Notes under the pieces: model-generated | Databases searched by the model: none | The model's input: the letters and a program-made list of their open reading frames with translations, nothing else | Told to the model about the DNA's origin: nothing | Translations under genes and position numbers: made by a program | In this document: positions 1 to 64,000 of the stretch, piece after piece | How positions within the stretch are numbered: the first letter of the stretch is position 1 | How the letters are laid out: every line of letters starts with the position of its first letter | Source: an uncultured Desulfospira sp. | Lineage (GTDB): Bacteria; Desulfobacterota; Desulfobacteria; Desulfobacterales; Desulfobacteraceae | Assembly: GCA_963663165.1 (NCBI GenBank) | Contig: OY760175.1 | Location: 96,001-160,000 of the forward strand | Direction of reading: 5' to 3' | DNA: 64,000 nucleotides

Positions 1-541
1 CGCCGGACAGAAACAGCCCGGGAAGGCCCAGCTGGACAATTCCGTCAAAATATTCCAGCCACTGGAGACAGGCCGGAACCGGGGAGGTAAAAAATCTTAA
101 ATGCCTGAGCAGAACCACTAAAAAGGCATAGTGGAAGGCCAGTGCCCCTACCCACAGAAAAATTTCCCAGGAATAGGTCAGCCTGTTGGAAGCATTCCGG
201 TTGAACGCTGCTTTGGTGTTTCTAAACAAAGATCGGAAAACCAGAATTTCCAGAAGCATACGGACGAAAACACCGGCTGTGGTATCAGGGTTGTCAATGG
301 CGTTCTGTTTAATCCAGGGTAATGATTTCTGCTGTCCGCAAGTCGTGGGAATCTTGAACGGAACGGCAGACGCTGCCCAGCCCATGACCTTTTTGACAAA
401 GCCGGCCAGGAAGGCAATCACCGCCAGATAGGGAAATACAATCCCAAAGAACCATTGAAGCCCTGCTCCCTCAACCCCTGTATATGCTATCAGGAAAAGC
501 AGAAAAACTGCGACAAGGGGGACCAAGTACTTTTGATTCAT
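1..541 (-). CDS. dsrM: DsrM, cytochrome b subunit of the DsrMKJOP complex (5' part; runs off the left edge; missing from the ORF track)
   Basis: Manual translation from ATG at 541: MNQKYLVPLVAVFLL...FGIVFPYLAV...WAASAVPFKIPTTCGQQKSLPWIK...DNP...FRSLFRNT. This is the typical DsrM N-terminus; GAGGTGG RBS; directly follows dsrT. Confidence 0.9.
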   Translation of the reverse strand, partial: MNQKYLVPLVAVFLLFLIAYTGVEGAGLQWFFGIVFPYLAVIAFLAGFVKKVMGWAASAVPFKIPTTCGQQKSLPWIKQNAIDNPDTTAGVFVRMLLEILVFRSLFRNTKAAFNRNASNRLTYSWEIFLWVGALAFHYAFLVVLLRHLRFFTSPVPACLQWLEYFDGIVQLGLPGLFLSG

Positions 542-595
542 GATGTTAACCACCTCATTGTTACGCAGGACAAGCCTAAGATCTTGTCATGCACG

Positions 596-1111
596 TTAAA
601 ATTTATAAGAGCCCAGGAGGTCTTCTTCCGATAGCTCCTCTACTAAACCTGCCCTTTCAAATGCCCTGTGAATCCGCCGCTTGCTCTCAGTGGCCTTTAA
701 AAGGAAAATGTCTTCTTTGCACTTCAACAGTTTGTTAAAGCCCGCCAGGGCAATGTCGTCCACCATCCGGTCAAACTGCCGGAGCTGGTCAGAGGGGATA
801 ATGGATTCTCCAATGGTCTTTAAGGCAAAAATAAAGCTGACGGCTTCTGCCGCGGAAAACGCCTGGACCGCACGGATCCGGATCAGGGGATCCAATGTCT
901 TTTCAAGGATTTCCTGGTTATACCCCCCGGGTAAAAGGTCCAGAACGGCCTCCAGTGTTTCCCGGGTCACGGCACCGACGGGGTTGTCAAACCGGTCCAC
1001 ATTTTTTCCCAGGATTCGGGCGCTTTCTTTTGGATAAGTTTCAATGGTTGCCTTGAACCATTGTTTTAAAAATTCAGGCTTATTCTTTTTAACTGATTGT
1101 TTTACATTCAT
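596..1111 (-). CDS. dsrT: DsrT (RsbRD N-terminal domain protein)
   Basis: W...TYP...DRFDNPVG...LDPLIRIRAVQAFS...AVSFIFALK pattern; sits immediately upstream of dsrM. Confidence 0.85.
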   Translation of the reverse strand: MNVKQSVKKNKPEFLKQWFKATIETYPKESARILGKNVDRFDNPVGAVTRETLEAVLDLLPGGYNQEILEKTLDPLIRIRAVQAFSAAEAVSFIFALKTIGESIIPSDQLRQFDRMVDDIALAGFNKLLKCKEDIFLLKATESKRRIHRAFERAGLVEELSEEDLLGSYKF

Positions 1112-1322
1112 TTTACAGAAACGGCAACGGGGCCGCAGTCCTTTTTGTCTATGAAATAATTTTTAGAACGATATAAACTTACTTGGTTTTTATGTCAACC
1201 CCGGCGGTGTATAAAAAGCAGATAACACCGGTGCATTCCTTTAGTTTTCGGTTTATTTTTAGACGCAAATAAGATACCTTACCCCAAATCTTATTTCAAA
1301 TTTAAAATCGGCAGGGAAAAGG

Positions 1323-1844
1323 GTGCTCATGAGAAAAGTTCTTTTTGGTCAGGTATGTTGTCTGTTACTGGCGTCAACCGCGCTGGCAGGACCTTATGGG
1401 GTGTGCCTCGGGGTTGGTGCGGCCCACCATGATATTGATGTTTTCAGGGCAGGGGTTATACGGGAATTTTCACCCCGGTGGTTTGAAAGCCGGACCGGCT
1501 ACCTTTCCTGGTATGCTGAGCTGTCCTGCAATGCGTGGGCTCATGAGGGGGAGAAGGTTTACGGCATAGGGCTGTCTCCCGTGCTGGTTTATCATTTTGA
1601 AACCGGCAATCCGGCAATCCGGCCTTACATTGAAGCCGGAATCGGGGGGGCATATATAAATGATTACAGTATTAACAGCCAAAACCTTTCCTCGAATGTT
1701 TTGTTTGAAGACCGGATCGGTATAGGGGTCAGGATCCACAAATTTGATCTGAACCTGCGGTATATGCATTACTCAAACGCGGGCATTGAAAATCCCAACG
1801 ACGGACTTGATATATTTGTCGGTGCCCTTTCCTGGTATTTTTAG
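1323..1844 (+). CDS. pagL: Lipid A 3-O-deacylase / acyloxyacyl hydrolase (PagL family) outer-membrane beta-barrel
   Basis: Signal peptide, PYIEAGIG, FEDRIGIG, catalytic HYSNAGI..PNDG, C-terminal aromatic WYF. Confidence 0.85.
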   Translation: MLMRKVLFGQVCCLLLASTALAGPYGVCLGVGAAHHDIDVFRAGVIREFSPRWFESRTGYLSWYAELSCNAWAHEGEKVYGIGLSPVLVYHFETGNPAIRPYIEAGIGGAYINDYSINSQNLSSNVLFEDRIGIGVRIHKFDLNLRYMHYSNAGIENPNDGLDIFVGALSWYF

Positions 1845-2068
1845 CCGCGGGAGATATCCGCTTAAATTTTAAGGCTGTGGATGCCGCACCCAATGACATT
1901 TTGTGAAACAGGTTGTAGATTTCTGCTGATATGGTATACAATTTGCTGAACTATTCATAACGTCCGGTTTTAATAAGCCCGGATGATGAAAATGGGACTG
2001 TAACTGTATGAATTGATTCGGGGCCAAGTAAAGTTAATCGTAAAATAAAGTAAAAAAGGAGAAAGTGC

Positions 2069-2530
2069 ATGGAATTCAAATCTGTTGACGACATACTGGA
2101 ATTTGCCATCAACCGGGAAAAAGAAGCGGTTGAATTTTATACCTCCCTGGCCGCTGAGGCTACACGGGAAGCCCTTAAGGAAACTTTTGAATCCTTTGCC
2201 GGGGAAGAACAGAAACATGCGGACCTGCTGTCCGATATCTCGGGAAATAAGGCCAAAATTGATGCCTATGAATTCAAGCCGGTGACCAACCTTAAAATCA
2301 GCGACTACATGGTAGAGACCGAGTACAAACAGGGCATGCCCATGCCTGAAATTTTGAAAATTGCCATGAAAAGAGAGGAAAAGGCCGTTAAAATCTACAC
2401 CACCCTGGGAAACCAGACCGATAATGAAGATGCCAAAAAAGTTTTCAAAATACTGGTCCAGGAAGAGTCCAAGCATAAGCTGGCCTTAGAGACCATGTAT
2501 GATGATTATCTGGCCGACCAGGAAGGATAG
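2069..2530 (+). CDS. Ferritin-like / rubrerythrin family di-iron protein
   Basis: AINREKEAVEFY...EEQKH duplicated as AMKREEKAVKIY...EESKH; AGGAG RBS. Confidence 0.85.
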   Translation: MEFKSVDDILEFAINREKEAVEFYTSLAAEATREALKETFESFAGEEQKHADLLSDISGNKAKIDAYEFKPVTNLKISDYMVETEYKQGMPMPEILKIAMKREEKAVKIYTTLGNQTDNEDAKKVFKILVQEESKHKLALETMYDDYLADQEG

Positions 2531-2731
2531 CGGTTAAATCAACTTTTACCCGTCAGCTTTCGTTAAAAAAATCGGCAGTCCTTAATTCCCCTATGGGTAT
2601 TCCGGGCCAGTGATATTTTCATTGGCCCGGCATTTTTTTGAGACACCTGTCCCGATACAATCCGATCGGATTGTATCATTTCCCCCCTGTTTCGCTCCAG
2701 GGTAAGCGAATTTAGATAATAATAATTGAAT

Positions 2732-2789
2732 GGAGACCGGAGACCGGAATGCATATCCTTTAGGAATTTGCGATTTCCGGTCTCCGGCC
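2732..2789. repeat. Inverted heptamer repeat (GGAGACC family) forming a hairpin
   Basis: ggagacc ggagacc ggaa ... ttccgg tctccgg. Confidence 0.6.
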
Positions 2790-2855
2790 CCCTTTCTTCC
2801 GGGCTCCTTTTTTACATTGATTTTTGCACCCATCAAGGCCAAACTAAGGCGGAGC

Positions 2856-2911
2856 GCTAACCGCTAACAGCTATCAGCTAACCGCTAACAGCTAAAAGCT
2901 AACTGCAAAAC
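2856..2911 (+). repeat. Tandem heptamer array (GCTAAMM), 7-8 units
   Basis: gctaacc gctaaca gctatca gctaacc gctaaca gctaaaa gctaact gcaaaac. Confidence 0.9.
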
Positions 2912-2924
2912 CAAAGGACTCACC

Positions 2925-3716
2925 ATGACACAGAAAAAGACATTAAAGCTCATATCCTGGAATGTGAACGGGCTACGGGCGGTTATGAAAAAGGACTTTC
3001 AAGAAAGTGTTTCCCGTCTTGATCCGGATGTCCTTATGATCCAGGAAACCAAGCTCCAGGAAGACCAGAGAACTGATGAGATGATCCATCTCGGGCCCTA
3101 CCAGTCCTTTTGGGCCTACTCAACGGTGAAAAAGGGGTATTCCGGGGTGGCCTCCTTTACAAGAGTGCCGCCGCTGGCCGTAAAAACCGAATTTTCCCGG
3201 CCGGAATTTGACGGCGAGGGCCGGATCATCCAGATGGACTTCGAGGATTTTATCCTGTTTAATATTTATTTCCCCAATGGCCAGATGAGTGACGAGCGCC
3301 TGGCGTATAAACTGGATTTTTATGATTTTTTTCTGGAATATGCCCGGCAGCTCAGAGCAGAAGGAAAAAGCCTGGTTATCACCGGGGACTTTAACACGGC
3401 CCACAATGAAATCGACCTGAAGAATCCCGGCCCCAACTCAGACCGGTCGGGGTTTTTGAGGATAGAGCGGGATGTTTTAGACAAAATGGTGAACCAGGGA
3501 TATGTGGATACCTTCCGCCATTTTTATCCGGATACAGTTAAATATTCGTGGTGGTCCTACCGGTTTAATGCCAGAAAAAACAATGCCGGGTGGCGGATTG
3601 ACTATTTTTTTGTTACTCAGGATCTGATAGAAAAGAAACGGGTGGTATCGGCTTTCATTGATAACGACATTTTCGGTTCAGACCATTGCCCGGTGGGAAT
3701 TGAGATAGAAGTATAG
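2925..3716 (+). CDS. xth: Exodeoxyribonuclease III / AP endonuclease
   Basis: SWNVNGLRA, QETK, GYSGV, GDFNTAH, YSWWSYR, GWRIDY, SDHCPV motifs. Confidence 0.95.
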   Translation: MTQKKTLKLISWNVNGLRAVMKKDFQESVSRLDPDVLMIQETKLQEDQRTDEMIHLGPYQSFWAYSTVKKGYSGVASFTRVPPLAVKTEFSRPEFDGEGRIIQMDFEDFILFNIYFPNGQMSDERLAYKLDFYDFFLEYARQLRAEGKSLVITGDFNTAHNEIDLKNPGPNSDRSGFLRIERDVLDKMVNQGYVDTFRHFYPDTVKYSWWSYRFNARKNNAGWRIDYFFVTQDLIEKKRVVSAFIDNDIFGSDHCPVGIEIEV

Positions 3717-3762
3717 GCAGACCGGAGGACGGAGACCGGAAGACCGATGCCTTAAGTTTTCG

Positions 3763-3804
3763 GCTAAAAGCTAACAGCTAAAGGCTAACAGCTAACAGCT
3801 AAAA
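3763..3804 (+). repeat. Tandem heptamer array (GCTAAMR), 6 units, preceded by a GGAGACC-type arm at ~3718-3747
   Basis: gctaaaa gctaaca gctaaag gctaaca gctaaca gctaaaa. Confidence 0.9.
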
Positions 3805-3816
3805 ATAAAGAACGCC

Positions 3817-4239
3817 ATGTTAAATAAAAATCAGTTAAACGCCATAGACCATGTCATTCAAACCCACCTGATTGCCGCCGGCATAGACCATGTAATTTAC
3901 ATGGACATGAGCGGCAACGCCATTGCCAAGCATGACAGCGGCCAAACCAAACTGGATTCCACGGCCTTTGCCGCCCTGGCGGCAGGCAACTTTGCCGCCG
4001 TGGATGCCATGGCCAAACTGGTGGGAGAATCTGAGTTTTCGCTGTTGTTTCACAAGGGTGAAAAATCAAGCATTCATTTTAGTAAAGTCTGCGACAACAC
4101 GCTTTTGATCTCCATGTTCAATAAAGATGTCTCTTTAGGAATGGTCCGGTTAAAGGTGGCTGAGGCCATCAAGGCCATGGAAAAGGTTCTGGCGGATCCC
4201 GACATGAAATGGGACGACTTGGATCATTCAGGGGCATAA
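3817..4239 (+). CDS. mglB: MglB-like roadblock/LC7 protein (putative GAP)
   Basis: ALAAGNFAA..AMAKLVGESEFSLLFHKGEKSSIH...SLGMVRLK; adjacent to mglA. Confidence 0.9.
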   Translation: MLNKNQLNAIDHVIQTHLIAAGIDHVIYMDMSGNAIAKHDSGQTKLDSTAFAALAAGNFAAVDAMAKLVGESEFSLLFHKGEKSSIHFSKVCDNTLLISMFNKDVSLGMVRLKVAEAIKAMEKVLADPDMKWDDLDHSGA

Positions 4240-4257
4240 CGCCGTCAGGGGGCGGAT

Positions 4258-4863
4258 TTGACGCTTATCAATGTAAAAACCAGGGAAATTCAGATCAAGA
4301 TTGTTTACTACGGTCCGGGAAGGGGCGGCAAAACCACCAACCTCGAATATATTAACCGGACCTATCAAGATCAGATCAAAACCAAGATGGTCAGCCTGAA
4401 AACCCATGATGACCGGACCTTGTTTTTTGACTTTCTTCCCTTTGATATGGGAAAGATCAAAGGGTTTGATGTGACCATCCAGCTGTATACGGTCCCGGGC
4501 CAGGTCAAGTACAATGCCACCCGCCGCCTGGTGTTACGGGGGGTTGACGGCATTGTGTTTGTGGCCGATGTTCAAAAAGATCAGCGCAAAAAAAATATCG
4601 AGTCGTTAAACCAGCTTTATGAGAATCTTCAAACCTATTCCCTTGACCTGCTCAACATTCCCCTGGTCATGCAGTATAACAAGGTGGACCTAAAAAAGGC
4701 GGGGATTCCCATTTTGTCCTCCCAAATTCTGCAACGGGACCTGAACGGGGTGTTAAAGGTGCCGGCCTTTGAGGCCAGCGCCATTAACGGGGGAAATGTG
4801 ATCCCCACCCTTAAAAAAATTATATCCATTACCCTGGCATCTATCCAGGACCAGGTATTTTAA
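4258..4863 (+). CDS. mglA: MglA-type small Ras-like GTPase
   Basis: KIVYYGPGRGGKTTNL, DRTLFFDFLP, LYTVPGQV, GVDGIVFVAD, NKVD, EASA. Confidence 0.95.
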   Translation: MTLINVKTREIQIKIVYYGPGRGGKTTNLEYINRTYQDQIKTKMVSLKTHDDRTLFFDFLPFDMGKIKGFDVTIQLYTVPGQVKYNATRRLVLRGVDGIVFVADVQKDQRKKNIESLNQLYENLQTYSLDLLNIPLVMQYNKVDLKKAGIPILSSQILQRDLNGVLKVPAFEASAINGGNVIPTLKKIISITLASIQDQVF

Positions 4864-4873
4864 GGAGGTTGCT

Positions 4874-6616
4874 TTGGATCCCCTTGAAACAATACGGCAG
4901 CTTAAGTGCGCCATGGCGTCGGGTTATAAAGAAGAAGACACCCATGCCCTTCAACGCGCCCTTGATGACCTGAACGGCCGGGTTCAGGATACCCCTCCGG
5001 CAGCCAAGGTTCTTAAGATGATGCAGTCCATCGGCGCCTATCTGTCATCGAAAAAAGAGCGGGCGCATCCGGAGAGTATCCCGGTCCTGTTGGGGCTTTG
5101 CGACGGTTTTGAACGTCTGCTTTCACCGGAAAACCAGACGGGCAAAGCCGTTCAGGATATCCTTGCCCAAGCCCTTAAAACCTTCAAAGACTTAAAGGCC
5201 CAAATTGCGTCCCCGCCTTCCATGGGGAAAGAAGATATACAAGACCTCAAGGCCGCTGTTTTATCAGTGGACTGGGAGATTTCCGATACCACCCTGGCCC
5301 GGTTTGACCAGGTCATTCTCCAATTGTCAAAAAAGTTTGAGTCCAGCCGCCTTCATGCATCGTTCCTGAAGATCATGGGCAGCATGGGCACCTATATCGC
5401 CAAGAACAAGGCACAGTCCCACCCGGATTCCGTTACGCTGCTGCGATCCGTATTTCAGGATTATGAAGATATGGTCAGCCGGCCGGACATGGCCCCGGCA
5501 CAAAAAAAACAGCTGCTTGAAAAAAACATTGGCGCGTTCCAGGCCTTTAAAAATCAGATCCTTCAGCCGGGCAGGGGGCCTGCTCCCTCAACACAAGCAG
5601 ATGAGGACATGGCACCGGCCTTGTCCCATCTGAAAGGAACCACTTCAAAAAATCAGGATGCCCCGTTAAATACCCTTTCGGATCAGGATATGACCGAACC
5701 GCCGCCACCCTTGGGCCATGACCCTGCTGAGGCGGATTCCCAAGAAGCGTCAACGGTCATGGACGATCTGTTTTCCGCCAAGGAATCACCGGCAGATGAG
5801 CTGTTAGAGGCCATTCACCTGTCTGAACTCCACGGGAACGGTCCGGCAGGCGGCCCGGGATTTCCGGCACAAGAATCATCCCGGTCCCTGGAAGACGGGG
5901 TACAAAATTTTACCCCCCGCCGTCGGGATAATGACCCCATCCCTGAAATTGAAAGCCGGCTGGATGAATTTTTCAACTTAGAGCCCCCGGCAGCCGATCC
6001 GGATGAATCTGACCCGGCACCGGCTCTGTCAGGGATAGCGGACCGGGCTTTTGACCGTGAGGACATCAAGGCGGAATCTTCTTTGAACGTCCTTGAAGAA
6101 ACAGATGCGGTTTCACCCGGGGGCAGCGGGGAAGAGACCGATCCTGAGGCCGTGGTTCCCTTTCAATTTGAGGACGAGGTCTACGAGGACGAATCCGGCG
6201 GGGACAAGGCCGACCAGGATGAACCCGACCCGGGCGAACCCGACCAGGGCGAACCCTATGAGGAGGCATCTTATGGGGACGAGTCCTATGAAGAGAACCA
6301 GGATGAGGCCATTGATTCAAAATTGGTGTTCCAGAAGATTAAAACATGTATCAATGATCCGGAAAGCCTTTCAAGCCCATCGGTTCTCGATGCCTTTGAA
6401 ACGGATGTTCAGCGGTTTAAAGGGTACCGGGAAAATGATCCTGAAATGGGGGCGCTCCTGGATATGCTCACCCGGCTGGCCCGGTCGGTCCACCATCTTA
6501 ACGCTGACCGGATGGCATCACAATTTTCAGATCAGGATGCAACAGGGGATAAGGCAAAGAAGCCATCCCGGCCCTCTGGCTTTTGGGCCAAAATAGGCGC
6601 CATATTCAGAAGGTAA
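4874..6616 (+). CDS. Hypothetical protein: duplicated helical domain, long acidic/Pro-rich linker, C-terminal amphipathic helix
   Basis: 580-aa ORF, TTG start with AAGGAGG RBS; internal repeat LKMMQSIGAYL..AHPES / LKIMGSMGTYI..SHPDS; ends GFWAKIGAIFRR. Confidence 0.8.
   Translation: MDPLETIRQLKCAMASGYKEEDTHALQRALDDLNGRVQDTPPAAKVLKMMQSIGAYLSSKKERAHPESIPVLLGLCDGFERLLSPENQTGKAVQDILAQALKTFKDLKAQIASPPSMGKEDIQDLKAAVLSVDWEISDTTLARFDQVILQLSKKFESSRLHASFLKIMGSMGTYIAKNKAQSHPDSVTLLRSVFQDYEDMVSRPDMAPAQKKQLLEKNIGAFQAFKNQILQPGRGPAPSTQADEDMAPALSHLKGTTSKNQDAPLNTLSDQDMTEPPPPLGHDPAEADSQEASTVMDDLFSAKESPADELLEAIHLSELHGNGPAGGPGFPAQESSRSLEDGVQNFTPRRRDNDPIPEIESRLDEFFNLEPPAADPDESDPAPALSGIADRAFDREDIKAESSLNVLEETDAVSPGGSGEETDPEAVVPFQFEDEVYEDESGGDKADQDEPDPGEPDQGEPYEEASYGDESYEENQDEAIDSKLVFQKIKTCINDPESLSSPSVLDAFETDVQRFKGYRENDPEMGALLDMLTRLARSVHHLNADRMASQFSDQDATGDKAKKPSRPSGFWAKIGAIFRR
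6212..6301 (+). repeat. In-frame 15-bp tandem repeats (DQDEP DPGEP DQGEP YEEAS YGDES YEENQ)
   Basis: gaccaggatgaaccc gacccgggcgaaccc gaccagggcgaaccc tatgaggag... Confidence 0.7.
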
Positions 6617-6617
6617 G

Positions 6618-7100
6618 ATGATTTTCTTCTGCGAAGACTGCGGGGGGAAAAATGATCTGCCCCCCTGGATTTCTCAAAACGGGAAAGTGGTGTTCCAATG
6701 CCGCGCCTGCGGCTACAACAATTCCTATGCAGCCCCTTCCCCGGTGCTGTCCATCGAAAAACAACTCAAACAGCTTTCGGAAAAAATCAGGTCTTTTACC
6801 GAAATCATGGGGCTGTTTTTCTATGATTCGATCCTTGGCGTTCTTGAAAACCGGGTGCCGGTTTTAACGCCCAGAGACCTGCTGACCTTGGGCCGGACCT
6901 TTTCCCGGCAATACCAGGAGGGACTGGCCGTTTATTCCGACCTTGAGGGGATGCTCACCGTTATTTCTGACAAGCATTTTGCCGTCTTTCGCCTGGCGGA
7001 CAGCCTGTTTTTGATTCTTGTTTGCCAGACCGTATTCTTGCCTGATGAGGTGAAAACCCTGGTAAAACGGGCAGGCGACTGGGGCTTTTGGGAACAGTGA
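6618..7100 (+). CDS. Zinc-ribbon plus probable roadblock-like domain protein
   Basis: CEDC...CRAC at the N-terminus; C-terminal alpha/beta pattern (IMGLFFYD...FAVFRLADSLFLILVC); starts 1 nt after the upstream stop. Confidence 0.7.
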   Translation: MIFFCEDCGGKNDLPPWISQNGKVVFQCRACGYNNSYAAPSPVLSIEKQLKQLSEKIRSFTEIMGLFFYDSILGVLENRVPVLTPRDLLTLGRTFSRQYQEGLAVYSDLEGMLTVISDKHFAVFRLADSLFLILVCQTVFLPDEVKTLVKRAGDWGFWEQ

Positions 7101-7467
7101 CCATCCTCAGCCGGCCTTCGGGTTTTACCTGCAAAAAGACTATCGGCGAAGATGCTTAGGTGGTCGAAGCCTGGTCTTCTGTATCGGTGGCGGCCGGCGT
7201 GTTTCAAAATTCGCAAGGTTGGGAACCATAAAATAAGAGAACCCATTTATCCGTATTTATATTCGTCTCGATAGCCGGGTGAAACTGTCCTGATCGGCAC
7301 ACGATAACCAATTGAAAGAAAGTCAGATTTGTTTTAGTATGGGTCTCATATCCCAGCGATAATATAGAGACCCGGCATCCATTTTTTTAAATTCAAATAT
7401 GTTATTTTAACGTCATGGCCCGGATCAGGAGTCATCGTTTCTTTTAAAGTCAAATAGAGGAGATTGA

Positions 7468-8631
7468 ATGGTATCCGTTGATGCGAAACAGAAGATGCTT
7501 AAAATGATGGAATCGAAAAAAAAATTTCTGGAAAAATACAGACGGGCCAGACAATTGTTTAACGACCTGGTGGATAGCCAGGAACAGCTGTTATGTGGAC
7601 GCTTCCATAAAAAAGAAGGCAATGGCGCACCGGCCAGGATTGATGTTAAAGGTAACATTCAAGCCATCAACGAAATTATGGAAATGCTCTTTGAAACAGA
7701 TAGATTGATATTAAGCAGCATGAAAGACTATTTTTCCACCAATGATTACTTTTTCCAACACTCAGTGAGTGTCTGTTATATCGGAACCCTTGTGTTAAAC
7801 AGGTTCAACGAACTGTTTTCACAGTATATCAATAATATGCTCACGGCCAAATTCAAAGATAACCTGAAACACCGCCGACCGGATGAGATGACCCCGTTTT
7901 GTTACTATCCCCCTGAAGCCGTGCACACCATTTCCATCGGCTATCTCATCCACGATATGGGCAAAATAATGATCCATCCTTCCATGCTGAACAAACAAAG
8001 CGGATTGACTGCCAAGGAGCACAAGGAAATGGAAGAACATGTCGGGGAATATGGGACGGCTTTCCTGGAATTGAACGGTATTTACGACGTCTATGTGGAA
8101 AATATTATCAAACACCACCACGCGGCAATCTATGCTGATGAGGACAACGCTTATCCTGATTATTCATCCCCTTCAGACCTGCCGCCCTATGTTAAGATCT
8201 GCAAAATAGCGGATATATACAGCGCCATGACCTTGAAGCGAACCTACGGCGAAGCGGTGAATCCAACCAAAGTGGTCCATCAGATTTTTAAGGATTATTC
8301 AGGGCGTGATCCCATTTTGCAGCTTATTCTCTATTCATTTGTCAAAGAAATCGGTACCTGTCCTCCGGGAAGCATATTGACTTTGGAAAACGGCCAGTTC
8401 GTTTACGTGGTAAACAGCCAGGGGCCCCAGGTGATCATATTTACCGATCCGGACGGCCAGACCATTGAAGCAGCGGGTAAAATCATTGATCTTTCAAGTG
8501 CCAGCAGCAAACGTCAAAATTTGTTTGTTGACGGGGATCATCTTCCCAAAACGCCAATAGAGGTGTTTAACCGGCTTCCCGGCTATCTCCAGGAATTTCA
8601 TCAAGTGGGGGGGGCAGGCTTGACATTCTGA
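7468..8631 (+). CDS. HD-GYP-type phosphohydrolase (putative cyclic-dinucleotide phosphodiesterase)
   Basis: HSVSV, IHDMGK, EHV, HHH...AYP (GYP variant), IADIYSAM..R.Y, C-terminal PPGS..L.NG. Confidence 0.85.
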   Translation: MVSVDAKQKMLKMMESKKKFLEKYRRARQLFNDLVDSQEQLLCGRFHKKEGNGAPARIDVKGNIQAINEIMEMLFETDRLILSSMKDYFSTNDYFFQHSVSVCYIGTLVLNRFNELFSQYINNMLTAKFKDNLKHRRPDEMTPFCYYPPEAVHTISIGYLIHDMGKIMIHPSMLNKQSGLTAKEHKEMEEHVGEYGTAFLELNGIYDVYVENIIKHHHAAIYADEDNAYPDYSSPSDLPPYVKICKIADIYSAMTLKRTYGEAVNPTKVVHQIFKDYSGRDPILQLILYSFVKEIGTCPPGSILTLENGQFVYVVNSQGPQVIIFTDPDGQTIEAAGKIIDLSSASSKRQNLFVDGDHLPKTPIEVFNRLPGYLQEFHQVGGAGLTF

Positions 8632-8759
8632 CCTCTCTTGATAAAGTGAACGAATTGACGGAAAAAGGCTTTGAGGATTAAAATTTTTGGCCCCGGGTTT
8701 TACCAACGGCAAGGAACCAAACGGAAGGTTTTTTACAACCGCATTGCCAGGAGGCACTT

Positions 8760-9092
8760 TTGGGAACTGGAGACACACTGCGGGCATTGGGAACGGTTCA
8801 AACGGTCCGGGGGGTAGATCAGTACCTGATAACGGACAGGAACGGCAACATTCTTTTTCATTATATGGAACATCCTGAAAATGTGGCAAATCTTGTATTT
8901 TCCTGCGGCCGCAGCCTGTCGTCGCTTGGGAAAAATAAGTTTCGGTACACCGCCTTTTTTAGAAAAAATAAAAAAAATCTGTTGATTTTTTCTGTGGCCG
9001 GTTATTATCTCGGGGTAGTTAAAAAGAACGATGTGAATAACTTTGATACGGTTGCCGCTGTCATGGCGTTTTTAAAAAAGGTTCAGGCCTGA
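8760..9092 (+). CDS. Small roadblock/LC7-like protein
   Basis: TTG start with AGGAGG RBS; VRGVDQYLITDRNGNIL...LLIFSVAGYYLGVV roadblock-like pattern. Confidence 0.65.
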   Translation: MGTGDTLRALGTVQTVRGVDQYLITDRNGNILFHYMEHPENVANLVFSCGRSLSSLGKNKFRYTAFFRKNKKNLLIFSVAGYYLGVVKKNDVNNFDTVAAVMAFLKKVQA

Positions 9093-9137
9093 CCATTGAC
9101 CGGACCGGTTGAAAACAGTCGGGAATAGGGGGAAAAC

Positions 9138-9413
9138 ATGTCTGCACAAATGATCATATCCGTGTTTACGCTGATTATATATCTGATTATCATCTTTGTT
9201 TTCAACAAAGCCCGGGTCAAATATGCCGGGGGCAAGGTCGGCAAGGTCATCAACCTGATTCTGGTAACGGTCTGCCTCTTGTTTATCGCCGATTACGTCA
9301 CCATATTGGCCGGTGTGGTGGACAAAGAGCTGTTAGAAATTATCCGGGCCCTTTTCAGGACGGCTGCCCTGGCGTTTCTGGCCCTGGGCGGGGCCAAGGT
9401 CGCTGATTCATGA
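9138..9413 (+). CDS. Small membrane protein (about 3 TM helices)
   Basis: 91 aa, three hydrophobic segments, YAGGKVGKVI loop, purine-rich RBS. Confidence 0.75.
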   Translation: MSAQMIISVFTLIIYLIIIFVFNKARVKYAGGKVGKVINLILVTVCLLFIADYVTILAGVVDKELLEIIRALFRTAALAFLALGGAKVADS

Positions 9414-9416
9414 GCA

Positions 9417-9560
9417 GCGTTTGAACAAAAAGTCCCCCATCTGCTGTGTTACAGAAAAAACGGCAATCCTCACCACCGACAGGTTGCTCCGGTTGCCATT
9501 TTTTCTGGTTTCTGACCTTTAGGTTACGCCTTGCATCTGGGCAGCGTTTTGCCCAGACGC
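9417..9560 (+). repeat. Palindromic dispersed repeat (MITE/REP-like), copy 1
   Basis: gcgtttgaacaaaaagtcccccatctgc...gcatctgggcagcgttttgcccagacgc; homologous to the reverse complement of 36446-36570, with a ~19-bp insertion. Confidence 0.85.
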
Positions 9561-9587
9561 GGGATCTCGTCTATACAGAAAATGCCA

Positions 9588-10802
9588 TCATGAAAACAGC
9601 GAAAACAGCCCTTTTTTGGGGTTCTTGGGATCAGTTCCGGACCTGGACCGGATATCGGAAAGGACCGTGTTCATCTGGCTGACGATGGGGTCTTTTTCAT
9701 TGGATTCGGCCTGGTATTTCCGGACATAGGCCAGTATTTTTTCAATGTCTTCCAGTATGGCCGACAGGGGCCGGTTGCCTAAAATATCCCCCACACGGGT
9801 GAGCACCTTGGTGCAATATTCGCAACTGCCCTGGATAAAAAAAGTCTTTTTGCTCTTCACGTCATCCATGCCCTTTAATGCCGCTTCAACGGCCTTGAGG
9901 TTGTCGTCGGCCTGGGCCTTGGGATGAAAATTCAAAAAAAGGGTTTTGGCGGGCGCTTCTAAGTCCTGCACGCTTTCCTCAAACAGCGAATCTGCCCGGT
10001 CCCCTAACTCCTGGCTGATATTGGTTCGAATGGATTGAAAAATATCGCTGAACACCGTAAAAACAGTGGACAGATCGTCAGGGTCCTCAACCGGGGCGAG
10101 TTCTTTTTGCTCAATCAGTCCCGATGAAATAACAGAAAAAAAGATTTTATAAACGGCAAACTCATCATACCCGCTTTCCTGGATCACCTGGCGCACGGAA
10201 CGGGCACCGTCAATCAGAGAAAGGACCCGCCATTCATTGGCATTAAGCTTGATTTCTTCTTTGCTCTTAACCTTACCCGACATTTTAAACACCAGCCGGT
10301 CTGAGGTAATGACCTTTTTGAGGACGGAAAGCTCATCAATCCGCCGGGAGGCCTCCAGGATCAGCTTCATGGGGTTGAGCTGGGTGACGATCATGCTTTT
10401 TAAGTTGAGCCGGGCATCCCGGTAATCAAAGCGCCCCCTTTCCCAGAACAGCAGGTCATACAGGACCGCCTCCACCTGCCGGGTATTGTATTTTTTAAGG
10501 GTTTCAAGGGAAATATACCCTTTTTCCACCAGAACTTTGCCGATGTGAACCTTGCTTTCTCTGGCATCGGCCAGGCATTTTTGAAGCTGCTGGGCCGATA
10601 TGATCCCATCGGTTCTCAGCAAAAAGCCCAACCGGGCCTGCTTCAATGAAGCCGTTGCATAAACAATGGTGCCCTGGTCAAAAAACACCCGGCTTTCCTC
10701 GCCTTCGCGTTTGACCGTCAATATTCCGGTTTTCTGGTCATTGCACAAAAGCTGGAGAATGCCGGCAAGGGTTAACCCTTCAAAATCCCCCTGAAGATTC
10801 AT
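9588..10802 (-). CDS. DUF4388 (PATAN-like) domain protein
   Basis: MNLQGDFEGLTLAGILQLL...KTGIL...VFFDQGTIVYA...RLGFLL...LLFWERGRFDY...LILEASRRIDE; ends KKGLFSLFS. Confidence 0.85.
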   Translation of the reverse strand: MNLQGDFEGLTLAGILQLLCNDQKTGILTVKREGEESRVFFDQGTIVYATASLKQARLGFLLRTDGIISAQQLQKCLADARESKVHIGKVLVEKGYISLETLKKYNTRQVEAVLYDLLFWERGRFDYRDARLNLKSMIVTQLNPMKLILEASRRIDELSVLKKVITSDRLVFKMSGKVKSKEEIKLNANEWRVLSLIDGARSVRQVIQESGYDEFAVYKIFFSVISSGLIEQKELAPVEDPDDLSTVFTVFSDIFQSIRTNISQELGDRADSLFEESVQDLEAPAKTLFLNFHPKAQADDNLKAVEAALKGMDDVKSKKTFFIQGSCEYCTKVLTRVGDILGNRPLSAILEDIEKILAYVRKYQAESNEKDPIVSQMNTVLSDIRSRSGTDPKNPKKGLFSLFS

Positions 10803-11217
10803 GGCTGCTGTCCTTTTTCACTCGTGACGGCTGTATGCCCCCGGTCTGTTTAACCGCCGGCGGATGGCTTTATTGCCATTCCCTCCATTGGACTGGTTTT
10901 CCGCCGGTGGGCAATTTAGCCTTTCAAATTAAAAAGGATATAAAACAAAAAAAAATGAAATACAAGGATCGTTGGAGCGGCGGTGGGGAAATGGGATTCA
11001 CAACCCTAAACCCATTAAGCCTTCAGCCTGATTTTTTTAATTGCAACCCCAATCTTTGAAAATAAGGATTAGGTCTATAAAATTGAATTCTGGCCGTTCA
11101 ATTCAGATACAACATATGGCGGTCGGCTGATTTTTGAAAAAAGCAGGAGTTATAGAATTATGTGTCGTTCTGCGATTCCTTAAACGTTCTGATCCTTTGT
11201 AATTTTAACGTAAACAT

Positions 11218-12522
11218 CTACGGCATGACCGTAGAATGTTTTTGTTGTTTTAGAAGCCACTCATATGCTGTCATGACTTCAACCCATTTTGGCAACATAT
11301 CAAAAGGAACTCCCATGTCTCCGGTTATCAACACGCAGTGGCTGTTTTTAACCCTTTTTCTGGCTTTTTCCAATTCGTTTATTTCCCGGCGAAAATTATC
11401 TTGATTTAATGTTTCGGTGACCTGAATAAGAACTGGATTTTTAGTTTCAGGGAAAACAACAAAATCGCACTCATAGCCATTCTTTAAAAAGAAAATAGCT
11501 TCTGTAGTATTGCGGATACCTGTAAAAACCAAATTTTCAAGTAATTTGCCCCGATCCTCTGAAAAAGTATACCGGATACCAGAGGCAATCCCGTTATCAT
11601 AGAGATAGATTTTTTTATTGCTCATCTCTCTTTTCACTACTGCAGGATCATATTTTTCCACATATGTTACCATGTAGATAGAAAATATTTGGTCTATGAG
11701 CCGATAAATTGAGTCTTTACCGATTCTGATTCCCCTGGATTTCAAATCATTGTAAAGTTTGTTAACAGAAAATTCTTTTGTAAATGAACCGATGAGGCGT
11801 TTAATAAGGTATTTTAGAATTGATGCGTCTCGAATCTCATATCTATCCATTAAATCCCGATAGAGCATGACATTAAAATATTCCTGCAAAATGTTTGCTT
11901 TAAAACGATTTTCCATTTCAACCAGCTCGGGGTATCCACCCCAGGTCAGGTATTCATCAAAGCTGCGCTGAATTTTTGCACGATTTTTTGTGGAATATAT
12001 ATCTTTGGAATCAATGCTCCTGAAAGATAAAAATTCCGGGAATGATAAAGGCAGAATCTCAAAAGAAAGGCTTCGTCCTCTTAATGAGGTGGCAATTTCT
12101 TTTGATAGCATTTTTGCATTTGAGCCTGTGAGGAAAATTTTTTTGCTTACTGTGTCATACAGACGACGGACGTATTTTTCCCATTCCGGAATTTCCTGAA
12201 TCTCATCAAAAAAGATATAGAGCTCATCCAATTTCTGATCAGGATAAAGTTCAAGATAGGCATCAAGAATCTGATCATAACCAGCATCAAAATCGAGGCG
12301 CTCATCTTCAAAATTAAGATAAAAAATCTGTTCTCTCTTTATGCCAGCCTTTTCCAAGCTTGCTATGAGTTGAAAAAGATACCATGTTTTTCCAGCTCGG
12401 CGCGGACCTGCGATTGTAACAATTTTGCCCAGATCAAGGGGAACGCTCAAATGTCGTGGCGTAAACGATGGCAGCGGTCTGGAATGAAAATCCTTAATAA
12501 TTGTTTTTAAAATTTGCTTCAT
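11218..12522 (-). CDS. AAA_14 ATPase with DUF4143-type C-terminus
   Basis: GPRRAGKT, YLNFEDER, FFDEIQ, LTGSNAK, GGYPE, KKIYLYDNG, LLENLVF, ECDF; AT-rich relative to flanks. Confidence 0.9.
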   Translation of the reverse strand: MKQILKTIIKDFHSRPLPSFTPRHLSVPLDLGKIVTIAGPRRAGKTWYLFQLIASLEKAGIKREQIFYLNFEDERLDFDAGYDQILDAYLELYPDQKLDELYIFFDEIQEIPEWEKYVRRLYDTVSKKIFLTGSNAKMLSKEIATSLRGRSLSFEILPLSFPEFLSFRSIDSKDIYSTKNRAKIQRSFDEYLTWGGYPELVEMENRFKANILQEYFNVMLYRDLMDRYEIRDASILKYLIKRLIGSFTKEFSVNKLYNDLKSRGIRIGKDSIYRLIDQIFSIYMVTYVEKYDPAVVKREMSNKKIYLYDNGIASGIRYTFSEDRGKLLENLVFTGIRNTTEAIFFLKNGYECDFVVFPETKNPVLIQVTETLNQDNFRREINELEKARKRVKNSHCVLITGDMGVPFDMLPKWVEVMTAYEWLLKQQKHSTVMP

Positions 12523-12797
12523 CGGTTTATTTTCCTTAATCAGGGGAAAATGTCAATAATTATTTGTTTTTCAATAAGGAAAATTTTTATTTTGGAGAAT
12601 TATAACCGGTCCATTTGAACGGCTTGATGTATATTGATTAAGCCAGGTAGGGTAAAATTAAATTGTCAAGTCGGAAATCAGGGATAGAAATATCCCCGAA
12701 TGGTGGACACGTTTTTTGTGTCCGCCATTTGCCAAGAATTCGATTCCATCTGATTCATCGTGAGGGGGCCAGGTGTTATGACTGAAATGGTGGGTGG

Positions 12798-12832
12798 GCT
12801 GAAGGGGAGGGCAACTCTAACTCCCCTTCAGC
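12798..12832. terminator. 12-bp-stem hairpin downstream of icd; possible terminator
   Basis: gctgaaggggag ... ctccccttcagc; no U-tract on the icd strand. Confidence 0.4.
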
Positions 12833-12857
12833 TTTAGGTCTTAATCCTTGTTCTGGC

Positions 12858-15080
12858 TTAAAGGGTATCTATAATCTGGTTTAAGGTTGGGCTCGGCCGC
12901 ATCAGGTTTTGGGCTTTGGCCTCATCGGGCAGATAATAGCCCCCGATATCCCCGGGTTTTCCCTGGGTTTCCATGAGTTCTTTATTGATCATCCCTTCCT
13001 TTTCGGCCATGAGCCGGGCCGGTTCAATGAAAATTTCTTTTAAGGCCGGGTTCTCGGACTGTTCGGCCATGGCCTTGGCCCAGAACAGGGCCAGGTAAAA
13101 GGCGGCTCCCCGGTTATCCGGTTCATTGGCCTTTCTGGACGGGCTTTTTCCCTGTTCAAGATAATCGCCGATGGCCTGGTCTAAGGCCCGGGCAAGAACC
13201 AGGGGTTTATCGCTGCCCGACTGTTTGGCGGCAAGTTCCAGGGACGGCACCAGGGCACAGTATTCACCCAATGAGTCCCACCTGAGATGGCCCTGGTCCA
13301 GGAACTGCTCCACATGCTTGGGGGCTGATCCGCCGGCCCCGGTTTCAAAAAGTCCGCCGCCGTTTAACAGGGGGACAATGGAGAGCATCCGGGCGCTGGT
13401 GCCCAGCTCCAGGATGGGAAACAGGTCGGTCAGGTAATCCCTTAAGACGTTGCCGGTCACGGCAATGGTATCCTGCCCCTGTCTGACCCGGTCCAGGGTA
13501 AATTTGATGGCCTCAACCGGAGACATGATCTGAACATCAAGGCCGGTCAGGTCAAGGCTATCAAGGTTTTTCTTTACTTTCTCAATAATTTGTCTGTCAT
13601 GGCCCCGGTTGGGATCAAGCCAGAAAATCGCCGGTGTCCCGGTGGTCCCGGCACGGGATACCCCTAATTTAACCCAGTCCTGAACCGCGATGTCCTTGGT
13701 CCGGCATACCCTGAAAATATCCCCTTTTTCCACATCCTGGGACAAGAGAAGGTTTCCGGTTTCGTCAACCAGGCGGATAACACCCGGGCCGGCCGCTTCA
13801 AAAGTGGTATCGTGGGAGCCGTACTCTTCGGCCTTTTTGGCCATGAGCCCCACATTGGAAACCGATCCCATGGTTCCCGGATCAAACTGGCCTTTCTCCT
13901 TGCAGTCGTCAATAACGGCCTGGTAAATTCCGGCATAACTTCTGTCCGGGATCATGGCCACGGTATCCTGGAGCTTGCCTTCCTTGTTCCACATCTTGCC
14001 GCCGTCCCGGATCACATTGGGCATGGACGCGTCCACGATCACATTGTTGGGCAGGTGAAGGTTGGTGATTCCCTTGTCTGAGTCCACCATGGCAAGACTG
14101 GCCTTGGCCTCATAAACCTTGTCAATATCCTTTTTGATCTGTTCTCGTTTTTCCTGGGGAAGGGTTTTGATTTTGTCCAGAATAACGGCCAGGCCGTTGT
14201 TGACGTTGACACCGATCTGTTTAAATTCCGGCTCATATTTATCCAGAACATCCTTAAAGTATACGGACACGCAATGGCCGAACAGAACCGGGTCAGACAC
14301 CTTCATCATGGTGGCCTTAAGGTGAAGGGACAACAGGGTCTGATCTGCGGCGGCCCGGTCAATCTGATCGGCATAAAATTGGCGCAAGGCCTGAACATTC
14401 ATGACGGCCGCATCAACCACCTCATCTCGCTCCAGGGAAAGGTCCTGCTTTAACACCGATACCTGACCGTTTTGAGCCTCAAACTCAATCTTTGCCGTGC
14501 AGGCCGTGTCCAACGCAAGGCTTTTTTCCGTGCCGTAAAAATCTTTTTCCGTCATATGGGCCACCCGGGAAAGCGATCCTTTTTCGGGCCAGGGTTTCAT
14601 CATCTTATGGGGGTGTTTACGGGCAAAGGCTTTGACCGAGGCCGCAGCCCGCCGGTCTGCATTGCCTTCTCTTAAGACCGGGTTGACGGCAGACCCCAGG
14701 ATTTTGGCATACCGGGCATAAACAGCCTGTTGTTCGTCGGTTTCCGGTTTCTCCGGAAAATCCGGGATATCATACCCCTTATCCTGAAGCTCTTTGACGG
14801 CAGAGAGCAGCTGGGGCACCGAAGCACTGATATTGGGCAGTTTAATGATATTGGTATCCGCTTTTTGAACCAGGCCGCCAAGCTGGCCTAAGTGGTCCGG
14901 CTGCTGCTGTTCCGGTGTGAGATTCTCGGGAAAGGCCGCAATGATCCGGCCGGCCAGGGAAATATCATAAAGGGTCACCGAAATATCGGCGTGCTTGAGA
15001 AAATTGCGTACTATGGGAAGCAGGGAATATCCCGCCAGGGCAGGGGCCTCGTCGGTCTTGGTCCAGATAATTTCTGTCAT
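12858..15080 (-). CDS. icd: Monomeric NADP-dependent isocitrate dehydrogenase
   Basis: 740 aa; TDEAPALA, NIIKLPNISASVPQL, LGSAVNPVLREGN, HLKATMMKVSDP, FETGAGGSAPKHV. Confidence 0.97.
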   Translation of the reverse strand: MTEIIWTKTDEAPALAGYSLLPIVRNFLKHADISVTLYDISLAGRIIAAFPENLTPEQQQPDHLGQLGGLVQKADTNIIKLPNISASVPQLLSAVKELQDKGYDIPDFPEKPETDEQQAVYARYAKILGSAVNPVLREGNADRRAAASVKAFARKHPHKMMKPWPEKGSLSRVAHMTEKDFYGTEKSLALDTACTAKIEFEAQNGQVSVLKQDLSLERDEVVDAAVMNVQALRQFYADQIDRAAADQTLLSLHLKATMMKVSDPVLFGHCVSVYFKDVLDKYEPEFKQIGVNVNNGLAVILDKIKTLPQEKREQIKKDIDKVYEAKASLAMVDSDKGITNLHLPNNVIVDASMPNVIRDGGKMWNKEGKLQDTVAMIPDRSYAGIYQAVIDDCKEKGQFDPGTMGSVSNVGLMAKKAEEYGSHDTTFEAAGPGVIRLVDETGNLLLSQDVEKGDIFRVCRTKDIAVQDWVKLGVSRAGTTGTPAIFWLDPNRGHDRQIIEKVKKNLDSLDLTGLDVQIMSPVEAIKFTLDRVRQGQDTIAVTGNVLRDYLTDLFPILELGTSARMLSIVPLLNGGGLFETGAGGSAPKHVEQFLDQGHLRWDSLGEYCALVPSLELAAKQSGSDKPLVLARALDQAIGDYLEQGKSPSRKANEPDNRGAAFYLALFWAKAMAEQSENPALKEIFIEPARLMAEKEGMINKELMETQGKPGDIGGYYLPDEAKAQNLMRPSPTLNQIIDTL

Positions 15081-15784
15081 GTTACAGCACCTTGTTGAAA
15101 GTTTGAGATAATTTTTTCATTTATACAGCTTCTTAAAAATTGGTTCATCTGAGTCATATCATTTGATGAATAAAACGCCAGCATCAGCCGGTTGAATTCA
15201 AGCTGGCGCTTAACCGGCACATTGATGACCGGGTATCCTTTATTGAGCAAAATTCCGTTCATCATGAACCGGCCCGTCCGCTTATTGACGTCCCAGAAAA
15301 ACTGTATTCGGGCCATCTTTAAAAATGCGGCAATGGCTTTATCATATACATCCTTTATTAAGTCAACTTCAGATTGGGTCTTTGCCCACATTTCGTCCAG
15401 GGTTTCGGCCGGCGGCGGCTCGTAATCCGATCCGCTGATGGCGACATGGCCTGACCGGAATACCCCCCATTCAAATGCCTCTTCTCTGGCCGCAATGTGG
15501 TGAAGTTCAAGGGCAACGGGTTTTGAAAATTCAAACCGGTTGTCATCCATCAGCTCAAAGAGCCGCTTCCATGCCTTTGCCTGGTTGATCACCATGTTCT
15601 GGTCACTGATTTTATGGCCGCCCACCGTCACCCCGTCCAGAATGGTTTGAACTTCAGGCAGGGTAATGGCCACCCCTTCAAGGTTGACCGCTTCGCAGAC
15701 CAGTGAGGGAACTTCACGAACCGCCAGAGCCTTTGCCAGCCGTTTGTTGGGCGTCATATGCCAGATGGTGTCCACAACAGCCAC
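15077..15784 (-). CDS. Fic/Doc family protein with non-canonical motif (start uncertain)
   Basis: AVNLEG..TLPEVQTILDG, G.FR..V.I.G..Y.PP, QFFWDVNKRTGR in place of HPFxDGNGR; stop overlaps the icd ATG. Confidence 0.85.
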   Translation of the reverse strand: MAVVDTIWHMTPNKRLAKALAVREVPSLVCEAVNLEGVAITLPEVQTILDGVTVGGHKISDQNMVINQAKAWKRLFELMDDNRFEFSKPVALELHHIAAREEAFEWGVFRSGHVAISGSDYEPPPAETLDEMWAKTQSEVDLIKDVYDKAIAAFLKMARIQFFWDVNKRTGRFMMNGILLNKGYPVINVPVKRQLEFNRLMLAFYSSNDMTQMNQFLRSCINEKIISNFQQGAVT

Positions 15785-15787
15785 GAA

Positions 15788-16414
15788 TCAGTCTTTAAAC
15801 ACCAGTTTGCCGCCAATGTGTCCGGCAATTCCGGCACAGGCGGTCATGAAAAGATTCAGGCAGATGAAAATACCGGCGTTTTCAGATGCCAGGACTTTCG
15901 GGTCAATCCAATACCAGACAAGGGCGATAACGGCCGATGCACTGGCTAAAGTGGCGGAAAGGATTTTGGCGATAAAGACAGAGGTCATGGCCTTTCGGTA
16001 TTTTTTGCGCCACTCAAGCCCACCGGTAAACAGCACCACGGGCAGGGAGACAATGGCAAAGATAAGGTTGACCACGGCGGCTTTGGCAAGAAATTCACAG
16101 TGACAGACCCAGGAAAGGAAGAACAGCACAAACGCCACCGGCAGCAGGCCGTTAGGGGAATGCACGGAAATGGGATGAAGATGGTGCCGGACCAGCAGGG
16201 ATTTGATTTTTTCCATCCCGGTTTCCGGTTTCGGAGGGGCAGGGGGAACCGCTTGGGTTTTGGCCGGGGAGGCCTTTGCCCGCTGTTTTTCAGGAATCTG
16301 ATCCTCGCTGATCTCTTTGAATTTGCTTGCCGGAACATTGCAGACCGGGCATTTTTCAGGGGGCTGCTCCCCCCGGTGGATGTAGCCGCATACCGTACAT
16401 TGCCAGATTTTCAT
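15788..16414 (-). CDS. Rubredoxin-like domain fused to a DUF2231-like membrane domain
   Basis: WQCTVCGYIH...PEKCPVC; HPISVHSP; four TM segments; GHIGGKLVF. Confidence 0.8.
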   Translation of the reverse strand: MKIWQCTVCGYIHRGEQPPEKCPVCNVPASKFKEISEDQIPEKQRAKASPAKTQAVPPAPPKPETGMEKIKSLLVRHHLHPISVHSPNGLLPVAFVLFFLSWVCHCEFLAKAAVVNLIFAIVSLPVVLFTGGLEWRKKYRKAMTSVFIAKILSATLASASAVIALVWYWIDPKVLASENAGIFICLNLFMTACAGIAGHIGGKLVFKD

Positions 16415-16593
16415 TTGATAGTCCTCTTCTAGTCCTCAAGTTTAAGATTTTTCATGGTTGACAAAAGGCAGTTTACTATTCATTTATATCCTTGTGAAGC
16501 GGTTTTACCGTTTCTCCTTTCTGCAAACCATAAGACGGCCGTTTTTTCGGTCACTATTTGACCGTTATCCGTCCATATCGGGGAAGCCTTTCA

Positions 16594-17157
16594 ATGCCTG
16601 ATCCGTCCATCCTCATGACCGGTGTTTTTGTCTTTTTTGCCCGAATCTGCGATGTGTCCATCGGAACGGTCCGGACCATTGTCACGGTTCAGGGAAGAAG
16701 CGTTCTGGCCTTTATACTGGCCGTTTGTGAACTCACGATCTGGATTCTGGTGGCCAGCACCGTCATCGGGCAGGTCAAGGAGCAGCCCATTCTGATTATT
16801 TTTTATGCCTTTGGATACGCCACGGGGAATGTCATCGGCATCAAGGTGGAAGCCAAGCTGGCCTTTGGGCTGATCATTCTTCGGGTCATCTGCCGGGAGT
16901 CGGCCAAGACCATTGCCCAGACCCTGAGGGATGCCGGCCAGCCCGTGACCGTATTTACGGGGGAAGGCTTGAAAGGGCCGGTATGGGAGCTTTATATCGC
17001 CTGCCGCAGAAAAGATCTCAAGTGGCTTATTGCCGAAGTTCAGAAAATTGACAAAGAGGCCTTTTATGTGGTGGAGCAGGCCCGAAGCATGAGCAAGGTG
17101 CTGCGTCCCGTCACCACCCCCCTTGGGGGATGGCGCTCTGTCCACAAAAGAAAGTAG
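16594..17157 (+). CDS. UPF0316 / DUF2179 membrane protein
   Basis: FFARICDVSIGTVRTI, E..IW, YAFGYATGN..G, VTVFTGEG. Confidence 0.85.
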   Translation: MPDPSILMTGVFVFFARICDVSIGTVRTIVTVQGRSVLAFILAVCELTIWILVASTVIGQVKEQPILIIFYAFGYATGNVIGIKVEAKLAFGLIILRVICRESAKTIAQTLRDAGQPVTVFTGEGLKGPVWELYIACRRKDLKWLIAEVQKIDKEAFYVVEQARSMSKVLRPVTTPLGGWRSVHKRK

Positions 17158-17303
17158 CCCCGTGGGGGGCTCCCGATTTCACCGGCCCCTGCCTTTGCCG
17201 GCAGCGGTTTGCCCGTTCTTGGCGGCAGTATCCTAAATTAGGCCGGAAAATGATAAATCAAGCCTTGCCATTGCTCTGTATATCCTGGGCGGTTTCATAA
17301 AAT

Positions 17304-18281
17304 TTATGTGAAATGGATACAAGATCTAATCAAATACAGGGAATAGGCGGCATACGAGAGCAGCAGCCCCAGCCCTTCATACCGGTTGATTTGTCCCTGT
17401 CGCCCTTTGAACCCGTAACAGATAATAAAAAGGGAAACCGTCAGGGCCCCCATGACCGGCATGTCCCTTTTCAGCACTTCAGGTGCTATCTCAAGGGGGG
17501 CAATACTGCCGGCAATTCCCACAACCACCAGGGTATTAAACAGGTTGGACCCCAGCACATTGCCCAGGGCGATATCATGCTCCCCTTTACGGGCGGCCAT
17601 CAGGGAAGAGGCCAGTTCCGGCAAAGAGGTCCCCACGGCCACAACGGTCAGGCCGATGACCAGATCGCTGACCCCCAGCAGCCGGCTGATATTCACTGCG
17701 CCCCATACCAGGAGCCGGGAGCTGGCCATGAGCAGCAAAAGCCCAATGACCAGCCAGAAGACGGCCTTGCCGATCCCCATGGTTTTGGATTCAACGTTAA
17801 GCTCAACTTCTCCGGCAAAGGAGTCCGTGGTTTTCTTTTTTCCCTTTATGACGGACCACCCCATAAAAACAAAAAAAATGAGCAGCAGCACCACGGCGTC
17901 ATAAGTGGAGATCACTTTGTCAAAGGCCTGATAAACGGCAACGGCCGTGACAAGGGTCAAGACGGGAAGTTCAGTCTTGAGCACTTCGGAATTGGCGTAG
18001 ATGGGGCTTACCAGGGCGGTGAGCCCCAGAATCAGTGATATATTGGCAATATTTGAGCCGTATGCGTTTCCCAGGGCAATGCCGGGATTTCCCTGCAATG
18101 AGGACATGGCCGAAACCAGCATTTCAGGTGCCGACGTTCCAAACCCGACAATCAGCATGCCGATTAACAAGGGCGGCATCCCCAGGTGTTTTGCCGTGGC
18201 CGCTGCCCCGTCAACAAACCGGTCAGCGCTCCAGACCATCAGCAATAGCCCTGCGGCCATCCCCGACAGATATAGTATCAT
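17304..18281 (-). CDS. Ca2+/Na+ antiporter (YrbG/CaCA family)
   Basis: Two alpha repeats: GTSAPE...GNAYGSN and GTSLPEL...GNVLGSN. Confidence 0.93.
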   Translation of the reverse strand: MILYLSGMAAGLLLMVWSADRFVDGAAATAKHLGMPPLLIGMLIVGFGTSAPEMLVSAMSSLQGNPGIALGNAYGSNIANISLILGLTALVSPIYANSEVLKTELPVLTLVTAVAVYQAFDKVISTYDAVVLLLIFFVFMGWSVIKGKKKTTDSFAGEVELNVESKTMGIGKAVFWLVIGLLLLMASSRLLVWGAVNISRLLGVSDLVIGLTVVAVGTSLPELASSLMAARKGEHDIALGNVLGSNLFNTLVVVGIAGSIAPLEIAPEVLKRDMPVMGALTVSLFIICYGFKGRQGQINRYEGLGLLLSYAAYSLYLIRSCIHFT

Positions 18282-18291
18282 TCTCGCTCCT

Positions 18292-19752
18292 TCACAAGGG
18301 AACCACGATAAAATAGGTTAATCCGTCCCGCTTGATCAGCAGGAGGATCCGGCCCGCTGTTGCCGCTTCATTAACCGCCTGATCGAATTGTTCCGGCGTA
18401 TTCACTGTTTTCCGATCCGCCTGCAGGACAATGTCACCGACACCCAGTCCCTGGTCCTCGGCCGCGCTTCCCTCCTGAACGCCCGTAATGACAACGCCTT
18501 CTCCTTCTTTACTGTCCAGTTGCGAGGCGATCTGGCCGGTGACGGCCTGAACCTGCAGTCCCATGGCGCTTTTTTCCGGTGTTTCAGCCTCTGGTTCCTG
18601 TTGTGCCGATGGCCTTTCTCCGACTGCGAGCTGAAGCCGCTTTTCCCTTTTATCCCGGATAATGGTCAATACGGCTTCGCTGCCGGGCGGCAGGATAGCG
18701 GTTAAATTTCTTAAGGACGTGCTGGTTTCAATCTTTTTGCCATTCATCTCAATGACGATGTCCCCGATGTGTAACCCGTTGTCCCCCGCCGGAGAATCCC
18801 CCATTATGCCGGAAACCAGTGCCCCGGAAGAGCGCTTGACCCCCAGTGCCAAAGCAAGCTCGGCGGTCAGATCCTGAACCGTTATCCCCAGATAGCCGCG
18901 GATAACCCGCCCGTTTTCCCTTAGCTGGTTTTCTATGGCGCGGGCCATGTTGATGGGAATGGCAAATCCGATGCCCATATACCCCCCGCTTTGACTGTAA
19001 ATGGCGGTGTTGATACCGATCACCTCTCCATCAAGGTTAATCAGGGGCCCGCCTGAATTCCCCGGGTTGATGGCCGCATCGGTCTGAATGAAATCTTCAT
19101 ACTCGGTAATATGTACATTGCTGCGGCCAATGGCGCTCACAATTCCCACGGTCAGGGTCTGGGTCAGGCCAAAGGGATTTCCGACGGCCATGACCCAGTC
19201 CCCGATACGGGATTTTGAGGAGTCCCCCATTTTTATAACCGGCAGGTCCGTGGCATCGATCTGTATCAGCGCCACTTCCGTCTCCGGGTCCGTGCCGATC
19301 AGCTGGGCCTGGTCAAATACCCTTCCATCGCTGAGTTCTACCCTGATGTTGTCCACTTCCCCGACAACATGGTTGTTGGTCAGGATGTACCCGTCCTCAC
19401 TGATGATGAACCCGGAACCCTGGCCCACCTGTTTTTCTTTCCGGGGATTTTGCATCTGCGGGAACCGGTCGCCGAAAAATTTTTTTAAGAACTCTTCCAT
19501 GAACAATTCACCGGGATCTGTTGCCCCTTCAGCGCCTTCTCCCGGGGCGACCATCTTTTCCACTTTAATGGAAACAACCGCCGGCATCACTTTTTTGGCC
19601 ACGGCGGCAAAGGTATCGGACAGTGCTTTGGCCTGCTGTATGCTGGCCGGCTCAACCGCGCAAACCCCCGGGTACGGTATCAGCGCCAGCATAATATAAA
19701 CCGGTCCAAGGATCCGAAGAACAGTTCTTTTCAAAGTTTTTTGGCTATTCAC
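18292..19752 (-). CDS. DegP/DegQ (HtrA) periplasmic serine protease with two PDZ domains
   Basis: GSGFII, TNNHVV, IQTDAAINPGNSGGPL, two PDZ domains, signal peptide. Confidence 0.95.
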   Translation of the reverse strand: MNSQKTLKRTVLRILGPVYIMLALIPYPGVCAVEPASIQQAKALSDTFAAVAKKVMPAVVSIKVEKMVAPGEGAEGATDPGELFMEEFLKKFFGDRFPQMQNPRKEKQVGQGSGFIISEDGYILTNNHVVGEVDNIRVELSDGRVFDQAQLIGTDPETEVALIQIDATDLPVIKMGDSSKSRIGDWVMAVGNPFGLTQTLTVGIVSAIGRSNVHITEYEDFIQTDAAINPGNSGGPLINLDGEVIGINTAIYSQSGGYMGIGFAIPINMARAIENQLRENGRVIRGYLGITVQDLTAELALALGVKRSSGALVSGIMGDSPAGDNGLHIGDIVIEMNGKKIETSTSLRNLTAILPPGSEAVLTIIRDKREKRLQLAVGERPSAQQEPEAETPEKSAMGLQVQAVTGQIASQLDSKEGEGVVITGVQEGSAAEDQGLGVGDIVLQADRKTVNTPEQFDQAVNEAATAGRILLLIKRDGLTYFIVVPL

Positions 19753-20349
19753 GTTATCTTCCTTATTTCATTAGGCCGTCGGAACGGGTCAATGGCCGGC
19801 CCGGGTCCGCCAAAGCAGGCTCTTGAGGATAATGAAGCAGACCAGGGCAGCTGTTTACGATGCATATACGCCCCCCGTTTTGGCTTTACAAGCTTTTTTT
19901 ATGTATGGCAGTTTTTTTGAAATTTCAATATGTTTCATCCGCGATACGGACGATGGGCCAAGGGATGGGACACCGCCTGAACACCTTTTCCGGCCGCGCT
20001 GCCGGATATGGTCTTTCCAAGGCTGCTGTTCCCTTTGACCCCATGACTGGACGCCCGGCTTTTTTTTCCTGCGGCCTTGAGAATTTTCCGGTACATTGAT
20101 TGGAAAAATAGCAGTTTCAAAGTGAATGATTTCATGTTATTTGTCAACTTACGCCCGTTTCCCGGGACACGGGACAGGATAATTAAATAACAAATGGACT
20201 GGGGCTCACCATATCTGCCCGATATGAATCATGGTCAATGAAATGTACCCCCTAAAAGTCGCCCGTTTTTTCCCTGACAATCGTCCTTCGGCAATGAAAA
20301 ACCGCCCGGTTGCAAAATTGGCAGACGGGCTTTATGAAATGGAGGAACA

Positions 20350-20814
20350 ATGAAGACAGTTAATAAGATCATGGTGGCCATTGATTTTAGCGAGTATTCC
20401 CTTCCGGTGTTGAAATACGCCGCCGCATTGGCAGCAGACGTGGATGCGGAACTGCTGCTGGTCAACGTCATCAACCAAAGGGATGTTGACATGGTGAAAA
20501 AAGTAGCGGATATAGCGCCGCAATTGTCGGTGAAAACCTACCTGGAAGAGTCCGTGACGGACAGGGAAGCTCAGTTTCAGGGACTCATCAAAGAGGCCGG
20601 GTGCCAGACCATGGCGGTGAAGACCAGCGTGCGGATCGGCGTTCCCTACAAGGCGCTTCTCCAGGCCATTGAGGAAAAGAAGCCCGATATCCTGGTCATG
20701 GCGGCCAAAGGCCGTTCCAATCTGGTGGACACGGTCATCGGCTCCTGCGCCCAGAAGATGTTCAGGCGATGCCCCATTCCATTGCTCAGCATCCGAACCG
20801 GTGATGCGGATTAG
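20350..20814 (+). CDS. Universal stress protein
   Basis: IMVAIDFSEYS...DILVMAAKGRS...IGSCAQKM...PIPLLSI. Confidence 0.9.
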   Translation: MKTVNKIMVAIDFSEYSLPVLKYAAALAADVDAELLLVNVINQRDVDMVKKVADIAPQLSVKTYLEESVTDREAQFQGLIKEAGCQTMAVKTSVRIGVPYKALLQAIEEKKPDILVMAAKGRSNLVDTVIGSCAQKMFRRCPIPLLSIRTGDAD

Positions 20815-21049
20815 GTTTTTTACTTCCCGAAACCATCCAAGGTACAGCCTGATCCCCCTGATGCGTGCGTCCCGGTTTTTTCTTGCGGCGGCCTTTCAGC
20901 CGGGTCTTGCCCCCCCCCCGGAACCCGGCTGACCTTTCCCGTTTAAGAATTTCCTGAAAAAAAACGGAATGGGGCTGTTGTTTTTGCCGGTTCCCCTTAA
21001 GATTAAAAACCAAAACAAAACCTTTAAAATAATCAAAGGAGGGGATTCA

Positions 21050-22360
21050 ATGTCCGAACCCACGGCATACCTGACCATCATCAACCGGTTTGTGGAACAT
21101 GACGCGGCCACTGCCGCAAGGTTTATGGAAAGTATGGATGAAGCGGATGCATCACAAATCCTTCAGGTGCTTCCCATCGAAACGGCTGTCCGGGTGATCC
21201 GCAATTTTCAGGTGGGGTTTGCCGCCGTGCTGCTGGAAGGGGCCGGAAGCGAGTTTGTCGGCCAGGTGCTTCCCCACATGACGCCCCAGATGCTCACCGC
21301 CATACTGATGCATGCGTCCGCACCCTTCAGAGAACAGATCAAGGCAACCCTTAATGAAACCGTTCAGGCGCAGATCAGTGAACTTCTGACCTATCCGGAA
21401 AGAAGCATTGGCCGGATTTTAAGCACTGACTTCATGTCATTTGACAAAGATATTCTGGTCCAGGATGCCATTGAAACCATCCGGTTCCTGTCCAAGAAAC
21501 GGGTGCCGGCCACCTACGCCTATGTGGTGGACGAGGAAAGTCACCTGCTCGGGGTGCTGAACATGCGCGATCTCTTGCTGGCCTCACCCGATCAGCCCCT
21601 TGAAGCCATCATGATCCGGGATGTTTTTTCCCTTCACGGGTTTATGGATGTCCAGGAAGCGGCGGCAGACCTTTCCAAACGAAAGTATTTTGCCGCCCCC
21701 GTGGTGGATTCGGAAAATAAAATTCTGGGGGTTATCAAGGCCGAACGTCTGATCAAGGGCGTCCGGGAAGACACGGCCCAGGACATCCAGCGGATGTTCG
21801 GTGCCGGCAGGGATGAGAAACCTTTTTCAAGTATCTTCTTTTCCCTGAAAAAACGGCTTTTCTGGCTGCACATTAACCTGGTGACGGCCTTTATGGCCGC
21901 CGGGGTCGTGGCCCTGTTTGAGGGCGTGATTTCAAAATTGACAATCCTTGCGGTATTTCTTCCCGTGGTTGCCGGCCAGGGGGGGAATGCCGGGGCCCAG
22001 TCCCTGGCCGTTGTCATGCGGGGCATTGCCATGCGGGAGATCCCAGAGGAAAAAGCGGGCCGGCTCATTTTAAAGGAGGGCGGGCTTGGGGCCATCAACG
22101 GGGTGGTGATCGGGATCGTCACGGCGGCAGCGGCCTGGCTCTGGGTGGGGAACCCTTATCTGGGGCTCGTGATTGGCCTTGGCATGTTTTTCAACCTGAT
22201 CTTTGCCGGCCTGTCCGGCGCGTCCATCCCGCTGTTCATGAAGCGGGTGGGGATTGATCCGGCCCAGAGTTCCAGCATCATCCTGACCACGGTAACCGAT
22301 ATCCTGGGGTTTCTGGCATTTCTCGGGTTTGCCGTGATCTTCCAGTCTTACCTGGTGTGA
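21050..22360 (+). CDS. mgtE: Magnesium transporter MgtE
   Basis: N domain, CBS pair, KKRLFWL, GQGGNAGAQS, DPAQSS..LTTVTD; ATG at 21050 follows AAGGAGG. Confidence 0.93.
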   Translation: MSEPTAYLTIINRFVEHDAATAARFMESMDEADASQILQVLPIETAVRVIRNFQVGFAAVLLEGAGSEFVGQVLPHMTPQMLTAILMHASAPFREQIKATLNETVQAQISELLTYPERSIGRILSTDFMSFDKDILVQDAIETIRFLSKKRVPATYAYVVDEESHLLGVLNMRDLLLASPDQPLEAIMIRDVFSLHGFMDVQEAAADLSKRKYFAAPVVDSENKILGVIKAERLIKGVREDTAQDIQRMFGAGRDEKPFSSIFFSLKKRLFWLHINLVTAFMAAGVVALFEGVISKLTILAVFLPVVAGQGGNAGAQSLAVVMRGIAMREIPEEKAGRLILKEGGLGAINGVVIGIVTAAAAWLWVGNPYLGLVIGLGMFFNLIFAGLSGASIPLFMKRVGIDPAQSSSIILTTVTDILGFLAFLGFAVIFQSYLV

Positions 22361-22444
22361 TTTGCATCTGGACAAACAACAGGGCAGGTTTATAATAACA
22401 GACTCATCAGCCAGGCATGGCCTGGCTGACCATTTTAATCCGCT

Positions 22445-22756
22445 TAACGGCCACGGGCCGCTTTGGTTATCCAACCAAGAGCCGCCCACAACAAATATTG
22501 AAAGTCTTCTCAGGACGTTAGTGAGACTTTCATATAACCGTCACGGACGGCTTGGATTATCCAACCAAGCACCGCCCACAACGAAAAATGAAAGTCTTTT
22601 CGGCTTGTCAGTGAGACTTTCATATAACGGCCACGGGCCACAAGCCCACAACGAATAATGAAACTGAAGATACCAGCAACGGTAGACTATAAATTGGGCA
22701 CCGCAGGTGCTTCGCCCTCTTGTCTCTTGTTTCTTGTCTCCAGTTTCTTATAAAAA
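22445..22756 (+). repeat. Modular structured repeat, copy A (two 90-bp units plus a 132-bp terminal module)
   Basis: Units start at 22445, 22535 and 22625; near-identical to 49789-50010; several hairpins. Confidence 0.9.
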
Positions 22757-22772
22757 CTTTAGGTAGTCTTTC

Positions 22773-24446
22773 ATGTCTGGATTTGATTACTGGAAACTGC
22801 TCGCCGGCCTGGGGATTTTCATGTTCGGCATGCAGCTTCTGGAAACTTCCGTAAAAGAGCTGAGCGGTAAAGCGTTTCGCAAAATTATCCGGCATTATAC
22901 CAATACCCGGCTCAAGGCCATTGCCGCAGGGACGGCGGTCACCGCCCTGCTCCAGAGCAGTTCGGCGGTCTCTTTGATGGTCCTGGCCTTTGTGGGGGCC
23001 GGCATCATGAGCATGGAGAATGCCATTGGCGTTATTCTCGGTTCCAACATCGGGACCACCCTGACCGCCTGGATCGTGGCGACCCTGGGGTTCAAGGTCA
23101 GGATTGAGGCCTTTGCCCTGCCATTTGTCGGGATTGCCGCATTCGGACTGATCCTTGCAAAGCCCGGAACGCGGCCGGCCCATTTAACAAGGCTGTTGAT
23201 CGGGTTTGGTTTTCTTTTCCTTGGCCTGGATTATATGAAGACCAGTGTGGAGTTTTTTGCAAAGGAATTTGACCCCCAGCATCTGCACAACCTGGCCCTG
23301 TGGACATATCTGATCATCGGAACCGTCATGACGGCCCTGATGCAGGCCAGCGCCGCCACCATCGCCATCACCCTGGCCGCACTGCACAGCGGCCTGATGA
23401 CCTTTGAGATGGGGGCCGCCATGGTCATCGGGGCCAACATCGGCACCACCATCACCATCCTTCTCGGGGCCGCCGGTGGAACGCCGTCCAAAAAAAGGGT
23501 GGCGGCCAGCCATCTGGTCTTTAACCTTGTCTCCGGGATTGTTGCCTTTGCCGGCCTGCCCCTGATGGTCGCGGCGGTTAAATTGTTTGTGGATGTCTCT
23601 GCCAACGGGCCGGTGGGCCTGGCCCTGTTTCATACCCTGTTCAATGTCATCGGCGTGTTGATGTTTGTTCCTTTTATAAACACCCTCACCCGGCTGCTGG
23701 CCAAATTTCTGCCCGAACACCGGAAAACCATCAGCGTCTATCTGGTCAATACCCCGGCGGAGGAAGCCGAGGCAGCCGGTATTGCCATCAAAAACGAGGT
23801 GATCCACATGCTCCAGGAATGCCAGTTGTATGCCTTAAGGTCCCTGGCGCTGGATGAAAAACTGATATTTGACGAAAAGCTGCCCTTTGAGAAAAACGAA
23901 CGAAAGCAGCTGACAAAAGAAGCGCTTTTTGCCCAGATCGGACACCTTCATTCGGCCGTGGTGGCCTATTATTCAAGGATTCAGACCCAGACCACGGATG
24001 AACACAGAACAAGGGCGCTTGCCAGAGTCATTCTGGCCTCCAGGAATATCATGAATGCGGCCAAAAATTTTGAAGGCATACGGCCGATTCTGGATGAATT
24101 CGAAGCCTCCGAGTCCGCTTTTTTAAACCGCCAGTACGGCCGTTTCAGAAAGCGCCTGCTCCACTTTCTGACCGCCACGGGCGGCATATCGGAACGGCGG
24201 GACCCGGAATCGGTCTACCAGACCATCATTAAGGCATTCAAAGAACTTGAATCCGACGATAACCTCTTTATCCAGGAAACCGTGAAGGCATCTGCCGAAG
24301 ATCCGGCAGGGGATCTGGACCTGTCGGCGCTTCTATTATCCAACCGGCTGTTTACCCAGGCCGGAAGAATGCTCATTTTCAGCATGAAAGACCTGTTTTT
24401 GACACCGGAGCAGGCCCAGGCCTTTGATAAAGAGACCAACAATTAA
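22773..24446 (+). CDS. Na+/Pi cotransporter family protein
   Basis: GLGIFMFGM, TALLQSSSA, GSNIGTT, LMQASAAT, GANIGTT; soluble helical C-terminus. Confidence 0.9.
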   Translation: MSGFDYWKLLAGLGIFMFGMQLLETSVKELSGKAFRKIIRHYTNTRLKAIAAGTAVTALLQSSSAVSLMVLAFVGAGIMSMENAIGVILGSNIGTTLTAWIVATLGFKVRIEAFALPFVGIAAFGLILAKPGTRPAHLTRLLIGFGFLFLGLDYMKTSVEFFAKEFDPQHLHNLALWTYLIIGTVMTALMQASAATIAITLAALHSGLMTFEMGAAMVIGANIGTTITILLGAAGGTPSKKRVAASHLVFNLVSGIVAFAGLPLMVAAVKLFVDVSANGPVGLALFHTLFNVIGVLMFVPFINTLTRLLAKFLPEHRKTISVYLVNTPAEEAEAAGIAIKNEVIHMLQECQLYALRSLALDEKLIFDEKLPFEKNERKQLTKEALFAQIGHLHSAVVAYYSRIQTQTTDEHRTRALARVILASRNIMNAAKNFEGIRPILDEFEASESAFLNRQYGRFRKRLLHFLTATGGISERRDPESVYQTIIKAFKELESDDNLFIQETVKASAEDPAGDLDLSALLLSNRLFTQAGRMLIFSMKDLFLTPEQAQAFDKETNN

Positions 24447-24467
24447 CCCAAAAGAGGGAAATCCGCT

Positions 24468-25898
24468 ATGACATATCATCTGCCGTCCTGGCAAACGGTT
24501 CTGGATATTCTGGTCATTTCCGCCGGCCTTTTTTTTCTGTACCGGACGATTATCCGGCTGGGCACCTGGAAAATTGTTTCCGGTATTCTGGTGGCGGCCC
24601 TATTTTTCGTAATCGCCAGCCTGCTGGACCTGAAAGGGGTGGAGTGGGTTTACCGGAATGTCAGCCATGTGGCGGTGTTAAGCCTGATTGTTTTGTTCCA
24701 GCCGGAGCTGCGCAAGGTTTTTGAAAGGGCCGCCTCCATTCGGAAAGATAAAAACAACCCCAAGGACCCCGGTTTTTTCAAGCTGGTGGCTGAAAGTCTG
24801 ACCCGCATGGCCGCATCCGGCACAGGGGCCATTATCGTGTTTCCGGGCACCGAGAATATTGCCCAGTGGGTGAGCGGTGGATTCCGCCTGGAGGCCCGGC
24901 CCAGCCTGCCCCTGATTCTGAGCATATTCGATTCGAGTTCTCCTGGCCATGACGGGGCACTGATTGTTAAAAACGAACGGTTTGATGCCCTGGGGGTCCG
25001 CCTTCCCGTTTCTCAGAGTGAGCGCCTGCCAAGCGATTACGGCACCCGCCATCAGGCGGCCATGGGGCTGAGTGAAAAAACAGACGCCCTGGTTGCCGTG
25101 GTTTCCGAGGAGCGGGGCCAGGTCTCCATATTTAAAAACGGCAAGATGACCCCCCTTAAAACAGAGGCTCAGATTGTGGACGCCATCCTTGACCATTACA
25201 GGGCTGAAGGTATTTTTAAACAGCTCTTTTCCGCAAATGCATCCCCTCGCACCCTGGGGCTGGAGATCGCCGGATCCATTGCGGTGGCCGTGGTCCTGTG
25301 GGTGACGATCATTGCCGGCCAGGGGGAGATGATTGAAAAGGTTGTTGCTGTTCCGGTAGAGTATACAGCCACGGCTGAAGATGTGGTCATGACCGGGGAA
25401 AAGGCCAATGAGGCCCGGCTGCACCTAAGCGGTTCCAAATCGGATCTGGACGCCGTCTCTCCGGCTGCCCTGGGGGTCAAGATTGACCTGTCGAAAATGG
25501 CCGCGGGCAAACAGACCGTGTTTATCAGCGAAGAAAATATCCGGCTGCCTCGGGGGATCCGGCTGCTTGACGCCGAACCGGCCGGCATCGAGGTCAATAT
25601 CGCCAAACTTACCCGGACAACCCTGCCGGTCAAACCCCAGCTGGTGGGCAGTCTCCCCGACGGCCTGCGGCTGGTCTCTTCCAAGGTTGACCCTGAAGCC
25701 CTCCGGGTGTTTGTTCCCTCGGGAGATGCCGGTAAATCCTATAAAAGCATTACCACTACCCCGGTTTATCTGGACAATATCAGGGAGAACGCCATGTTTT
25801 ACTGCAAGGTCGTTGCCCCCCAGGCCGTTCAGCCCGTGGACAAACGGTGGCCGGATGTTGAGATTCATGTGACTGTGGCGCTGAAAAGCGCCAAGTAA
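24468..25898 (+). CDS. Diadenylate cyclase (CdaA/DisA_N) fused to YbbR (CdaR-like) domains
   Basis: 3 N-terminal TM, FQPELR, HDGA, GTRHQAA.GLSE.TDA..VVSEERG.VS, a further TM, then YbbR-like beta-rich repeats. Confidence 0.88.
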   Translation: MTYHLPSWQTVLDILVISAGLFFLYRTIIRLGTWKIVSGILVAALFFVIASLLDLKGVEWVYRNVSHVAVLSLIVLFQPELRKVFERAASIRKDKNNPKDPGFFKLVAESLTRMAASGTGAIIVFPGTENIAQWVSGGFRLEARPSLPLILSIFDSSSPGHDGALIVKNERFDALGVRLPVSQSERLPSDYGTRHQAAMGLSEKTDALVAVVSEERGQVSIFKNGKMTPLKTEAQIVDAILDHYRAEGIFKQLFSANASPRTLGLEIAGSIAVAVVLWVTIIAGQGEMIEKVVAVPVEYTATAEDVVMTGEKANEARLHLSGSKSDLDAVSPAALGVKIDLSKMAAGKQTVFISEENIRLPRGIRLLDAEPAGIEVNIAKLTRTTLPVKPQLVGSLPDGLRLVSSKVDPEALRVFVPSGDAGKSYKSITTTPVYLDNIRENAMFYCKVVAPQAVQPVDKRWPDVEIHVTVALKSAK

Positions 25899-25924
25899 TC
25901 TTAAAAAAATAAAACGGACTATCC

Positions 25925-26962
25925 ATGCACTCATCTTTTACCTTGCTGTATACCTGGGCGGGAATTCTTTTCTGCCTTTGCCATTCAGCCATGTTTTCCG
26001 GCATGAACCTGGCGGTATTCAGTATCAGCCGCCTGCGGCTTGAAATTGAAGCCGCCGAAGGAAATAAACATGCAGAAAAACTGTTGCTGCTGCGGGAAGA
26101 TTCCAATTTCGCCCTGACCACCATTTTATGGGGCAATGTCGGCATTAATGTTCTGCTGGCGCTGTTGTCCAACTCGGTTTTGACCGGTATCAGCGCATTT
26201 TTGTTTTCTACTGTCCTGATTACATTTATCGGGGAGATTATTCCCCAGGCCTATTTTTCACGCAATGCCCTGAAAATGGTCTCTTTGCTGGCCCCGGTCC
26301 TTAAATTTTACCAGGTCCTGCTTTATCCGGCCGCCAAACCCTCAGCCCTGCTGCTGGACTGGTGGCTGGGAAAAGAAAGCATTCAATATTTCAGGGAACA
26401 CAGCATCCGGGAGATGATCAAAAAACATATTGATGCCGATGATGCGGAAATAGCACGGATCGAGGGCCTGGGCGCATTGAATTTTCTGGCCATTGACGAT
26501 CTGAGCATGGCCCAGGAAGGGGTGGACCTTGACCCGGCCAGTATTATTCAACTGCCGTCTGCCAACGGGCAGCTGATATTCCCGGCTTATACCCAGAGTC
26601 CCGAAGACCCTTTTTTGCGAACCATTGAGAAATCCGGAAAAAAATGGGTGATTTTCACGGATGAAACCAATGATCCGAAAATGGTCATGGATGCCGACTG
26701 TTTTATCCGGCACGCACTGTTTAAATCCCCCCGGCCCGACCCTTCCTGGTATTGCCACACCCCCATTATTGTTAAAGACACGGCAACCAAGCTTGGCAAC
26801 GTCCTTAACCGGTTTAAGAACAAGCCGGGAAAAGGGGAGGATGACATCATCGAACAGGACATTATCCTGACATGGGGGACGTCAAAACGAATCATTACCG
26901 GTGCGGATATTTTCGGCCGCCTGATGAGAGGTATTTCAACCCGGGATTTTTCAATGTCATAG
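25925..26962 (+). CDS. DUF21/CNNM-domain membrane protein
   Basis: SAMFSG..LA, LTTILWGNVGINVL, ITFIGEIIPQAYF. Confidence 0.85.
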   Translation: MHSSFTLLYTWAGILFCLCHSAMFSGMNLAVFSISRLRLEIEAAEGNKHAEKLLLLREDSNFALTTILWGNVGINVLLALLSNSVLTGISAFLFSTVLITFIGEIIPQAYFSRNALKMVSLLAPVLKFYQVLLYPAAKPSALLLDWWLGKESIQYFREHSIREMIKKHIDADDAEIARIEGLGALNFLAIDDLSMAQEGVDLDPASIIQLPSANGQLIFPAYTQSPEDPFLRTIEKSGKKWVIFTDETNDPKMVMDADCFIRHALFKSPRPDPSWYCHTPIIVKDTATKLGNVLNRFKNKPGKGEDDIIEQDIILTWGTSKRIITGADIFGRLMRGISTRDFSMS

Positions 26963-26985
26963 CCCGGATATGTCATGGGCCGGTG

Positions 26986-27555
26986 TCAGTTTGATTTACC
27001 CGTTCTCAGGGCAAACAGGTCTTTACCGACTCTATGGATTGTATACGTATGCCTGTCATCACTGCCCAGGGCGTATCCGTCCTTCATGAACCCCTTGAAC
27101 CCGGTGTAGGTTTTGCTTAATCGAATCTCTTCATAGGCCTCGCGGGTAGAAATTTCTTTGTCCCGGAGGAGTTTTTCCCCTATGGGCAGGGTTAAAAGCT
27201 GTTTTCGGTACAGGTCATATTCGGAAAATCCCATGTCCGAGAGCACCACTTTGGCCGAAGCAAAGCCCTTGGCGGATAAATCAATCAGCAAATCCACGAC
27301 TTGAGGATACCCTGAAGCGGCTTTGAATCCGCTTTTGTTTCTGGCATAGAAAACGAAGAGTGTCAGAATGACAGCCCGGATTAAATTTTTCGTTTTTTCA
27401 TCTTCAGGGTCCTGGGAGAATTCCAGTCCCAGGTCAATCAGTATGCCAAGTGCGTCGGGACCCAGCTTATAAATCTCATGGGCTTTTTGCTCGGCGTCTT
27501 CCTTGTCCTGCCTGACCTGCATGGATGTGAGTCTTTTTTTGATTTCTTTTTTCAT
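26986..27555 (-). CDS. Hypothetical protein
   Basis: 189-aa ORF from the ATG following GGAGG; no motif recognised. Confidence 0.7.
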   Translation of the reverse strand: MKKEIKKRLTSMQVRQDKEDAEQKAHEIYKLGPDALGILIDLGLEFSQDPEDEKTKNLIRAVILTLFVFYARNKSGFKAASGYPQVVDLLIDLSAKGFASAKVVLSDMGFSEYDLYRKQLLTLPIGEKLLRDKEISTREAYEEIRLSKTYTGFKGFMKDGYALGSDDRHTYTIHRVGKDLFALRTGKSN

Positions 27556-27607
27556 GCCTCCTAACACCGTTCTTGTTTTATCTGATTATCCAAAGGAAGC
27601 CTGGCGC

Positions 27608-28792
27608 TTATCGGTCCTCAAAGTCGGTGTAGACACACTCGTCGGGCCCGCAATAGTCTCCCACATAATCGGCACCGGGCCGGTAAAGGGTGGGTTTGGG
27701 CGCTGCCGTGGCAAACTGCTCTTCAATAACATGGGCGCACCAGCCGCTGACCCGGGATACGGCAAACAGCGGGGTAAACAGGTCCGTGGCAATGCCCATG
27801 GCATGGAACAGGGATGCCGAGTAAAAATCCACGTTGCAGTAAATGTCCCGCTGCTTTCTCTCTTTGAACGCGGCCTTGGCCTTGATTTCCAGTTCCCGGG
27901 ACAGCTCATACCACTTTGGCTGTCCGGCAATCTGCCCCATTCTTTTGCTCATGGGGGCCAGCACCTTGGCCCTGGGATCATCGGTCTGGTAAACGGCATG
28001 CCCGAGCCCCATGATCAACCCGCCGGATTCAAGGGTCTGGTTGATATAGTCGTCTATCCGGTCCGTGGAGTCGATCTCCTTGAGCATTTTCATGACCCGG
28101 ACATTGGCCCCGCCGTGAAGGGGACCGGACAGGGAGCCGATGGCCCCGGAGACGGCTGCCGCCATATGGGCCCTGGTGGAGGCAATCTGCCTTGCCGTAA
28201 AGGTGGATGCATTAAAGGAGTGCTCGGCATGGAGAACGAGGCCGGCATCAAAAAACCGGGCGGTTTCAGGATCCGGTCTCTCCCCGTTGAGCATGTACAG
28301 AAAATTGGCGGCATGGCTTAAATCATTGTCCGGCGCAACAGCTTTCTTCCCGTTTCTGATCCGGTCCCATGCCGCCGTAATCACGGCAATGCCGGCAATG
28401 AGATTTTCTGCACTGTACAGGGCATTTTCAAGCTTGGGTTCTTCTAAAAGCCCTTTGTCTGCCTGACCAAGCAACGGAACCGCCGCCTGAAGGACATCCA
28501 TGGGATTCATTTGAGGGGGCAGGACGGCAAGGAAGTCAAAAATGTTTTCCGGCACAGCCCGTTTGAGTTTCAGGCTCTGGGTAAACTCCTCCAGCTCCTG
28601 TTTTTTGGGAAGCCGTTCGTACAGCAACAGAAAACATACCTCTTCAAAGGTGGCATGTTCCGCCAGGTCCTGGACCAGAAACCCCCGGTAAATCAGTTTT
28701 CCTTCTTTTCCCCGGACGTCGCAGATCTTTGAGCTGGCAACGTCCACACCTCTTAAACCGGTATTCATTAAGGGTAAGCATTCATCAGTCAT
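27608..28792 (-). CDS. gltA: Citrate synthase (Si-type) / 2-methylcitrate synthase family
   Basis: GLRGV, LIYRG, HAEHSFNASTF, GPLHGGAN, MGLGHAVY..DPR, NVDFYS, R..GW.AH. Confidence 0.92.
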   Translation of the reverse strand: MTDECLPLMNTGLRGVDVASSKICDVRGKEGKLIYRGFLVQDLAEHATFEEVCFLLLYERLPKKQELEEFTQSLKLKRAVPENIFDFLAVLPPQMNPMDVLQAAVPLLGQADKGLLEEPKLENALYSAENLIAGIAVITAAWDRIRNGKKAVAPDNDLSHAANFLYMLNGERPDPETARFFDAGLVLHAEHSFNASTFTARQIASTRAHMAAAVSGAIGSLSGPLHGGANVRVMKMLKEIDSTDRIDDYINQTLESGGLIMGLGHAVYQTDDPRAKVLAPMSKRMGQIAGQPKWYELSRELEIKAKAAFKERKQRDIYCNVDFYSASLFHAMGIATDLFTPLFAVSRVSGWCAHVIEEQFATAAPKPTLYRPGADYVGDYCGPDECVYTDFEDR

Positions 28793-28806
28793 AGAACACC
28801 TCGTAT

Positions 28807-28833
28807 TTGTAGCTGTTAGCTTTTAGCTGTTGG
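28807..28833 (-). repeat. Short GCTAAMA heptamer array upstream of the citrate synthase RBS
   Basis: Minus strand reads ccaaca gctaaaa gctaaca gctacaa. Confidence 0.7.
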
Positions 28834-28853
28834 TCGGGCAGGCCTATAATTGG

Positions 28854-29183
28854 TTAGAAAACCTTTTCCGGGGGCCTTCTTTCCGGAACATAATCAGACT
28901 CTCTCTGGTTGTTGTGCAACTCCTTGGAGATGTAAAGCCCGCAGTAACAGGCACCGAATTCTTCAAGGTCGGCCTGCCGGTAATCGCATGGGCAGATAAT
29001 ATCTTTGTCTTTTTCACTGTCACCACAGGCCAGCCGGCACGGGCAGGCCATGTAGCCGTATCGCTCTTTGTTTAAAACAAGGGATTCCAAAAGCTCAAAC
29101 ACCAGGTCCGTATCCTTATTAAAATAGATCTGCTTGGCCTCATTGGCCTTTTTGAGCATTTCGTACAGTTTTTGAATATCCAT
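28854..29183 (-). CDS. Ferredoxin:thioredoxin reductase catalytic-subunit family protein
   Basis: YGYMACPCR, ICPC, GACYCGLY (CPC/CPC/CxC signature). Confidence 0.92.
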   Translation of the reverse strand: MDIQKLYEMLKKANEAKQIYFNKDTDLVFELLESLVLNKERYGYMACPCRLACGDSEKDKDIICPCDYRQADLEEFGACYCGLYISKELHNNQRESDYVPERRPPEKVF

Positions 29184-29440
29184 CAGTTTACTCCCAGGGC
29201 TTTTTTGATGTCTCTTTCTTTGTATCCCACAATCACGGTATCGTTGATTTTAATGGTGGGGAATGAACACTTGGGGTTCAGTTTCTTGATATCCTCTAAA
29301 ATCGCCCGGCGCTCATCCCCTTCAAGGGTGTCGACTTCAACATAGTTATATTCAACCTCACACTCCGACAACAGCCGTTTGGTGGATTTGCAATGTCCGC
29401 ATGTGCTCAAGGCATATAAAGTGGTGTCATTTTCTGCCAT
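29183..29440 (-). CDS. Glutaredoxin-like protein
   Basis: LYALSTCGHC, SFPTI, VIVGY; ATG at 29440 follows AAGGAG; TGA/ATG overlap with the FTR gene. Confidence 0.9.
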   Translation of the reverse strand: MAENDTTLYALSTCGHCKSTKRLLSECEVEYNYVEVDTLEGDERRAILEDIKKLNPKCSFPTIKINDTVIVGYKERDIKKALGVN

Positions 29441-29519
29441 GGTATCTCCTTTAAGAATTTTTGAACCCGGAGGGGCTGGTGCCGGTCCGGTGGAATTGGG
29501 TAATTCGGTAAATAAATGA

Positions 29520-29535
29520 TGCACAATTTATGCCA
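29520..29535 (-). promoter_or_regulatory. sigma54 -24/-12 promoter for grx-ftr
   Basis: Minus strand TGGCATAAATTGTGCA (GG-N10-GC). Confidence 0.7.
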
Positions 29536-29613
29536 GATTTTTGTTTGAAAGTAAATCGGGCTTTGAGTCTGTGTATAGTCCTTATTGGTGGTGGGGATAA
29601 TAATGTATATTGT

Positions 29614-29697
29614 TGAGACTTGGGATATGGGATATGGGACTTGGGGAGGCCGTGGATGCCGCAATCCCCAGGTCCCATATCCCAAGTCCCAAGTCCA
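29614..29697. repeat. Inverted heptamer repeat (TGGGAYW / TCCCAAG arms) hairpin
   Basis: tgagact tgggata tgggata tgggact tgggga ... ccccagg tcccata tcccaag tcccaag. Confidence 0.9.
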
Positions 29698-29736
29698 ATT
29701 TTTTGGAGACCTTATTTTAAATCAAACACTCAATCC

Positions 29737-29752
29737 TGGCCCGCAAATTGCT
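29737..29752 (+). promoter_or_regulatory. sigma54 -24/-12 promoter for the 30022-44860 operon
   Basis: TGGCCCGCAAATTGCT (GG-N10-GC, TTGC at -12). Confidence 0.7.
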
Positions 29753-30021
29753 ACATAAACCCATAGACATCCACAAACCGGGTTCTCCGGTAAGATCTAT
29801 GTGGATCAGAAATGATAGGAACACCGGTTTGAAATTTATTAGGTGTTGATTTAATTAACAAAATTTTTAATAATTGGGTCATCAAGAGAATTCATGTTTC
29901 ATTTACACCATCTGTATAGCGCAAGTGTGTCAAAAACCGGCCTGATCTTTGAAACGGTTCTGTCTGGTAAGACAACACTGTATCATAAACCATCTCAAAA
30001 AGAGACCGGGGGGACCGGGCA

Positions 30022-31197
30022 ATGAGTCAATGGATCTGTTCTGTCTGTCATGAGAAGTTTAAGGAAGCGCCCCTGCCGGAAAAATGCCCTAATTGCGGCT
30101 CAGATCAGGCATTGATTTTAGAGGAAACCGACTATCCCCAGACCCTGGATGAGGTTAGGGACAGGGCCAGAACCAAGCTTAAAGGGATTTGTGCGGCATA
30201 CCCGTCCTGTGACGGCAGTTTTGAAAAAATTTGCCAGAGAGAGGCTTACGGCAAGCCCATCGGCCTTGGCGGGGCCGGATCCGGCCGCTCTTTCAGGGCC
30301 AATTCAACGGCCCTTGAAGCCGTGCAGCTGAACCTGTCGGTTCTTGGGGATCATTTTACACCGGACCCGTCCTGTACGTTTTTAGGCATTGATCTTGAAT
30401 TTCCCGTGTTGGCCTCATCAACGGCCGGGGTGGAAAAATACAATGACACCATGGACGAAACGGCCTTTTGCATTTCCGTCTTAAAAGGGGCACAGGAGGC
30501 CGGCACCATCGGTCTGCGGGGGGATACCTGGTTTTATACCGAAGAGAAACACCCCAGTCTCGACGCCATGGCTGCCTGCAGCGGGTTCGGCATTCCCATT
30601 TTCAAACCCCGGTCCCAGGATGTGTTAAAACGGCTCATTGAAAGGGCTCAGACCCTTGGCTGCAAGGCTGTGGGGGTGGATCTGGACGGGTGCGGCTCCA
30701 CCATCATGGCCCGGCACGGCCAGCCCGTGTTTAAAAAAAGTGCCAAGGATATCCGGGAGCTGGTTGAATTCTCTTCTTTGCCGTTTATAGCCAAGGGGAT
30801 CATGCTCCCTGAAGAAGCCGAAGCCTGTGTGGAAGCCGGGGCTGCCGTTATCGGGGTGTCCAACCACGGGGGACGGGTCCTGGATTCCACGCCCGGAACC
30901 GCCACCATGCTGCCCCGGGTGAAGGAACGGATCAAGGATTCGGCCCTCATTACCGTGGATGGCGGGGTGAGAACCGGGTACGATGTCCTTAAAATGCTGG
31001 CCCTGGGCGCCGATGTGGTGATGCTGGGCAGAGATATTATCCGGGCCGCCGTGGGGGGCGGCACTCCCGGTGTTAAAATGCACCTGGAACACGTTAAAAG
31101 TACATTAAAAAAAGCCATGTTCATGACAGGGACCCATACCCCTGCCATGGCCGATAAGCGAATTTTATTTAAGGAGGAACCATGGGAAAAGTCTTGA
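30022..31197 (+). CDS. FMN-dependent alpha-hydroxy-acid oxidoreductase family protein with N-terminal rubredoxin-like domain
   Basis: WICSVC...PEKCPNC; PFIAKGI, VSNHGGRVLD, VDGGVRTG.DVLK.LALGA. Confidence 0.88.
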   Translation: MSQWICSVCHEKFKEAPLPEKCPNCGSDQALILEETDYPQTLDEVRDRARTKLKGICAAYPSCDGSFEKICQREAYGKPIGLGGAGSGRSFRANSTALEAVQLNLSVLGDHFTPDPSCTFLGIDLEFPVLASSTAGVEKYNDTMDETAFCISVLKGAQEAGTIGLRGDTWFYTEEKHPSLDAMAACSGFGIPIFKPRSQDVLKRLIERAQTLGCKAVGVDLDGCGSTIMARHGQPVFKKSAKDIRELVEFSSLPFIAKGIMLPEEAEACVEAGAAVIGVSNHGGRVLDSTPGTATMLPRVKERIKDSALITVDGGVRTGYDVLKMLALGADVVMLGRDIIRAAVGGGTPGVKMHLEHVKSTLKKAMFMTGTHTPAMADKRILFKEEPWEKS

Positions 31198-31616
31198 TTG
31201 TATTTGCTACCAGAACTGAAGAAACCGGCGGGATTGCCAACCTGATTGCTGAAGGGATTCGAATTTCCGGCCATGAATGTGTGGTTAAAAAATCTCCTGA
31301 AATCAAAAAAGAAACGGATTTAACCGGGTATGATGCCTATGTGTTCGGCTCTCCCACCTACCACGGGGAGATGGTGACCGGTATGAAACAGCTGCTGTTC
31401 ATGGCCGAACGGGCCGGTCTTGAAGGCAAACCCGGCGGATCATTCGGGTCCTATGGCTGGAGCGGTGAAGCGGCCGGCCGGATATTTGACACCATGGACC
31501 ATATTTTTAAGATGAAAATGGTGCCGTCAGGTCCCCTGATGCTTAAAACCAGCCAGATTCAGGGTGCCATCCAGGCCGCCCAGCAGTACGGAAAAGACAT
31601 TGCGGCCATGCTTTAA
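31182..31616 (+). CDS. Flavodoxin
   Basis: VFATRTEET, FGSPTYHG, FGSYGWSGEA. Confidence 0.9.
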   Translation: MGKVLIVFATRTEETGGIANLIAEGIRISGHECVVKKSPEIKKETDLTGYDAYVFGSPTYHGEMVTGMKQLLFMAERAGLEGKPGGSFGSYGWSGEAAGRIFDTMDHIFKMKMVPSGPLMLKTSQIQGAIQAAQQYGKDIAAML

Positions 31617-31711
31617 CTGCTGCCGCTTTTTCAATAAAGAAGGTGACCATCAATTGGGGTGGGCCGTATCTATCAGTGCCCAACCCAAAAACATAAGGCA
31701 AAACCTTTCTA

Positions 31712-33040
31712 ATGGAAAAATTAAACATCAGCAAGGGGTTTAAGCACAAATTTTCAGGGCGGCCGGACGTGAGCTTTATTCACCGGATGGATTCCCATAC
31801 CCTGGCCCTGTCGGCCCAGGGACTTTCGTATATCCGGCCCAAAGTTCTGGTCAAAGAGGGGGATAGGGTCAACACCGGCATGCCCCTTTTTTGTGACAAA
31901 CAGGACCCTGATCTGGTCTACGTGTCTCCGGGAACGGGCCTGGTCAAACAGATCCGGTTTGGAGAGCGGCGCCGCTTAATCGAAATCATCATTGAGCGGG
32001 CGGCGTCAGATGAGTTTGCGGCATTTGATCCGGTAAGTCTTCAGGACCTGGACAACCGGACCGCCGAAGACCTTGCCGGCCGTCTCAAGCAGGGCGGTGT
32101 CTGGCAGGGCATGCGGCAGTTGCCCTTCAGGGATACGGCCGACGCCTCACAGACCCCGCCCATGATCATTGTCTGTCTGGATGGGGAGGACCTGTTTTCC
32201 CCCCGCCCGGGCCTTTTGCTGGACCTCTTTGAAGAGGAATTTCTTTACGGCCTGTCCCTGCTGGATAAATTTTCAGACCGTGTGCTGGTGACGGTGCGCG
32301 AGGGCCATCTGGACCTGCCCGAAAAGGTCACAGAAAAAATCACCCATGTGGTGCCGGACCATTATCCGGCCTGGGACCCGGGGGTGGTGCTTTACCATAC
32401 AAAAACCGACCCCTCTGAAAACAGTGCCTGGATGATCCGGGCAGACCACCTGATCATGATGGCCCGGTTTCTCATGACCGGGACATATCCCGTTGAAAAG
32501 CTGATTGCCGTCCACCAGGGTGGGGATGCAAGGCCCCATATCCTGACCCGGCAGGGCTTTCCGTTGCACCTGCTTTGCCGGGGCATTACCCCCGGGACCC
32601 TGGCCGTAACGGGACGGTTTAAGGGCAGGATATTGTCTCCGGATGAACATCTGGGGTTTTTCGACGACGGGATCACCCTTCTGGACGCCCGGGAGACTTC
32701 GGAAATGTTCGGCTTTATCCGGCCAGGGATCAACAAACCCACGGTATCCAGGACTTTTTTGTCCAGGGTGTTCAACCGCCCCATTGACCCGGACGCCACC
32801 CGCCACGGGGAGGAACGGGCCTGCATCAGCTGCAGCCATTGCGAGGCCGTCTGTCCCAATGACCTGATGCCCAATTTCATTGCCAAGGCCATTTTGGCGG
32901 ACGACGTTGAACAGGCCCTGTCCCTGGGGTTGCTGGACTGCTGCCAATGCGGGCTGTGCGCCTATGCCTGCCCGTCAAAGATTGAACTGACCGGCATCCT
33001 TTCCAGGGGAATGGATGCCCATTACAAGGATAGATCATGA
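31712..33040 (+). CDS. nqrA: Na+-NQR subunit A-like protein with C-terminal 2x[4Fe-4S] (RnfC-like) domain
   Basis: ISKG...SG.P, VKEGDRV..G.PLF.DK..P...SPG.G, GERR; CISCSHCEAVCP and CCQCGLCAYACP. Confidence 0.85.
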   Translation: MEKLNISKGFKHKFSGRPDVSFIHRMDSHTLALSAQGLSYIRPKVLVKEGDRVNTGMPLFCDKQDPDLVYVSPGTGLVKQIRFGERRRLIEIIIERAASDEFAAFDPVSLQDLDNRTAEDLAGRLKQGGVWQGMRQLPFRDTADASQTPPMIIVCLDGEDLFSPRPGLLLDLFEEEFLYGLSLLDKFSDRVLVTVREGHLDLPEKVTEKITHVVPDHYPAWDPGVVLYHTKTDPSENSAWMIRADHLIMMARFLMTGTYPVEKLIAVHQGGDARPHILTRQGFPLHLLCRGITPGTLAVTGRFKGRILSPDEHLGFFDDGITLLDARETSEMFGFIRPGINKPTVSRTFLSRVFNRPIDPDATRHGEERACISCSHCEAVCPNDLMPNFIAKAILADDVEQALSLGLLDCCQCGLCAYACPSKIELTGILSRGMDAHYKDRS

Positions 33041-34197
33041 AGGCTGTTAAAAAACTGCTGGACCGGCTGGAACCCGAATTCAGGGAGGGCGGCAAATACC
33101 CCAAGCTTTCCCCCCTGTATGATGCTACCCGGACCTTTTTCTTCCTTCCCTCTCCCGTGAACCGGGTCATGCCCTTTATCCGGGACTCTTTGGACCTGAA
33201 ACGGTACATGAGTTTTGTGATTCTGGCCCTGATGCCGGCGCTGTTTTTCGGGATCTGGAATGCCGGGGTCCAGGCGGGCATTGCCCAGGGCAAATCGTTG
33301 GGGTTCTGGTCTGCCCTTTTTACGGGAAGTCTTTATGTGGTGCCCATTATTATCATCTCTTACGGGGTGGGGTTTTTCTGGGAAATTTTGTTTGCCTCTA
33401 TGCGGCGGCACGAGATCAGTGAGGGATTCCTGGTAACAGGCCTGCTGTTTCCCTTAACCCTGCCGCCCACCATCCCGTTGTGGCAGGTGGCTCTTGGCAT
33501 CTCCTTCGGGGTGGTGCTGGGAAAAGAGGTCTTCGGGGGAACCGGAAGGAACATCCTGAACCCGGCCCTGACCGCCCGGGCCTTTCTCTTTTTCTCCTAT
33601 CCCGTGACCATGTCCGGAGAGGTCTGGCGGGCCGGAAAACAGATGGTGGACGGATTGTCCGGGGCAACCCCCCTGGCCGTGAGCGCCGGGGCCGGCCAGA
33701 CCCTCACATCGGCCCTTACCGAACACGGCTTTGATCTGTCAGCCTTATTCTTTGGTGCCATTCCCGGGAGCATCGGTGAAACCTCGGCCTTGTGCTGCCT
33801 GATCGGGGGCCTGTTTTTAATGGTCACGGGCATTGCCAATTTCAGGATTATCCTGGGCGGCATTGCCGGGCTTGTCCTGACCAGTATGTTTATTTACCTG
33901 ATCCCCGGGGGCGCCGGCACCTGGGCCAATGCCGGCCCCTTGTACCATCTGTGCGCCGGGGGATTTTTATTCGGCATTGTCTTTATGGCCACAGATCCCG
34001 TGTCTGCGGCCGGGACCAACCCGGGCCGGTGGATTTACGGCCTTTTGATCGGGTTTCTGACCGTCATCATCCGGGTGGCCAACCCGGCCTTTGCAGAAGG
34101 GGCCATGCTCTCCATTTTATTCATGAACGTGTTTGCCCCGCTCCTGGATTATCTGGTCATCCGGTTTAAAGCGTCAAAGAGGATACCCAATGTCTGA
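33037..34197 (+). CDS. nqrB: Na+-NQR subunit B
   Basis: RDSLDLKRYM, EGFLVTGLL, GKEVFGGTGRNILNPAL, SGATPL (FMN-Thr), PGSIGETS, FMATDPVS. Confidence 0.95.
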   Translation: MKAVKKLLDRLEPEFREGGKYPKLSPLYDATRTFFFLPSPVNRVMPFIRDSLDLKRYMSFVILALMPALFFGIWNAGVQAGIAQGKSLGFWSALFTGSLYVVPIIIISYGVGFFWEILFASMRRHEISEGFLVTGLLFPLTLPPTIPLWQVALGISFGVVLGKEVFGGTGRNILNPALTARAFLFFSYPVTMSGEVWRAGKQMVDGLSGATPLAVSAGAGQTLTSALTEHGFDLSALFFGAIPGSIGETSALCCLIGGLFLMVTGIANFRIILGGIAGLVLTSMFIYLIPGGAGTWANAGPLYHLCAGGFLFGIVFMATDPVSAAGTNPGRWIYGLLIGFLTVIIRVANPAFAEGAMLSILFMNVFAPLLDYLVIRFKASKRIPNV

Positions 34198-34969
34198 CAC
34201 CAAAGAAAACCCCATAGACAAAGCACCGGAATCGGCATCACCCCAGGCGAAATCTGGTGAAAAAAAGGAAAACACCCGGTTCCGGGTTGTCCGGTTTGCC
34301 CTGCTGCTCTCGGTGGTGTGCAGCCTTTTAATCACGGCGGCGGCCAACGGCCTTAAAAGCCGGCAGGAAGAGAACATGGCCCTGGACAAGAAGGTCAATA
34401 TTCTAAAAGCAGCCAACATCCTGACCGGTAAAAAACCACCCAAAGAGGAGATCAACCGCCTTTACAATGAGCGGATCGAGCAGGTCATGGTGGACCCGGC
34501 CGGCCGGATCCTTGAGGCCGGGGAACAGGCCGGGAGCGATGCCTTAAGCCTTTATCTGTACCGGACCAACGGCGCCGTTAACGGCTATATCCTGCCCATC
34601 AATACCCGGGGGCTGTGGGGAAAGATCAGGGGATACCTGGCCTTTGAAAGCGACGGCCAGACCGTTGCGGGGTTTTCCGTGTTCAGCCATTCCGAAACCC
34701 CGGGACTTGGCGGAGAAATTGAAAGCCGGTGGTTCCAGGACAATTTCAAGGGAAAGAAAATATTAAACTCCCAGAATAAATTTGTGTCCGTGGGCATTGC
34801 CAAGGGAAAGACCGAAAACCTTCCGGCGGCCCTTCAGGAAAATTACGTGGACGGGATCAGCGGGGCCACCCTGACCGGCAAATACCTTTCAGAAGGGATC
34901 AAGTCCACCCTGGAACGGTATGAGCCGTTGTCCGTCACCTTCCGGCAGAAAGGATTGAAAGCAAAATGA
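34190..34969 (+). CDS. nqrC: Na+-NQR subunit C
   Basis: N-terminal TM, GLWG, HSETPGLGGEI, VDGISGATLT (FMN-Thr). Confidence 0.93.
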   Translation: MSDTKENPIDKAPESASPQAKSGEKKENTRFRVVRFALLLSVVCSLLITAAANGLKSRQEENMALDKKVNILKAANILTGKKPPKEEINRLYNERIEQVMVDPAGRILEAGEQAGSDALSLYLYRTNGAVNGYILPINTRGLWGKIRGYLAFESDGQTVAGFSVFSHSETPGLGGEIESRWFQDNFKGKKILNSQNKFVSVGIAKGKTENLPAALQENYVDGISGATLTGKYLSEGIKSTLERYEPLSVTFRQKGLKAK

Positions 34970-34971
34970 AC

Positions 34972-35045
34972 AGGGATATGGGACCTGGGATATGGGATAT
35001 GGGGAAAACAGCCCCAAGTCCCGAGTCCCATATCCCAAGTCCCCA
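34972..35045. repeat. Inverted heptamer repeat (TGGGAYW family) between nqrC and nqrD
   Basis: agggata tgggacc tgggata tgggata tggggaa ... cccaag tcccgag tcccata tcccaag tcccc. Confidence 0.9.
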
Positions 35046-35061
35046 CTAAGGAAAATTTGAT

Positions 35062-35670
35062 ATGAGAGATTTGTCCCGCTATAAAGAGATATTGACCAAG
35101 GGGATCTGGGCGGAAAATCCAGTGGCCTATCAGGTCCTGGGGATCTGCTCGGCCCTGGCCGTTACCGTGAAGATGTCCACGGCCATGGTCATGGCCCTGG
35201 CCCTGACCCTGGTAACGGCCTGTTCATCCATGATCATTTCGGCCCTTCGAAAGCAGATTCCCTCCAATATCCGGATCATTGCCGAGCTCGCCATTATCGC
35301 ATCCCTGGTCATTGTCACCGATGAAATCCTCCAGGCCTTTGTCTATGACATCTCCAAGCAGCTCTCCATTTTTGTGGGGCTGATCATTACCAACTGCATT
35401 GTGCTGGGCCGTGCCGAGGCCTTTGCCCTGGCCAACTCGCCCGTGGATTCCTTTGTGGACGGCCTGGCCAACGGGGCCGGGTACGGCCTGGTCCTGGTCA
35501 GTGTGGCCTTTGTCCGGGAGCTTCTGGGCTCGGGGAAATTTTTGGGATTATCGGTTGTCCCCCAGTTTGTCTACGATCTGGGATACCAGAACATGGGACT
35601 CATGGTCCTGGCACCCGGGGCGTTTTTCATTATCGGATTATTGGTATGGCTTAAAAACAGCCTAAACTGA
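35062..35670 (+). CDS. nqrD: Na+-NQR subunit D
   Basis: [41 protein letters not shown]. Confidence 0.95.
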
Positions 35671-35672
35671 GA

Positions 35673-35737
35673 GGCTGAAGGCTGAAGACTGAAGGTTTTA
35701 AGGACGTATCAGCAACCTTCAGCCTAAGCACCTAAAC
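35673..35737. repeat. Heptamer inverted repeat (GCTGAAG / CTTCAGC family) between nqrD and nqrE
   Basis: ggctgaa ggctgaa gactgaa gg ... ccttcagcc taagca cctaaac. Confidence 0.75.
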
Positions 35738-35750
35738 ACAAAGGATCATC

Positions 35751-36359
35751 ATGGGCGATTTATTCAGTCTGTTTATCAATTCGGTTTTTATCGGCAATAT
35801 CCTGCTGGCCTATTTTCTGGGCATGTGTTCGTTTATTGCCGTGTCCAAGAATGTGGAAACGGCCATTGGCTTAGGGTCTGCCGTGATTTTTGTCCTCACG
35901 GTGACAAGTCCGGTCAACTGGATTGTGTATCATGGGTTTCTGGCTCCCGGGGCTCTGTCCTGGGCCGGATTTCCGGACCTGGACTTGAGTTTCTTAAAAT
36001 ACATCACCTTTATTGCCGTGATTGCGGCCATGGTCCAGGCCGTTGAGATGATCATTGACCGGCACTCCCCGACCCTTTACGCCAGCCTTGGGGTATTTCT
36101 TCCCCTCATTGCCGTTAACTGCGCCATCCTGGGCACCAGCCTGTTCATGGTGGAGCGCAATTATACCCTGGTGGAGTCCATTATTTTCGGGGCCGGGTCC
36201 GGCACGGGCTGGATGCTGGCCATTGTCTCCATGGCGGCCATCCGCTTAAAGCTTCGGTACGCCGATGTGCCCCAGGGACTTCAGGGTTTCGGGATCACCA
36301 TGATTGTAGCCGGCCTCATGGCCATGACCTTTATGATGTTTTCAGGAATAACCTTATAG
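35751..36359 (+). CDS. nqrE: Na+-NQR subunit E
   Basis: [37 protein letters not shown]. Confidence 0.95.
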
Positions 36360-36390
36360 GGACTTGGGACTTGGGATATGGGACTTGGGG
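36358..36390 (+). repeat. Single-arm TGGGAYW heptamer array after nqrE
   Basis: agggact tgggact tgggata tgggact tgggg. Confidence 0.8.
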
Positions 36391-36445
36391 AAAAGAACTG
36401 CAAGACAATCCCTGGTTCCTAAAATAGTGCCTGAACGACAATCCC

Positions 36446-36570
36446 GTGTTTGGGCGAAAAGTTGCCCAGATGCAAGGCGCAGAAAAATTTGTAACCGGAG
36501 CAACCCGGGGGTTGTGAGGATTGCAAATTTTTCTGCAACACAGCAGATGGGTGACTTTTCGTTCAAACAC
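36446..36570 (-). repeat. Palindromic dispersed repeat (MITE/REP-like), copy 2, between nqrE and nqrF
   Basis: gtgtttgggcgaaaagttgcccagatgcaaggcg...cagcagatgggtgacttttcgttcaaacac; reverse-complement homolog of 9417-9560. Confidence 0.85.
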
Positions 36571-36588
36571 TAAAATAGAGGGGGTATT

Positions 36589-37800
36589 TTGATTTATTTG
36601 ATCAGCATTCTGGTATTTTCCGGGGTGATCGGCATCCTTGTGGCGGTGCTGCTTTTTGTTGAGTCCAGGGTCGCAGGAGAGGGGTCCCACACCGTCACCA
36701 TCAACGATAATGCCGATGAGCCCCTTGAGGTCCAGGGCACCCCCACCCTGTTGTCCGCCCTGTCCAAAGAGGGGATTTTCCTGCCGTCTGCCTGCGGCGG
36801 GTCCGGGTCCTGCGGCATGTGCAAATGCGTGGTCACTAAAGGGGGCGGATCTGTCCTGCCCACGGAGCTGGCCCACCTGTCCCGGGCTGAGAAAATGGAA
36901 GGCAAACGCCTCTCCTGCCAGGTTAAAATCAAGGACAACATGGCCATCAAAGTCCCGGAATCCATTTTCGGGATTAAAAAAGTTCAGGCCACGGTGGTCT
37001 CCAACCATAATGTGGCCACCTTTATCAAAGAACTGGTTCTCAAGCCCGACACCCCCATTGATTTCAAGGCCGGGGCTTATATGCAGATTGATGTGCCCGA
37101 ATACGATATCCATTTCAAGGAATTTAACATTGAATCCAAGTACGTGAGCGAATGGAAAAAATTCAACCTTCTGGAACTTGCCGCCAAGGGCATTAAGCCC
37201 GGCTTCAGGGCTTATTCCCTGGCCAATCCCTCTTATGAAAATGAGATCCTGGCCTTTAACGTCCGGATTGCCACGCCGCCGCCGGGAACCGAAGGAATTC
37301 CGCCCGGGTTCGGCTCTTCCTACGTGTTCGGCCTCACCCCGGGGGACCGGGTCACCGTGTCCGGCCCTTACGGGGATTTTATGGCCAGGGACACGGACCG
37401 GGAAATGTGTTTTATCGGCGGCGGTGCGGGCATGGCCCCGCTGCGCAGCCATATTTTTCAGCAGCTTCGGGGCCTGAAGACCTCCCGGAAGATTTCCTTC
37501 TGGTACGGGGCCCGTTCCCTAAAAGAGCTCTTTTATGACGAGGATTTTAAAGCCCTGGACCGGGAGTTTGATAATTTTTCCTATCATGTGGCCCTCTCCT
37601 CACCGGAAAAAGAGGATAACTGGACCGGCCTGACCGGTTTTATCAATGTTCACCTGTGCGACGCTTATCTGTGTAAACATGACGACCCCGGCGAGATTGA
37701 GTTTTATCTGTGCGGGCCGCCGCCCATGATTGATTCGGTGATTCACTCCCTTCATGATTATGGGGTGGAGGATGATATGATATTTTATGACAAATTTTAA
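36589..37800 (+). CDS. nqrF: Na+-NQR subunit F
   Basis: N-terminal TM, SACGGSGSCGMC, RLSCQ, NVATFIKEL, RAYS, GGGAGMAP, WYGARS, CGPPPM. Confidence 0.95.
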   Translation: MIYLISILVFSGVIGILVAVLLFVESRVAGEGSHTVTINDNADEPLEVQGTPTLLSALSKEGIFLPSACGGSGSCGMCKCVVTKGGGSVLPTELAHLSRAEKMEGKRLSCQVKIKDNMAIKVPESIFGIKKVQATVVSNHNVATFIKELVLKPDTPIDFKAGAYMQIDVPEYDIHFKEFNIESKYVSEWKKFNLLELAAKGIKPGFRAYSLANPSYENEILAFNVRIATPPPGTEGIPPGFGSSYVFGLTPGDRVTVSGPYGDFMARDTDREMCFIGGGAGMAPLRSHIFQQLRGLKTSRKISFWYGARSLKELFYDEDFKALDREFDNFSYHVALSSPEKEDNWTGLTGFINVHLCDAYLCKHDDPGEIEFYLCGPPPMIDSVIHSLHDYGVEDDMIFYDKF

Positions 37801-37805
37801 AAATA

Positions 37806-37899
37806 GGCTGAAGGTGGATAGGCTGAAGGCTGAAGTTTGCGCTGCACGAATGGTATTAAAACCCTTCAGTCTAAAACCCTTCAGTCTAACTACCTAACC
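37806..37899. repeat. Heptamer inverted repeat (GCTGAAG family) after nqrF
   Basis: ggctgaag...ggctgaaggctgaag ... cccttcagtctaaaa cccttcagtctaac tacctaacc. Confidence 0.75.
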
Positions 37900-37914
37900 A
37901 GAAAGGAAATTTGT

Positions 37915-39639
37915 ATGGAATCAGCAGCCACACCCAACACGGTATGGTACTCCACCGATGCCAGGGACTTCGGACAGGTGGCCAAAAGTGTTCCCTGCCA
38001 GAACGCCTGCCCGGCCCGGACCAATATCCCCGGGTATATCCGGCTGATCTATGAAAAACGGTATTCCCGGGCCTATGAACTCAACCGGGGGGCCAATATC
38101 CTGCCCGGCGTCCTGGGACGAATCTGCTCAAGGCCCTGTGAAACAGCCTGCCGCCACGGGGAGCCCGGCAACGGCCAGAGCGTGGGCATCTGCCATTTAA
38201 AACGGGCCTGTGCCGACTTAAAGTCCCCCATGCATAAGATTGCCGAATCCCTTTACGGCCCCTCCGGCAAAAAGGTGGCCGTGATCGGGGCGGGGCCTGC
38301 GGGACTTGCCTGTGCCCATGACCTGGCGGTCTTTGGCCATGAGGTGGTGATCTTTGAGTCCCGGGAAAAGCCGGGCGGCATGCTCATGTACGGCATTCCC
38401 GAATTCCGGCTGCCCCGGGACCTGCTCATGGCCGAGATCAGCAATATCCTGCGCCTGGGCATTGTCCTTAAAACCCGTCAGAAAGTGGGAACGGATGTCA
38501 CCCTTGAGGACCTGAAAAAGGAGTTTCATGCGGTGGTGGTCTCCACGGGCTGTACCCGACCCAGAAAATTAGGGGTTCCGGGAGAGGATCTGGAAAATGT
38601 CTATGACGGCCTCAAATTCATGGATCTGGTCAATGCCGGGGAAAAACCCTTTGTGGGCAAGACCGTGGCCGTGATCGGCGCCGGGTTTACGGCCGTGGAC
38701 TGTGCCCGGTCCGCCCTTCGCTTAGGCGCTGAGCATGTGACCTTGAACATCCGGAAAACCCAGGAGCAGATGCGCATTGATGAGACGGAAAAGCACGAGG
38801 CCCTGTTTGAAGGGATAAGGATTCAGGCCCTGGTCCAGCCGTCAAAGATCCGGGGGGAGAACGGCAAAGTAACGGCCATTGAGTTTCAGCACACCCGGAT
38901 GGAAACAATTGACCAGCCGCCATATAAAATATCCCGTCCCATTGAAGGATCTGAATTCTCCATTCCCTGTGACAGCGTGATTGCCGCCTTGGGCCAGTCC
39001 CCGGACGGGGAGCCCATGGCCGTGGATATGGGGGAAATAGAACCCGGCATCCATAGGGCAGGGGATGGCAACCTGTTTGCAGCCGGAGACTTCTCTACCG
39101 GGTCCACCGACGTAATCACCGCCATTGCCGGGGGGCGGCAGTGCGCCCTGGCCGTGGATGCCTTTTTCATGGGAATTAAAAGAAGGGAATGGAAAGTAAG
39201 GCTGGCGCCGCAAACCACCACGGACCGGCCCAGGGCCTTTGATTTTATTCCCAGAACCCCTGTCAGCACCCTTGATATGGCCCAGCGCATGGCCTCTTAT
39301 ACCAACGAGGTGGAGACCGGGTTTGACCCGGACCATGCCCATGAGGAATCCAAGCGGTGCTACCTTTGCAACCTTAAGTATGAAATTGATCCCCTGCGGT
39401 GCATCTATTGCTCGGCCTGCATTGATGTGGCCCCCAAGGACTGCATCAAAATGGTGACGGACATTCCCATCGCCCCGGACGGCACTTATGGGGATTATCA
39501 GGAGACCCGGAAGTGGAATCAGGTGGTGTCCATCACCATTGACAATGACCAGTGTATCCGGTGCGGACAATGTTATGCGGTCTGCCCCATGGACTGTATT
39601 TCGGTCACCAGGACCGAGCTGGTCCGGACAGATCTGTAA
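37915..39639 (+). CDS. GltD/NfnB/DsrL-like FAD, NAD(P)H-dependent oxidoreductase with N- and C-terminal Fe-S domains
   Basis: PCQNACP, GRICSRPCETAC, GAGPAG, YGIPEFRLP, GAGFTAVD, FAAGD, RCYLC, CIYCSAC, CIRCGQCYAVCP. Confidence 0.88.
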   Translation: MESAATPNTVWYSTDARDFGQVAKSVPCQNACPARTNIPGYIRLIYEKRYSRAYELNRGANILPGVLGRICSRPCETACRHGEPGNGQSVGICHLKRACADLKSPMHKIAESLYGPSGKKVAVIGAGPAGLACAHDLAVFGHEVVIFESREKPGGMLMYGIPEFRLPRDLLMAEISNILRLGIVLKTRQKVGTDVTLEDLKKEFHAVVVSTGCTRPRKLGVPGEDLENVYDGLKFMDLVNAGEKPFVGKTVAVIGAGFTAVDCARSALRLGAEHVTLNIRKTQEQMRIDETEKHEALFEGIRIQALVQPSKIRGENGKVTAIEFQHTRMETIDQPPYKISRPIEGSEFSIPCDSVIAALGQSPDGEPMAVDMGEIEPGIHRAGDGNLFAAGDFSTGSTDVITAIAGGRQCALAVDAFFMGIKRREWKVRLAPQTTTDRPRAFDFIPRTPVSTLDMAQRMASYTNEVETGFDPDHAHEESKRCYLCNLKYEIDPLRCIYCSACIDVAPKDCIKMVTDIPIAPDGTYGDYQETRKWNQVVSITIDNDQCIRCGQCYAVCPMDCISVTRTELVRTDL

Positions 39640-39641
39640 CA

Positions 39642-39676
39642 GCAAAAGGCTAACAGCTAAAAGCTAACAGCTAATA
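39642..39676 (+). repeat. GCTAAMA heptamer array, 5 units, directly before an RBS
   Basis: gcaaaag gctaaca gctaaaa gctaaca gctaata then aaggag. Confidence 0.85.
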
Positions 39677-39687
39677 AAGGAGTCAAG

Positions 39688-40716
39688 ATGAGCAGCCATT
39701 ATGTAATTCTGGGAAACGGACCTGCCGGGAACCGGGCCGCCCTGACCCTGAGGGAGCATGATCCTGAAGGGGACATCACCATCATTTCCGATGAAAATAT
39801 CGAGTTTTACTATAAACCCAGGCTGACCGGATACCTGGCCGGGAAGGTGGCCCAGGAACGGCTCAAGGTAAGGGATTTCAAGTTTTATGAAGACAAGGGC
39901 ATCCGGCTTCGGTTAGGCCAGAAAGTCAGTGCCCTGGATCTGGACCAAAATCAGGTCCTGCTGGATCACTGCGAAACCGTGGGCTTCGACAGGCTCATCA
40001 TTGCCGCAGGCTCAACCGAGCGGCTGCTGCCAAGCCTTGCCCCCTTTAAGGAACACCTGAAATTCATCACCTCCTACAAAGCGGTCATGGCCTTTAAGGA
40101 TCAGATTCAACAGGCCAACGAGTTTTTTCTGCTGGGCGGGGACCTGGTGGGGTTCCGGTTTTCAAGCATGCTCAGGTCCATGGGCAAGCGCGTCACCATG
40201 CTGTTGTTTCCCGATGCCTTCTGGCCCTTTAACCTGACCGATGAGATGCTGAAAAATATTGAGGCAAGCCTCTCCAACACCGGAACAAAGGTAATCCCGC
40301 GGGATGCCCTGGCCCATGTGGAGACCCGGGACGGCAAACCCTGGATCACCACCAGAGCCGGTATTGAACAGGCCGCAGACCTGGTATTCTCCTTTAACGG
40401 GCTCATCCCCCGGGTGGATTTTGCCAAAGGCTCGGGCCTGGACATTGACCGGGGCATTCTGGTCAATGAATTTTTGCAGACCAATGTGGAACATGTCTAT
40501 GCCTGCGGCTCCTGCGCCCAGATTTACCATCCCGGGATCAAGGCCTATATCACCTCCATGGGCTGGCCCAACGCCGACATCCAGGGAAAGACCGCGGCCT
40601 TGAACCTGCTTGGGGAAAGCCGGCGGGTCGAGTCGGCCCCGCGCAAGTACTTTGACCTGGAAGGGGTGCAGATCAAGACCGCCTGGTGGGATGATATTGA
40701 CAGCTTTGATATATGA
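39688..40716 (+). CDS. FAD-dependent pyridine nucleotide-disulfide oxidoreductase (rubredoxin-reductase-like)
   Basis: VILGNGPAG, YYKP.L, FDRLIIAAGS, GILVNEFLQTN...VYACGSCA; second GxG motif degenerate (GGDLVG). Confidence 0.85.
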   Translation: MSSHYVILGNGPAGNRAALTLREHDPEGDITIISDENIEFYYKPRLTGYLAGKVAQERLKVRDFKFYEDKGIRLRLGQKVSALDLDQNQVLLDHCETVGFDRLIIAAGSTERLLPSLAPFKEHLKFITSYKAVMAFKDQIQQANEFFLLGGDLVGFRFSSMLRSMGKRVTMLLFPDAFWPFNLTDEMLKNIEASLSNTGTKVIPRDALAHVETRDGKPWITTRAGIEQAADLVFSFNGLIPRVDFAKGSGLDIDRGILVNEFLQTNVEHVYACGSCAQIYHPGIKAYITSMGWPNADIQGKTAALNLLGESRRVESAPRKYFDLEGVQIKTAWWDDIDSFDI

Positions 40717-40803
40717 GATTCTGGGATATGGGACTTGGGATATGGGGCTTGCGGGACAGTTTGATAATGCAACCCCAAGTCCCAAATCCCAAGTCCCATA
40801 TCC
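40713..40803. repeat. Inverted heptamer repeat (TGGGAYW family)
   Basis: tgggata tgggact tgggata tgggg ... ccccaag tcccaaa tcccaag tcccata tcc. Confidence 0.9.
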
Positions 40804-40821
40804 TGATAAAGAGGAAAAACA

Positions 40822-42585
40822 ATGAAACATATCAACATGGTAATTGAAATATGCGGCAGTGCGGGGGAGGGGACCATATCGGCCGGTGAAATCCTAAGCC
40901 GTTTCATGAGCTCTCAGGGGTTTGAAATCATGTCCTTTGATTCCTACCCGGCAGAGATCCGGGGGTTTGGAAAATGCGTGGCCCACACCCGGATTTCCAC
41001 AAAACCGCTCTATTCGCCGGGCAAGCTTTCCGATGTGCTCATTGCCCTGAATGATGCCCACGCCATTTCCCAGCTGCCGGTGTTAAAGCCCGGGGGGATT
41101 TTGATATACGACAGCCAGCCCGCCAGAACCCATGAAGAGGATTCAAGCGTGCTGGGACAGAAGGCGGCCTCCGTCACGGCCTACGGTATTCCTCTGGCTG
41201 AGCTGGCTCAGAAGGCGGCCGGAAATACCCGGGGCCGGAACATGGTGGCCTTGGGTGCCCTGGCTGCCCTGACCGGCATGGACCGGGACCGGTTTACAAC
41301 GTCCATCAAAGACCGGTATGCCAAGAAAAAGCAGGTGGTCATTGATTCCAATGTGAATTCCTTTCTGGAGGGGTTTGACTGGACCAGAGACAACATTGAT
41401 AAGGAAGATGAGCTGACCCTGGACGGGGTGACCCCGGAAATATCAGGGGACAAACTGATCATTAACGGCAATCAGCTCACGGCCATGGCCGCCCTGGATG
41501 CCAACCTCAAGTTTTATGCGGGATACCCCATCACCCCGGCCACCAAGATCATGGAGATTTTAAGCAAGGAGCTGCCCAAGGTGGGGGGAACCCTGCTCCA
41601 GACCGAAGATGAAATCTCGGCCATCGGGGCCGTGATCGGGGCAGGATTCGGCGGGGTTCGGGCCATGACGGCCACCTCGGGCCCGGGGTTTGCCCTGATG
41701 ACCGAATTCACCGGCCTGTCCGTCATGGCCGAGGTCCCGGCCGTCATTGTCAACTCCCAGCGGGGAGGACCCTCCACCGGCATTCCCACCAAGACCGAGC
41801 AAAGCGATTTTGAGGCCGCCGTCTTAGGGGGAACCGGGGACTGCCCCCGGGTGGTGCTGGCCCCCACGGACACGGCCTCATGCTATTCGGCCACGGTCCT
41901 GGGGCTCTATCTGGCTGAAAAATACCAGACCCTGGTGGTGATCCTTTTAGATTTTTTTCTGTCCAATTCCATTAAAAATATCAGTGTGCCGGGAAAGCCC
42001 TCTGCCCAACTGATCAACGCCCATGTGGTCCCGGGCCCCGAAGAGCTCAAAGATTACAAACGGTATCGGTTTACCGAAAACGGCATTTCACCCCGGGCCA
42101 TCCCCGGCACCCCGGACGGCATGTTTTTTGCCACCGGCCTGGAACACGATGAGAACGGGCGCCCCAATTACACCGACAAGGGGCATCTGGCCATGACCGA
42201 AAAACGGTTTAAGAAGCACGGGGCTGTTCTTGAGGAAGCCCCGGAACCGGATCTGATTGAACCGGAAAACGGCCGGGCCGATATCGGGGTGATTTCCTGG
42301 GGATCCTCGGCCGGAGCCGCCAAGGAAGCCGTGGCCGCGGCCCGGGATGAGGGCATCTCAGCGGCCTGTTTCAGCAGCCTGATGCTCTCGCCCTTTCCGG
42401 AACAGGCCGTCAGGGATTTCTCAAATCAATGCCGGAAGATCCTGGTGCCGGAGCTGAACTATTCAGGACAGTTTGCGGCCTTTGTGTCCGGGATGATCCA
42501 CCGGCCTGTGGAACGGCTCAATTTTATTACGGGCAGGCCCATGGCATCGGAAGACATTCTCGAAAAGATAAGGGAGATGAAATAA
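40822..42585 (+). CDS. 2-oxoacid:ferredoxin oxidoreductase alpha subunit (gamma-alpha fusion)
   Basis: GSAGEG..SAG, YPAEIRG, FYAGYPITPAT, EDEISA, TATSGPG, QRGGPSTGIPTKTEQSD, TGLEHDE. Confidence 0.93.
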   Translation: MKHINMVIEICGSAGEGTISAGEILSRFMSSQGFEIMSFDSYPAEIRGFGKCVAHTRISTKPLYSPGKLSDVLIALNDAHAISQLPVLKPGGILIYDSQPARTHEEDSSVLGQKAASVTAYGIPLAELAQKAAGNTRGRNMVALGALAALTGMDRDRFTTSIKDRYAKKKQVVIDSNVNSFLEGFDWTRDNIDKEDELTLDGVTPEISGDKLIINGNQLTAMAALDANLKFYAGYPITPATKIMEILSKELPKVGGTLLQTEDEISAIGAVIGAGFGGVRAMTATSGPGFALMTEFTGLSVMAEVPAVIVNSQRGGPSTGIPTKTEQSDFEAAVLGGTGDCPRVVLAPTDTASCYSATVLGLYLAEKYQTLVVILLDFFLSNSIKNISVPGKPSAQLINAHVVPGPEELKDYKRYRFTENGISPRAIPGTPDGMFFATGLEHDENGRPNYTDKGHLAMTEKRFKKHGAVLEEAPEPDLIEPENGRADIGVISWGSSAGAAKEAVAAARDEGISAACFSSLMLSPFPEQAVRDFSNQCRKILVPELNYSGQFAAFVSGMIHRPVERLNFITGRPMASEDILEKIREMK

Positions 42586-43418
42586 TGCCGTTTTTAGACG
42601 AAAAACTTGATCAGGTCCGGGCCCGTGATTTTCTTCAGTACAGGTCCGGGGACCTTCCCACCTGGTGTCCGGGGTGCGGGTATTTTGGCATCATGGACGC
42701 CTTTTACAAGGCTGTCAAAGAGCTCGGGCTCAAGCACGAGGAAATTTGCATGGTCTCCGGGATCGGCTGTTCCGGCCGGACCCCGATATTTGCCGATACT
42801 TACGGGTTTCATACCCTTCACGGCCGGTCCATCCCCGTGGCATCCGGGTTAAAGCTGTCCCGGGACGATTTGACGGTGTTTGCCGTGGCCGGTGACGGGG
42901 ATGCCTTGGGGATCGGCGGGGGGCACCTGCCCCACATTGCCCGCAAAAATATTGACATCACCTTTCTGCTCTTTGATAACTCCATTTACGGGCTGACCAA
43001 AGGGCAGTCTTCGGCCACCACCTCCTTTGCCATGAAGACCAGTTCCCACCCCAGCGGCAACCCGGACACCCCCCTGAACCCCATTAAGCTGGCCCTGGCA
43101 TACGGGGCCTCTTTTGTGGCCAGGGCCTATGCCGGGGACCCGGAAACCACCAAAGAGATCATCAAGCAGGGGACCCGTCACACCGGGTTCAGCTTTATCC
43201 AGATCCTGACCCCCTGCGTGACCTTTGACAAGACCAACCGGACCTGGAAAGCCCTGAAGGAGAATGTCTATCACCTGACCTTTCCGGCCAAAGAGAAAAA
43301 TATGGAGGCCGCCATGCGGGCCGCGGAGTATGAGCCTTATGCCGTGGGCGTGTTTTATCAGGATGCGGACCGGCCCGGCTACCGGGAGGTGCTTGAAAGG
43401 ATGAAGGCTGAAGGATGA
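42585..43418 (+). CDS. 2-oxoacid:ferredoxin oxidoreductase beta subunit
   Basis: WCPGCG, SGIGCS, HTLHGR, GDGD...DNSIYGLTKGQ TPP motif; TAATG overlap with the alpha gene. Confidence 0.93.
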   Translation: MPFLDEKLDQVRARDFLQYRSGDLPTWCPGCGYFGIMDAFYKAVKELGLKHEEICMVSGIGCSGRTPIFADTYGFHTLHGRSIPVASGLKLSRDDLTVFAVAGDGDALGIGGGHLPHIARKNIDITFLLFDNSIYGLTKGQSSATTSFAMKTSSHPSGNPDTPLNPIKLALAYGASFVARAYAGDPETTKEIIKQGTRHTGFSFIQILTPCVTFDKTNRTWKALKENVYHLTFPAKEKNMEAAMRAAEYEPYAVGVFYQDADRPGYREVLERMKAEG

Positions 43419-43427
43419 AGGATGAAA
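43400..43427 (+). repeat. GMTGAAG heptamer array overlapping the beta-subunit stop
   Basis: gatgaag gctgaag gatgaag gatgaaa. Confidence 0.7.
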
Positions 43428-43443
43428 TTGTGAGGGATACCCT

Positions 43444-43890
43444 ATGAGCGAGAACCAGTTGATTGTCCGGTGCGCGGCCTGCGGCACCAAAAACCGGGTG
43501 CCGGAGAGCCGGATAACCCAGCAGCCCAAGTGCGGAAAATGCGGGGAACTGCTGCGGGTTGAGATTTTTGACAAGCCGGTGAATGTGACCGATGCCGGCT
43601 TTGAGCGGGAGGTGATCCAGTCGGCCATTCCCGTGCTGGTGGACTGCTGGGCCCCCTGGTGCGGCCCCTGCCGGGCCGTGGCCCCCATCCTGGATGAGCT
43701 GGCCGCAGGGTTCAGGGGACGCCTTAAGATCGCCAAGGTCAATGTGGATGAGAATCCCATGACCAGTTCCCGGTACGGCATTCAGAGCATTCCCACCATG
43801 CTCTTTGTCAAAAACGGAAAGGTCATGGATCAGGTGGCCGGGGCCCTGCCCAAAGAGGCATTGGAAAGCCGGATTGCCGCATTCCTCTAA
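43444..43890 (+). CDS. trxC: Thioredoxin 2 (zinc-finger thioredoxin)
   Basis: CAACGTKNRV...CGKC, WAPWCGPC, SIPT. Confidence 0.93.
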   Translation: MSENQLIVRCAACGTKNRVPESRITQQPKCGKCGELLRVEIFDKPVNVTDAGFEREVIQSAIPVLVDCWAPWCGPCRAVAPILDELAAGFRGRLKIAKVNVDENPMTSSRYGIQSIPTMLFVKNGKVMDQVAGALPKEALESRIAAFL

Positions 43891-43897
43891 ACCAGGG

Positions 43898-44860
43898 TTG
43901 CCGGAGCTAAGAAGCCCGGATTTCGGTAATTTTCTTGAAACAACCTGGGGAATCCGCATCAAGGCAGTCCGGCCGGAATTCTGTATTCAGGGCAGCCCCC
44001 AGCGGACCCTTGCCCGGGCCGTGATCGAGGAACAGGACCATGGCCTGTTCCTGCTGGAAAAATTTGATCCGCACAAGGTTGACCATCGCCGGAATGTGGC
44101 CCATGCCCTGGCCTTTCTTGACGGAAAGGGGCTTGGCCGGATCCTGCCCCCCATCAACACGTTAAGCCGGGAGGCGCTGCCGTTCTGGGGGGACGGCGGC
44201 TGGCAGCTTACCCGGTTTGTTGCGGGAACCGGGCTTGACCGGCCCGGATATCTGGCATCAGCCCCCATGGGCGCAAACCTTGCCGATTTTCTGGTCCGGA
44301 TGCAAACGGCCTCAAAGGGCATTGAGACCGTGGTGCCGGTTTCTGTCTTTTCCATTCCATCCTATATCCAGACCCTCATGGACCGGGTGAAAATCCATCG
44401 TCCTGAAATCTACCGGCGATATCATCCCTTTGCCCGTTTTCTTGACCGCAAGTTCATGAAGGCCCATGACCGGATTCCAGCGGCTTTCTGCCACGGGGAT
44501 TTTCATCCCCTTAATGTGATCTGGCACCATGAAACCCCCCTGGCCGTCATTGACTGGGAGTTTACCGGGTTTAAGCCTGAAATTTTTGATGCCGCCAACC
44601 TGGTGGGCTGCGCCGGCATCGAAGACCCGGAGGGCCTTGGCATGCCCATGGTCATGACCTTTATCCGGAAACTTAAGGCATCCGGGATCATCAGCCCTGA
44701 GGGGTGGGACCTGTTCCCGGAATATGTTCTGGCCCTGCGCTTTGCCTGGCTGTCCGAATGGCTGCGCCATAACGACACCGTTATGCTGGACCTTGAAGCC
44801 CGATTCATGGACATCCTGATGACCCGCATGGACGACCTGCGCCGGATCTGGAATTGCTGA
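43898..44860 (+). CDS. Phosphotransferase (APH / type II homoserine kinase-like); start uncertain
   Basis: CHGDFHPLNVIW, VIDWEF, D.AN. Confidence 0.8.
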   Translation: MPELRSPDFGNFLETTWGIRIKAVRPEFCIQGSPQRTLARAVIEEQDHGLFLLEKFDPHKVDHRRNVAHALAFLDGKGLGRILPPINTLSREALPFWGDGGWQLTRFVAGTGLDRPGYLASAPMGANLADFLVRMQTASKGIETVVPVSVFSIPSYIQTLMDRVKIHRPEIYRRYHPFARFLDRKFMKAHDRIPAAFCHGDFHPLNVIWHHETPLAVIDWEFTGFKPEIFDAANLVGCAGIEDPEGLGMPMVMTFIRKLKASGIISPEGWDLFPEYVLALRFAWLSEWLRHNDTVMLDLEARFMDILMTRMDDLRRIWNC

Positions 44861-44987
44861 AAAAACCGGAAACTGCAATTGGGGCTGTCCCAAAATTACA
44901 CGCTTGGCCCAGCCTTAGAGACACCTTGCTCAATGACGGAATTACTGAATCCGCCAGAAATAGTTAAGATCATGAACATTGCCCAGA

Positions 44988-47900
44988 TTAACAATCAGGC
45001 TTGCCGGTAAGTGTGTTGCTGATTAACCAGTTGTAAAGACCCTCAGCTACAGTTCGTGCCTCAGGGTTTAAACCAAACAGGAGTTCTTTTTCCTGGAAAA
45101 AAGCCTGGGCCGCAGCCGCATAAGGTTCCAGTGACATATCAAACCCATGATTTTTTAAAAAATTAAGATAAAATGTATCAAACCCAAGGTTCTTAATAAG
45201 CCTTGTAAGCCGGAGCAGGTCAACCCTGAAGACGATCCACAGTTCTATAGGGTTCTTTTCAAATACCGGCCTTAACCGGTCACAACACAAACCAGGATTG
45301 CCTTCAATTAAATCGTGTGCTGCCAGCAATAAGGCTTTACCCGGAAAGGGCAGGTTGTGAATGCTTTCCAATTGCTCCTTGAATCTGTGAATATTTTTTT
45401 GTTTTAAATTCAGCCAGAGGAGATTGGCTTTGCAAATGCTTCCATCCGGATCAAGTTTGATGGCTTCCAGATAAGCGGCCTTACTGTCTTCATCCTTATT
45501 AAGATGGTCCTGGTACAAGCTGCCCAGGCCATCCCATGGCTGGACAATTGTGGGATCAAGTTTAATGGCTTTTTTATAAACCCGTTCACTGTCTTGATAT
45601 CGGTTAAGATGCTCCCTGTACAAATTACCCAGGCCATTCCACGGGTAAGCATATGTGGGATCAAGTTCTATGGCCTTTTGGTAAGCCTGTTCGCTTTCTT
45701 CATATCGGTTAAGACGCTCCCCGTACAAATTACCCAGGCCATTCCACGGGTAAGCATATGTGGGATCAAGTTCTATGGCCTTTTGGTAAGCCTGTTCGCT
45801 TTCTTCATATCGGTTAAGACGCCCCTCATACAAATTACCCAGGCCATTCCACGGGTAAGCAGATACGGGATCAAGTTCCATGGCTTTTTTGTAAGCCTGT
45901 TCACTGTCCTCATATCGGTTTAGGTAAAACTGGTACAACCCCGCCAGATTAAACCATACGTCAGCGTTCGTTGGATCAATCTCTATGGTTTGCTTGTATG
46001 CCCGTTCGCTGTTTTCATATTGGTTGAGGTGAGTCTGGTATAAGATCCCCAGATTGAACCAGGCAGTAGGGTTCGTTGGATTGAATTTAATGGCTTTTTT
46101 GTAGGCGTGTTCACTGTCCTTATATCGTTTGAGGTGAGCCTGGTACAAGTTCCCCAGATTTAACCAAATGAGATCATTTTTGGGGTTGAATTTAATGGCT
46201 TTTTGGTAAGCCCGTTCGCTGTCTTCATATCGGTTGAGGTGAACTTCGTATAACTTACCCAGATTTACCCATATGGATACATCTGTTGGGCTGAGCCCAA
46301 CGGCCTTTTTATAAGCCATTTCGCTCTTTTCGTATTGATTGAGGTGATATTGGCACAACCCGCCCAGATTAGCCCATATAAGTGCATTTGTTGGGTCAAG
46401 TTCAAGGGCCCTTTTGTAGGCCTGTTCACTTTCATTAAACCGGTTGAGATGTCCTCGGTACAAGTTCCCCAGGCCGTTCCAGGGGAAAGAAATTGTTGAG
46501 TCAAGTTCAATGGCATTTTTGTAAGCCTGTTCACTTTCTTCATACCGACTGAGTCGGATCTGGAACAAATTTCCCAGATTGTTCCAGGCAAGTGCGGTAG
46601 TCGGGGGCATTGCCTGACAAAAGGTTAAGAATTTTTCAATATCGGCATCTTTTGCGGACTCAAAAGTTTTAGAATATAAAAAGATATCGATAAAGTCATT
46701 ATCTTCACTGCCTGACAGAACCGCCAGTGCTTCCACAGGATCGGAAAATGATGTGAGGATACCATCCCTAAAAAGAGCGGACACTTTTTTGTATGGCGTA
46801 TCACCTAATACCTTTTTGATTCGCTGGGTTTCACTATAGAGAAAATCTGATAATTTTTTTTGTTGGGTAACGTCGAAATCTTTGGCAAAGTCCGCGTAAC
46901 GCTGTTTGCTTTTTAAACTCAACCCTATCGATTCGGAGACCTGTTGGGCCAATTCCCCGGCATCTGATGGAGATGCGCCGGCGGTAATGAATCCTTGGGC
47001 CATTTTTTTTCTACGAAGGTCATGGTCCAGTATCTTGGGCTCATAGTCTTCACCGGGCAGCAGATTCTGAATGAAGTCCGGGGTCTTGCCAATCAAAGGT
47101 TTTGTCAGGGCAGTGCGAAGTGCCTGCTGAAGCGGAGCATCGTGGTCCATGGCGTGAAGAAGGGCATCGCTGTAAAGGTTCCTGCAGGTGTTCTCTCTTG
47201 CAATTAACTGCCTGGCCTGGTCCCCAAGTTCCGTTTTTGAATAATAGGTTGACAAAAACCGGCTCAGCCACTGCAACCTGAGGCGGTTGCGCCGTGTGCC
47301 GTGGCGCATGAGATACCAGATATTATAGAACCTCTCTGCCAATTGGACCCCGTTTCGTTTAGGGCCCATGGACACTCGTTCCAGCAGGCCGTCTTTTTTC
47401 AGCCGGTTTATGAGCCCTGACAATGTGGTTGGGACAATTCCGGTAGTTTTTGATATTTCGGCCGAAGAGATTGGGTCCCATGCCAGGGCCACGGCATCAA
47501 TAACCCGGCGCTGCTGCTGCGACAGTTCTTCAGTCCGGGATTTATACAGGGGGGTGGTGGTCTCAAGGACCCCCTCCAGAAGCTGTCCCATATCTCCACC
47601 GTCGTCCGGAACTGCTTTGGCTATGGTTTCAAGAACCTGGTAGATTAAAACCAGGGTCCTGGGATTGCCCCCGCACAGGGTATGCATGACCCTGATTCGC
47701 TGGGGATGGCGCTGCATATCCAAAAGGACGTCCAGTCCGGGCTTTCCTCTTGTCCGGGCCAGCCGGACCAGGCATTCCTTCATCTCATGGGAATCCAGTG
47801 CCCCAAGGTCATCCATGGAAAAAAAATCGTAAAACGGTCCTTCCCGTTGGGAAAGCTGGGGCAGATGGGTTGGCGTGCAGGCAATCATCAGGGGGGCATG

Positions 47901-48452
47901 TTTATCAAGCAAGCTTTTTCTTAAAGCCCATTGATCTGTTACCGCCAGGCTGTCAAGGATAAGATTCAGGTTGTCCACCAACAGGATCAAGCGCCTGCTG
48001 TTCGCATCAGCAACGGCACAGATGTCTCTGTACAGATCCTTGCTTGCACGAACTGCATGATCTAAGGATTCAGCCTGGGCTGGTTTTCCGTTTTTTTCAC
48101 ACCAGTCAGCCAGGGCGTCGGCACAATTTTTCCAGAAATCATTTAATTGCCCGATATTATACTGCTCTTCCCGGAAATTGAGCGGTATCCAGGCTTGGGA
48201 AAGTGTGTGGTCATCTCTTACGGCCAAAGCGATTCTTCGCAGCAGCGACGTTTTTCCCATGCCCCGTTGCCCGAACACCAGACGGTGGTGAAGAATGGTC
48301 TGGTTGCCGCTTTCTGCGATGTGGCGCAGCATTCGATTCAAAAGAGGGAGCCGGGCCACAAATGTATTGAGAAAGTCGGTTTCATTCAGTTGCAGGGGAT
48401 CATAGACAGCCATTCGGAGTGTGGTGCCGGCTTTTTCTTCGGTCACAGACAT
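44988..48452 (-). CDS. P-loop ATPase (STAND-like) + winged helix + about 12 TPR repeats
   Basis: Walker A GQRGMGKT, Walker B LLVDNL, GGNPR, HTH-like SSAEISKTTG...TLSGLINRL, repeats of WxNLGNLY...RYEESEQAYQKAIELDP. Confidence 0.88.
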   Translation of the reverse strand: MSVTEEKAGTTLRMAVYDPLQLNETDFLNTFVARLPLLNRMLRHIAESGNQTILHHRLVFGQRGMGKTSLLRRIALAVRDDHTLSQAWIPLNFREEQYNIGQLNDFWKNCADALADWCEKNGKPAQAESLDHAVRASKDLYRDICAVADANSRRLILLVDNLNLILDSLAVTDQWALRKSLLDKHAPLMIACTPTHLPQLSQREGPFYDFFSMDDLGALDSHEMKECLVRLARTRGKPGLDVLLDMQRHPQRIRVMHTLCGGNPRTLVLIYQVLETIAKAVPDDGGDMGQLLEGVLETTTPLYKSRTEELSQQQRRVIDAVALAWDPISSAEISKTTGIVPTTLSGLINRLKKDGLLERVSMGPKRNGVQLAERFYNIWYLMRHGTRRNRLRLQWLSRFLSTYYSKTELGDQARQLIARENTCRNLYSDALLHAMDHDAPLQQALRTALTKPLIGKTPDFIQNLLPGEDYEPKILDHDLRRKKMAQGFITAGASPSDAGELAQQVSESIGLSLKSKQRYADFAKDFDVTQQKKLSDFLYSETQRIKKVLGDTPYKKVSALFRDGILTSFSDPVEALAVLSGSEDNDFIDIFLYSKTFESAKDADIEKFLTFCQAMPPTTALAWNNLGNLFQIRLSRYEESEQAYKNAIELDSTISFPWNGLGNLYRGHLNRFNESEQAYKRALELDPTNALIWANLGGLCQYHLNQYEKSEMAYKKAVGLSPTDVSIWVNLGKLYEVHLNRYEDSERAYQKAIKFNPKNDLIWLNLGNLYQAHLKRYKDSEHAYKKAIKFNPTNPTAWFNLGILYQTHLNQYENSERAYKQTIEIDPTNADVWFNLAGLYQFYLNRYEDSEQAYKKAMELDPVSAYPWNGLGNLYEGRLNRYEESEQAYQKAIELDPTYAYPWNGLGNLYGERLNRYEESEQAYQKAIELDPTYAYPWNGLGNLYREHLNRYQDSERVYKKAIKLDPTIVQPWDGLGSLYQDHLNKDEDSKAAYLEAIKLDPDGSICKANLLWLNLKQKNIHRFKEQLESIHNLPFPGKALLLAAHDLIEGNPGLCCDRLRPVFEKNPIELWIVFRVDLLRLTRLIKNLGFDTFYLNFLKNHGFDMSLEPYAAAAQAFFQEKELLFGLNPEARTVAEGLYNWLISNTLTGKPDC
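45540..45920 (-). repeat. 105-bp tandem repeats encoding 35-aa TPR units
   Basis: gggatcaagtt recurs at 45552, 45657, 45762 and 45867; 45618-45717 and 45723-45822 are identical by eye. Confidence 0.9.
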
Positions 48453-49563
48453 TGGTATCTCCTCCAGTATTCACGGAGCAGCCCGAAAACAAATCGATAC
48501 TGTCCAGTGTCAGAGGCTTTGCTGATAAACCCGTCGTTTTCCAGAGAAACGATGGTGTTTCGAAGGCCGGTGATATCTATTTTGCTTAGCTTCTCATTGT
48601 TTCGAAGGGATTCCAGGCTCTCCCCGTCCGGATGGCAGCTGAGAATGTTTAACACGGCATGGGCCATTAATTTTTGCTGGTCCGGATAGTTTCGGTTGAT
48701 GTGGTCGGGCCAGTCTGAAAATATCCGGTTGAACGGATGCCTAAGCAAAGTGTCAAACGCCTGATCGATATGTGCCGCAGTAATGCTCATGCCTTCTGGA
48801 ACTTCATCTTCAATCCGGTCCAGAAAGCCTGACAAGTAGTGGGGAGCCAACCAGCCGAGCCGGGTATGCATTAAGTCATGCCCATTCTTATCCGGCTTTG
48901 GTAAATTCCGCCTGCCACAAAGGTCATTCACGAATGCGGTTGCCTGTTTCGGCGTGAGGGGCGCCAAAGGAAAAGGGTCCAGAAGGTTAAGCGTGCCTCC
49001 CAGCCCATATTGGTCAGCCACATGATCAATGCCAATGGAGCCGGTAAGTAACCACCGAATATTCGGATACTGCTGCTGGTGCTCCGAAGCCTTCTCATGA
49101 AAGCGCGGCCTTGGATTTCATCAACCGCCAGAAGGCTTGACAGGCAGACAGAAATCTCATCAATAAGAATCAGGCTTGGACGGTCGGCACTGTTCAGAGC
49201 CTTTAAGGTTGCGTTCAACATAGACTCCCAGTTTGATTTAAGCAACAGCTCCTGGTAGGTGTTTGCCGGTGTGTCCCCTTGGAGAATATCGGTTACCCGT
49301 TTGCCCAGCTGCTGCCACAAAGAAAGGAAAAATTTTTTTTCACTGATTTCTTTGCATATCCTTCGTACAGCACCCAGGGCAGTCGTTTCGGCTTCCAGGT
49401 CTACAAAAACAGCCGTAATGTTGCGGGCCTTGGCATCTTCTTCAAGTTTGCGCATCAGCCAAGTCTTTCCCAGACGTCTGGGGGCAAATAATGCCACATG
49501 CTTTCCGCGTTCAAAAAGTTGCCATAGCTTCTGCCGTTCTTTTTCTCTTTCCCAAATGGTCAT
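48443..49563 (-). pseudogene. AAA/STAND-like ATPase split by a 1-nt frameshift near 49079 (pseudogene or sequencing error)
   Basis: Walker A APRRLGKT and Walker B LIDEI in ORF 48928-49563; continues in another frame as QQYPNIRWLLTGSIGIDHVADQYG into ORF 48443-49021. Confidence 0.8.
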
Positions 49564-49755
49564 TTTCTATCCTCTTTAAATAAATTCAACAATGAATATA
49601 TTTCATTTTGAATATTTTTTCAAGAACAACGTTCTTTATCCCCATCCAATCTCTCATAAAGGGAATTTCAAGATTCCCTTTATGGCGAATAAGCCGAAGT
49701 CTGAGGGAGTGGAACAGTTTTTTGCTTTACCGCTCAAACCGGGGAATTCGCAAAT

Positions 49756-49786
49756 CCGGTCTCTCGTTTCCCGTCTCCGGCCTCCC
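49756..49786 (+). repeat. GGTCTCC-family heptamer arm abutting structured repeat copy B
   Basis: ccggtct ctcgttt cccgtct ccggcct ccc. Confidence 0.65.
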
Positions 49787-49788
49787 TA

Positions 49789-50010
49789 TAACGGCCACGG
49801 GCCGCCTTGGTTATCCAACCAAGAACCGCCCACAACAAATATTGAAAGTCTTCTCAGGACGTTAGTGAGACTTTCATATAACGGTCACGGACCACAAGCC
49901 CACAACGAATAATGAAACTGAAGATACCAGCAACGGTAGACTATAAATTGGGCACCGCAGGTGCTTCGCCCTCTTGTCTCTTGTGTCTTGTCTCCAGTTT
50001 CTTATAAAAA
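49789..50010 (+). repeat. Modular structured repeat, copy B (one 90-bp unit plus terminal module)
   Basis: Matches 22445-22534 plus 22625-22756 with 5 mismatches counted by eye. Confidence 0.9.
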
Positions 50011-50071
50011 TAACCGTTTCCTTTTGATGGGAGTTCCATTATGGTATATGGACTTTCAAGTGGAGGGAATT

Positions 50072-50860
50072 GTGGAAAAACTGGTTTTCGGACTGCATGT
50101 CAACAGCCATATCAATATTGAAGTCATTAAAAAATCGCTGCTGTTTGAAATGGTCAAAGAAGATCCCACGGAACTGCTTTATAAAACAGAAACCGGCGGC
50201 TATATCTTTGTTGCCAACTATGGCAGCGTTGTCTTCGTGGATGTGGATCAGGGGGAGCAGACCTTGATTTTGCGGTCCATCCGGGATCTGCTGGAAATTG
50301 AGTACACCTCGGACTTTGAGAGCGAAAAATACACCATTGAGATCGACAGCAAAAAACAGCGCCGGGTCCTTTTCAATAAAGTCATTCTGACCTCATATGA
50401 GGCAGATAAAATTTACACGGTGATGTTCTCCATTGCCCAGTCCATTGCCCTGGATTACTACAGCTCACAGTCTGAGCAGCTCCTCGAAGAAACACGGGTT
50501 TACACCACCCAGCTCGAAACAAACGGGAAGGTCGATCTCAAAGGCCGGCAGCTGATCCGGTATATCGGGAAAGCCCTGAACATAAAAAATCAGATTGCCC
50601 GGAACCTCTATATTTTTGATACACCGGAGCTCATGTGGGAAGAGCAAAGTTTAAACCAGCTGCATTCAGCCCTGACCCGTGAACTTGATATCACCCTGCG
50701 CTACCGCTACACATTGGAGAATTTAAACATTGTCCAGGAGAATCTCGAACTTTTTAAAGACCTTTCCCAGCACAGCCACAATGCACAGCTGGAGTGGATC
50801 ATCATTATTTTGATTCTCATTGAGGTCCTTGATCTTTTTGTCACCAAACTGATCCACTGA
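50072..50860 (+). CDS. RMD1 / DUF155 family protein (start could be ATG 50048)
   Basis: YGSVVF, SIAQSIALDYY, DTPELMWE...L, ELDI..R, LEWIIIILILIE. Confidence 0.88.
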   Translation: MEKLVFGLHVNSHINIEVIKKSLLFEMVKEDPTELLYKTETGGYIFVANYGSVVFVDVDQGEQTLILRSIRDLLEIEYTSDFESEKYTIEIDSKKQRRVLFNKVILTSYEADKIYTVMFSIAQSIALDYYSSQSEQLLEETRVYTTQLETNGKVDLKGRQLIRYIGKALNIKNQIARNLYIFDTPELMWEEQSLNQLHSALTRELDITLRYRYTLENLNIVQENLELFKDLSQHSHNAQLEWIIIILILIEVLDLFVTKLIH

Positions 50861-50957
50861 CAGCGCCCGTTTCACCGCAGTCTTTTGCCCCGATTTTGAC
50901 CATTATCCCAAACTGTTGAACCGTTACGGCGGCTCAAACCGCTCTGTGATGAGGCCT

Positions 50958-51494
50958 TTACGCCTCTATGCCGCAAATCAGGGGCTCTTGTCCCGCGTCA
51001 TGGAAATCAGGTACCGGCCAAAGATCGGGTCCTGTCCGGATTTCGGCATAAAGAAGGTCAAGCCATTGCATGGCCTTAAATTCGGGCATGCCCATCCGGC
51101 TAAGGACGGACTGCCAGTCCCGATGTTTTGAAATCGGGCAGTGGGGATCAATTCCCAGGATACAATTTTCCATAAACGTATAAGGATACAGCCGGCAAAT
51201 CAGCGGCCGCCGGTCGGGCGGAAGGATGCACCCGGTGTCCGAAGCCATGCAGCACTTTTTGTCATCGGTCCGTTTCAACACCCGAACCTGGTTGCCGGGT
51301 GACAGGATCAGGGGCAGCCATGACGGGTCGTAATCCGGTTCGATATCGGTCCGTACCGGGGATTCAAAGGTAAAAAAGTCACCATTTTTTGTGACATCGG
51401 CAATGCGGCAAACATCACCGGGGGTCAGAAAAATCTGATATCCGCTGCAGCACGACGTGCCCTGGCCGGCGCAGCTTGCACAAGGGTTATCCAT
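50958..51494 (-). CDS. YkgJ-family CxxC..CC cysteine-cluster protein
   Basis: CASC...SCC, IFLTPGD..RI, C....GC.L....RPLICRLYP. Confidence 0.85.
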   Translation of the reverse strand: MDNPCASCAGQGTSCCSGYQIFLTPGDVCRIADVTKNGDFFTFESPVRTDIEPDYDPSWLPLILSPGNQVRVLKRTDDKKCCMASDTGCILPPDRRPLICRLYPYTFMENCILGIDPHCPISKHRDWQSVLSRMGMPEFKAMQWLDLLYAEIRTGPDLWPVPDFHDAGQEPLICGIEA

Positions 51495-51735
51495 AGAGTT
51501 TCTCCAGGGTCAGTTTGACTGGGGGATTGACATAAGGCCCGAAGTCAGAAGGCATCGGCTTCCGATCCGGGCCGGTTTTACAGCATGGCTACGGTTTGGC
51601 ATGGTTGAATGTTCTTTGGCCGCTATGTCTGTCGGGGTTTGGATTTTTTGGTTTTTGTCTCATTATGTCTTAACCACAAACGGTTCCAGGCTTGGCGTAG
51701 TCTTTGATTCCCAAAATCTGTTTTGCACCCTCCTT

Positions 51736-51751
51736 AGCAATTTAGATGCCA
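51736..51751 (-). promoter_or_regulatory. sigma54 -24/-12 promoter pointing toward the ykgJ-like gene
   Basis: Minus strand TGGCATCTAAATTGCT (GG-N10-GC). Confidence 0.7.
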
Positions 51752-51825
51752 TGTGGATAATGAACAGCCATTAATCCGGAAAACGGCCCTGGCAGGCCGG
51801 ATTCCCCCAAAATATCCGGTCTGGG

Positions 51826-51875
51826 ATCGGACATTCCATGTCCGATTCGGCAGATCGGGGACATTTCAGGTCCGG
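51826..51875. promoter_or_regulatory. Two GGACA-N5-KGTCC palindromes; candidate enhancer (UAS) sites
   Basis: atcggacat-tcc-atgtccgat (perfect 9-bp inverted repeat) and ggaca-tttca-ggtcc. Confidence 0.55.
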
Positions 51876-52024
51876 TTTTTCATGGGCACGGGCCAGGCCC
51901 CCCGCGCTTTGATGGCCAAGGCGGCGAGGCCTTAACTTTTAAGGCTCAGCCGTTTTGCCCAATCCCGCCCTTCCGGGCCAATGTGATTTAAAAAAATCAG
52001 GAGGGTTTTATTTTCAAAAGCCTT

Positions 52025-52040
52025 CGGCATGGTTCTGGCT
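52025..52040 (+). promoter_or_regulatory. Weaker sigma54-like promoter upstream of the small basic ORF
   Basis: cGGCATGGTTCTGGCT (GG-N10-GC; deviates at flanking positions). Confidence 0.45.
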
Positions 52041-52145
52041 TTATGGTTTTAAGAAGCGGGATACACACGGCCAGCGGCAATATATGAGATGAAGGGCAAA
52101 CCATGGGCCACACCCCCGTTAAAATGAATCCAGCAAGGAGGCATT

Positions 52146-52295
52146 ATGGTAGAAAAAGGGAAAAAAAATAGAAACCGGCGTGAAAGCCTGAAAGTCGGGC
52201 AATTGACCCTGAAAGAAAAGCGCAAAAAGAAAAAAGATAAAAAACTGGCCGGGAATATCTTCCAGAAGATCAAAAATCCAGGGACTGAAAATTAA
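52146..52295 (+). CDS. 49-aa lysine-rich small protein (below the ORF-track cutoff)
   Basis: AAGGAGG RBS, ATG; MVEKGKKNRNRRESLKVGQLTLKEKRKKKKDKKLAGNIFQKIKNPGTEN. Confidence 0.65.
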   Translation: MVEKGKKNRNRRESLKVGQLTLKEKRKKKKDKKLAGNIFQKIKNPGTEN

Positions 52296-52352
52296 GAAGA
52301 TCCGGTTGCTTCGGTATAGGGGATAACCCAATGTCATTAACTTAAGCGTTAA

Positions 52353-52410
52353 TACAAGAAACTGGAAACAAGAGACAAGAGGGTGAAGCGCCGTTGGCGC
52401 CCATTTTATA
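52353..52410 (-). repeat. Partial inverted copy (C) of the terminal module of the structured repeat
   Basis: Reverse complement tataaaatgggcgccaacggcgcttcaccctcttgtctcttgtttccagtttcttgta, versus 22688-22752. Confidence 0.8.
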
Positions 52411-52658
52411 ACCCCTGCGCTAGGCCAAATTTCTTAAGTTAATGGCATTGGGGGATAACCGTTATTTTGATTTGCCGGCAAGGCCGTGTTTCAGCCTGCC
52501 GGCAAATCCGTCTGCTTCCCCATGCCAGGGCAATCTTACGTGAAAATTAAGTTGAATAAAATGTAATGGAGGCCGGAAACCGGAAGAAGGGAGACCAGAT
52601 GCGCCCTTCAAGGGAACCCGGCATCCGGCATCTATCGCTCCATTTTGGGTCAATGCAA

Positions 52659-52711
52659 GGTGGGAGCGGGCCATGCCCGCGATTCGATCGCGGGCATGGC
52701 CCGCTCCCACC
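52659..52711. repeat. REP-doublet (REPIN-like) perfect palindrome with a 25-bp stem
   Basis: ggtgggagcgggccatgcccgcgat-tcg-atcgcgggcatggcccgctcccacc. Confidence 0.85.
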
Positions 52712-52947
52712 CTACCGCTCAAACCAGGGAACTTGACGGTTTCGGTCTCCCGTCTCCCTTCCTCCGGTCTCCATTCTTTCCATTATCATCCACACTCATA
52801 TATCAAACAATCTGCAGATACGATTATCCTGTCAATCGTTCCAGGCCGTGTTGACAGAAACCCGGGTTACTGCTAAAAAAACACCCACACTCTGTTGGTT
52901 CCACCCGTTATGCAGCAGCGTGGCCAAAATTCTTTTTGGGGTTTCAG

Positions 52948-54336
52948 ATGAAAGATATTCTGGTCTTGACCAGTGCAGAAGATGAATACCGTCTGATTTC
53001 AAATGCCTTGTCCGATGCCAACAACATCCGCCGGGCCTTGGATCTTGATACGGCGTATGCCCTGCATACACAGTCGGCGTTTGATCTGATCATGGCCGAC
53101 ATCGAACTGTTGGCAGCCCAGCCGGGCATGGCGGCGTTCAGTTCGGTCAATCCCTTTGTCCAGTTTATTGTGCTGTGCCCCCGGTCCGACACCGGCAAGG
53201 CCATTGAAGCGGTAAAATCCGGTGCCGTGGGATACCTGTTGTCTCCGTTCAGGGAACGGGATGTCCACCTGCTGCTGCCTGCCCTGAACCGGACCCGTTC
53301 CAAGGACTTTGAACTTGATTACCTGCGGGACAGGTTCTGGCGAACCGAATGGCTGGACATCATCCGGTCTAAAAATGCGGCCATGAAAAAGATTTTTGAG
53401 AACATCCGGTCTGTTGCCCCCACCATTGCCACGGTCCTCCTGCTCGGGGAAACCGGAACGGGCAAGGGCACCATGGCCCGGCTGATCCACTGGCACAGCC
53501 GGCGCTATGAAAAACCGTTTATCTCCATCCATTGCGGTGCCATTCCGGACACCCTCATTGAAAGTGAGCTGTTCGGCCATGAGAAGGGCGCCTTTACCAG
53601 TGCGGAACGGAAAAAACCCGGCCGGTTTGAAATGGCAGAGGGCGGCACCCTTTTCCTGGATGAGATCGGCACCATATCACCATCGGCCCAGATCAAGCTT
53701 CTCCAGGTCCTCCAGGACGGCACCTTCAGCCGGATCGGGGGCGATGCCGTACTCAAAGCCGATGTGCGGATCATCGCCGCCACCAATTCAGACCTGGAAG
53801 AGGCTGTCAGCAAGGGATTGTTTCGAAAAGACCTGTTTTACCGCCTGAATGTGTTTCCCATTAAAATCCCGGCCCTCAAGGACCGGCTTGAAGACCTGGA
53901 AGACCTGGTGGATGTCTGTTTGAAAAAATTGAACGTCAAGTACGGGAAAAACATTCAAAGGGTTTATCCGTCTGTTCTGGAGGGATTTTGTCACTATGAA
54001 TGGCCCGGCAACATCCGGGAACTTGAAAATATCCTTGAGCGGGCCTATATCCTGGAAAACTCCCCGGCGATCACCCCCGACAACCTGCCCATTGAAACCC
54101 AGATGCCCATGGCTCAGGATGTATCGGCACCCGGTACCGGCCTGACCCTGGCCCAGGCCCGCCGTCATGCGGTCGATACCTGCGAAATCTCTTACCTGAC
54201 CAGCCTTTTAGAGCAGACCAGCGGCCGGATAGACGAGACGGCACACAAGGCCGGTATTACCCCCCGGCAGCTCAATCGCCTGCTGGCCCGGCACGGGATG
54301 GACAAAAAACAGTTCAAACAGCAAAAAACGCCTTAA
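52948..54336 (+). CDS. sigma54-dependent enhancer-binding protein (receiver-like + AAA+ + HTH)
   Basis: GETGTGK, ESELFGHEKGAFTSA, LFLDEIG, FRKDLFYRLNV, WPGNIREL, C-terminal Fis-type HTH. Confidence 0.95.
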   Translation: MKDILVLTSAEDEYRLISNALSDANNIRRALDLDTAYALHTQSAFDLIMADIELLAAQPGMAAFSSVNPFVQFIVLCPRSDTGKAIEAVKSGAVGYLLSPFRERDVHLLLPALNRTRSKDFELDYLRDRFWRTEWLDIIRSKNAAMKKIFENIRSVAPTIATVLLLGETGTGKGTMARLIHWHSRRYEKPFISIHCGAIPDTLIESELFGHEKGAFTSAERKKPGRFEMAEGGTLFLDEIGTISPSAQIKLLQVLQDGTFSRIGGDAVLKADVRIIAATNSDLEEAVSKGLFRKDLFYRLNVFPIKIPALKDRLEDLEDLVDVCLKKLNVKYGKNIQRVYPSVLEGFCHYEWPGNIRELENILERAYILENSPAITPDNLPIETQMPMAQDVSAPGTGLTLAQARRHAVDTCEISYLTSLLEQTSGRIDETAHKAGITPRQLNRLLARHGMDKKQFKQQKTP

Positions 54337-54687
54337 ACCCTGGCCATCTGCACATATCGCTTGACAAAAAGCAACCCCTTATTTTATCCCTTTTATTTGA
54401 AAATTAATTCGTAACAGACTAAATCTGTGTCAGATAACATGATTGCGATAAATAGTTAATTTAAAATATGTTTTTGCGCCTTATCGCTTTTGGGCGGCCA
54501 TTTGCATGGGGTTAATGAATCAATCGCTGCTTTGGGTTGCCATCGGAATACCAGCGCTTTGTGGCCAACAAAAGGCTTTTTTTATGGTGGTATGCGAATG
54601 TCATCGCCTGTCAAAATGTGACTCGCCCAAGGTCCGGGGTTTAGCCCGCTAACAGTTATGAAAATAATTCAATACAAGGAGTTTCAA

Positions 54688-55590
54688 TTGTCTTCCCCCA
54701 AACCTGTGATTCTGATTGTGGATGATGTCAAGGCCAATGTCAGTCTGCCGGCCAAAAAGCTTTCCAAAGAATACGAATGCCTCACCGCCATAAACGGCGA
54801 GGAGGCGTTAAACGCTATGGAATCCCATCAGCCGGACCTCATCTTACTCGATGTCCTCATGCCGGGGATGGACGGCTTTGAAGTCTGCCGCCGCATCAAG
54901 GATAACGACCGGCTTCAAAATATCCCCGTGGTATTTATCACCAGCCTGGAAGAAGATGCCGACGAAACCAGGGGGCTGGCCTTAGGCGCTGCAGATTATA
55001 TTCGTAAGCCGTTTCGCATGCCCATCGTCAAAGCCCGCATCAAGAACCATATCGCCTTGAAGCACGCTTTGGACCTTCTTGAGGAGCAGGCGTTTATTGA
55101 CGGCCTGACCTCGATTCCCAACCGCCGAAGGTTCAACGAAATCCTGGACAAAGAATGGTACCGGGCCATGCGGAACAGGTCCCCGCTGTCCTTGATTCTC
55201 ATGGATATCGATTATTTTAAAAAATATAATGACAACTACGGGCATCAGAAAGGAGACGACTGCCTTCGCAAGGTCGGCTGCGCGTTGAAGAACGCCATGA
55301 AACGTTCCGCTGATCTGGTTGCCCGGTATGGCGGTGAGGAGTTTGCCGCCATCCTTCCGGACACGGACAGCCAGGGCGCCTTGAGCGCCGCCGGCAATAT
55401 CAAAGAGGCGTTTGAGGCGCTGGCGATTCCCCATGAATATTCCGCTGCCGCACCCCATGTAACGGTCAGCCAGGGCGCCGCCACGTTCCAGCCGGACAGA
55501 TCCCAGAGTTTTGAGATCATCATCCGGGCAGCGGACACGGCATTGTACAAGGCCAAAGAAGCCGGGCGAAACCAGGTGGCCCTGGGATAG
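54688..55590 (+). CDS. Response-regulator diguanylate cyclase (REC-GGDEF)
   Basis: IVDD, LLDVLMPGMDG, KP; DGLT..NRR, DIDYFK.YND.YGH, RSAD I-site, RYGGEEF; TTG start after AAGGAG. Confidence 0.93.
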   Translation: MSSPKPVILIVDDVKANVSLPAKKLSKEYECLTAINGEEALNAMESHQPDLILLDVLMPGMDGFEVCRRIKDNDRLQNIPVVFITSLEEDADETRGLALGAADYIRKPFRMPIVKARIKNHIALKHALDLLEEQAFIDGLTSIPNRRRFNEILDKEWYRAMRNRSPLSLILMDIDYFKKYNDNYGHQKGDDCLRKVGCALKNAMKRSADLVARYGGEEFAAILPDTDSQGALSAAGNIKEAFEALAIPHEYSAAAPHVTVSQGAATFQPDRSQSFEIIIRAADTALYKAKEAGRNQVALG

Positions 55591-55618
55591 CCAGGAATCC
55601 AAGACCCTTAATGGAGAC

Positions 55619-57570
55619 ATGTCAATGGTTGCTTTTTTACATAAAGCCGATGAGATTTATCCGGCCGGAACTTGCAATGAATGTACCATCTCTTTTTTGA
55701 CCACCGTGATGGATTCGTTGAAAGACGGTATTCTGGCGGCGGACGAGTCCGGCCGGGTAAAGATGTGGATTGCCGGGTTTGGTGCCATGTGGCAGCTGTC
55801 CCGCCAGGATTTGTCGGGCCGGAACCTCAAGGCGGTGGCCCAGATGACGGCAAAAAGGGTTGAGACTGACGGATCCGATATGTTTCCCGTCCTGGACTAT
55901 TTTTTTTCAAAGGGGAAACCTGCCCTGGAACTGTCATTAAAAAACGGCGAGATTATTGAAATCCATTCCAGGGGCCTGTGCTGCGATCCGGAAGATGGCC
56001 GCATCTGGGTTTTCCGTGATGTCACCCAAGAGCGCTGGAAAGAAAAAAAATTTGATGATGCCAACCGGCGCTTATCCGATATCATTGAATTTTTGCCCGA
56101 ACCCACCATGGTGGTGGACGAGAACGGAATCATTGTGGTGTGGAACAAGGCCATTGAAGAGGTCTCCGGGGTAAAAAAAGAGGATATCATTGGAAAAGGC
56201 AACTATGTCCAGACCCTGCATTCCTCAGGGGACATGCTGCTGGCCATTATCAACGACATCCTTGATTTTTCCAAAATTGAAGCCGACCAGGTGGAGCTGG
56301 AATCCGTGCCCTTTGACCTCATTGACCTGGTTGAGGGAACCGGCCGGATCCTGGGGAGCAAGGCCCATGAAAAAGGCCTGGAGCTGGCCTACCGGGTGAA
56401 CCCCCAGGTCCATCGGTACGTGCTGGGTGATCCCACCCGGCTTAAGCAGATTCTGATCAATCTGTTGAGCAATGCCATCAAGTTTACCGAAAAAGGGGCG
56501 GTCACCCTGAACATTCACCCGGGACCGGACCCTGAAGACAAAGAAATGATCCGGATCGAAGTCCGTATGCAGGTGGCTGAAAAGCTCAGGCGATTTACCC
56601 TTCAGCACCGCCGGATATTATCCTCAACACCTCCTGTGATATATCAAAACATCGTGGCCAGGGGAATGATCCGGCCCTGGACGGGGTATTGTCCAAACCC
56701 ATCAAACGGTCGGACCTGATGGGCATACTGTCTAAAATTATGGGCCATCCCCCTCAGGCCGGAACCTTGACCGATGAAAAAAAACACGGCTGGGACTTTA
56801 ATGGGCTGCACCTGCTTCTCGTGGAGGATATTCCGGCCAATCGGAATGTTATTCATAAATTTCTGAGCAAAACCGGCATCCGCATTACCGAAGCGGTGAA
56901 TGGGCAAAGCGCGGTTGAAATTTATGCCCGGGAGGGCCAAACCTTTGATATCGTGCTCATGGACAAGGAAATGCCCATCATGGACGGCCTGACCGCCACC
57001 CGGGAAATCCGCCGCATGGAAAAGGACCAGGGGCGTTCACCGGTCCCCATTGTGGCGCTGACGGCGCATGCCTTTGACCAGAACAAGAAACAATGCCTGG
57101 CGGCCGGCTGTGATGATTTTTTATCCAAGCCGGTAAAGAAAAAGGAATTACTCACGGTCATGGGAAAATTCATGGCTTCGGGCGGGGATTCCCCATTGAC
57201 GGAACAGGCGGATGAAGTCCGGAATCCCTCCAATGATTCAGGCCGGGTCCTGTCATCTGCCTTAATGGAACCGGTGACCGTTGAAGTGGATGAAGATCTC
57301 GAGGACCTGATGGCTGAATTCCTTGAAGAACTTGACCAGGCCATGGCGACCATGGCCAGGGCCGTTGAAACTGGGGATTATGAGGATCTTCGCCGCCTGG
57401 CCCACGGCTACAAAGGGGCCGCCGGCAACTACGGCCTGCAGCCGCTCTATGATATTTATCTGGAACTTGAACATGCCGCCAGGGCTCAGGACAGTGAAAT
57501 ATCCCTGGAAAGTCTTGACAGGGCAAAAGAGATGCTGTCACGGATGGAGATTCGGTATATTGAGGTATAG
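55619..57570 (+). pseudogene. Decayed hybrid sensor kinase (PAS-PAS'-HisKA'-HATPase'-REC'-REC-HPt); the REC-HPt tail 56689-57570 is still open
   Basis: PAS joined directly to the HisKA second helix (no H-box); N-box present but G-boxes absent; frameshift near 56590; intact REC (LVED, MDKEMPIMDG, KP) and HPt (AHGYKG). Confidence 0.82.
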
Positions 57571-57692
57571 ACTTGGGACTTGAGATATGGGGTTTGGGAG
57601 CATTATGGACCGTTAAAGTTAGGGGATCAGGCTGAAGGCCGAAGGGGTTTAGGGTTGCGCATCCCTTCAGCCTAACAACCTTCAGCCTAATC
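57568..57692. repeat. Adjacent heptamer arrays (TGGGAYW arm, then GCTGAAG/CTTCAGC hairpin)
   Basis: tagact tgggact tgagata tggggtt tggga; ggctgaa ggccgaa gg ... ccttcagcctaacaa ccttcagcctaa. Confidence 0.7.
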
Positions 57693-57776
57693 CCCTATAT
57701 TATATTGGAGCTCTTGACACCGCCAGAAATGTGGGCCATAAAAGCTCTATTGAGCCACCAAAAAGGAGACAACATC

Positions 57777-57917
57777 ATGTGTCAAGAAAAATGCGGCTGC
57801 CAATTTCCTGAAAAATTAAAAACCAAGCCCGGCGAATGCACCCCGGAACAGATTAAAAAATGCCACGGGGACACGGCTGATCATCCGTGTGCCTGCAAGG
57901 AAAAAGAAAAGAAATAA
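57777..57917 (+). CDS. 46-aa Cys/His-rich small protein (possible metal binder)
   Basis: AAGGAG RBS; MCQEKCGCQFPEKLKTKPGECTPEQIKKCHGDTADHPCACKEKEKK; followed by a hairpin. Confidence 0.75.
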   Translation: MCQEKCGCQFPEKLKTKPGECTPEQIKKCHGDTADHPCACKEKEKK

Positions 57918-57938
57918 AGGGGATTGTTATCCCCTTTA
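57915..57938. terminator. Probable bidirectional intrinsic terminator between convergent genes
   Basis: taaaggggat-tgtt-atccccttta; upstream A-run gives a U-tract on the minus strand. Confidence 0.65.
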
Positions 57939-57977
57939 CAAGATCCGGCTGTTATCAGGATATTTCCAAGGCCGGCA

Positions 57978-59525
57978 TTAAAATTTTGTGGGCCAGTTGG
58001 CCAGCCTGTGTTCGCTGATGCCCTTGTCCTTTGAGTTTCGGATAAGGTTTAAAACACTGATCAGGTAATTTCTAGTCTGCCGCGGGTCGATAATATCTTG
58101 AAGATAATAGTCACCGGCGGCCGGGTAGGGGGATAAATCGCCGATCATTTCATTGATTCTCTTTTCCCTTTGAGCAGTTGAAAGATTACCAAATACTACA
58201 TCCCCCGCAATCATTGGGTCCATAAATCCCATTTCCGCCGTGGGCCAGGCCACAATAAAGTCAGGACCGGAACCGGTGCCGCACATGTTGCCATGGGCCT
58301 GGCCGTAGCTTTTTCGGATGATGATGGATATTTTGGGTACGGTGACTTGAAAAAGCGCCTGCATGGCATTGACTACTTTTGCACTGACCTTGTTTAACTC
58401 AGCATTTTTTCCCACAAAATGGCCGGGTGTATCGTGTAAAAAAAGAAGGGGAATATTATAGGAATCTGAAAGACAGAGCATGCTTGTCAGTTTATCCAGT
58501 GCGTTGGTATCGGCTGCCCCCACATTTACCATCGGGTTATTGGCAATGATGCCGATAACTTCACCGTTGATCCGTGCAAAGCATGTTACCATCATGGTCC
58601 CGAGTTCCGGTTTTAATTCAAACAGTTTCCCGTTATCCACGAAACACTCGATAATACGGTGGATATCATAGGCTCGCTTACGATTTTCAGGCAGCAGGTC
58701 CAGGATATTGTCCAGCGGTTCATTGGACATTTTGGGAACAGGGCCCTTAGGCGGCAGTTCACCCGAATGGCTGGGCATAAAACTTAAGTATTCCCTGATG
58801 ATTTTAAAGCAGTGGTCTTCATCTTCGGCAACCTGATCCACCAATCCGGTTTTCTTTGAATGAATATCCCATCCCCCCATTTCTTCGGCGCTGTGTTTCT
58901 GGCCGATGGCACGTTCAAGTGCCCGGGGACCGGATATGGAAATACCACTGCCTTTCACCTGAACCACAAAGTCAGCCAGGCAGGCCTCAAAATCGGCAAC
59001 ACCATAACACTCCCCCATGGCGGCAAAAATAAAGGGCTGTTTCCGAAAATGGGTATACTCCGGCATCAGTCCGTTTAAATCACCACCGGTAAGAGACAGG
59101 ACCCCTTTTGATCCCTGGCAGTCAGGCATCCGGGCCCCCCCTGCTTCCCCTAGCCAGATCAGGGGTATCCCAAACCGGTCTTTGACCTGGGTTTTAAATT
59201 GCAGCACTTTTTTTAAATTAATTCTGGCATTTGTTGATGCCAGTACGGTAAAGTCATTGGCAACAATGCCCACATGACGGCCGTCTATCTGGCCAAATCC
59301 GCAAATAAGCCCGTCAGCCGGGGTTTTTTCTTCCATTCCAGGCCAGTCCGAGTGGGCAAACATGCCAAGCTCCAAAAAGGAGTCTTTATCCAGTAAACGG
59401 TCAATGCGTTCTCTGGCCGTATACCGTCCTTTATCATGTTGTTTTTTTATTTTTTCAGGACCCCCCATTTGAAGGGCTTTTTGACGCTTTTCTTCTAATT
59501 CTTCAAGCAGTTTTTCAAATGCCAT
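57978..59525 (-). CDS. Acyl-CoA carboxylase/decarboxylase carboxyltransferase subunit (PccB/MmdA family)
   Basis: GGPEKIKKQH.KGRYTARERI..LLD, PADG, GGARM, DTPG, IIRKSYG, AWPTAE, IIDP..TR; ATG after AGGAG. Confidence 0.9.
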   Translation of the reverse strand: MAFEKLLEELEEKRQKALQMGGPEKIKKQHDKGRYTARERIDRLLDKDSFLELGMFAHSDWPGMEEKTPADGLICGFGQIDGRHVGIVANDFTVLASTNARINLKKVLQFKTQVKDRFGIPLIWLGEAGGARMPDCQGSKGVLSLTGGDLNGLMPEYTHFRKQPFIFAAMGECYGVADFEACLADFVVQVKGSGISISGPRALERAIGQKHSAEEMGGWDIHSKKTGLVDQVAEDEDHCFKIIREYLSFMPSHSGELPPKGPVPKMSNEPLDNILDLLPENRKRAYDIHRIIECFVDNGKLFELKPELGTMMVTCFARINGEVIGIIANNPMVNVGAADTNALDKLTSMLCLSDSYNIPLLFLHDTPGHFVGKNAELNKVSAKVVNAMQALFQVTVPKISIIIRKSYGQAHGNMCGTGSGPDFIVAWPTAEMGFMDPMIAGDVVFGNLSTAQREKRINEMIGDLSPYPAAGDYYLQDIIDPRQTRNYLISVLNLIRNSKDKGISEHRLANWPTKF

Positions 59526-59547
59526 TTGGATCTTTCTCCTCTTAGGG

Positions 59548-60915
59548 TCAACTGTACTCTTTGATAAAAACATCGGTTTTTCGCTTGGATCTTTCAAGTG
59601 TTCCGGGTCTGAGCCACTCAATGGACGGACGAATTTTCAACTTGTTATGCAGACGAAGGCTGATGTCATGGTCCAGACCTTTCAGGTCATCATCACGGAT
59701 ATCCGCGCCATGTTCGATTCTCAGCTTCAGCGGCGGGTCAACCCGGGGGGGCGGCTGGGTGAGTACGATGCGCATTTCTCCGGTTACCCGGGGAAAAAAG
59801 GCGGCCACCTCTTTTTTGATGGCAGCCGGATATACATTGGACCCTTTGACAATCAACATATCGTCCGATCGCCCGATAATTTTGACCCGGGGGCCTTTAA
59901 AGCCGCATCCGGGGCATTCTTTGGTAAAAACCTGTACAATATCCCCGTAGGCGTATTTAACCAGGGGACATGCCTTGCGGCGGAGCATTGTAACAACGAT
60001 TTCTCCGATGGCACCATCGGTTATTTCAATGGGTTTCTTGGTTACAGGATCAACCAGATCCTGATAGGTGGTGCATAAATGGGGCGCGTGGCAATGAAGC
60101 CCATAATATTCATTACTGTCACAGGAAACGCCGGCAGCAACGCCGCAAACCGCATAAAAATCATATGCCCGGCATCCATATAAATTTTCTATTTTCTGTT
60201 TAACCTCCGGGATGGACGCCCAAGGCTCACCCGTTAATTTCAACCCTTTGAATCCGAGCTCCCTGATATCCTTTTTCAGGATTTCAGGTGCTTTTTCCGC
60301 CAGGTACAGGGCCAGGGAAGGGGTACACAGCAGCCAGTTCGCTTTGGTGGTTTCGGCAAAGTTCAGTATCAATTCGCTGCCGGCGCGAACATCAATATCA
60401 ATGGGCAGGGCACCAATATGCCGCAGTCCCCATAATCCCATACTTGTGGCATAAATCCCCAAGGCAAAGCAGAACATCACCCGGTCCCCTTTTTCAATGC
60501 CGACAGTGGAGAACTGGAAGCCTAAAGTCGGGGCCAATACTTCCATATCTTTTTGGGTAAACGTATAGGTAAAGGTTGAAATACCAGTGGTTCCGGAAGT
60601 CGTTCCGGTCAGGTATACATCTTCAGGGGGCGCGCAAAGGTGCATTCCAAAAGGATGGCCGAACCTTTTCATTGATTCAAGATGATTTTCGCGTTCATGC
60701 TCCTTGGTCATCATAATGGGGAGGCGCTTTAAGTCATCCAGTGTTTTTATCTCCTCCGGCTCAACACCGATTTCATTAAATTTTTTTTTATAAAAATCCG
60801 AATGGTCATAACAATATTTAAGCTGCTCAGATAAATAGACCTCTTGCTCGCGACGGATTTCTTCCATCGACATGTGGTTATACTCGGGTATGGCGTAGGT
60901 AATCTTTCCATCCAT
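59548..60915 (-). CDS. Phenylacetate-CoA ligase family acyl-CoA synthetase
   Basis: TTSGTTG, TPS.A, TGEP, GEIVVT.L....PLVKY..GD, GRSDDMLIVKG.NVYP. Confidence 0.9.
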   Translation of the reverse strand: MDGKITYAIPEYNHMSMEEIRREQEVYLSEQLKYCYDHSDFYKKKFNEIGVEPEEIKTLDDLKRLPIMMTKEHERENHLESMKRFGHPFGMHLCAPPEDVYLTGTTSGTTGISTFTYTFTQKDMEVLAPTLGFQFSTVGIEKGDRVMFCFALGIYATSMGLWGLRHIGALPIDIDVRAGSELILNFAETTKANWLLCTPSLALYLAEKAPEILKKDIRELGFKGLKLTGEPWASIPEVKQKIENLYGCRAYDFYAVCGVAAGVSCDSNEYYGLHCHAPHLCTTYQDLVDPVTKKPIEITDGAIGEIVVTMLRRKACPLVKYAYGDIVQVFTKECPGCGFKGPRVKIIGRSDDMLIVKGSNVYPAAIKKEVAAFFPRVTGEMRIVLTQPPPRVDPPLKLRIEHGADIRDDDLKGLDHDISLRLHNKLKIRPSIEWLRPGTLERSKRKTDVFIKEYS

Positions 60916-61077
60916 GAAACCGGTCCTCCATTGATATGATAAAACTTAAAATTAATATAACTATTCATCAGTGCCCCATCTTCAATTTAATTGAAATTAT
61001 AGGACAATTTGTTGCTTCAGGGCCGGATTAACAACCTGGCCGGCTTTTTTAAGGTTTTGCCCTTTAGGATATGGCCG

Positions 61078-62397
61078 TTACCGGGTTTGAAAAACCAGGT
61101 CCGGCAGCCACAATGCAATCTGAGGAAATACAATGACGATTATAAGGGCTAACAACTGAATTAAAACAAATGGAATCACACTTTTATACAGGTCTATCAT
61201 GGTGATGCCCGGGGGCACGATTGTTTTCAGATAAAACAGATTGAACCCAAAGGGCGGGGTCAGGTAAGCCATCTCCATATTAATCGTAAACAGGATGCCG
61301 AACCAGACCGGATCAAACCCAAGCTCTTTGATAATGGGAACAAAAATCGGAACCGTTATCATAATGATGCCGCCGGGATCCATGAGCATGCCAAGAAAAA
61401 TATAGGTCAACTGCATGCCTGCCAGAATCAAATAAGCTGAAAACGGCAACTGGGTGACCAGTTCCTTTATAAATGCTATGGCACCAACGCTGGTGTACAA
61501 GGACGCAAAACATGATCCGCCGATAATAAGCCAGACCACCATGCAGGAAAGATTTTGCGTATGGGCACAGGCTTCTTTGAGCATCTTCCAGGACAGCTTG
61601 CCCCGGATGGCCGCACAAAAAATACTGCCCATTGTGCCCATGGCAGCTGATTCAGTCGGTGTGCAAACGCCGGTCAGAATTGTCCCGATGACAAGAACGA
61701 TCAGCAAAAGGGGAATAATTCCGCCGGTCAGGGATTTAAACCGTTCATTCCAGCTAGGCACTTCCTCCTTTGGCATCTCAGGTCCCAAGTGAGGCTGAAA
61801 ATGGCATCTAAGACTGATATAGGCCATAAACATAACCGCCAGCAAAAGCCCTGGAAAAACTCCGGCGGCAAAAAGCCTGCCAATGGATTCCGAAGCAAAA
61901 ACGCCGTACACGATCATGAGTATACTCGGCGGTATGAGGATTCCTAACCCGGCACCCGCTGCGATGGACCCAATGGCAATGGATTTGTCATAGTTGTGCT
62001 TGAGCATTGCCGGAAGGGCAATGATTCCCATGGTGACGCAGGCTGCGGCACTGATGCCGACGCAGGCCGCAAAGACGGTACATACCGCTACCGTTCCTAC
62101 GGCCAGTCCGCCCCGCCATTTGCCGATCCACTTGTACATGATATCGTAAGCCTCTTCGGCCACACCCGAATGCTGCAGAACCATTCCCATAAAAATAAAC
62201 AATGGAATGGCAATAAGGACAAAATTATCCGTTACCCCGTATGCAACACTGAACACCATGCCCAACGCGGCAGGCTTCCATAACAGCAATATAAAAAGGC
62301 AAGCGACGCCTCCCATACAAAAAGCAATGGGTAACCCCAGCATAAGCAACACAATAAGGGACACAAATATAAGCAGGGTGACGGCTGTTACACTCAT
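61078..62397 (-). CDS. dctM: TRAP transporter large permease
   Basis: AIPLFIFMG, GGLA, LGILIPPSI, TPTESAA, DPVWFG, LTPPFGFNLF. Confidence 0.95.
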   Translation of the reverse strand: MSVTAVTLLIFVSLIVLLMLGLPIAFCMGGVACLFILLLWKPAALGMVFSVAYGVTDNFVLIAIPLFIFMGMVLQHSGVAEEAYDIMYKWIGKWRGGLAVGTVAVCTVFAACVGISAAACVTMGIIALPAMLKHNYDKSIAIGSIAAGAGLGILIPPSILMIVYGVFASESIGRLFAAGVFPGLLLAVMFMAYISLRCHFQPHLGPEMPKEEVPSWNERFKSLTGGIIPLLLIVLVIGTILTGVCTPTESAAMGTMGSIFCAAIRGKLSWKMLKEACAHTQNLSCMVVWLIIGGSCFASLYTSVGAIAFIKELVTQLPFSAYLILAGMQLTYIFLGMLMDPGGIIMITVPIFVPIIKELGFDPVWFGILFTINMEMAYLTPPFGFNLFYLKTIVPPGITMIDLYKSVIPFVLIQLLALIIVIVFPQIALWLPDLVFQTR

Positions 62398-62894
62398 GAC
62401 GCATCCCCCTTAAATAGAATCCCAAGATCGGTTATGAACTTGGAAATACCCTGGAGCAACAGAAGAAAACATCCAATGGAGATCAAGATCTTCATATGGT
62501 ATACCGGCGGATTCCAGACAGTGCCGGAATGCTCGTCAAATTTAAGTGATTTCAGGCCGAACTCCCAACCCTTCCATGCCAGGGCAAAGCAGAAAAGAGC
62601 AAAGAACCAGAATGTCAGAACATCTAAAAAGGCCCGCCATCGTTTAGACAGAGTGCCGTAAAAAACATCCACATTGACATGGCCCTTTGACAGGAAGGTA
62701 ACCGCCCCTCCGAATATAATATAAATACCAAAGATCATGGCCGATAGTTCATGGGCCCAAAGCGTTGGCGATTTAAAGATATACCGTGCCACTACTTCAA
62801 AGCAGATAACCAGGCTCATAACGATAATCAAAAATGACGTAATTCTTCCTGCCAGTTCACTTAGAGAATTGATCAGGCGAAGCACAGAACCCAT
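62394..62894 (-). CDS. dctQ: TRAP transporter small permease
   Basis: EVVARYIF..PT.WA.E, GHVNVD, 4 TM; ATGA overlap with dctM. Confidence 0.93.
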   Translation of the reverse strand: MGSVLRLINSLSELAGRITSFLIIVMSLVICFEVVARYIFKSPTLWAHELSAMIFGIYIIFGGAVTFLSKGHVNVDVFYGTLSKRWRAFLDVLTFWFFALFCFALAWKGWEFGLKSLKFDEHSGTVWNPPVYHMKILISIGCFLLLLQGISKFITDLGILFKGDAS

Positions 62895-62942
62895 TGTTTT
62901 CTCCCATGGTAACGGTTTAAAGATGTGTTAACGCGATATGGG

Positions 62943-64000
62943 TTACCATGGTAACGGCGTGATGCCCGGACAGATCTCTTTTTCCGTCATGTAGTCTTCA
63001 ACCATTTTCAGTACTTTTGCATTTAACGGGTGCTTTTCGCCCAGGTCCTTCAATGTTTTCTGTGCCAGCACCTTGGCCTGTTCCTGCTCTTCTTGCGGCA
63101 GTTTGACGATATTTACACCAAAATCCTTATGCATGAATTTAAGGGCCCTGTGATAAAATACCCGGGTTTGCGCGTCCGCTACTTTGCCTGTAAGCAAGGA
63201 CGCATTCTCAAATGCGGTTTGTTGTTCCGGTGAAAACGAATTCCAGACATCCAGATTGATGAGCACAACATTCCATGCCCCGATCAAGGGTTCCGGCAGC
63301 ATGTAGTTTTTCAATACTTCGTGAAACTTCATCTCCGACATGGGGCCTGCGTCTCCCCAGCTGGCACCGTCAACAACGCCCGTTGCAAGGCCTGTGTACA
63401 ATTCCGTGGCAGGAATAAAAACAACCGAAGCGCCTGCTTTTGAAAGCCAGGTGGCCAGCGTGCTGTGGCTTCGCATTTTGGTGCCTTTCAGATCGGCAAG
63501 GGTATTGATGGGTTTATTGCTCATCAGCCCGATATTATAAGACTCTACGGGAATGATATATAAATTATGTTTTTTAAATTCCTCCCTAAGGATTTGAATA
63601 TACCCCCGGTGCCACATGAAAACCTGGGCATCATGAAGATTTTCAAATGCATAGGGAAGGCCGCCCATGATTTCTGCTACCGGCACCAGGCCGGCACAAT
63701 ATCCGCCTACAAAATAGGCCATATCGATCATTCCCATACATGCGGCATTAATCATCTCTTTCACCGGGACCAGCGCACCGCCCGGAAAAGGGGTAATCTT
63801 GATCTCACCATGGGTTATTTTTTCCACCAAAGGACAAAAGCAATCCTGTGTGCAGCGCTTGAACTCATCTCCGGTAGAGAAATGCTGAAGCTTTAAGTTA
63901 AATGTCTTCTGGGCAGCCGGGCAAGGACTAAAAAGCATGAGACTGATCACAATGCCGATCATAAGACATTCAATACTTCGGGTACGCCCTGTTTTTCTTT
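62943..64000 (-). CDS. dctP: TRAP transporter substrate-binding protein (frame open to the right edge; start probably just outside the window)
   Basis: Signal-like N-terminus, FPGGALV, KPI.TLADLKG.KMR, ELYTGLATGVVDG. Confidence 0.92.
   Translation of the reverse strand, partial: RKTGRTRSIECLMIGIVISLMLFSPCPAAQKTFNLKLQHFSTGDEFKRCTQDCFCPLVEKITHGEIKITPFPGGALVPVKEMINAACMGMIDMAYFVGGYCAGLVPVAEIMGGLPYAFENLHDAQVFMWHRGYIQILREEFKKHNLYIIPVESYNIGLMSNKPINTLADLKGTKMRSHSTLATWLSKAGASVVFIPATELYTGLATGVVDGASWGDAGPMSEMKFHEVLKNYMLPEPLIGAWNVVLINLDVWNSFSPEQQTAFENASLLTGKVADAQTRVFYHRALKFMHKDFGVNIVKLPQEEQEQAKVLAQKTLKDLGEKHPLNAKVLKMVEDYMTEKEICPGITPLPW

Follow-up and report, generated by a model that had tools for sequence, protein, structure and literature searches.

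Gene-less modules derived from IS110-family elements are already known. The main text on ISPpu9 of Pseudomonas putida KT2440 describes MITEPpu9, the ssr9 module, which moves alone or in tandem (PMC12288879). Like MITEPpu9 as described there, the repeat analyzed here is gene-less, is bounded by both ends of an IS110-family element, has a two-base core without target duplication, occurs in tandem with the IS or with itself and contains a palindrome inside its left end. The two differ in copy number and core (eight copies and AG for MITEPpu9, about 300 and AA here) and in target, as MITEPpu9 inserts in REPs whereas the present unit appears to target its own end. That text does not describe long subterminal repeats for ISPpu9, places its bridge RNA upstream and assigns a known small RNA to MITEPpu9. 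Tandem non-coding repeat units have also been reported beside IS110 transposases (bioRxiv 10.64898/2026.08.14.744561). In the main text of that preprint they resemble the present units in being head-to-tail and non-coding, with donor-end matches kept and guide matches on one side, but they lie within expanded IS loci, whereas most arrays here are far from a transposase and every unit begins and finishes with an IS end.

Among autonomous elements, the IS1111 group (ISEc11, ISKpn4 and ISPa11) is described in the main texts of PMC11187229 and PMC11208160 with subterminal inverted repeats, a long downstream non-coding region and a target guide at the 3′ side of its loop, and these features recur in the parent element identified here. 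The left repeat of IS1111 elements is placed 7 bases inside the end, compared to about 30 in our IS and 50–70 in its mini-elements (minis); as the 7-base rule failed, the parent was not placed in the IS1111 group proper. Unlike IS1111 elements as described there, its right-target guide looks decayed and its clade groups among elements with an upstream RNA. With IS621 and CazIS110, according to the main texts of PMC11208160 and PMC13626964, it shares a DEDD recombinase, a two-base core and predicted left-target and left-donor guides in the top-strand sense. The right-donor guide of IS621 and CazIS110 pairs with the top strand by the core, whereas the corresponding segment here is a same-sense match to a motif on the far side of a hairpin. 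Neither this repeat family nor a same-sense donor guide was found in the literature consulted, whose figures and supplements may hold one.

We conclude, with a probability of about 0.9, that the repeat arose from an IS110-family element by an internal deletion that removed the gene and left both ends, and that it is likely moved in trans by the recombinase together with a predicted bridge RNA. The ends are common to mini and IS, filled and empty sites exist, the AA core is used without target duplication and three RNA segments covary with the DNA. As a repeat family this is ordinary selfish DNA of a known kind. For bridge recombinases, its hundreds of insertions form a natural record of the bases that a half-site guide needs, the minis define a minimal donor of 90 bases, and the covariation of guide and motif predicts a donor geometry unlike the IS621 model, the basis of programmable bridge editing.

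The window, the whole 64,000-nucleotide stretch that was analyzed, is part of a 6.74-Mb single-contig genome (G000) and holds two arrays, copies A and B. An earlier note on this DNA had read a 90-bp register in copy A, and TAAC indeed recurs at 22445, 22535 and 22625. Copy A consists of two 90-bp units, which differ at 17 of 90 positions, and a 126-bp module. Copy B (49789–50010) has 5 mismatches in 222 bases (2 + 3) against unit 1 plus the terminal module of copy A, and the H1 variants, H2, H3, the gcccacaac motif and the two tail hairpins all read as previously described. The terminal module is present, but it has the frame of a complete unit, its first hairpin being short and its second long; this B type also occurs first or mid-array and reads as a unit with a longer insert. 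Unit 3 of copy A terminates in TATAA plus an A-run. The features are as follows.

21050..22360, + strand: mgtE magnesium transporter, upstream neighbour of copy A, outside the element (TIGR00400, 283.8 bits, cut-off 232.75)
22445..22447, + strand: target remnant TAA (sequence, flank logo, empty sites)
22446–22447, + strand: AA recombination core, left junction of copy A (flank logo, empty sites)
22448..22537, + strand: mini-element unit 1, A type, 90 bp
22448..22460, + strand: H1 hairpin of unit 1 (covaries in this lineage; parent IS without H1)
22454..22488, + strand: left-end hairpin P1, a variable stem that includes the earlier-named H2
22487..22492, + strand: CACAAC motif (matched in the same sense by the 5′ strand of the predicted donor-binding loop)
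22499..22507, + strand: left subterminal inverted repeat, the 5′ arm of H3
22524..22537, + strand: right subterminal inverted repeat and TATAA end (matches the predicted left-donor and target guides)
22538..22627, + strand: mini-element unit 2, A type, second subtype
22628..22756, + strand: mini-element unit 3, B type, with short P1 and a long insert between the inverted repeats
22773..24446, + strand: Na/Pi symporter, downstream neighbour of copy A, outside the element (NF037997)
49792..49881, + strand: A-type unit of copy B, following TAA at 49789–49791
49882..50010, + strand: B-type unit of copy B

The earlier note had also proposed three places for the repeat. Two of these are the arrays above, the third belongs to a different element (see below), and the unit is genome-wide, with about 300 copies between genes at about 240 intergenic loci. 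A profile search of G000 returned 311 A-type matches (250 near full length) and 83 B-type matches (52 near full length) in 277 clusters, comprising 130 single A, 32 A-A, 5 A-A-A and many mixed A/B orders. None of the 241 single-strand loci lay within genes predicted by a simple gene caller, and the 5′ TAA was the predicted stop codon of the upstream gene in 29 of 219 cases. An assembly artefact, a doubt that the earlier note had raised, is not borne out: contigs of run X5 joined the array to both unique flanks, contigs of run X3 joined it to the left flank (no contig of either run spanned the whole array), and the family is present in a congener at other sites.

The repeat family is mobile. 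The earlier suggestion of a non-autonomous element that gains and loses units was confirmed by comparison with the congener G001: among orthologous intergenic sites in 800 kb of that genome, 17 were filled in G000 only, 14 in G001 only and 7 in both. The filled-and-empty comparison that had been proposed for mgtE-Na/Pi found this site empty in G001; for copy B, no orthologous left flank was present in the examined part of G001. A search with 175 loci of which both ends were defined gave 20 empty-site matches at ≥85% identity, one of them a self-match that was dropped. At the 19 informative sites the unit followed TAA or a similar sequence; nine of these sites had one extra A, five had two, two had none and the remaining three had 3–4 extra bases. 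The units have no terminal inverted repeat and do not duplicate the target, as the added bases are A and not a target copy. Among left flanks of 172 minis that start an array, TATAA accounted for 57 (33%), ACTAA for 46 (27%), AATAA for 30 (17%) and ATAAA for 9, against a background of 1.0%, 0.2% and 1.5% for the first three. These are the classes of the target guides of the IS clade described below, which ties the minis to that clade independently of the end match. Two other origins do not fit. A classical MITE is contradicted by the subterminal position of the repeats and by the extra A without target-site duplication, and a retro-element with an A-tail by the A-run being matched by the left-donor guide and by the IS ends.

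The parent was recognized from what distant units have in common. What units from five other genera share is limited to a frame. It opens with AA|C-NNN-CAYG and a hairpin whose sequence and length are free, continues with CACAAC and, a few bases on, TGAAA, and closes with a second stem, again of free content, and TTTCATATAA. This frame, TTTCATATAA included, is exactly that of both ends of a 1739-bp IS110-family element in G000; a match to an IS end, which the earlier note had raised against its own reading, was thus found. A frame search of G000 that allowed a distant right end gave three copies whose second 'loop' contains the transposase and measures 1.7 kb in two of them and 3.6 kb in the third, which is interrupted. 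The three copies are identical in sequence and coincide with 3 of 4 PF02371 matches in G000; there is one left-end fragment besides. H3 is the pair of subterminal inverted repeats of the IS, closed over the deleted transposase. One X5 contig omits the IS exactly (1739 bases, AA..AA), at about 6% of flank depth and with 28 letters on its short side; as X5 may be the source run of G000, this fixes the IS ends and is not independent support. Contigs of four runs, which drop rare forms, contained no circle junction (back-joint).

The 419-aa protein of the parent IS matches NF033542, the IS110-family RNA-guided transposase, at 237.9 bits (cut-off 140), and has the DEDD RuvC-like domain and the Tnp domain with a catalytic serine. 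Residues D22, E73, D109, D112 and S310 are invariant in 7 homologs and align with IS621 chain 8wt6_A. Both IS and minis insert at a two-base core without target duplication. The IS has 9–10-bp subterminal repeats, and about 375 non-coding bases follow its stop codon, both features of IS1111 elements. The left repeat of the IS lies about 30 bases inside the end with a hairpin between (50–70 bases in minis); a start 7 bases ahead of the repeat is seen in only one or two units. Homologs of the transposase were found in 7 of 40 relatives and have the same ends wherever the contig reaches; those of G005 and G021 lie inside mini arrays, and one G000 IS copy is also flanked by minis. The minis are of the MITEPpu9 kind, being gene-less, sharing both ends with an autonomous IS and having filled and empty sites. 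Shared ends, shared target classes and joint arrays indicate that the IS likely mobilizes the minis in trans.

Of the partners that the earlier note had suggested looking for, HUH/RAYT and reverse transcriptase did not materialize; the partner that shares the ends is this IS110-family recombinase. An HUH enzyme (IS200/IS605 TnpA, RAYT or IS91 type) acting on single-stranded hairpins would accommodate the absence of terminal inverted repeats and target duplication and the hairpins near both ends, and the genome encodes 14 Y1 and 8 Y2 matches. None of these genes is bracketed by the element, a GTAG/GTGG foot is absent, the loci show no replication-strand bias (116/241, p 0.61) and the ends are those of an IS110 element. 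The repeat consequently lacks the bracketed HUH gene, foot and strand bias of REP/RAYT and IS200/IS605 systems (REP as defined in the main text of PMC6006769), and we consider an HUH origin highly improbable. That the units are attC-like sites or gene-less integron cassettes is next to negligible in probability. TAAC stands at the 5′ end, some 5′ ends fall on predicted TAA stops as counted above and the genome has an integron integrase, but the GTTRRRY partner that closes the attC hairpin with RYYYAAC is absent, empty targets are TAA followed by any base, and the units are scattered genome-wide and missing from the integron cassette array. The 14 Y1, 8 Y2 and one integron-integrase matches have units as loose neighbours only. 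The integron region itself (G000 4179000–4195607) contains the integrase (TIGR02249, over cut-off), a divergent small-gene array with several toxin-antitoxin-like genes and repeated reverse-transcriptase pieces. A two-step model, in which a hairpin module came first and a canonical IS1111 mini then inserted at CACAA, was rejected for want of a population of hairpin-only modules.

Could the units instead owe their retention to a role as structured RNA, be it as regulatory leader, terminator or processed small RNA, with mobility secondary? Folding is strong: the copy A array beats 100 of 100 shuffles on both strands (z −4.3 and −4.7). The covariation of H1 noted earlier persisted when more copies were aligned, with 886 of 920 cells Watson–Crick over 184 distinct full units; at two of the pairs, both sides had changed. 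No other helix of the G000 minis is as well kept as H1, which is retained even across a 19-base loop insert, and the IS does not explain its covariation. In addition, 160 of 241 loci face a same-sense downstream gene, more than the 56% expected from intergenic classes and only partly accounted for by stop-codon targets, and MITEPpu9 encodes a small RNA. Against this, of 38 orthologous sites 31 are filled in just one of the two congeners, the stems are free to differ by lineage and the conserved letters are the IS ends. Rfam gave no match at gathering score over the 64,000-nt window; by E-value, copy A had four matches (E 3.8–9.4) and the IS one (E 0.58), none of them real. The structured-RNA array of the earlier note, whose H3 is no more than the IS repeats, is therefore unsupported, and we regard maintenance as RNA as improbable. 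The note's broader claim of selection on structure holds for part of the repeat. H1 is not a family-wide feature: the parent IS lacks it, as do several unit types of the relatives, and its pairing may be selected or a product of template switching. A long A form at about 25 G000 loci (for example, 5938664 and 2377345) carries the 19-base H1-loop insert, which resembles the IS left-end hairpin; this form is relatively commoner in G001.

A conserved block about 90 bases 3′ of the transposase stop folds into two domains and is the predicted bridge RNA, which would be about 120 bases long (G000 4367915–4368040). Three of its segments match the DNA in the top-strand sense, and putative left-target and left-donor guides of the IS110 type are among them. 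The target guide, the segment after GCGCG, matches the element's own left junction over 5–8 bases at 19 of 20 loci (read by eye; three of the 20 are one lineage), and the single exception is located behind the end of another unit. The guide changes with the junction (TATAAC, TAGAAC, TAATAAC, ATATAAAC, CATAAAT, ACTAAC, AGTGAAC and ATTAAC), and in the resident element it equals the element's own right end. The left-donor guide, CATATAAA(A), matches the right end of the element; in relatives, its eight-base equivalent tracks the right end through many variants.

The guides of the other half-sites were assessed by regex screens, which recovered 54 of 167 homolog loci and placed the left end by requiring a target-guide match, so that they give no independent evidence for the target guide. 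A right-target guide against the own flank was clear in 26 upstream-RNA relatives (0/2000 shuffles) and weak in 13 members of this clade (40/2000), in which it looks decayed; kin are not independent, so these and the following shuffle counts overstate significance. The 5′ strand of the donor domain, the candidate second donor guide, matched the motif after the left-end hairpin in the same sense at 5.96 of 7 positions, against a shuffled mean of 4.38 of 7 and with 0/5000 shuffles reaching the observed value (24 distinct guides from 50 loci; 4 mis-called rows dropped beforehand). Its antisense match to the top strand beside the core was at chance level (583/5000), and the parent element does not show the IS110 arrangement of right-target and right-donor guides antisense to the top strand. 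As CACAAC is invariant within the clade, the same-sense donor reading rests on relatives at 30–45% identity. A left-end hairpin of at least 4 pairs was present in 41 of 50 loci. In a tree made by a quick method, with a long outgroup and an unsure root, a branch with an SH-aLRT of 99 had the 17 downstream-RNA elements to one side; they stood among 36 elements with an upstream RNA.

Under the preferred IS110 reading, recombinase and RNA would be supplied in trans by the IS, and the recombinase would bring the ends together at the AA core, the product probably being a circle. The target guide would pair with about 6–7 bases left of the cut (xTATAA, xACTAA or xAATAA), and the AATATAAC segment of the predicted bridge RNA would set the target choice. 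With the right-target guide decayed, landing places would be common, which may explain the hundreds of copies, and only intergenic insertions, some at TAA stop codons, would persist. The unit's own right end, CATATAA, would be a perfect target, and new units would land behind old ones with subtypes mixed; that the resident guide equals this end is likely the simplest reason for the head-to-tail arrays. The left-donor guide would read CATATAAA(A) within the A-run, which allows two registers and could thereby give one or two extra A at right junctions. The resident guide does not serve the ACTAA class, so earlier helpers with other guides must be assumed. A point against the model is that H1, strong in minis and absent from the IS, is left unexplained.

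The least certain step is that the second donor guide would pair with the strand opposite CACAAC, placed near the core by the left-end hairpin. Because the two guides are antiparallel in one internal loop, a DNA strand pairing with both must turn back; most speculatively, the left-end hairpin would give that turn and the donor would be a folded single strand. Recognition as single-stranded DNA, which the earlier note had suggested, may still apply. It is possible, although we hold it doubtful, that a broad IS110 subfamily reads its donor in this attC-like manner, and that here the bridge RNA was relocated to the right end, its right-target guide disappeared and the element's own end became its target. 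The hairpin would then fold the bottom strand back and let the two donor guides pair with one and the same strand, the subterminal repeats would close the structure, and in this branch a precise recombinase would have become what drives a self-stacking family of 300 copies. Several observations speak against the folded single strand. Strand asymmetry of wobble pairs was mixed, as it favoured the bottom strand in P1 (179 versus 13, nearly all from one pair) and the top strand in H2 (101 versus 49) and in the repeat stem (45 versus 25); in 138 of 184 junctions the bottom-strand fold was slightly lower. In the main text on ISPpu9, circles still formed after mutation of one left-end palindrome, although the A box holds a second hairpin (PMC12288879), and the contigs mentioned above gave no circle junction. 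Single-strand excision and half-match recombination have been reported for IS621 and CazIS110 in the main texts of two preprints (bioRxiv 10.1101/2025.10.25.684509; 10.64898/2026.08.31.748434).

Even with this origin, fresh insertion need not be the main route of array growth: most units could be duplicated in place, starting at the right end (half-match recombination), or arise by gene conversion. In-place duplication was proposed, in the preprint's main text, for tandem units with left-donor-only matches (10.64898/2026.08.14.744561), near-identical neighbours run together in G005 arrays, and different subtypes carry H1 halves and P1 partner arms in shuffled combinations. Neighbours in G000 arrays, however, are usually of different subtypes (copy A, 17/90 mismatches; A and B in many orders), and G000 array junctions carry 2, 3 or 4 A, as expected if insertion occurs on either side of a resident unit. 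We consider growth mainly by duplication or conversion unlikely. At 6163647, 6365664, 1732780 and 4169330 of G000, units form perfect palindromes or head-on insertions into each other.

The separate occurrence of minis and helper in some relatives speaks against the IS110 model. An exact 18-letter unit motif occurred 225 times in G000 and 296, 366, 141, 119, 28, 23 and 9 times in seven same-family relatives, with 1–3 copies in 7 further genomes and none in 26 of 41; the other congener, G002, had one match, and the reversed motif, used as a control, gave 1 match over all genomes. Four relatives with motif copies (G001, 296; G013, 119; G019, 28; G022, 23) yielded no helper IS with this query; G001, G013 and G022 are one- or two-contig genomes. 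A search of five genomes for helper remnants, run without a positive control, found none. With many minis and no helper found in four relatives, those minis may be stranded. The helper was present without an exact motif match in G014, G034 and G039. Named loci among homologs of the helper clade are mostly from Thermodesulfobacteriota, which makes the host probably a sulfate reducer of this group. In a Planctomycetota relative (L117), a short element with the same end layout lies directly upstream of the IS transposase, which places such minis outside this host group. One unit of G019 (L067), with an insert of about 170 bases in its second stem, is intermediate between mini and full element.

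The 'tail-only' third copy of the earlier note (52353–52410) proved to be part of a different element.

52329..52450, − strand: 122-bp MITE bounded by 18-bp terminal inverted repeats and flanked by a 10-bp direct repeat

We presume that this MITE is IS4-like, from its ends and long duplication. Its 52353–52410 piece resembles the B tail, and the tail is common to both families. In G000 the MITE family has 16 tail-bearing copies, 60 end-motif matches and target duplications of about 10 bp; at 5073759, the left half of the MITE is joined to a B-type right end in a chimera. The window contains further repeats. Heptamer tandem-repeat families form intergenic hairpins at 2842–2925, 3749–3818, 29615–29696, 34973–35046, 36354–36422 and 40711–40809. 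A dispersed repeat of about 130–150 bp occurs at 9416–9565 and 36441–36571 in inverted orientation, and elsewhere in G000 one mini-element is inserted in a member of this family. The TPR protein at 44988–48452 (− strand) includes ten 105-bp repeats (45366–46586), and a 25-bp perfect inverted repeat with a 3-base loop lies at 52659–52711.

Follow-up and report, generated by a model that had tools for sequence, protein, structure and literature searches.

Can a pair of ATPase genes without a recognisable killing enzyme form an immune-type system, and what would its output be? This question is raised by two genes, here called A and B, in the window (the whole stretch of 64,000 nt of DNA that was analysed). 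The locus comprises the following features:

44866 to 49745 (approximate extent): inserted cassette of 4.9 kb; the site is empty in genome G001
44988 to 48452, minus strand: gene B, 1154 aa, with ATPase, winged helix (wHTH), arm and TPRs; putative sensor
48443 to 49563, minus strand: gene A, about 373 aa, small STAND-type (archaeal ATPase-like) ATPase with helical domain and winged helix
49083: missing base, an assembly error causing an apparent frameshift in gene A, whose span of 1121 nt equals whole codons minus 1 nt
49787 to 50010: dispersed repeat ("repeat copy B"), found in 221 places in genome G000; a separate insertion

An intact gene pair inserted as a unit

Both genes are intact and coupled, are nearly always found together, were inserted as a unit and have a palindrome array over their promoter. 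As described in the first-pass annotation, they overlap on the minus strand, the stop of A and the start of B sharing 10 nt, and both encode a P-loop ATPase with a winged helix (Pfam and a model of the B core). The pair is also convergent, as claimed, to a plus-strand housekeeping operon, which ends at 44860. The frameshift in gene A, thought earlier to need repair, exists in the assembly only. Read contigs of X1/X5 and X3 (two studies), of which X1/X5 or X3 may be the source sample of the assembly, have an extra C at 49083 and are otherwise identical over 3986 nt. Because the contigs of X1, X3 and X5 hold this base, the frameshift is an assembly error and gene A is intact; a genuine pseudogene and a programmed frameshift are thereby ruled out.

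The cassette is accessory, not core. In the same-genus genome G001 its site is empty, with the flanking kinase and DUF155 genes about 70 nt apart, and a related, more abundant strain in X1/X5 has the flanks covered and the module not. Of 41 genomes, 5 have the module (the window's own among them), as do 18 of 400 in the phylum; hits in GTDB number 569 in all. Core and syntenic homologs, named beforehand as part of the case against a defence system, are thus not what we found as far as core is concerned. Elsewhere, the cassette is inserted at unrelated sites, and its spread is patchy across many phyla. Phage carriage was detected neither in INPHARED nor in IMG/VR, where the search finds close relatives only. 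The 4.9-kb insert holds nothing beyond the cassette. Repeat copy B, which had been taken as the border of the module, is not a border because it is absent from the empty site. It is also missing in the related strain and dispersed in the genome, and was rejected as an element end.

The GC content of the module is 48.1%, compared with 50.0% for the genome, 56.5% for the left flank and 49.0% for the right flank, and the dip corresponds to the TPR part (44.5%). The assertion that the module is more AT-rich than its flanks thus holds in part only.

Of the loci that allow the test, 74 of 77 in GTDB and 73 of 78 from metagenomes have A immediately before B, and B follows A in 17 of 20 A-first loci. 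Since loci were mostly found using B, orphan A would be under-sampled in these counts.

Domain architecture of the two ATPases

Judged by profile comparison, A and B are paralogous STAND-type ATPases (HH probability of 97% over 317 columns). A displays a Walker A motif with PRR, a Walker B DE, a sensor-1 GS and a GWxxP in its helical part; the catalytic residues are invariant (71/71). Its ATPase begins near residue 5 and is assigned by Pfam to AAA_22/ATPase_2, and profile searches retrieved 2FNA (E = 5e-8) and 2QEN (E = 7e-5). An intact A homolog (L065) shares 66% identity across the N-terminal match. Matches to A at E <= 1e-30 amount to 1,395 clusters (50% identity), and the 150 best representatives are 231-436 aa long. 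No TPRs were found in A, and searches of Pfam, NCBIfam and PADLOC revealed no sensor or effector domain. Longer forms of A were limited to one ParA-TPR-A fusion, with none from the profile search, which counts as weak evidence. Long frames at two loci (L017 and L062), considered as a fused effector, proved to be shadow extensions in GC-rich DNA and contain no Pfam domain.

Gene B is divided as follows:

47553 to 48452, minus strand: ATPase and helical domain (aa 1-300), with Walker A at 61-68, an invariant FREEQY motif, Walker B D160-N161 and a GxP-like GGNPR
W175, R178 and Y208-D209, within the aa 1-300 domain: predicted A-binding face, from the predicted complex and homolog comparison
47340 to 47525, minus strand: winged helix (aa 310-371), MarR-like; the recognition helix covaries with the operator class
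45444 to 46598, minus strand: TPR array, putative sensor (aa 619-1003), 11 tandem 35-aa TPRs corresponding to 105-nt DNA repeats
44991 to 45443, minus strand: C-terminal cap, conserved, all-helical and TPR-like, ending in an NPE(V/A)R motif

The ATPase of B starts near residue 20. Pfam matches comprise AAA_16/NACHT (below cut-off) and MarR_2 at 310-360. A model of residues 1-460 (pLDDT 89.8) most closely resembled 2QEN (Z 21.8, rmsd 4.2, 323 aligned) and 2FNA (Z 19.9), followed by NLR resistosomes and Orc/Cdc6. B combines a P-loop NTPase, a GxP-type GGNPR and a winged helix, as expected of STAND proteins, with the 11 TPRs as superstructure repeats. Its homologs range from 550 to 1700 aa, and the length of the TPR region varies widely. 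Several details of the first-pass annotation can be refined here. Both genes carry Walker A and B motifs, but B has D-N in place of D-E in its Walker B, with the N shared by 82 of 83 homologs, and the repeats number 11 rather than about 12. The helical C-terminus was recovered as an all-helical domain. The best hit of a fold search with this cap (Z 8.7, rmsd 4.2, 159 aligned) is no better than helical repeats give by chance, and a cryptic enzyme was rejected there, as its matches were TPR-like alone and none reached E <= 0.001. In agreement with the earlier description, no nuclease, TIR or protease effector was detected in A or B by Pfam, NCBIfam, PADLOC and the cap fold search.

Putative operator and predicted complex

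Two features upstream of gene A were overlooked in the first-pass annotation, which did not mention the promoter-operator array at 49577-49623:

49577 to 49620: operator array of three imperfect 12-bp palindromes, TGAATW class, with a 16-bp period
49595 to 49623, minus strand: sigma-70-like promoter, TTGAAA-17-TATATT (10 of 12), inside the operator array

The promoter is a consensus match only, with 3 such sites in the region compared with 5.5 expected from shuffles. Using a matrix from 25 other loci, the window array ranks first in the 6.74-Mb genome (39.1 bits, against 21.5 for the next site), and no operator regulon scoring above 21.5 bits was found elsewhere in this genome. On a family-blind measure, the window array reaches 25/36 only and is matched by 2 of 30 shuffles. 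Among homologs, 23 of 74 upstream regions score 28/36 or more at a period of 16, compared with 0-1 of 74 for other periods and 0 of 596 control upstreams; the Moraxella and Clostridium plasmid copies are not 16-bp arrays (22 and 23 of 36). A TT motif in the helix occurred in 29 of 31 loci of the xxAAT class and in 0 of 47 others, a covariation with two independent origins only on a quick tree and with operator classes set by eye. Whereas the window array is of the TGAATW class, L009 and L065 belong to a TGTATA class. The array is also retained upstream of orphan B, where A is lost. Because the palindromes cover the promoter, are unique in the genome, track the recognition helix and persist without A, it is likely that B autorepresses the cassette promoter via the array. 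Comparison of homologs suggests that the winged helix of B is the part that reads it.

For the homolog pair L060, a complex of A and B was predicted with a score of 0.70 (best control 0.00), a value that could stem from a resemblance to AAA+ head-to-tail dimers of solved structure, e.g. Orc1/Cdc6. Runs agreed in at least 85% of contacts, with a partner pLDDT of 81; the mark for a complex was reached by 116 of 157 solved pairs and 2 of 215 mismatched pairs. In the model, which has comparative support, the face of B would cap the ATP site of A and thus create a composite active site with the catalytic DE from A and DN from B. R178 is preferred as the arginine finger, the usual second-region arginine of B being conserved in 39 of 82 only. 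The predicted A-binding face was intact in 150 of 150 paired copies and in 2 of 10 orphan B, and 5 separate lineages have lost it. Two orphans retain it: L175, which has a remnant of A, and L064, in which a RelA/SpoT-like gene occupies A's place. A is broken or lost and B kept in L009, L044, L135, L175 and the orphans, and the break in L009 itself may be an assembly error.

Possible functions and relation to known systems

The two genes move between distant bacteria as a single unit together with their repeated control site. Because B likely represses this site and is predicted to bind A, the cassette is probably an unnamed immune-type sensor without a recognisable killing enzyme. Our best reading, to which we give a probability of about one half, is a mobile, auto-repressed pair of sensor and helper STAND proteins whose output is A. 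In favour of this role of A are its invariant catalytic residues, its breakage or loss in loci that keep B, and the RelA/SpoT-like gene in its slot in L064. A signal from an invader, once caught by the repeats of B, would switch on A and so arrest growth. Possibly, the TPRs of B bind a phage or other mobile-element protein, and ligand binding opens B, by analogy with other STAND proteins, and lifts repression. A could then be made in a burst and extend a head-to-tail oligomer (A keeps its own donor arginine), and the cell might be arrested via ATP turnover or DNA coating.

Tentatively, B could also be viewed as a receptor-repressor, whose TPRs read a phage protein, whose winged helix shuts the operator and which fires an effector-less helper ATPase. 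As part of the same possible scenario, B would have dropped the helper in some lineages and been rewired to Bil/Bub operons or a RelA-like gene. If true, the pair would be a prokaryotic counterpart of sensor/helper NLRs that includes its own transcriptional feedback, and the rewired B would represent a new class of controllers of immune operons, set off by recognising a pattern and not by damaged DNA. As natural variants, the orphans, the operator switches and the capture of Bil/Bub single out particular residues and bases. The cassette may also offer a lead on what triggers Bub operons, for which no phage protection has been shown to date (PMC11601596).

Three further explanations were weighed. 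A STAND-type transcription regulator module following the logic of MalT or PH0952 would sense a metabolite or stress signal, with A as the co-regulator resetting the nucleotide state of B and no killing output. It would matter only with cargo under the promoter, yet there is no conserved third gene or downstream cargo (62 loci for cargo). With no such cargo and, in the 6.74-Mb genome, no other operator to act on, the usual cassette would have nothing but itself to regulate. The patchy spread over many phyla and the length-variable repeats also fit conflict better than metabolism, and we consider such a regulator rather unlikely. Improbable, too, is a selfish addiction cassette of the toxin-antitoxin type, with a toxic A, a B that neutralises and represses, and repeats that would result from drift or serve stability instead of sensing an invader. 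A protein of 550-1700 aa that has a conserved ATP site of its own, an arm, TPRs and a conserved cap goes far beyond what neutralisation would call for, and only 5 of 72,556 plasmids have a match at E <= 1e-20, even though an autorepressed two-gene operon with overlapping reading frames, the loss or breakage of A while B stays, the RelA/SpoT-like gene in A's slot and the insertion at unrelated sites would all be in keeping with addiction.

The AT-rich repeated boxes beside the genes, the predicted heterodimer and the similarity in fold to Orc/Cdc6 (Z 16.7, rmsd 8.5) and to TnsC (Z 14.2) recall a DNA-loading pair in the manner of Orc1/Cdc6 or TnsC, marking an origin or transposition target, with the palindromes as iterons. 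However, archaeal standalone ATPases and NLRs score equally or better, the boxes overlap the sigma-70-like promoter, and the 4.9-kb insert is otherwise empty. As no recurrent replication, transposase, helicase or Rep neighbour was found among 794 neighbouring ORFs of 80 GTDB loci either, we regard a loading pair as very improbable.

With respect to the sensor/helper pair, its genomic context was of interest. Defence genes were located near homologs in 12 of 76 loci, compared with 1 of 20 null windows (Fisher p = 0.29); the null windows were few and came from a single order, the ORF caller missed some real genes, and 2 of the 12 are orphan-B loci. The enrichment of homolog pairs in defence islands, proposed earlier as a check, is hence not significant. 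PADLOC hits dropped as non-specific ahead of this count were mad3/mad8 and partial AriA (ABC ATPases), the PD-T4-6 kinase (L058), Sir2 (L040), DpdE/DpdF helicases (L080, L086), DEDDh, pVip, ZorB/MotB and TPR, as well as RtcR-like and mad3 in the null windows. The neighbours in the window are housekeeping genes. One orphan-B clade is arranged head-to-head with Bil/Bub ubiquitin-like operons (3/3; L056, L061 and L140), and on one plasmid, a PD-Lambda-4A/Avs4-like gene overlaps the copy and is followed by another NTPase gene.

The literature covered, which includes few subscription papers, yielded no description of the A-B pair. In the passages available, CoCoNuT "tandem ATPase" refers to EssC/CDC48-like proteins, and those of a ParA preprint are not about this pair. 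The supplements covered from Lee et al. 2026 (589 STAND clades), probably without the clade tables, yielded neither "Npun" nor any of five homolog accessions. PADLOC 2.0 gave a best E of 2e-5 for B (TPR only), two intact A homologs matched none of its families at E <= 1e-5, and all A/B matches in NCBIfam (June 2026) were far below cut-off; the pair thus still corresponds to no named system. What stands of the proposed defence candidate is a paired sensor module without name or effector, but its defence context is not significantly enriched.

The archaeal standalone ATPases SSO1545 (2FNA) and PAB2304 (2QEN), which we take to belong to the MNS branch of STAND NTPases, provide the best profile match of A and the best fold of the B core, and share the ATPase-helical-wHTH layout. 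Here, by contrast, diverged paralogs form a fixed bacterial pair with a shared operator, one having TPRs and a cap. Npun2340/2341 is presumably a tandem STAND pair. The name of this family (MNS clade; Leipe et al. 2004, as cited in PMC8195603) points to two consecutive genes, but the citing passage presents it as the central NTPase of effector-NTPase-FGS proteins, different from the effector-less TPR pair described here. The repressors CapW/BrxR, CapH+CapP and CapK+CapS stand by Bil/Bub and other immune operons, the same position as in the orphan-B clade, and sense single-stranded DNA via WYL, peptidase or kinase domains (PMC11601596, PMC13373217). B, in contrast, is an unrelated STAND-TPR protein, and neither A nor B contains WYL, CapP peptidase or STAS/GHKL domains.

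MalT and PH0952 (PMC6468293) are likewise TPR-sensor STANDs acting on transcription. In the A-B cassette, however, it is probably the winged helix of the core that does the reading, at the promoter of the cassette itself, and B nearly always has a partner ATPase. The sole HTH found in B (310-371) lies inside the nucleotide-binding core, and B has no dedicated DNA-binding effector domain of the MalT/PH0952 type outside it. In sensor/helper NLR pairs (NAIP-NLRC4, paired plant NLRs), one paralog, the sensor, provides a surface for another that also binds nucleotides, as B may do for A. Those helpers carry signalling domains, while A has none and transcriptional feedback is added.

Avs1-21 and bNACHT (PMC13581612) share with B the STAND core followed by a TPR-type sensor, and an accessory distribution. 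They are, however, single proteins with an N-terminal effector, whose loss abolishes killing; here, there is no effector and no PADLOC Avs match, a second ATPase is present, and the wHTH likely binds an operator. The known antiviral STANDs of that study kill via a fused effector domain, and the A-B cassette has no recognisable one. A widespread pair that retains two ATP sites, a sensor and an operator but has no enzyme would mean that a STAND ATPase can serve as the weapon on its own, or else that pattern recognition is coupled directly to transcription. Either outcome would extend the known workings of NLR-like proteins and offer a bacterial model for sensor/helper pairs.

Integrity, pairing and spread of the cassette

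The cassette lies in a 6.74-Mb genome assembled as a single contig, probably that of a sulfate-reducer-type bacterium judging by its close homologs and genome set, and comprises an operator array followed by two genes:

49563-48443, minus strand: gene A, a small STAND-type ATPase with a winged helix, in two frames in the assembly, about 373 aa once corrected
48452-44988, minus strand: gene B, 1154 aa, with the domain order ATPase, MarR-like winged helix (aa 310-371), 11 TPRs of 35 aa each (aa 619-1003) and helical cap

The frameshift noted in gene A by the first-pass annotation proved to be an assembly error. At 49083, an additional C is present in the short-read contigs of three runs, leaving A intact at about 373 aa; these contigs otherwise showed no substitutions over 45832-49816 and come from two samples of two studies, each a possible source sample. 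A histidine kinase/response regulator region at 55511-57570 also reads in two overlapping frames, possibly owing to an assembly indel as in A. The predicted TPR array was recovered, with 11 rather than about 12 repeats, a count that rests on the assembly because no read contig spans the whole array. The block is clearly AT-rich in the TPR part only (48.1% GC for the module vs 50.0% for the genome).

Among the best 80 of 569 GTDB matches (three at a contig end set aside), A was found directly before B in 74 of 77 loci, counting in one remnant and one frameshifted copy. The corresponding figure was 73 of 78 for the best 80 of 458 metagenome matches (two unscorable), and the pair was present in four of six loci from related genomes. 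When searching from the A side, B was located downstream in 17 of 20 loci; the three exceptions (L128, L130, L133) form one longer subfamily of related ATPases from a single genus, with open frames of 466-501 aa and no B downstream. The alignment of A with B covers the ATPase, the helical domain and the winged helix (HH probability 97%). The A profile matches 2FNA and 2QEN; for the B model, 2QEN (Z 21.8, rmsd 4.2, 323 aligned) and 2FNA (Z 19.9) outscored NLR resistosomes (17.6) and Orc1/Cdc6 (16.7). The Walker A lysine, Walker B DE and sensor GS are invariant in 71/71 A proteins, while Walker B of B reads D-N. A and B are a near-obligate pair of paralogs. Neither matched a named system in PADLOC or NCBIfam.

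The only fused A found was P0126, a 991-aa protein in which a complete A-type ATPase is joined to a ParA-like NTPase and TPRs. In three loci A is broken and B apparently intact where sequence was covered, owing to an apparent transposase, seemingly of IS110 type, in L135 and to internal deletions in L044:9654-10013 and in L175 upstream of 4983.

In a genome of the same genus (G001), about 70 nt separate the kinase and DUF155 genes that flank the cassette here, and alignment to it places the insert bounds at about 44866-49745. In runs X1 and X5, a more abundant related strain had the flanks covered and the module absent. B homologs occurred in 5 of 41 related genomes (the window's own counted) and in neither of two congeners; gene A was present in 18 of 400 genomes of the phylum. 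Homologs range over Pseudomonadota, Thermodesulfobacteriota, Acidobacteriota, Bacteroidota and Lentisphaerota, plus one Clostridium plasmid. Five plasmids matched the cassette, and it was not found in phage collections. Its neighbours differ and are unrelated between loci, and no third gene is conserved across the 794 ORFs around homologous loci. The A+B cassette is a mobile unit. In L042:5631-12407 it occurs in two tandem near-identical copies with B split or truncated in both, which may be a long-read assembly artefact.

The repeat copy regarded earlier as bordering the module is a dispersed element with a 90-bp sub-period that occupies 221 genomic places and differs between strains; by alignment to G001, it was inserted separately. 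It may be REP/MITE-like or a small RNA. Short intergenic repeats with a 7-bp unit, of several families and partly in inverted pairs, were also noted.

49787-50010: dispersed repeat (224 nt beside the cassette), also at 22445-22756 and 52358-52410
2842-2925, 3749-3818, 29615-29696, 34973-35046, 36354-36422, 40711-40809, 57570-57598: intergenic repeats with a 7-bp unit

Operator array and predicted A-B complex

Three 12-bp palindromes with a 16-bp period precede gene A. At this period, 23 of 74 upstream regions scored at least 28 of 36, compared with 0-1 of 74 at other periods (12-15, 17-22), none of 596 control upstreams and 0% of shuffles. The window's array reached 25 on the family-blind measure, as did 2 of 30 shuffles; using a matrix from 25 other loci, 49577-49620 ranked first genome-wide (39.1 bits vs 21.5 for the next site). 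No second operator was found in the genome, pointing to the cassette itself as the usual target. A sigma-70-like promoter overlaps the array, such matches being common by chance.

The array is retained upstream of orphan B, i.e. B without gene A, in L056, L061, L140 and L158, and in weaker form in L006 and L008; the regions upstream of orphan B in L193 and L204 did not score as arrays. A TT in the B helix was counted by hand in 29 of 31 loci of the xxAAT operator class and in 0 of 47 others, a covariation with only two independent origins on a quick tree and with operator classes assigned by eye. Between the window and its nearest relatives (L009, L065/L026), operator and B helix differ, whereas the A helix is nearly the same. 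Together, array retention, covariation and this contrast point to B as the likely reader of the array.

An A-B complex was predicted for the homologous L060 pair, whose B is 50% identical to the window's B. It scored 0.70 (best of three controls 0.00), with contact agreement of at least 85% and a partner pLDDT of 81; of the solved pairs, 116 of 157 attained this mark, as did 2 of 215 mismatched ones, counts that are only rough here (own alignments, ligands). In the prediction, A's ATP site is capped by the counterparts of B's W175, R178 and Y208-D209. As the score could stem from likeness to solved AAA+ dimers, the B surface was checked independently in paired and orphan B. Excluding three untestable rows, the predicted A-binding surface (at least three of four positions) was intact in 150/150 paired and 2/10 orphan B, the eight losses being spread over five lineages (FastTree). 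Walker B and the recognition helix were retained in orphan B. The two orphans keeping the surface, L175 with a remnant of A and L064 with another gene in A's slot, are consistent with recent loss of A. At the equivalent donor position, 62 of 71 A proteins have an arginine, so chains longer than the A-B dimer are possible.

Defence context and cassette variants

PADLOC scanning of 392 ORFs within 3.5 kb at 76 loci identified credible defence genes at 12 loci:

L009: HEC-05
L016, L050: type IIG R-M
L045: methyltransferase
L038: AbiEii
L056, L061: Bil
L076, L087: SoFic-like
L021, L042, L067: PDC candidates

The excess over arbitrary windows, of which 1 in 20 had a defence gene (five genomes in the family to which the window belongs), was not significant (Fisher p = 0.29). 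The 12 loci are a floor, since flanking sequence was often short and, in GC-rich loci, the ORF caller chose shadow frames. Against a background rate of 0.0153, taken from Lee et al. (PMC13581612), 7-8 named systems in 76 loci would correspond to P 2e-4 to 2e-5, though the tools differ.

More telling on defence are variants of the cassette itself. In an orphan-B clade (support 0.99), B stands head-to-head with (i) a Bil operon, (ii) a diverged Bil-like operon and (iii) a type I Bub operon (Ubl-E2, JAB-E1, DUF6527), the array lying in the common intergenic region. The variant loci are:

L056:7093-9992, L061:6535-9983, L140:1759-5001: orphan B with divergent ubiquitin-like operon
L064:9100-9978 (Phaeospirillum tilakii): RelA/SpoT-like lead gene replacing A, between array and B
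L137:3826-14343 (Moraxella osloensis plasmid, AP031474.1): pair at the head of an apparent operon

The remaining orphan-B loci showed no Bil/Bub link. The RelA/SpoT-like call is an Atlas lead (0.95), with the family on 34% of cluster members and no Pfam hit. On the Moraxella plasmid, a 1248-aa PD-Lambda-4A/Avs4-like gene overlaps the pair and is followed by a large NPHP3_N-type NTPase gene; the Clostridium plasmid copy has no defence context of this type. An HTH-M78 peptidase (RmrA/CapP-like) gene lies downstream in L140, and the palindromes upstream in L137 seem differently spaced.

Proposed mechanism and relation to known systems

In the reading we favour, at a probability of roughly 0.5, B would sit on the shared promoter as a repressor and hold A; a ligand caught by its TPRs would open B, lifting repression and turning on the composite ATP site of A, the output. 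That B senses a ligand in this way and that growth is arrested are inferred from what is known of STAND proteins and from the loci in which A has been lost. That the cassette is instead a pure regulator module appears unlikely, and that it serves as an addiction cassette is more doubtful still; a replication or transposition loader would be a most improbable role for it.

The cassette may correspond to the Npun2340/2341 family. That family is named by citation in PMC8195603. Neither the pair nor its operator nor the link to Bil/Bub was described in the searched portions of the literature (PMC6468293, PMC11601596, PMC13373217, PMC11090510 and bioRxiv 10.64898/2026.10.19.760177 among it), and the larger supplements of PMC13581612 may already classify these proteins. 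The cassette is a real, intact and mobile STAND pair, likely auto-repressed, and still has no visible effector, as first described. By predicted fold and motifs it belongs to the STAND superfamily; it differs from Avs proteins, whose defining feature is a fused effector.
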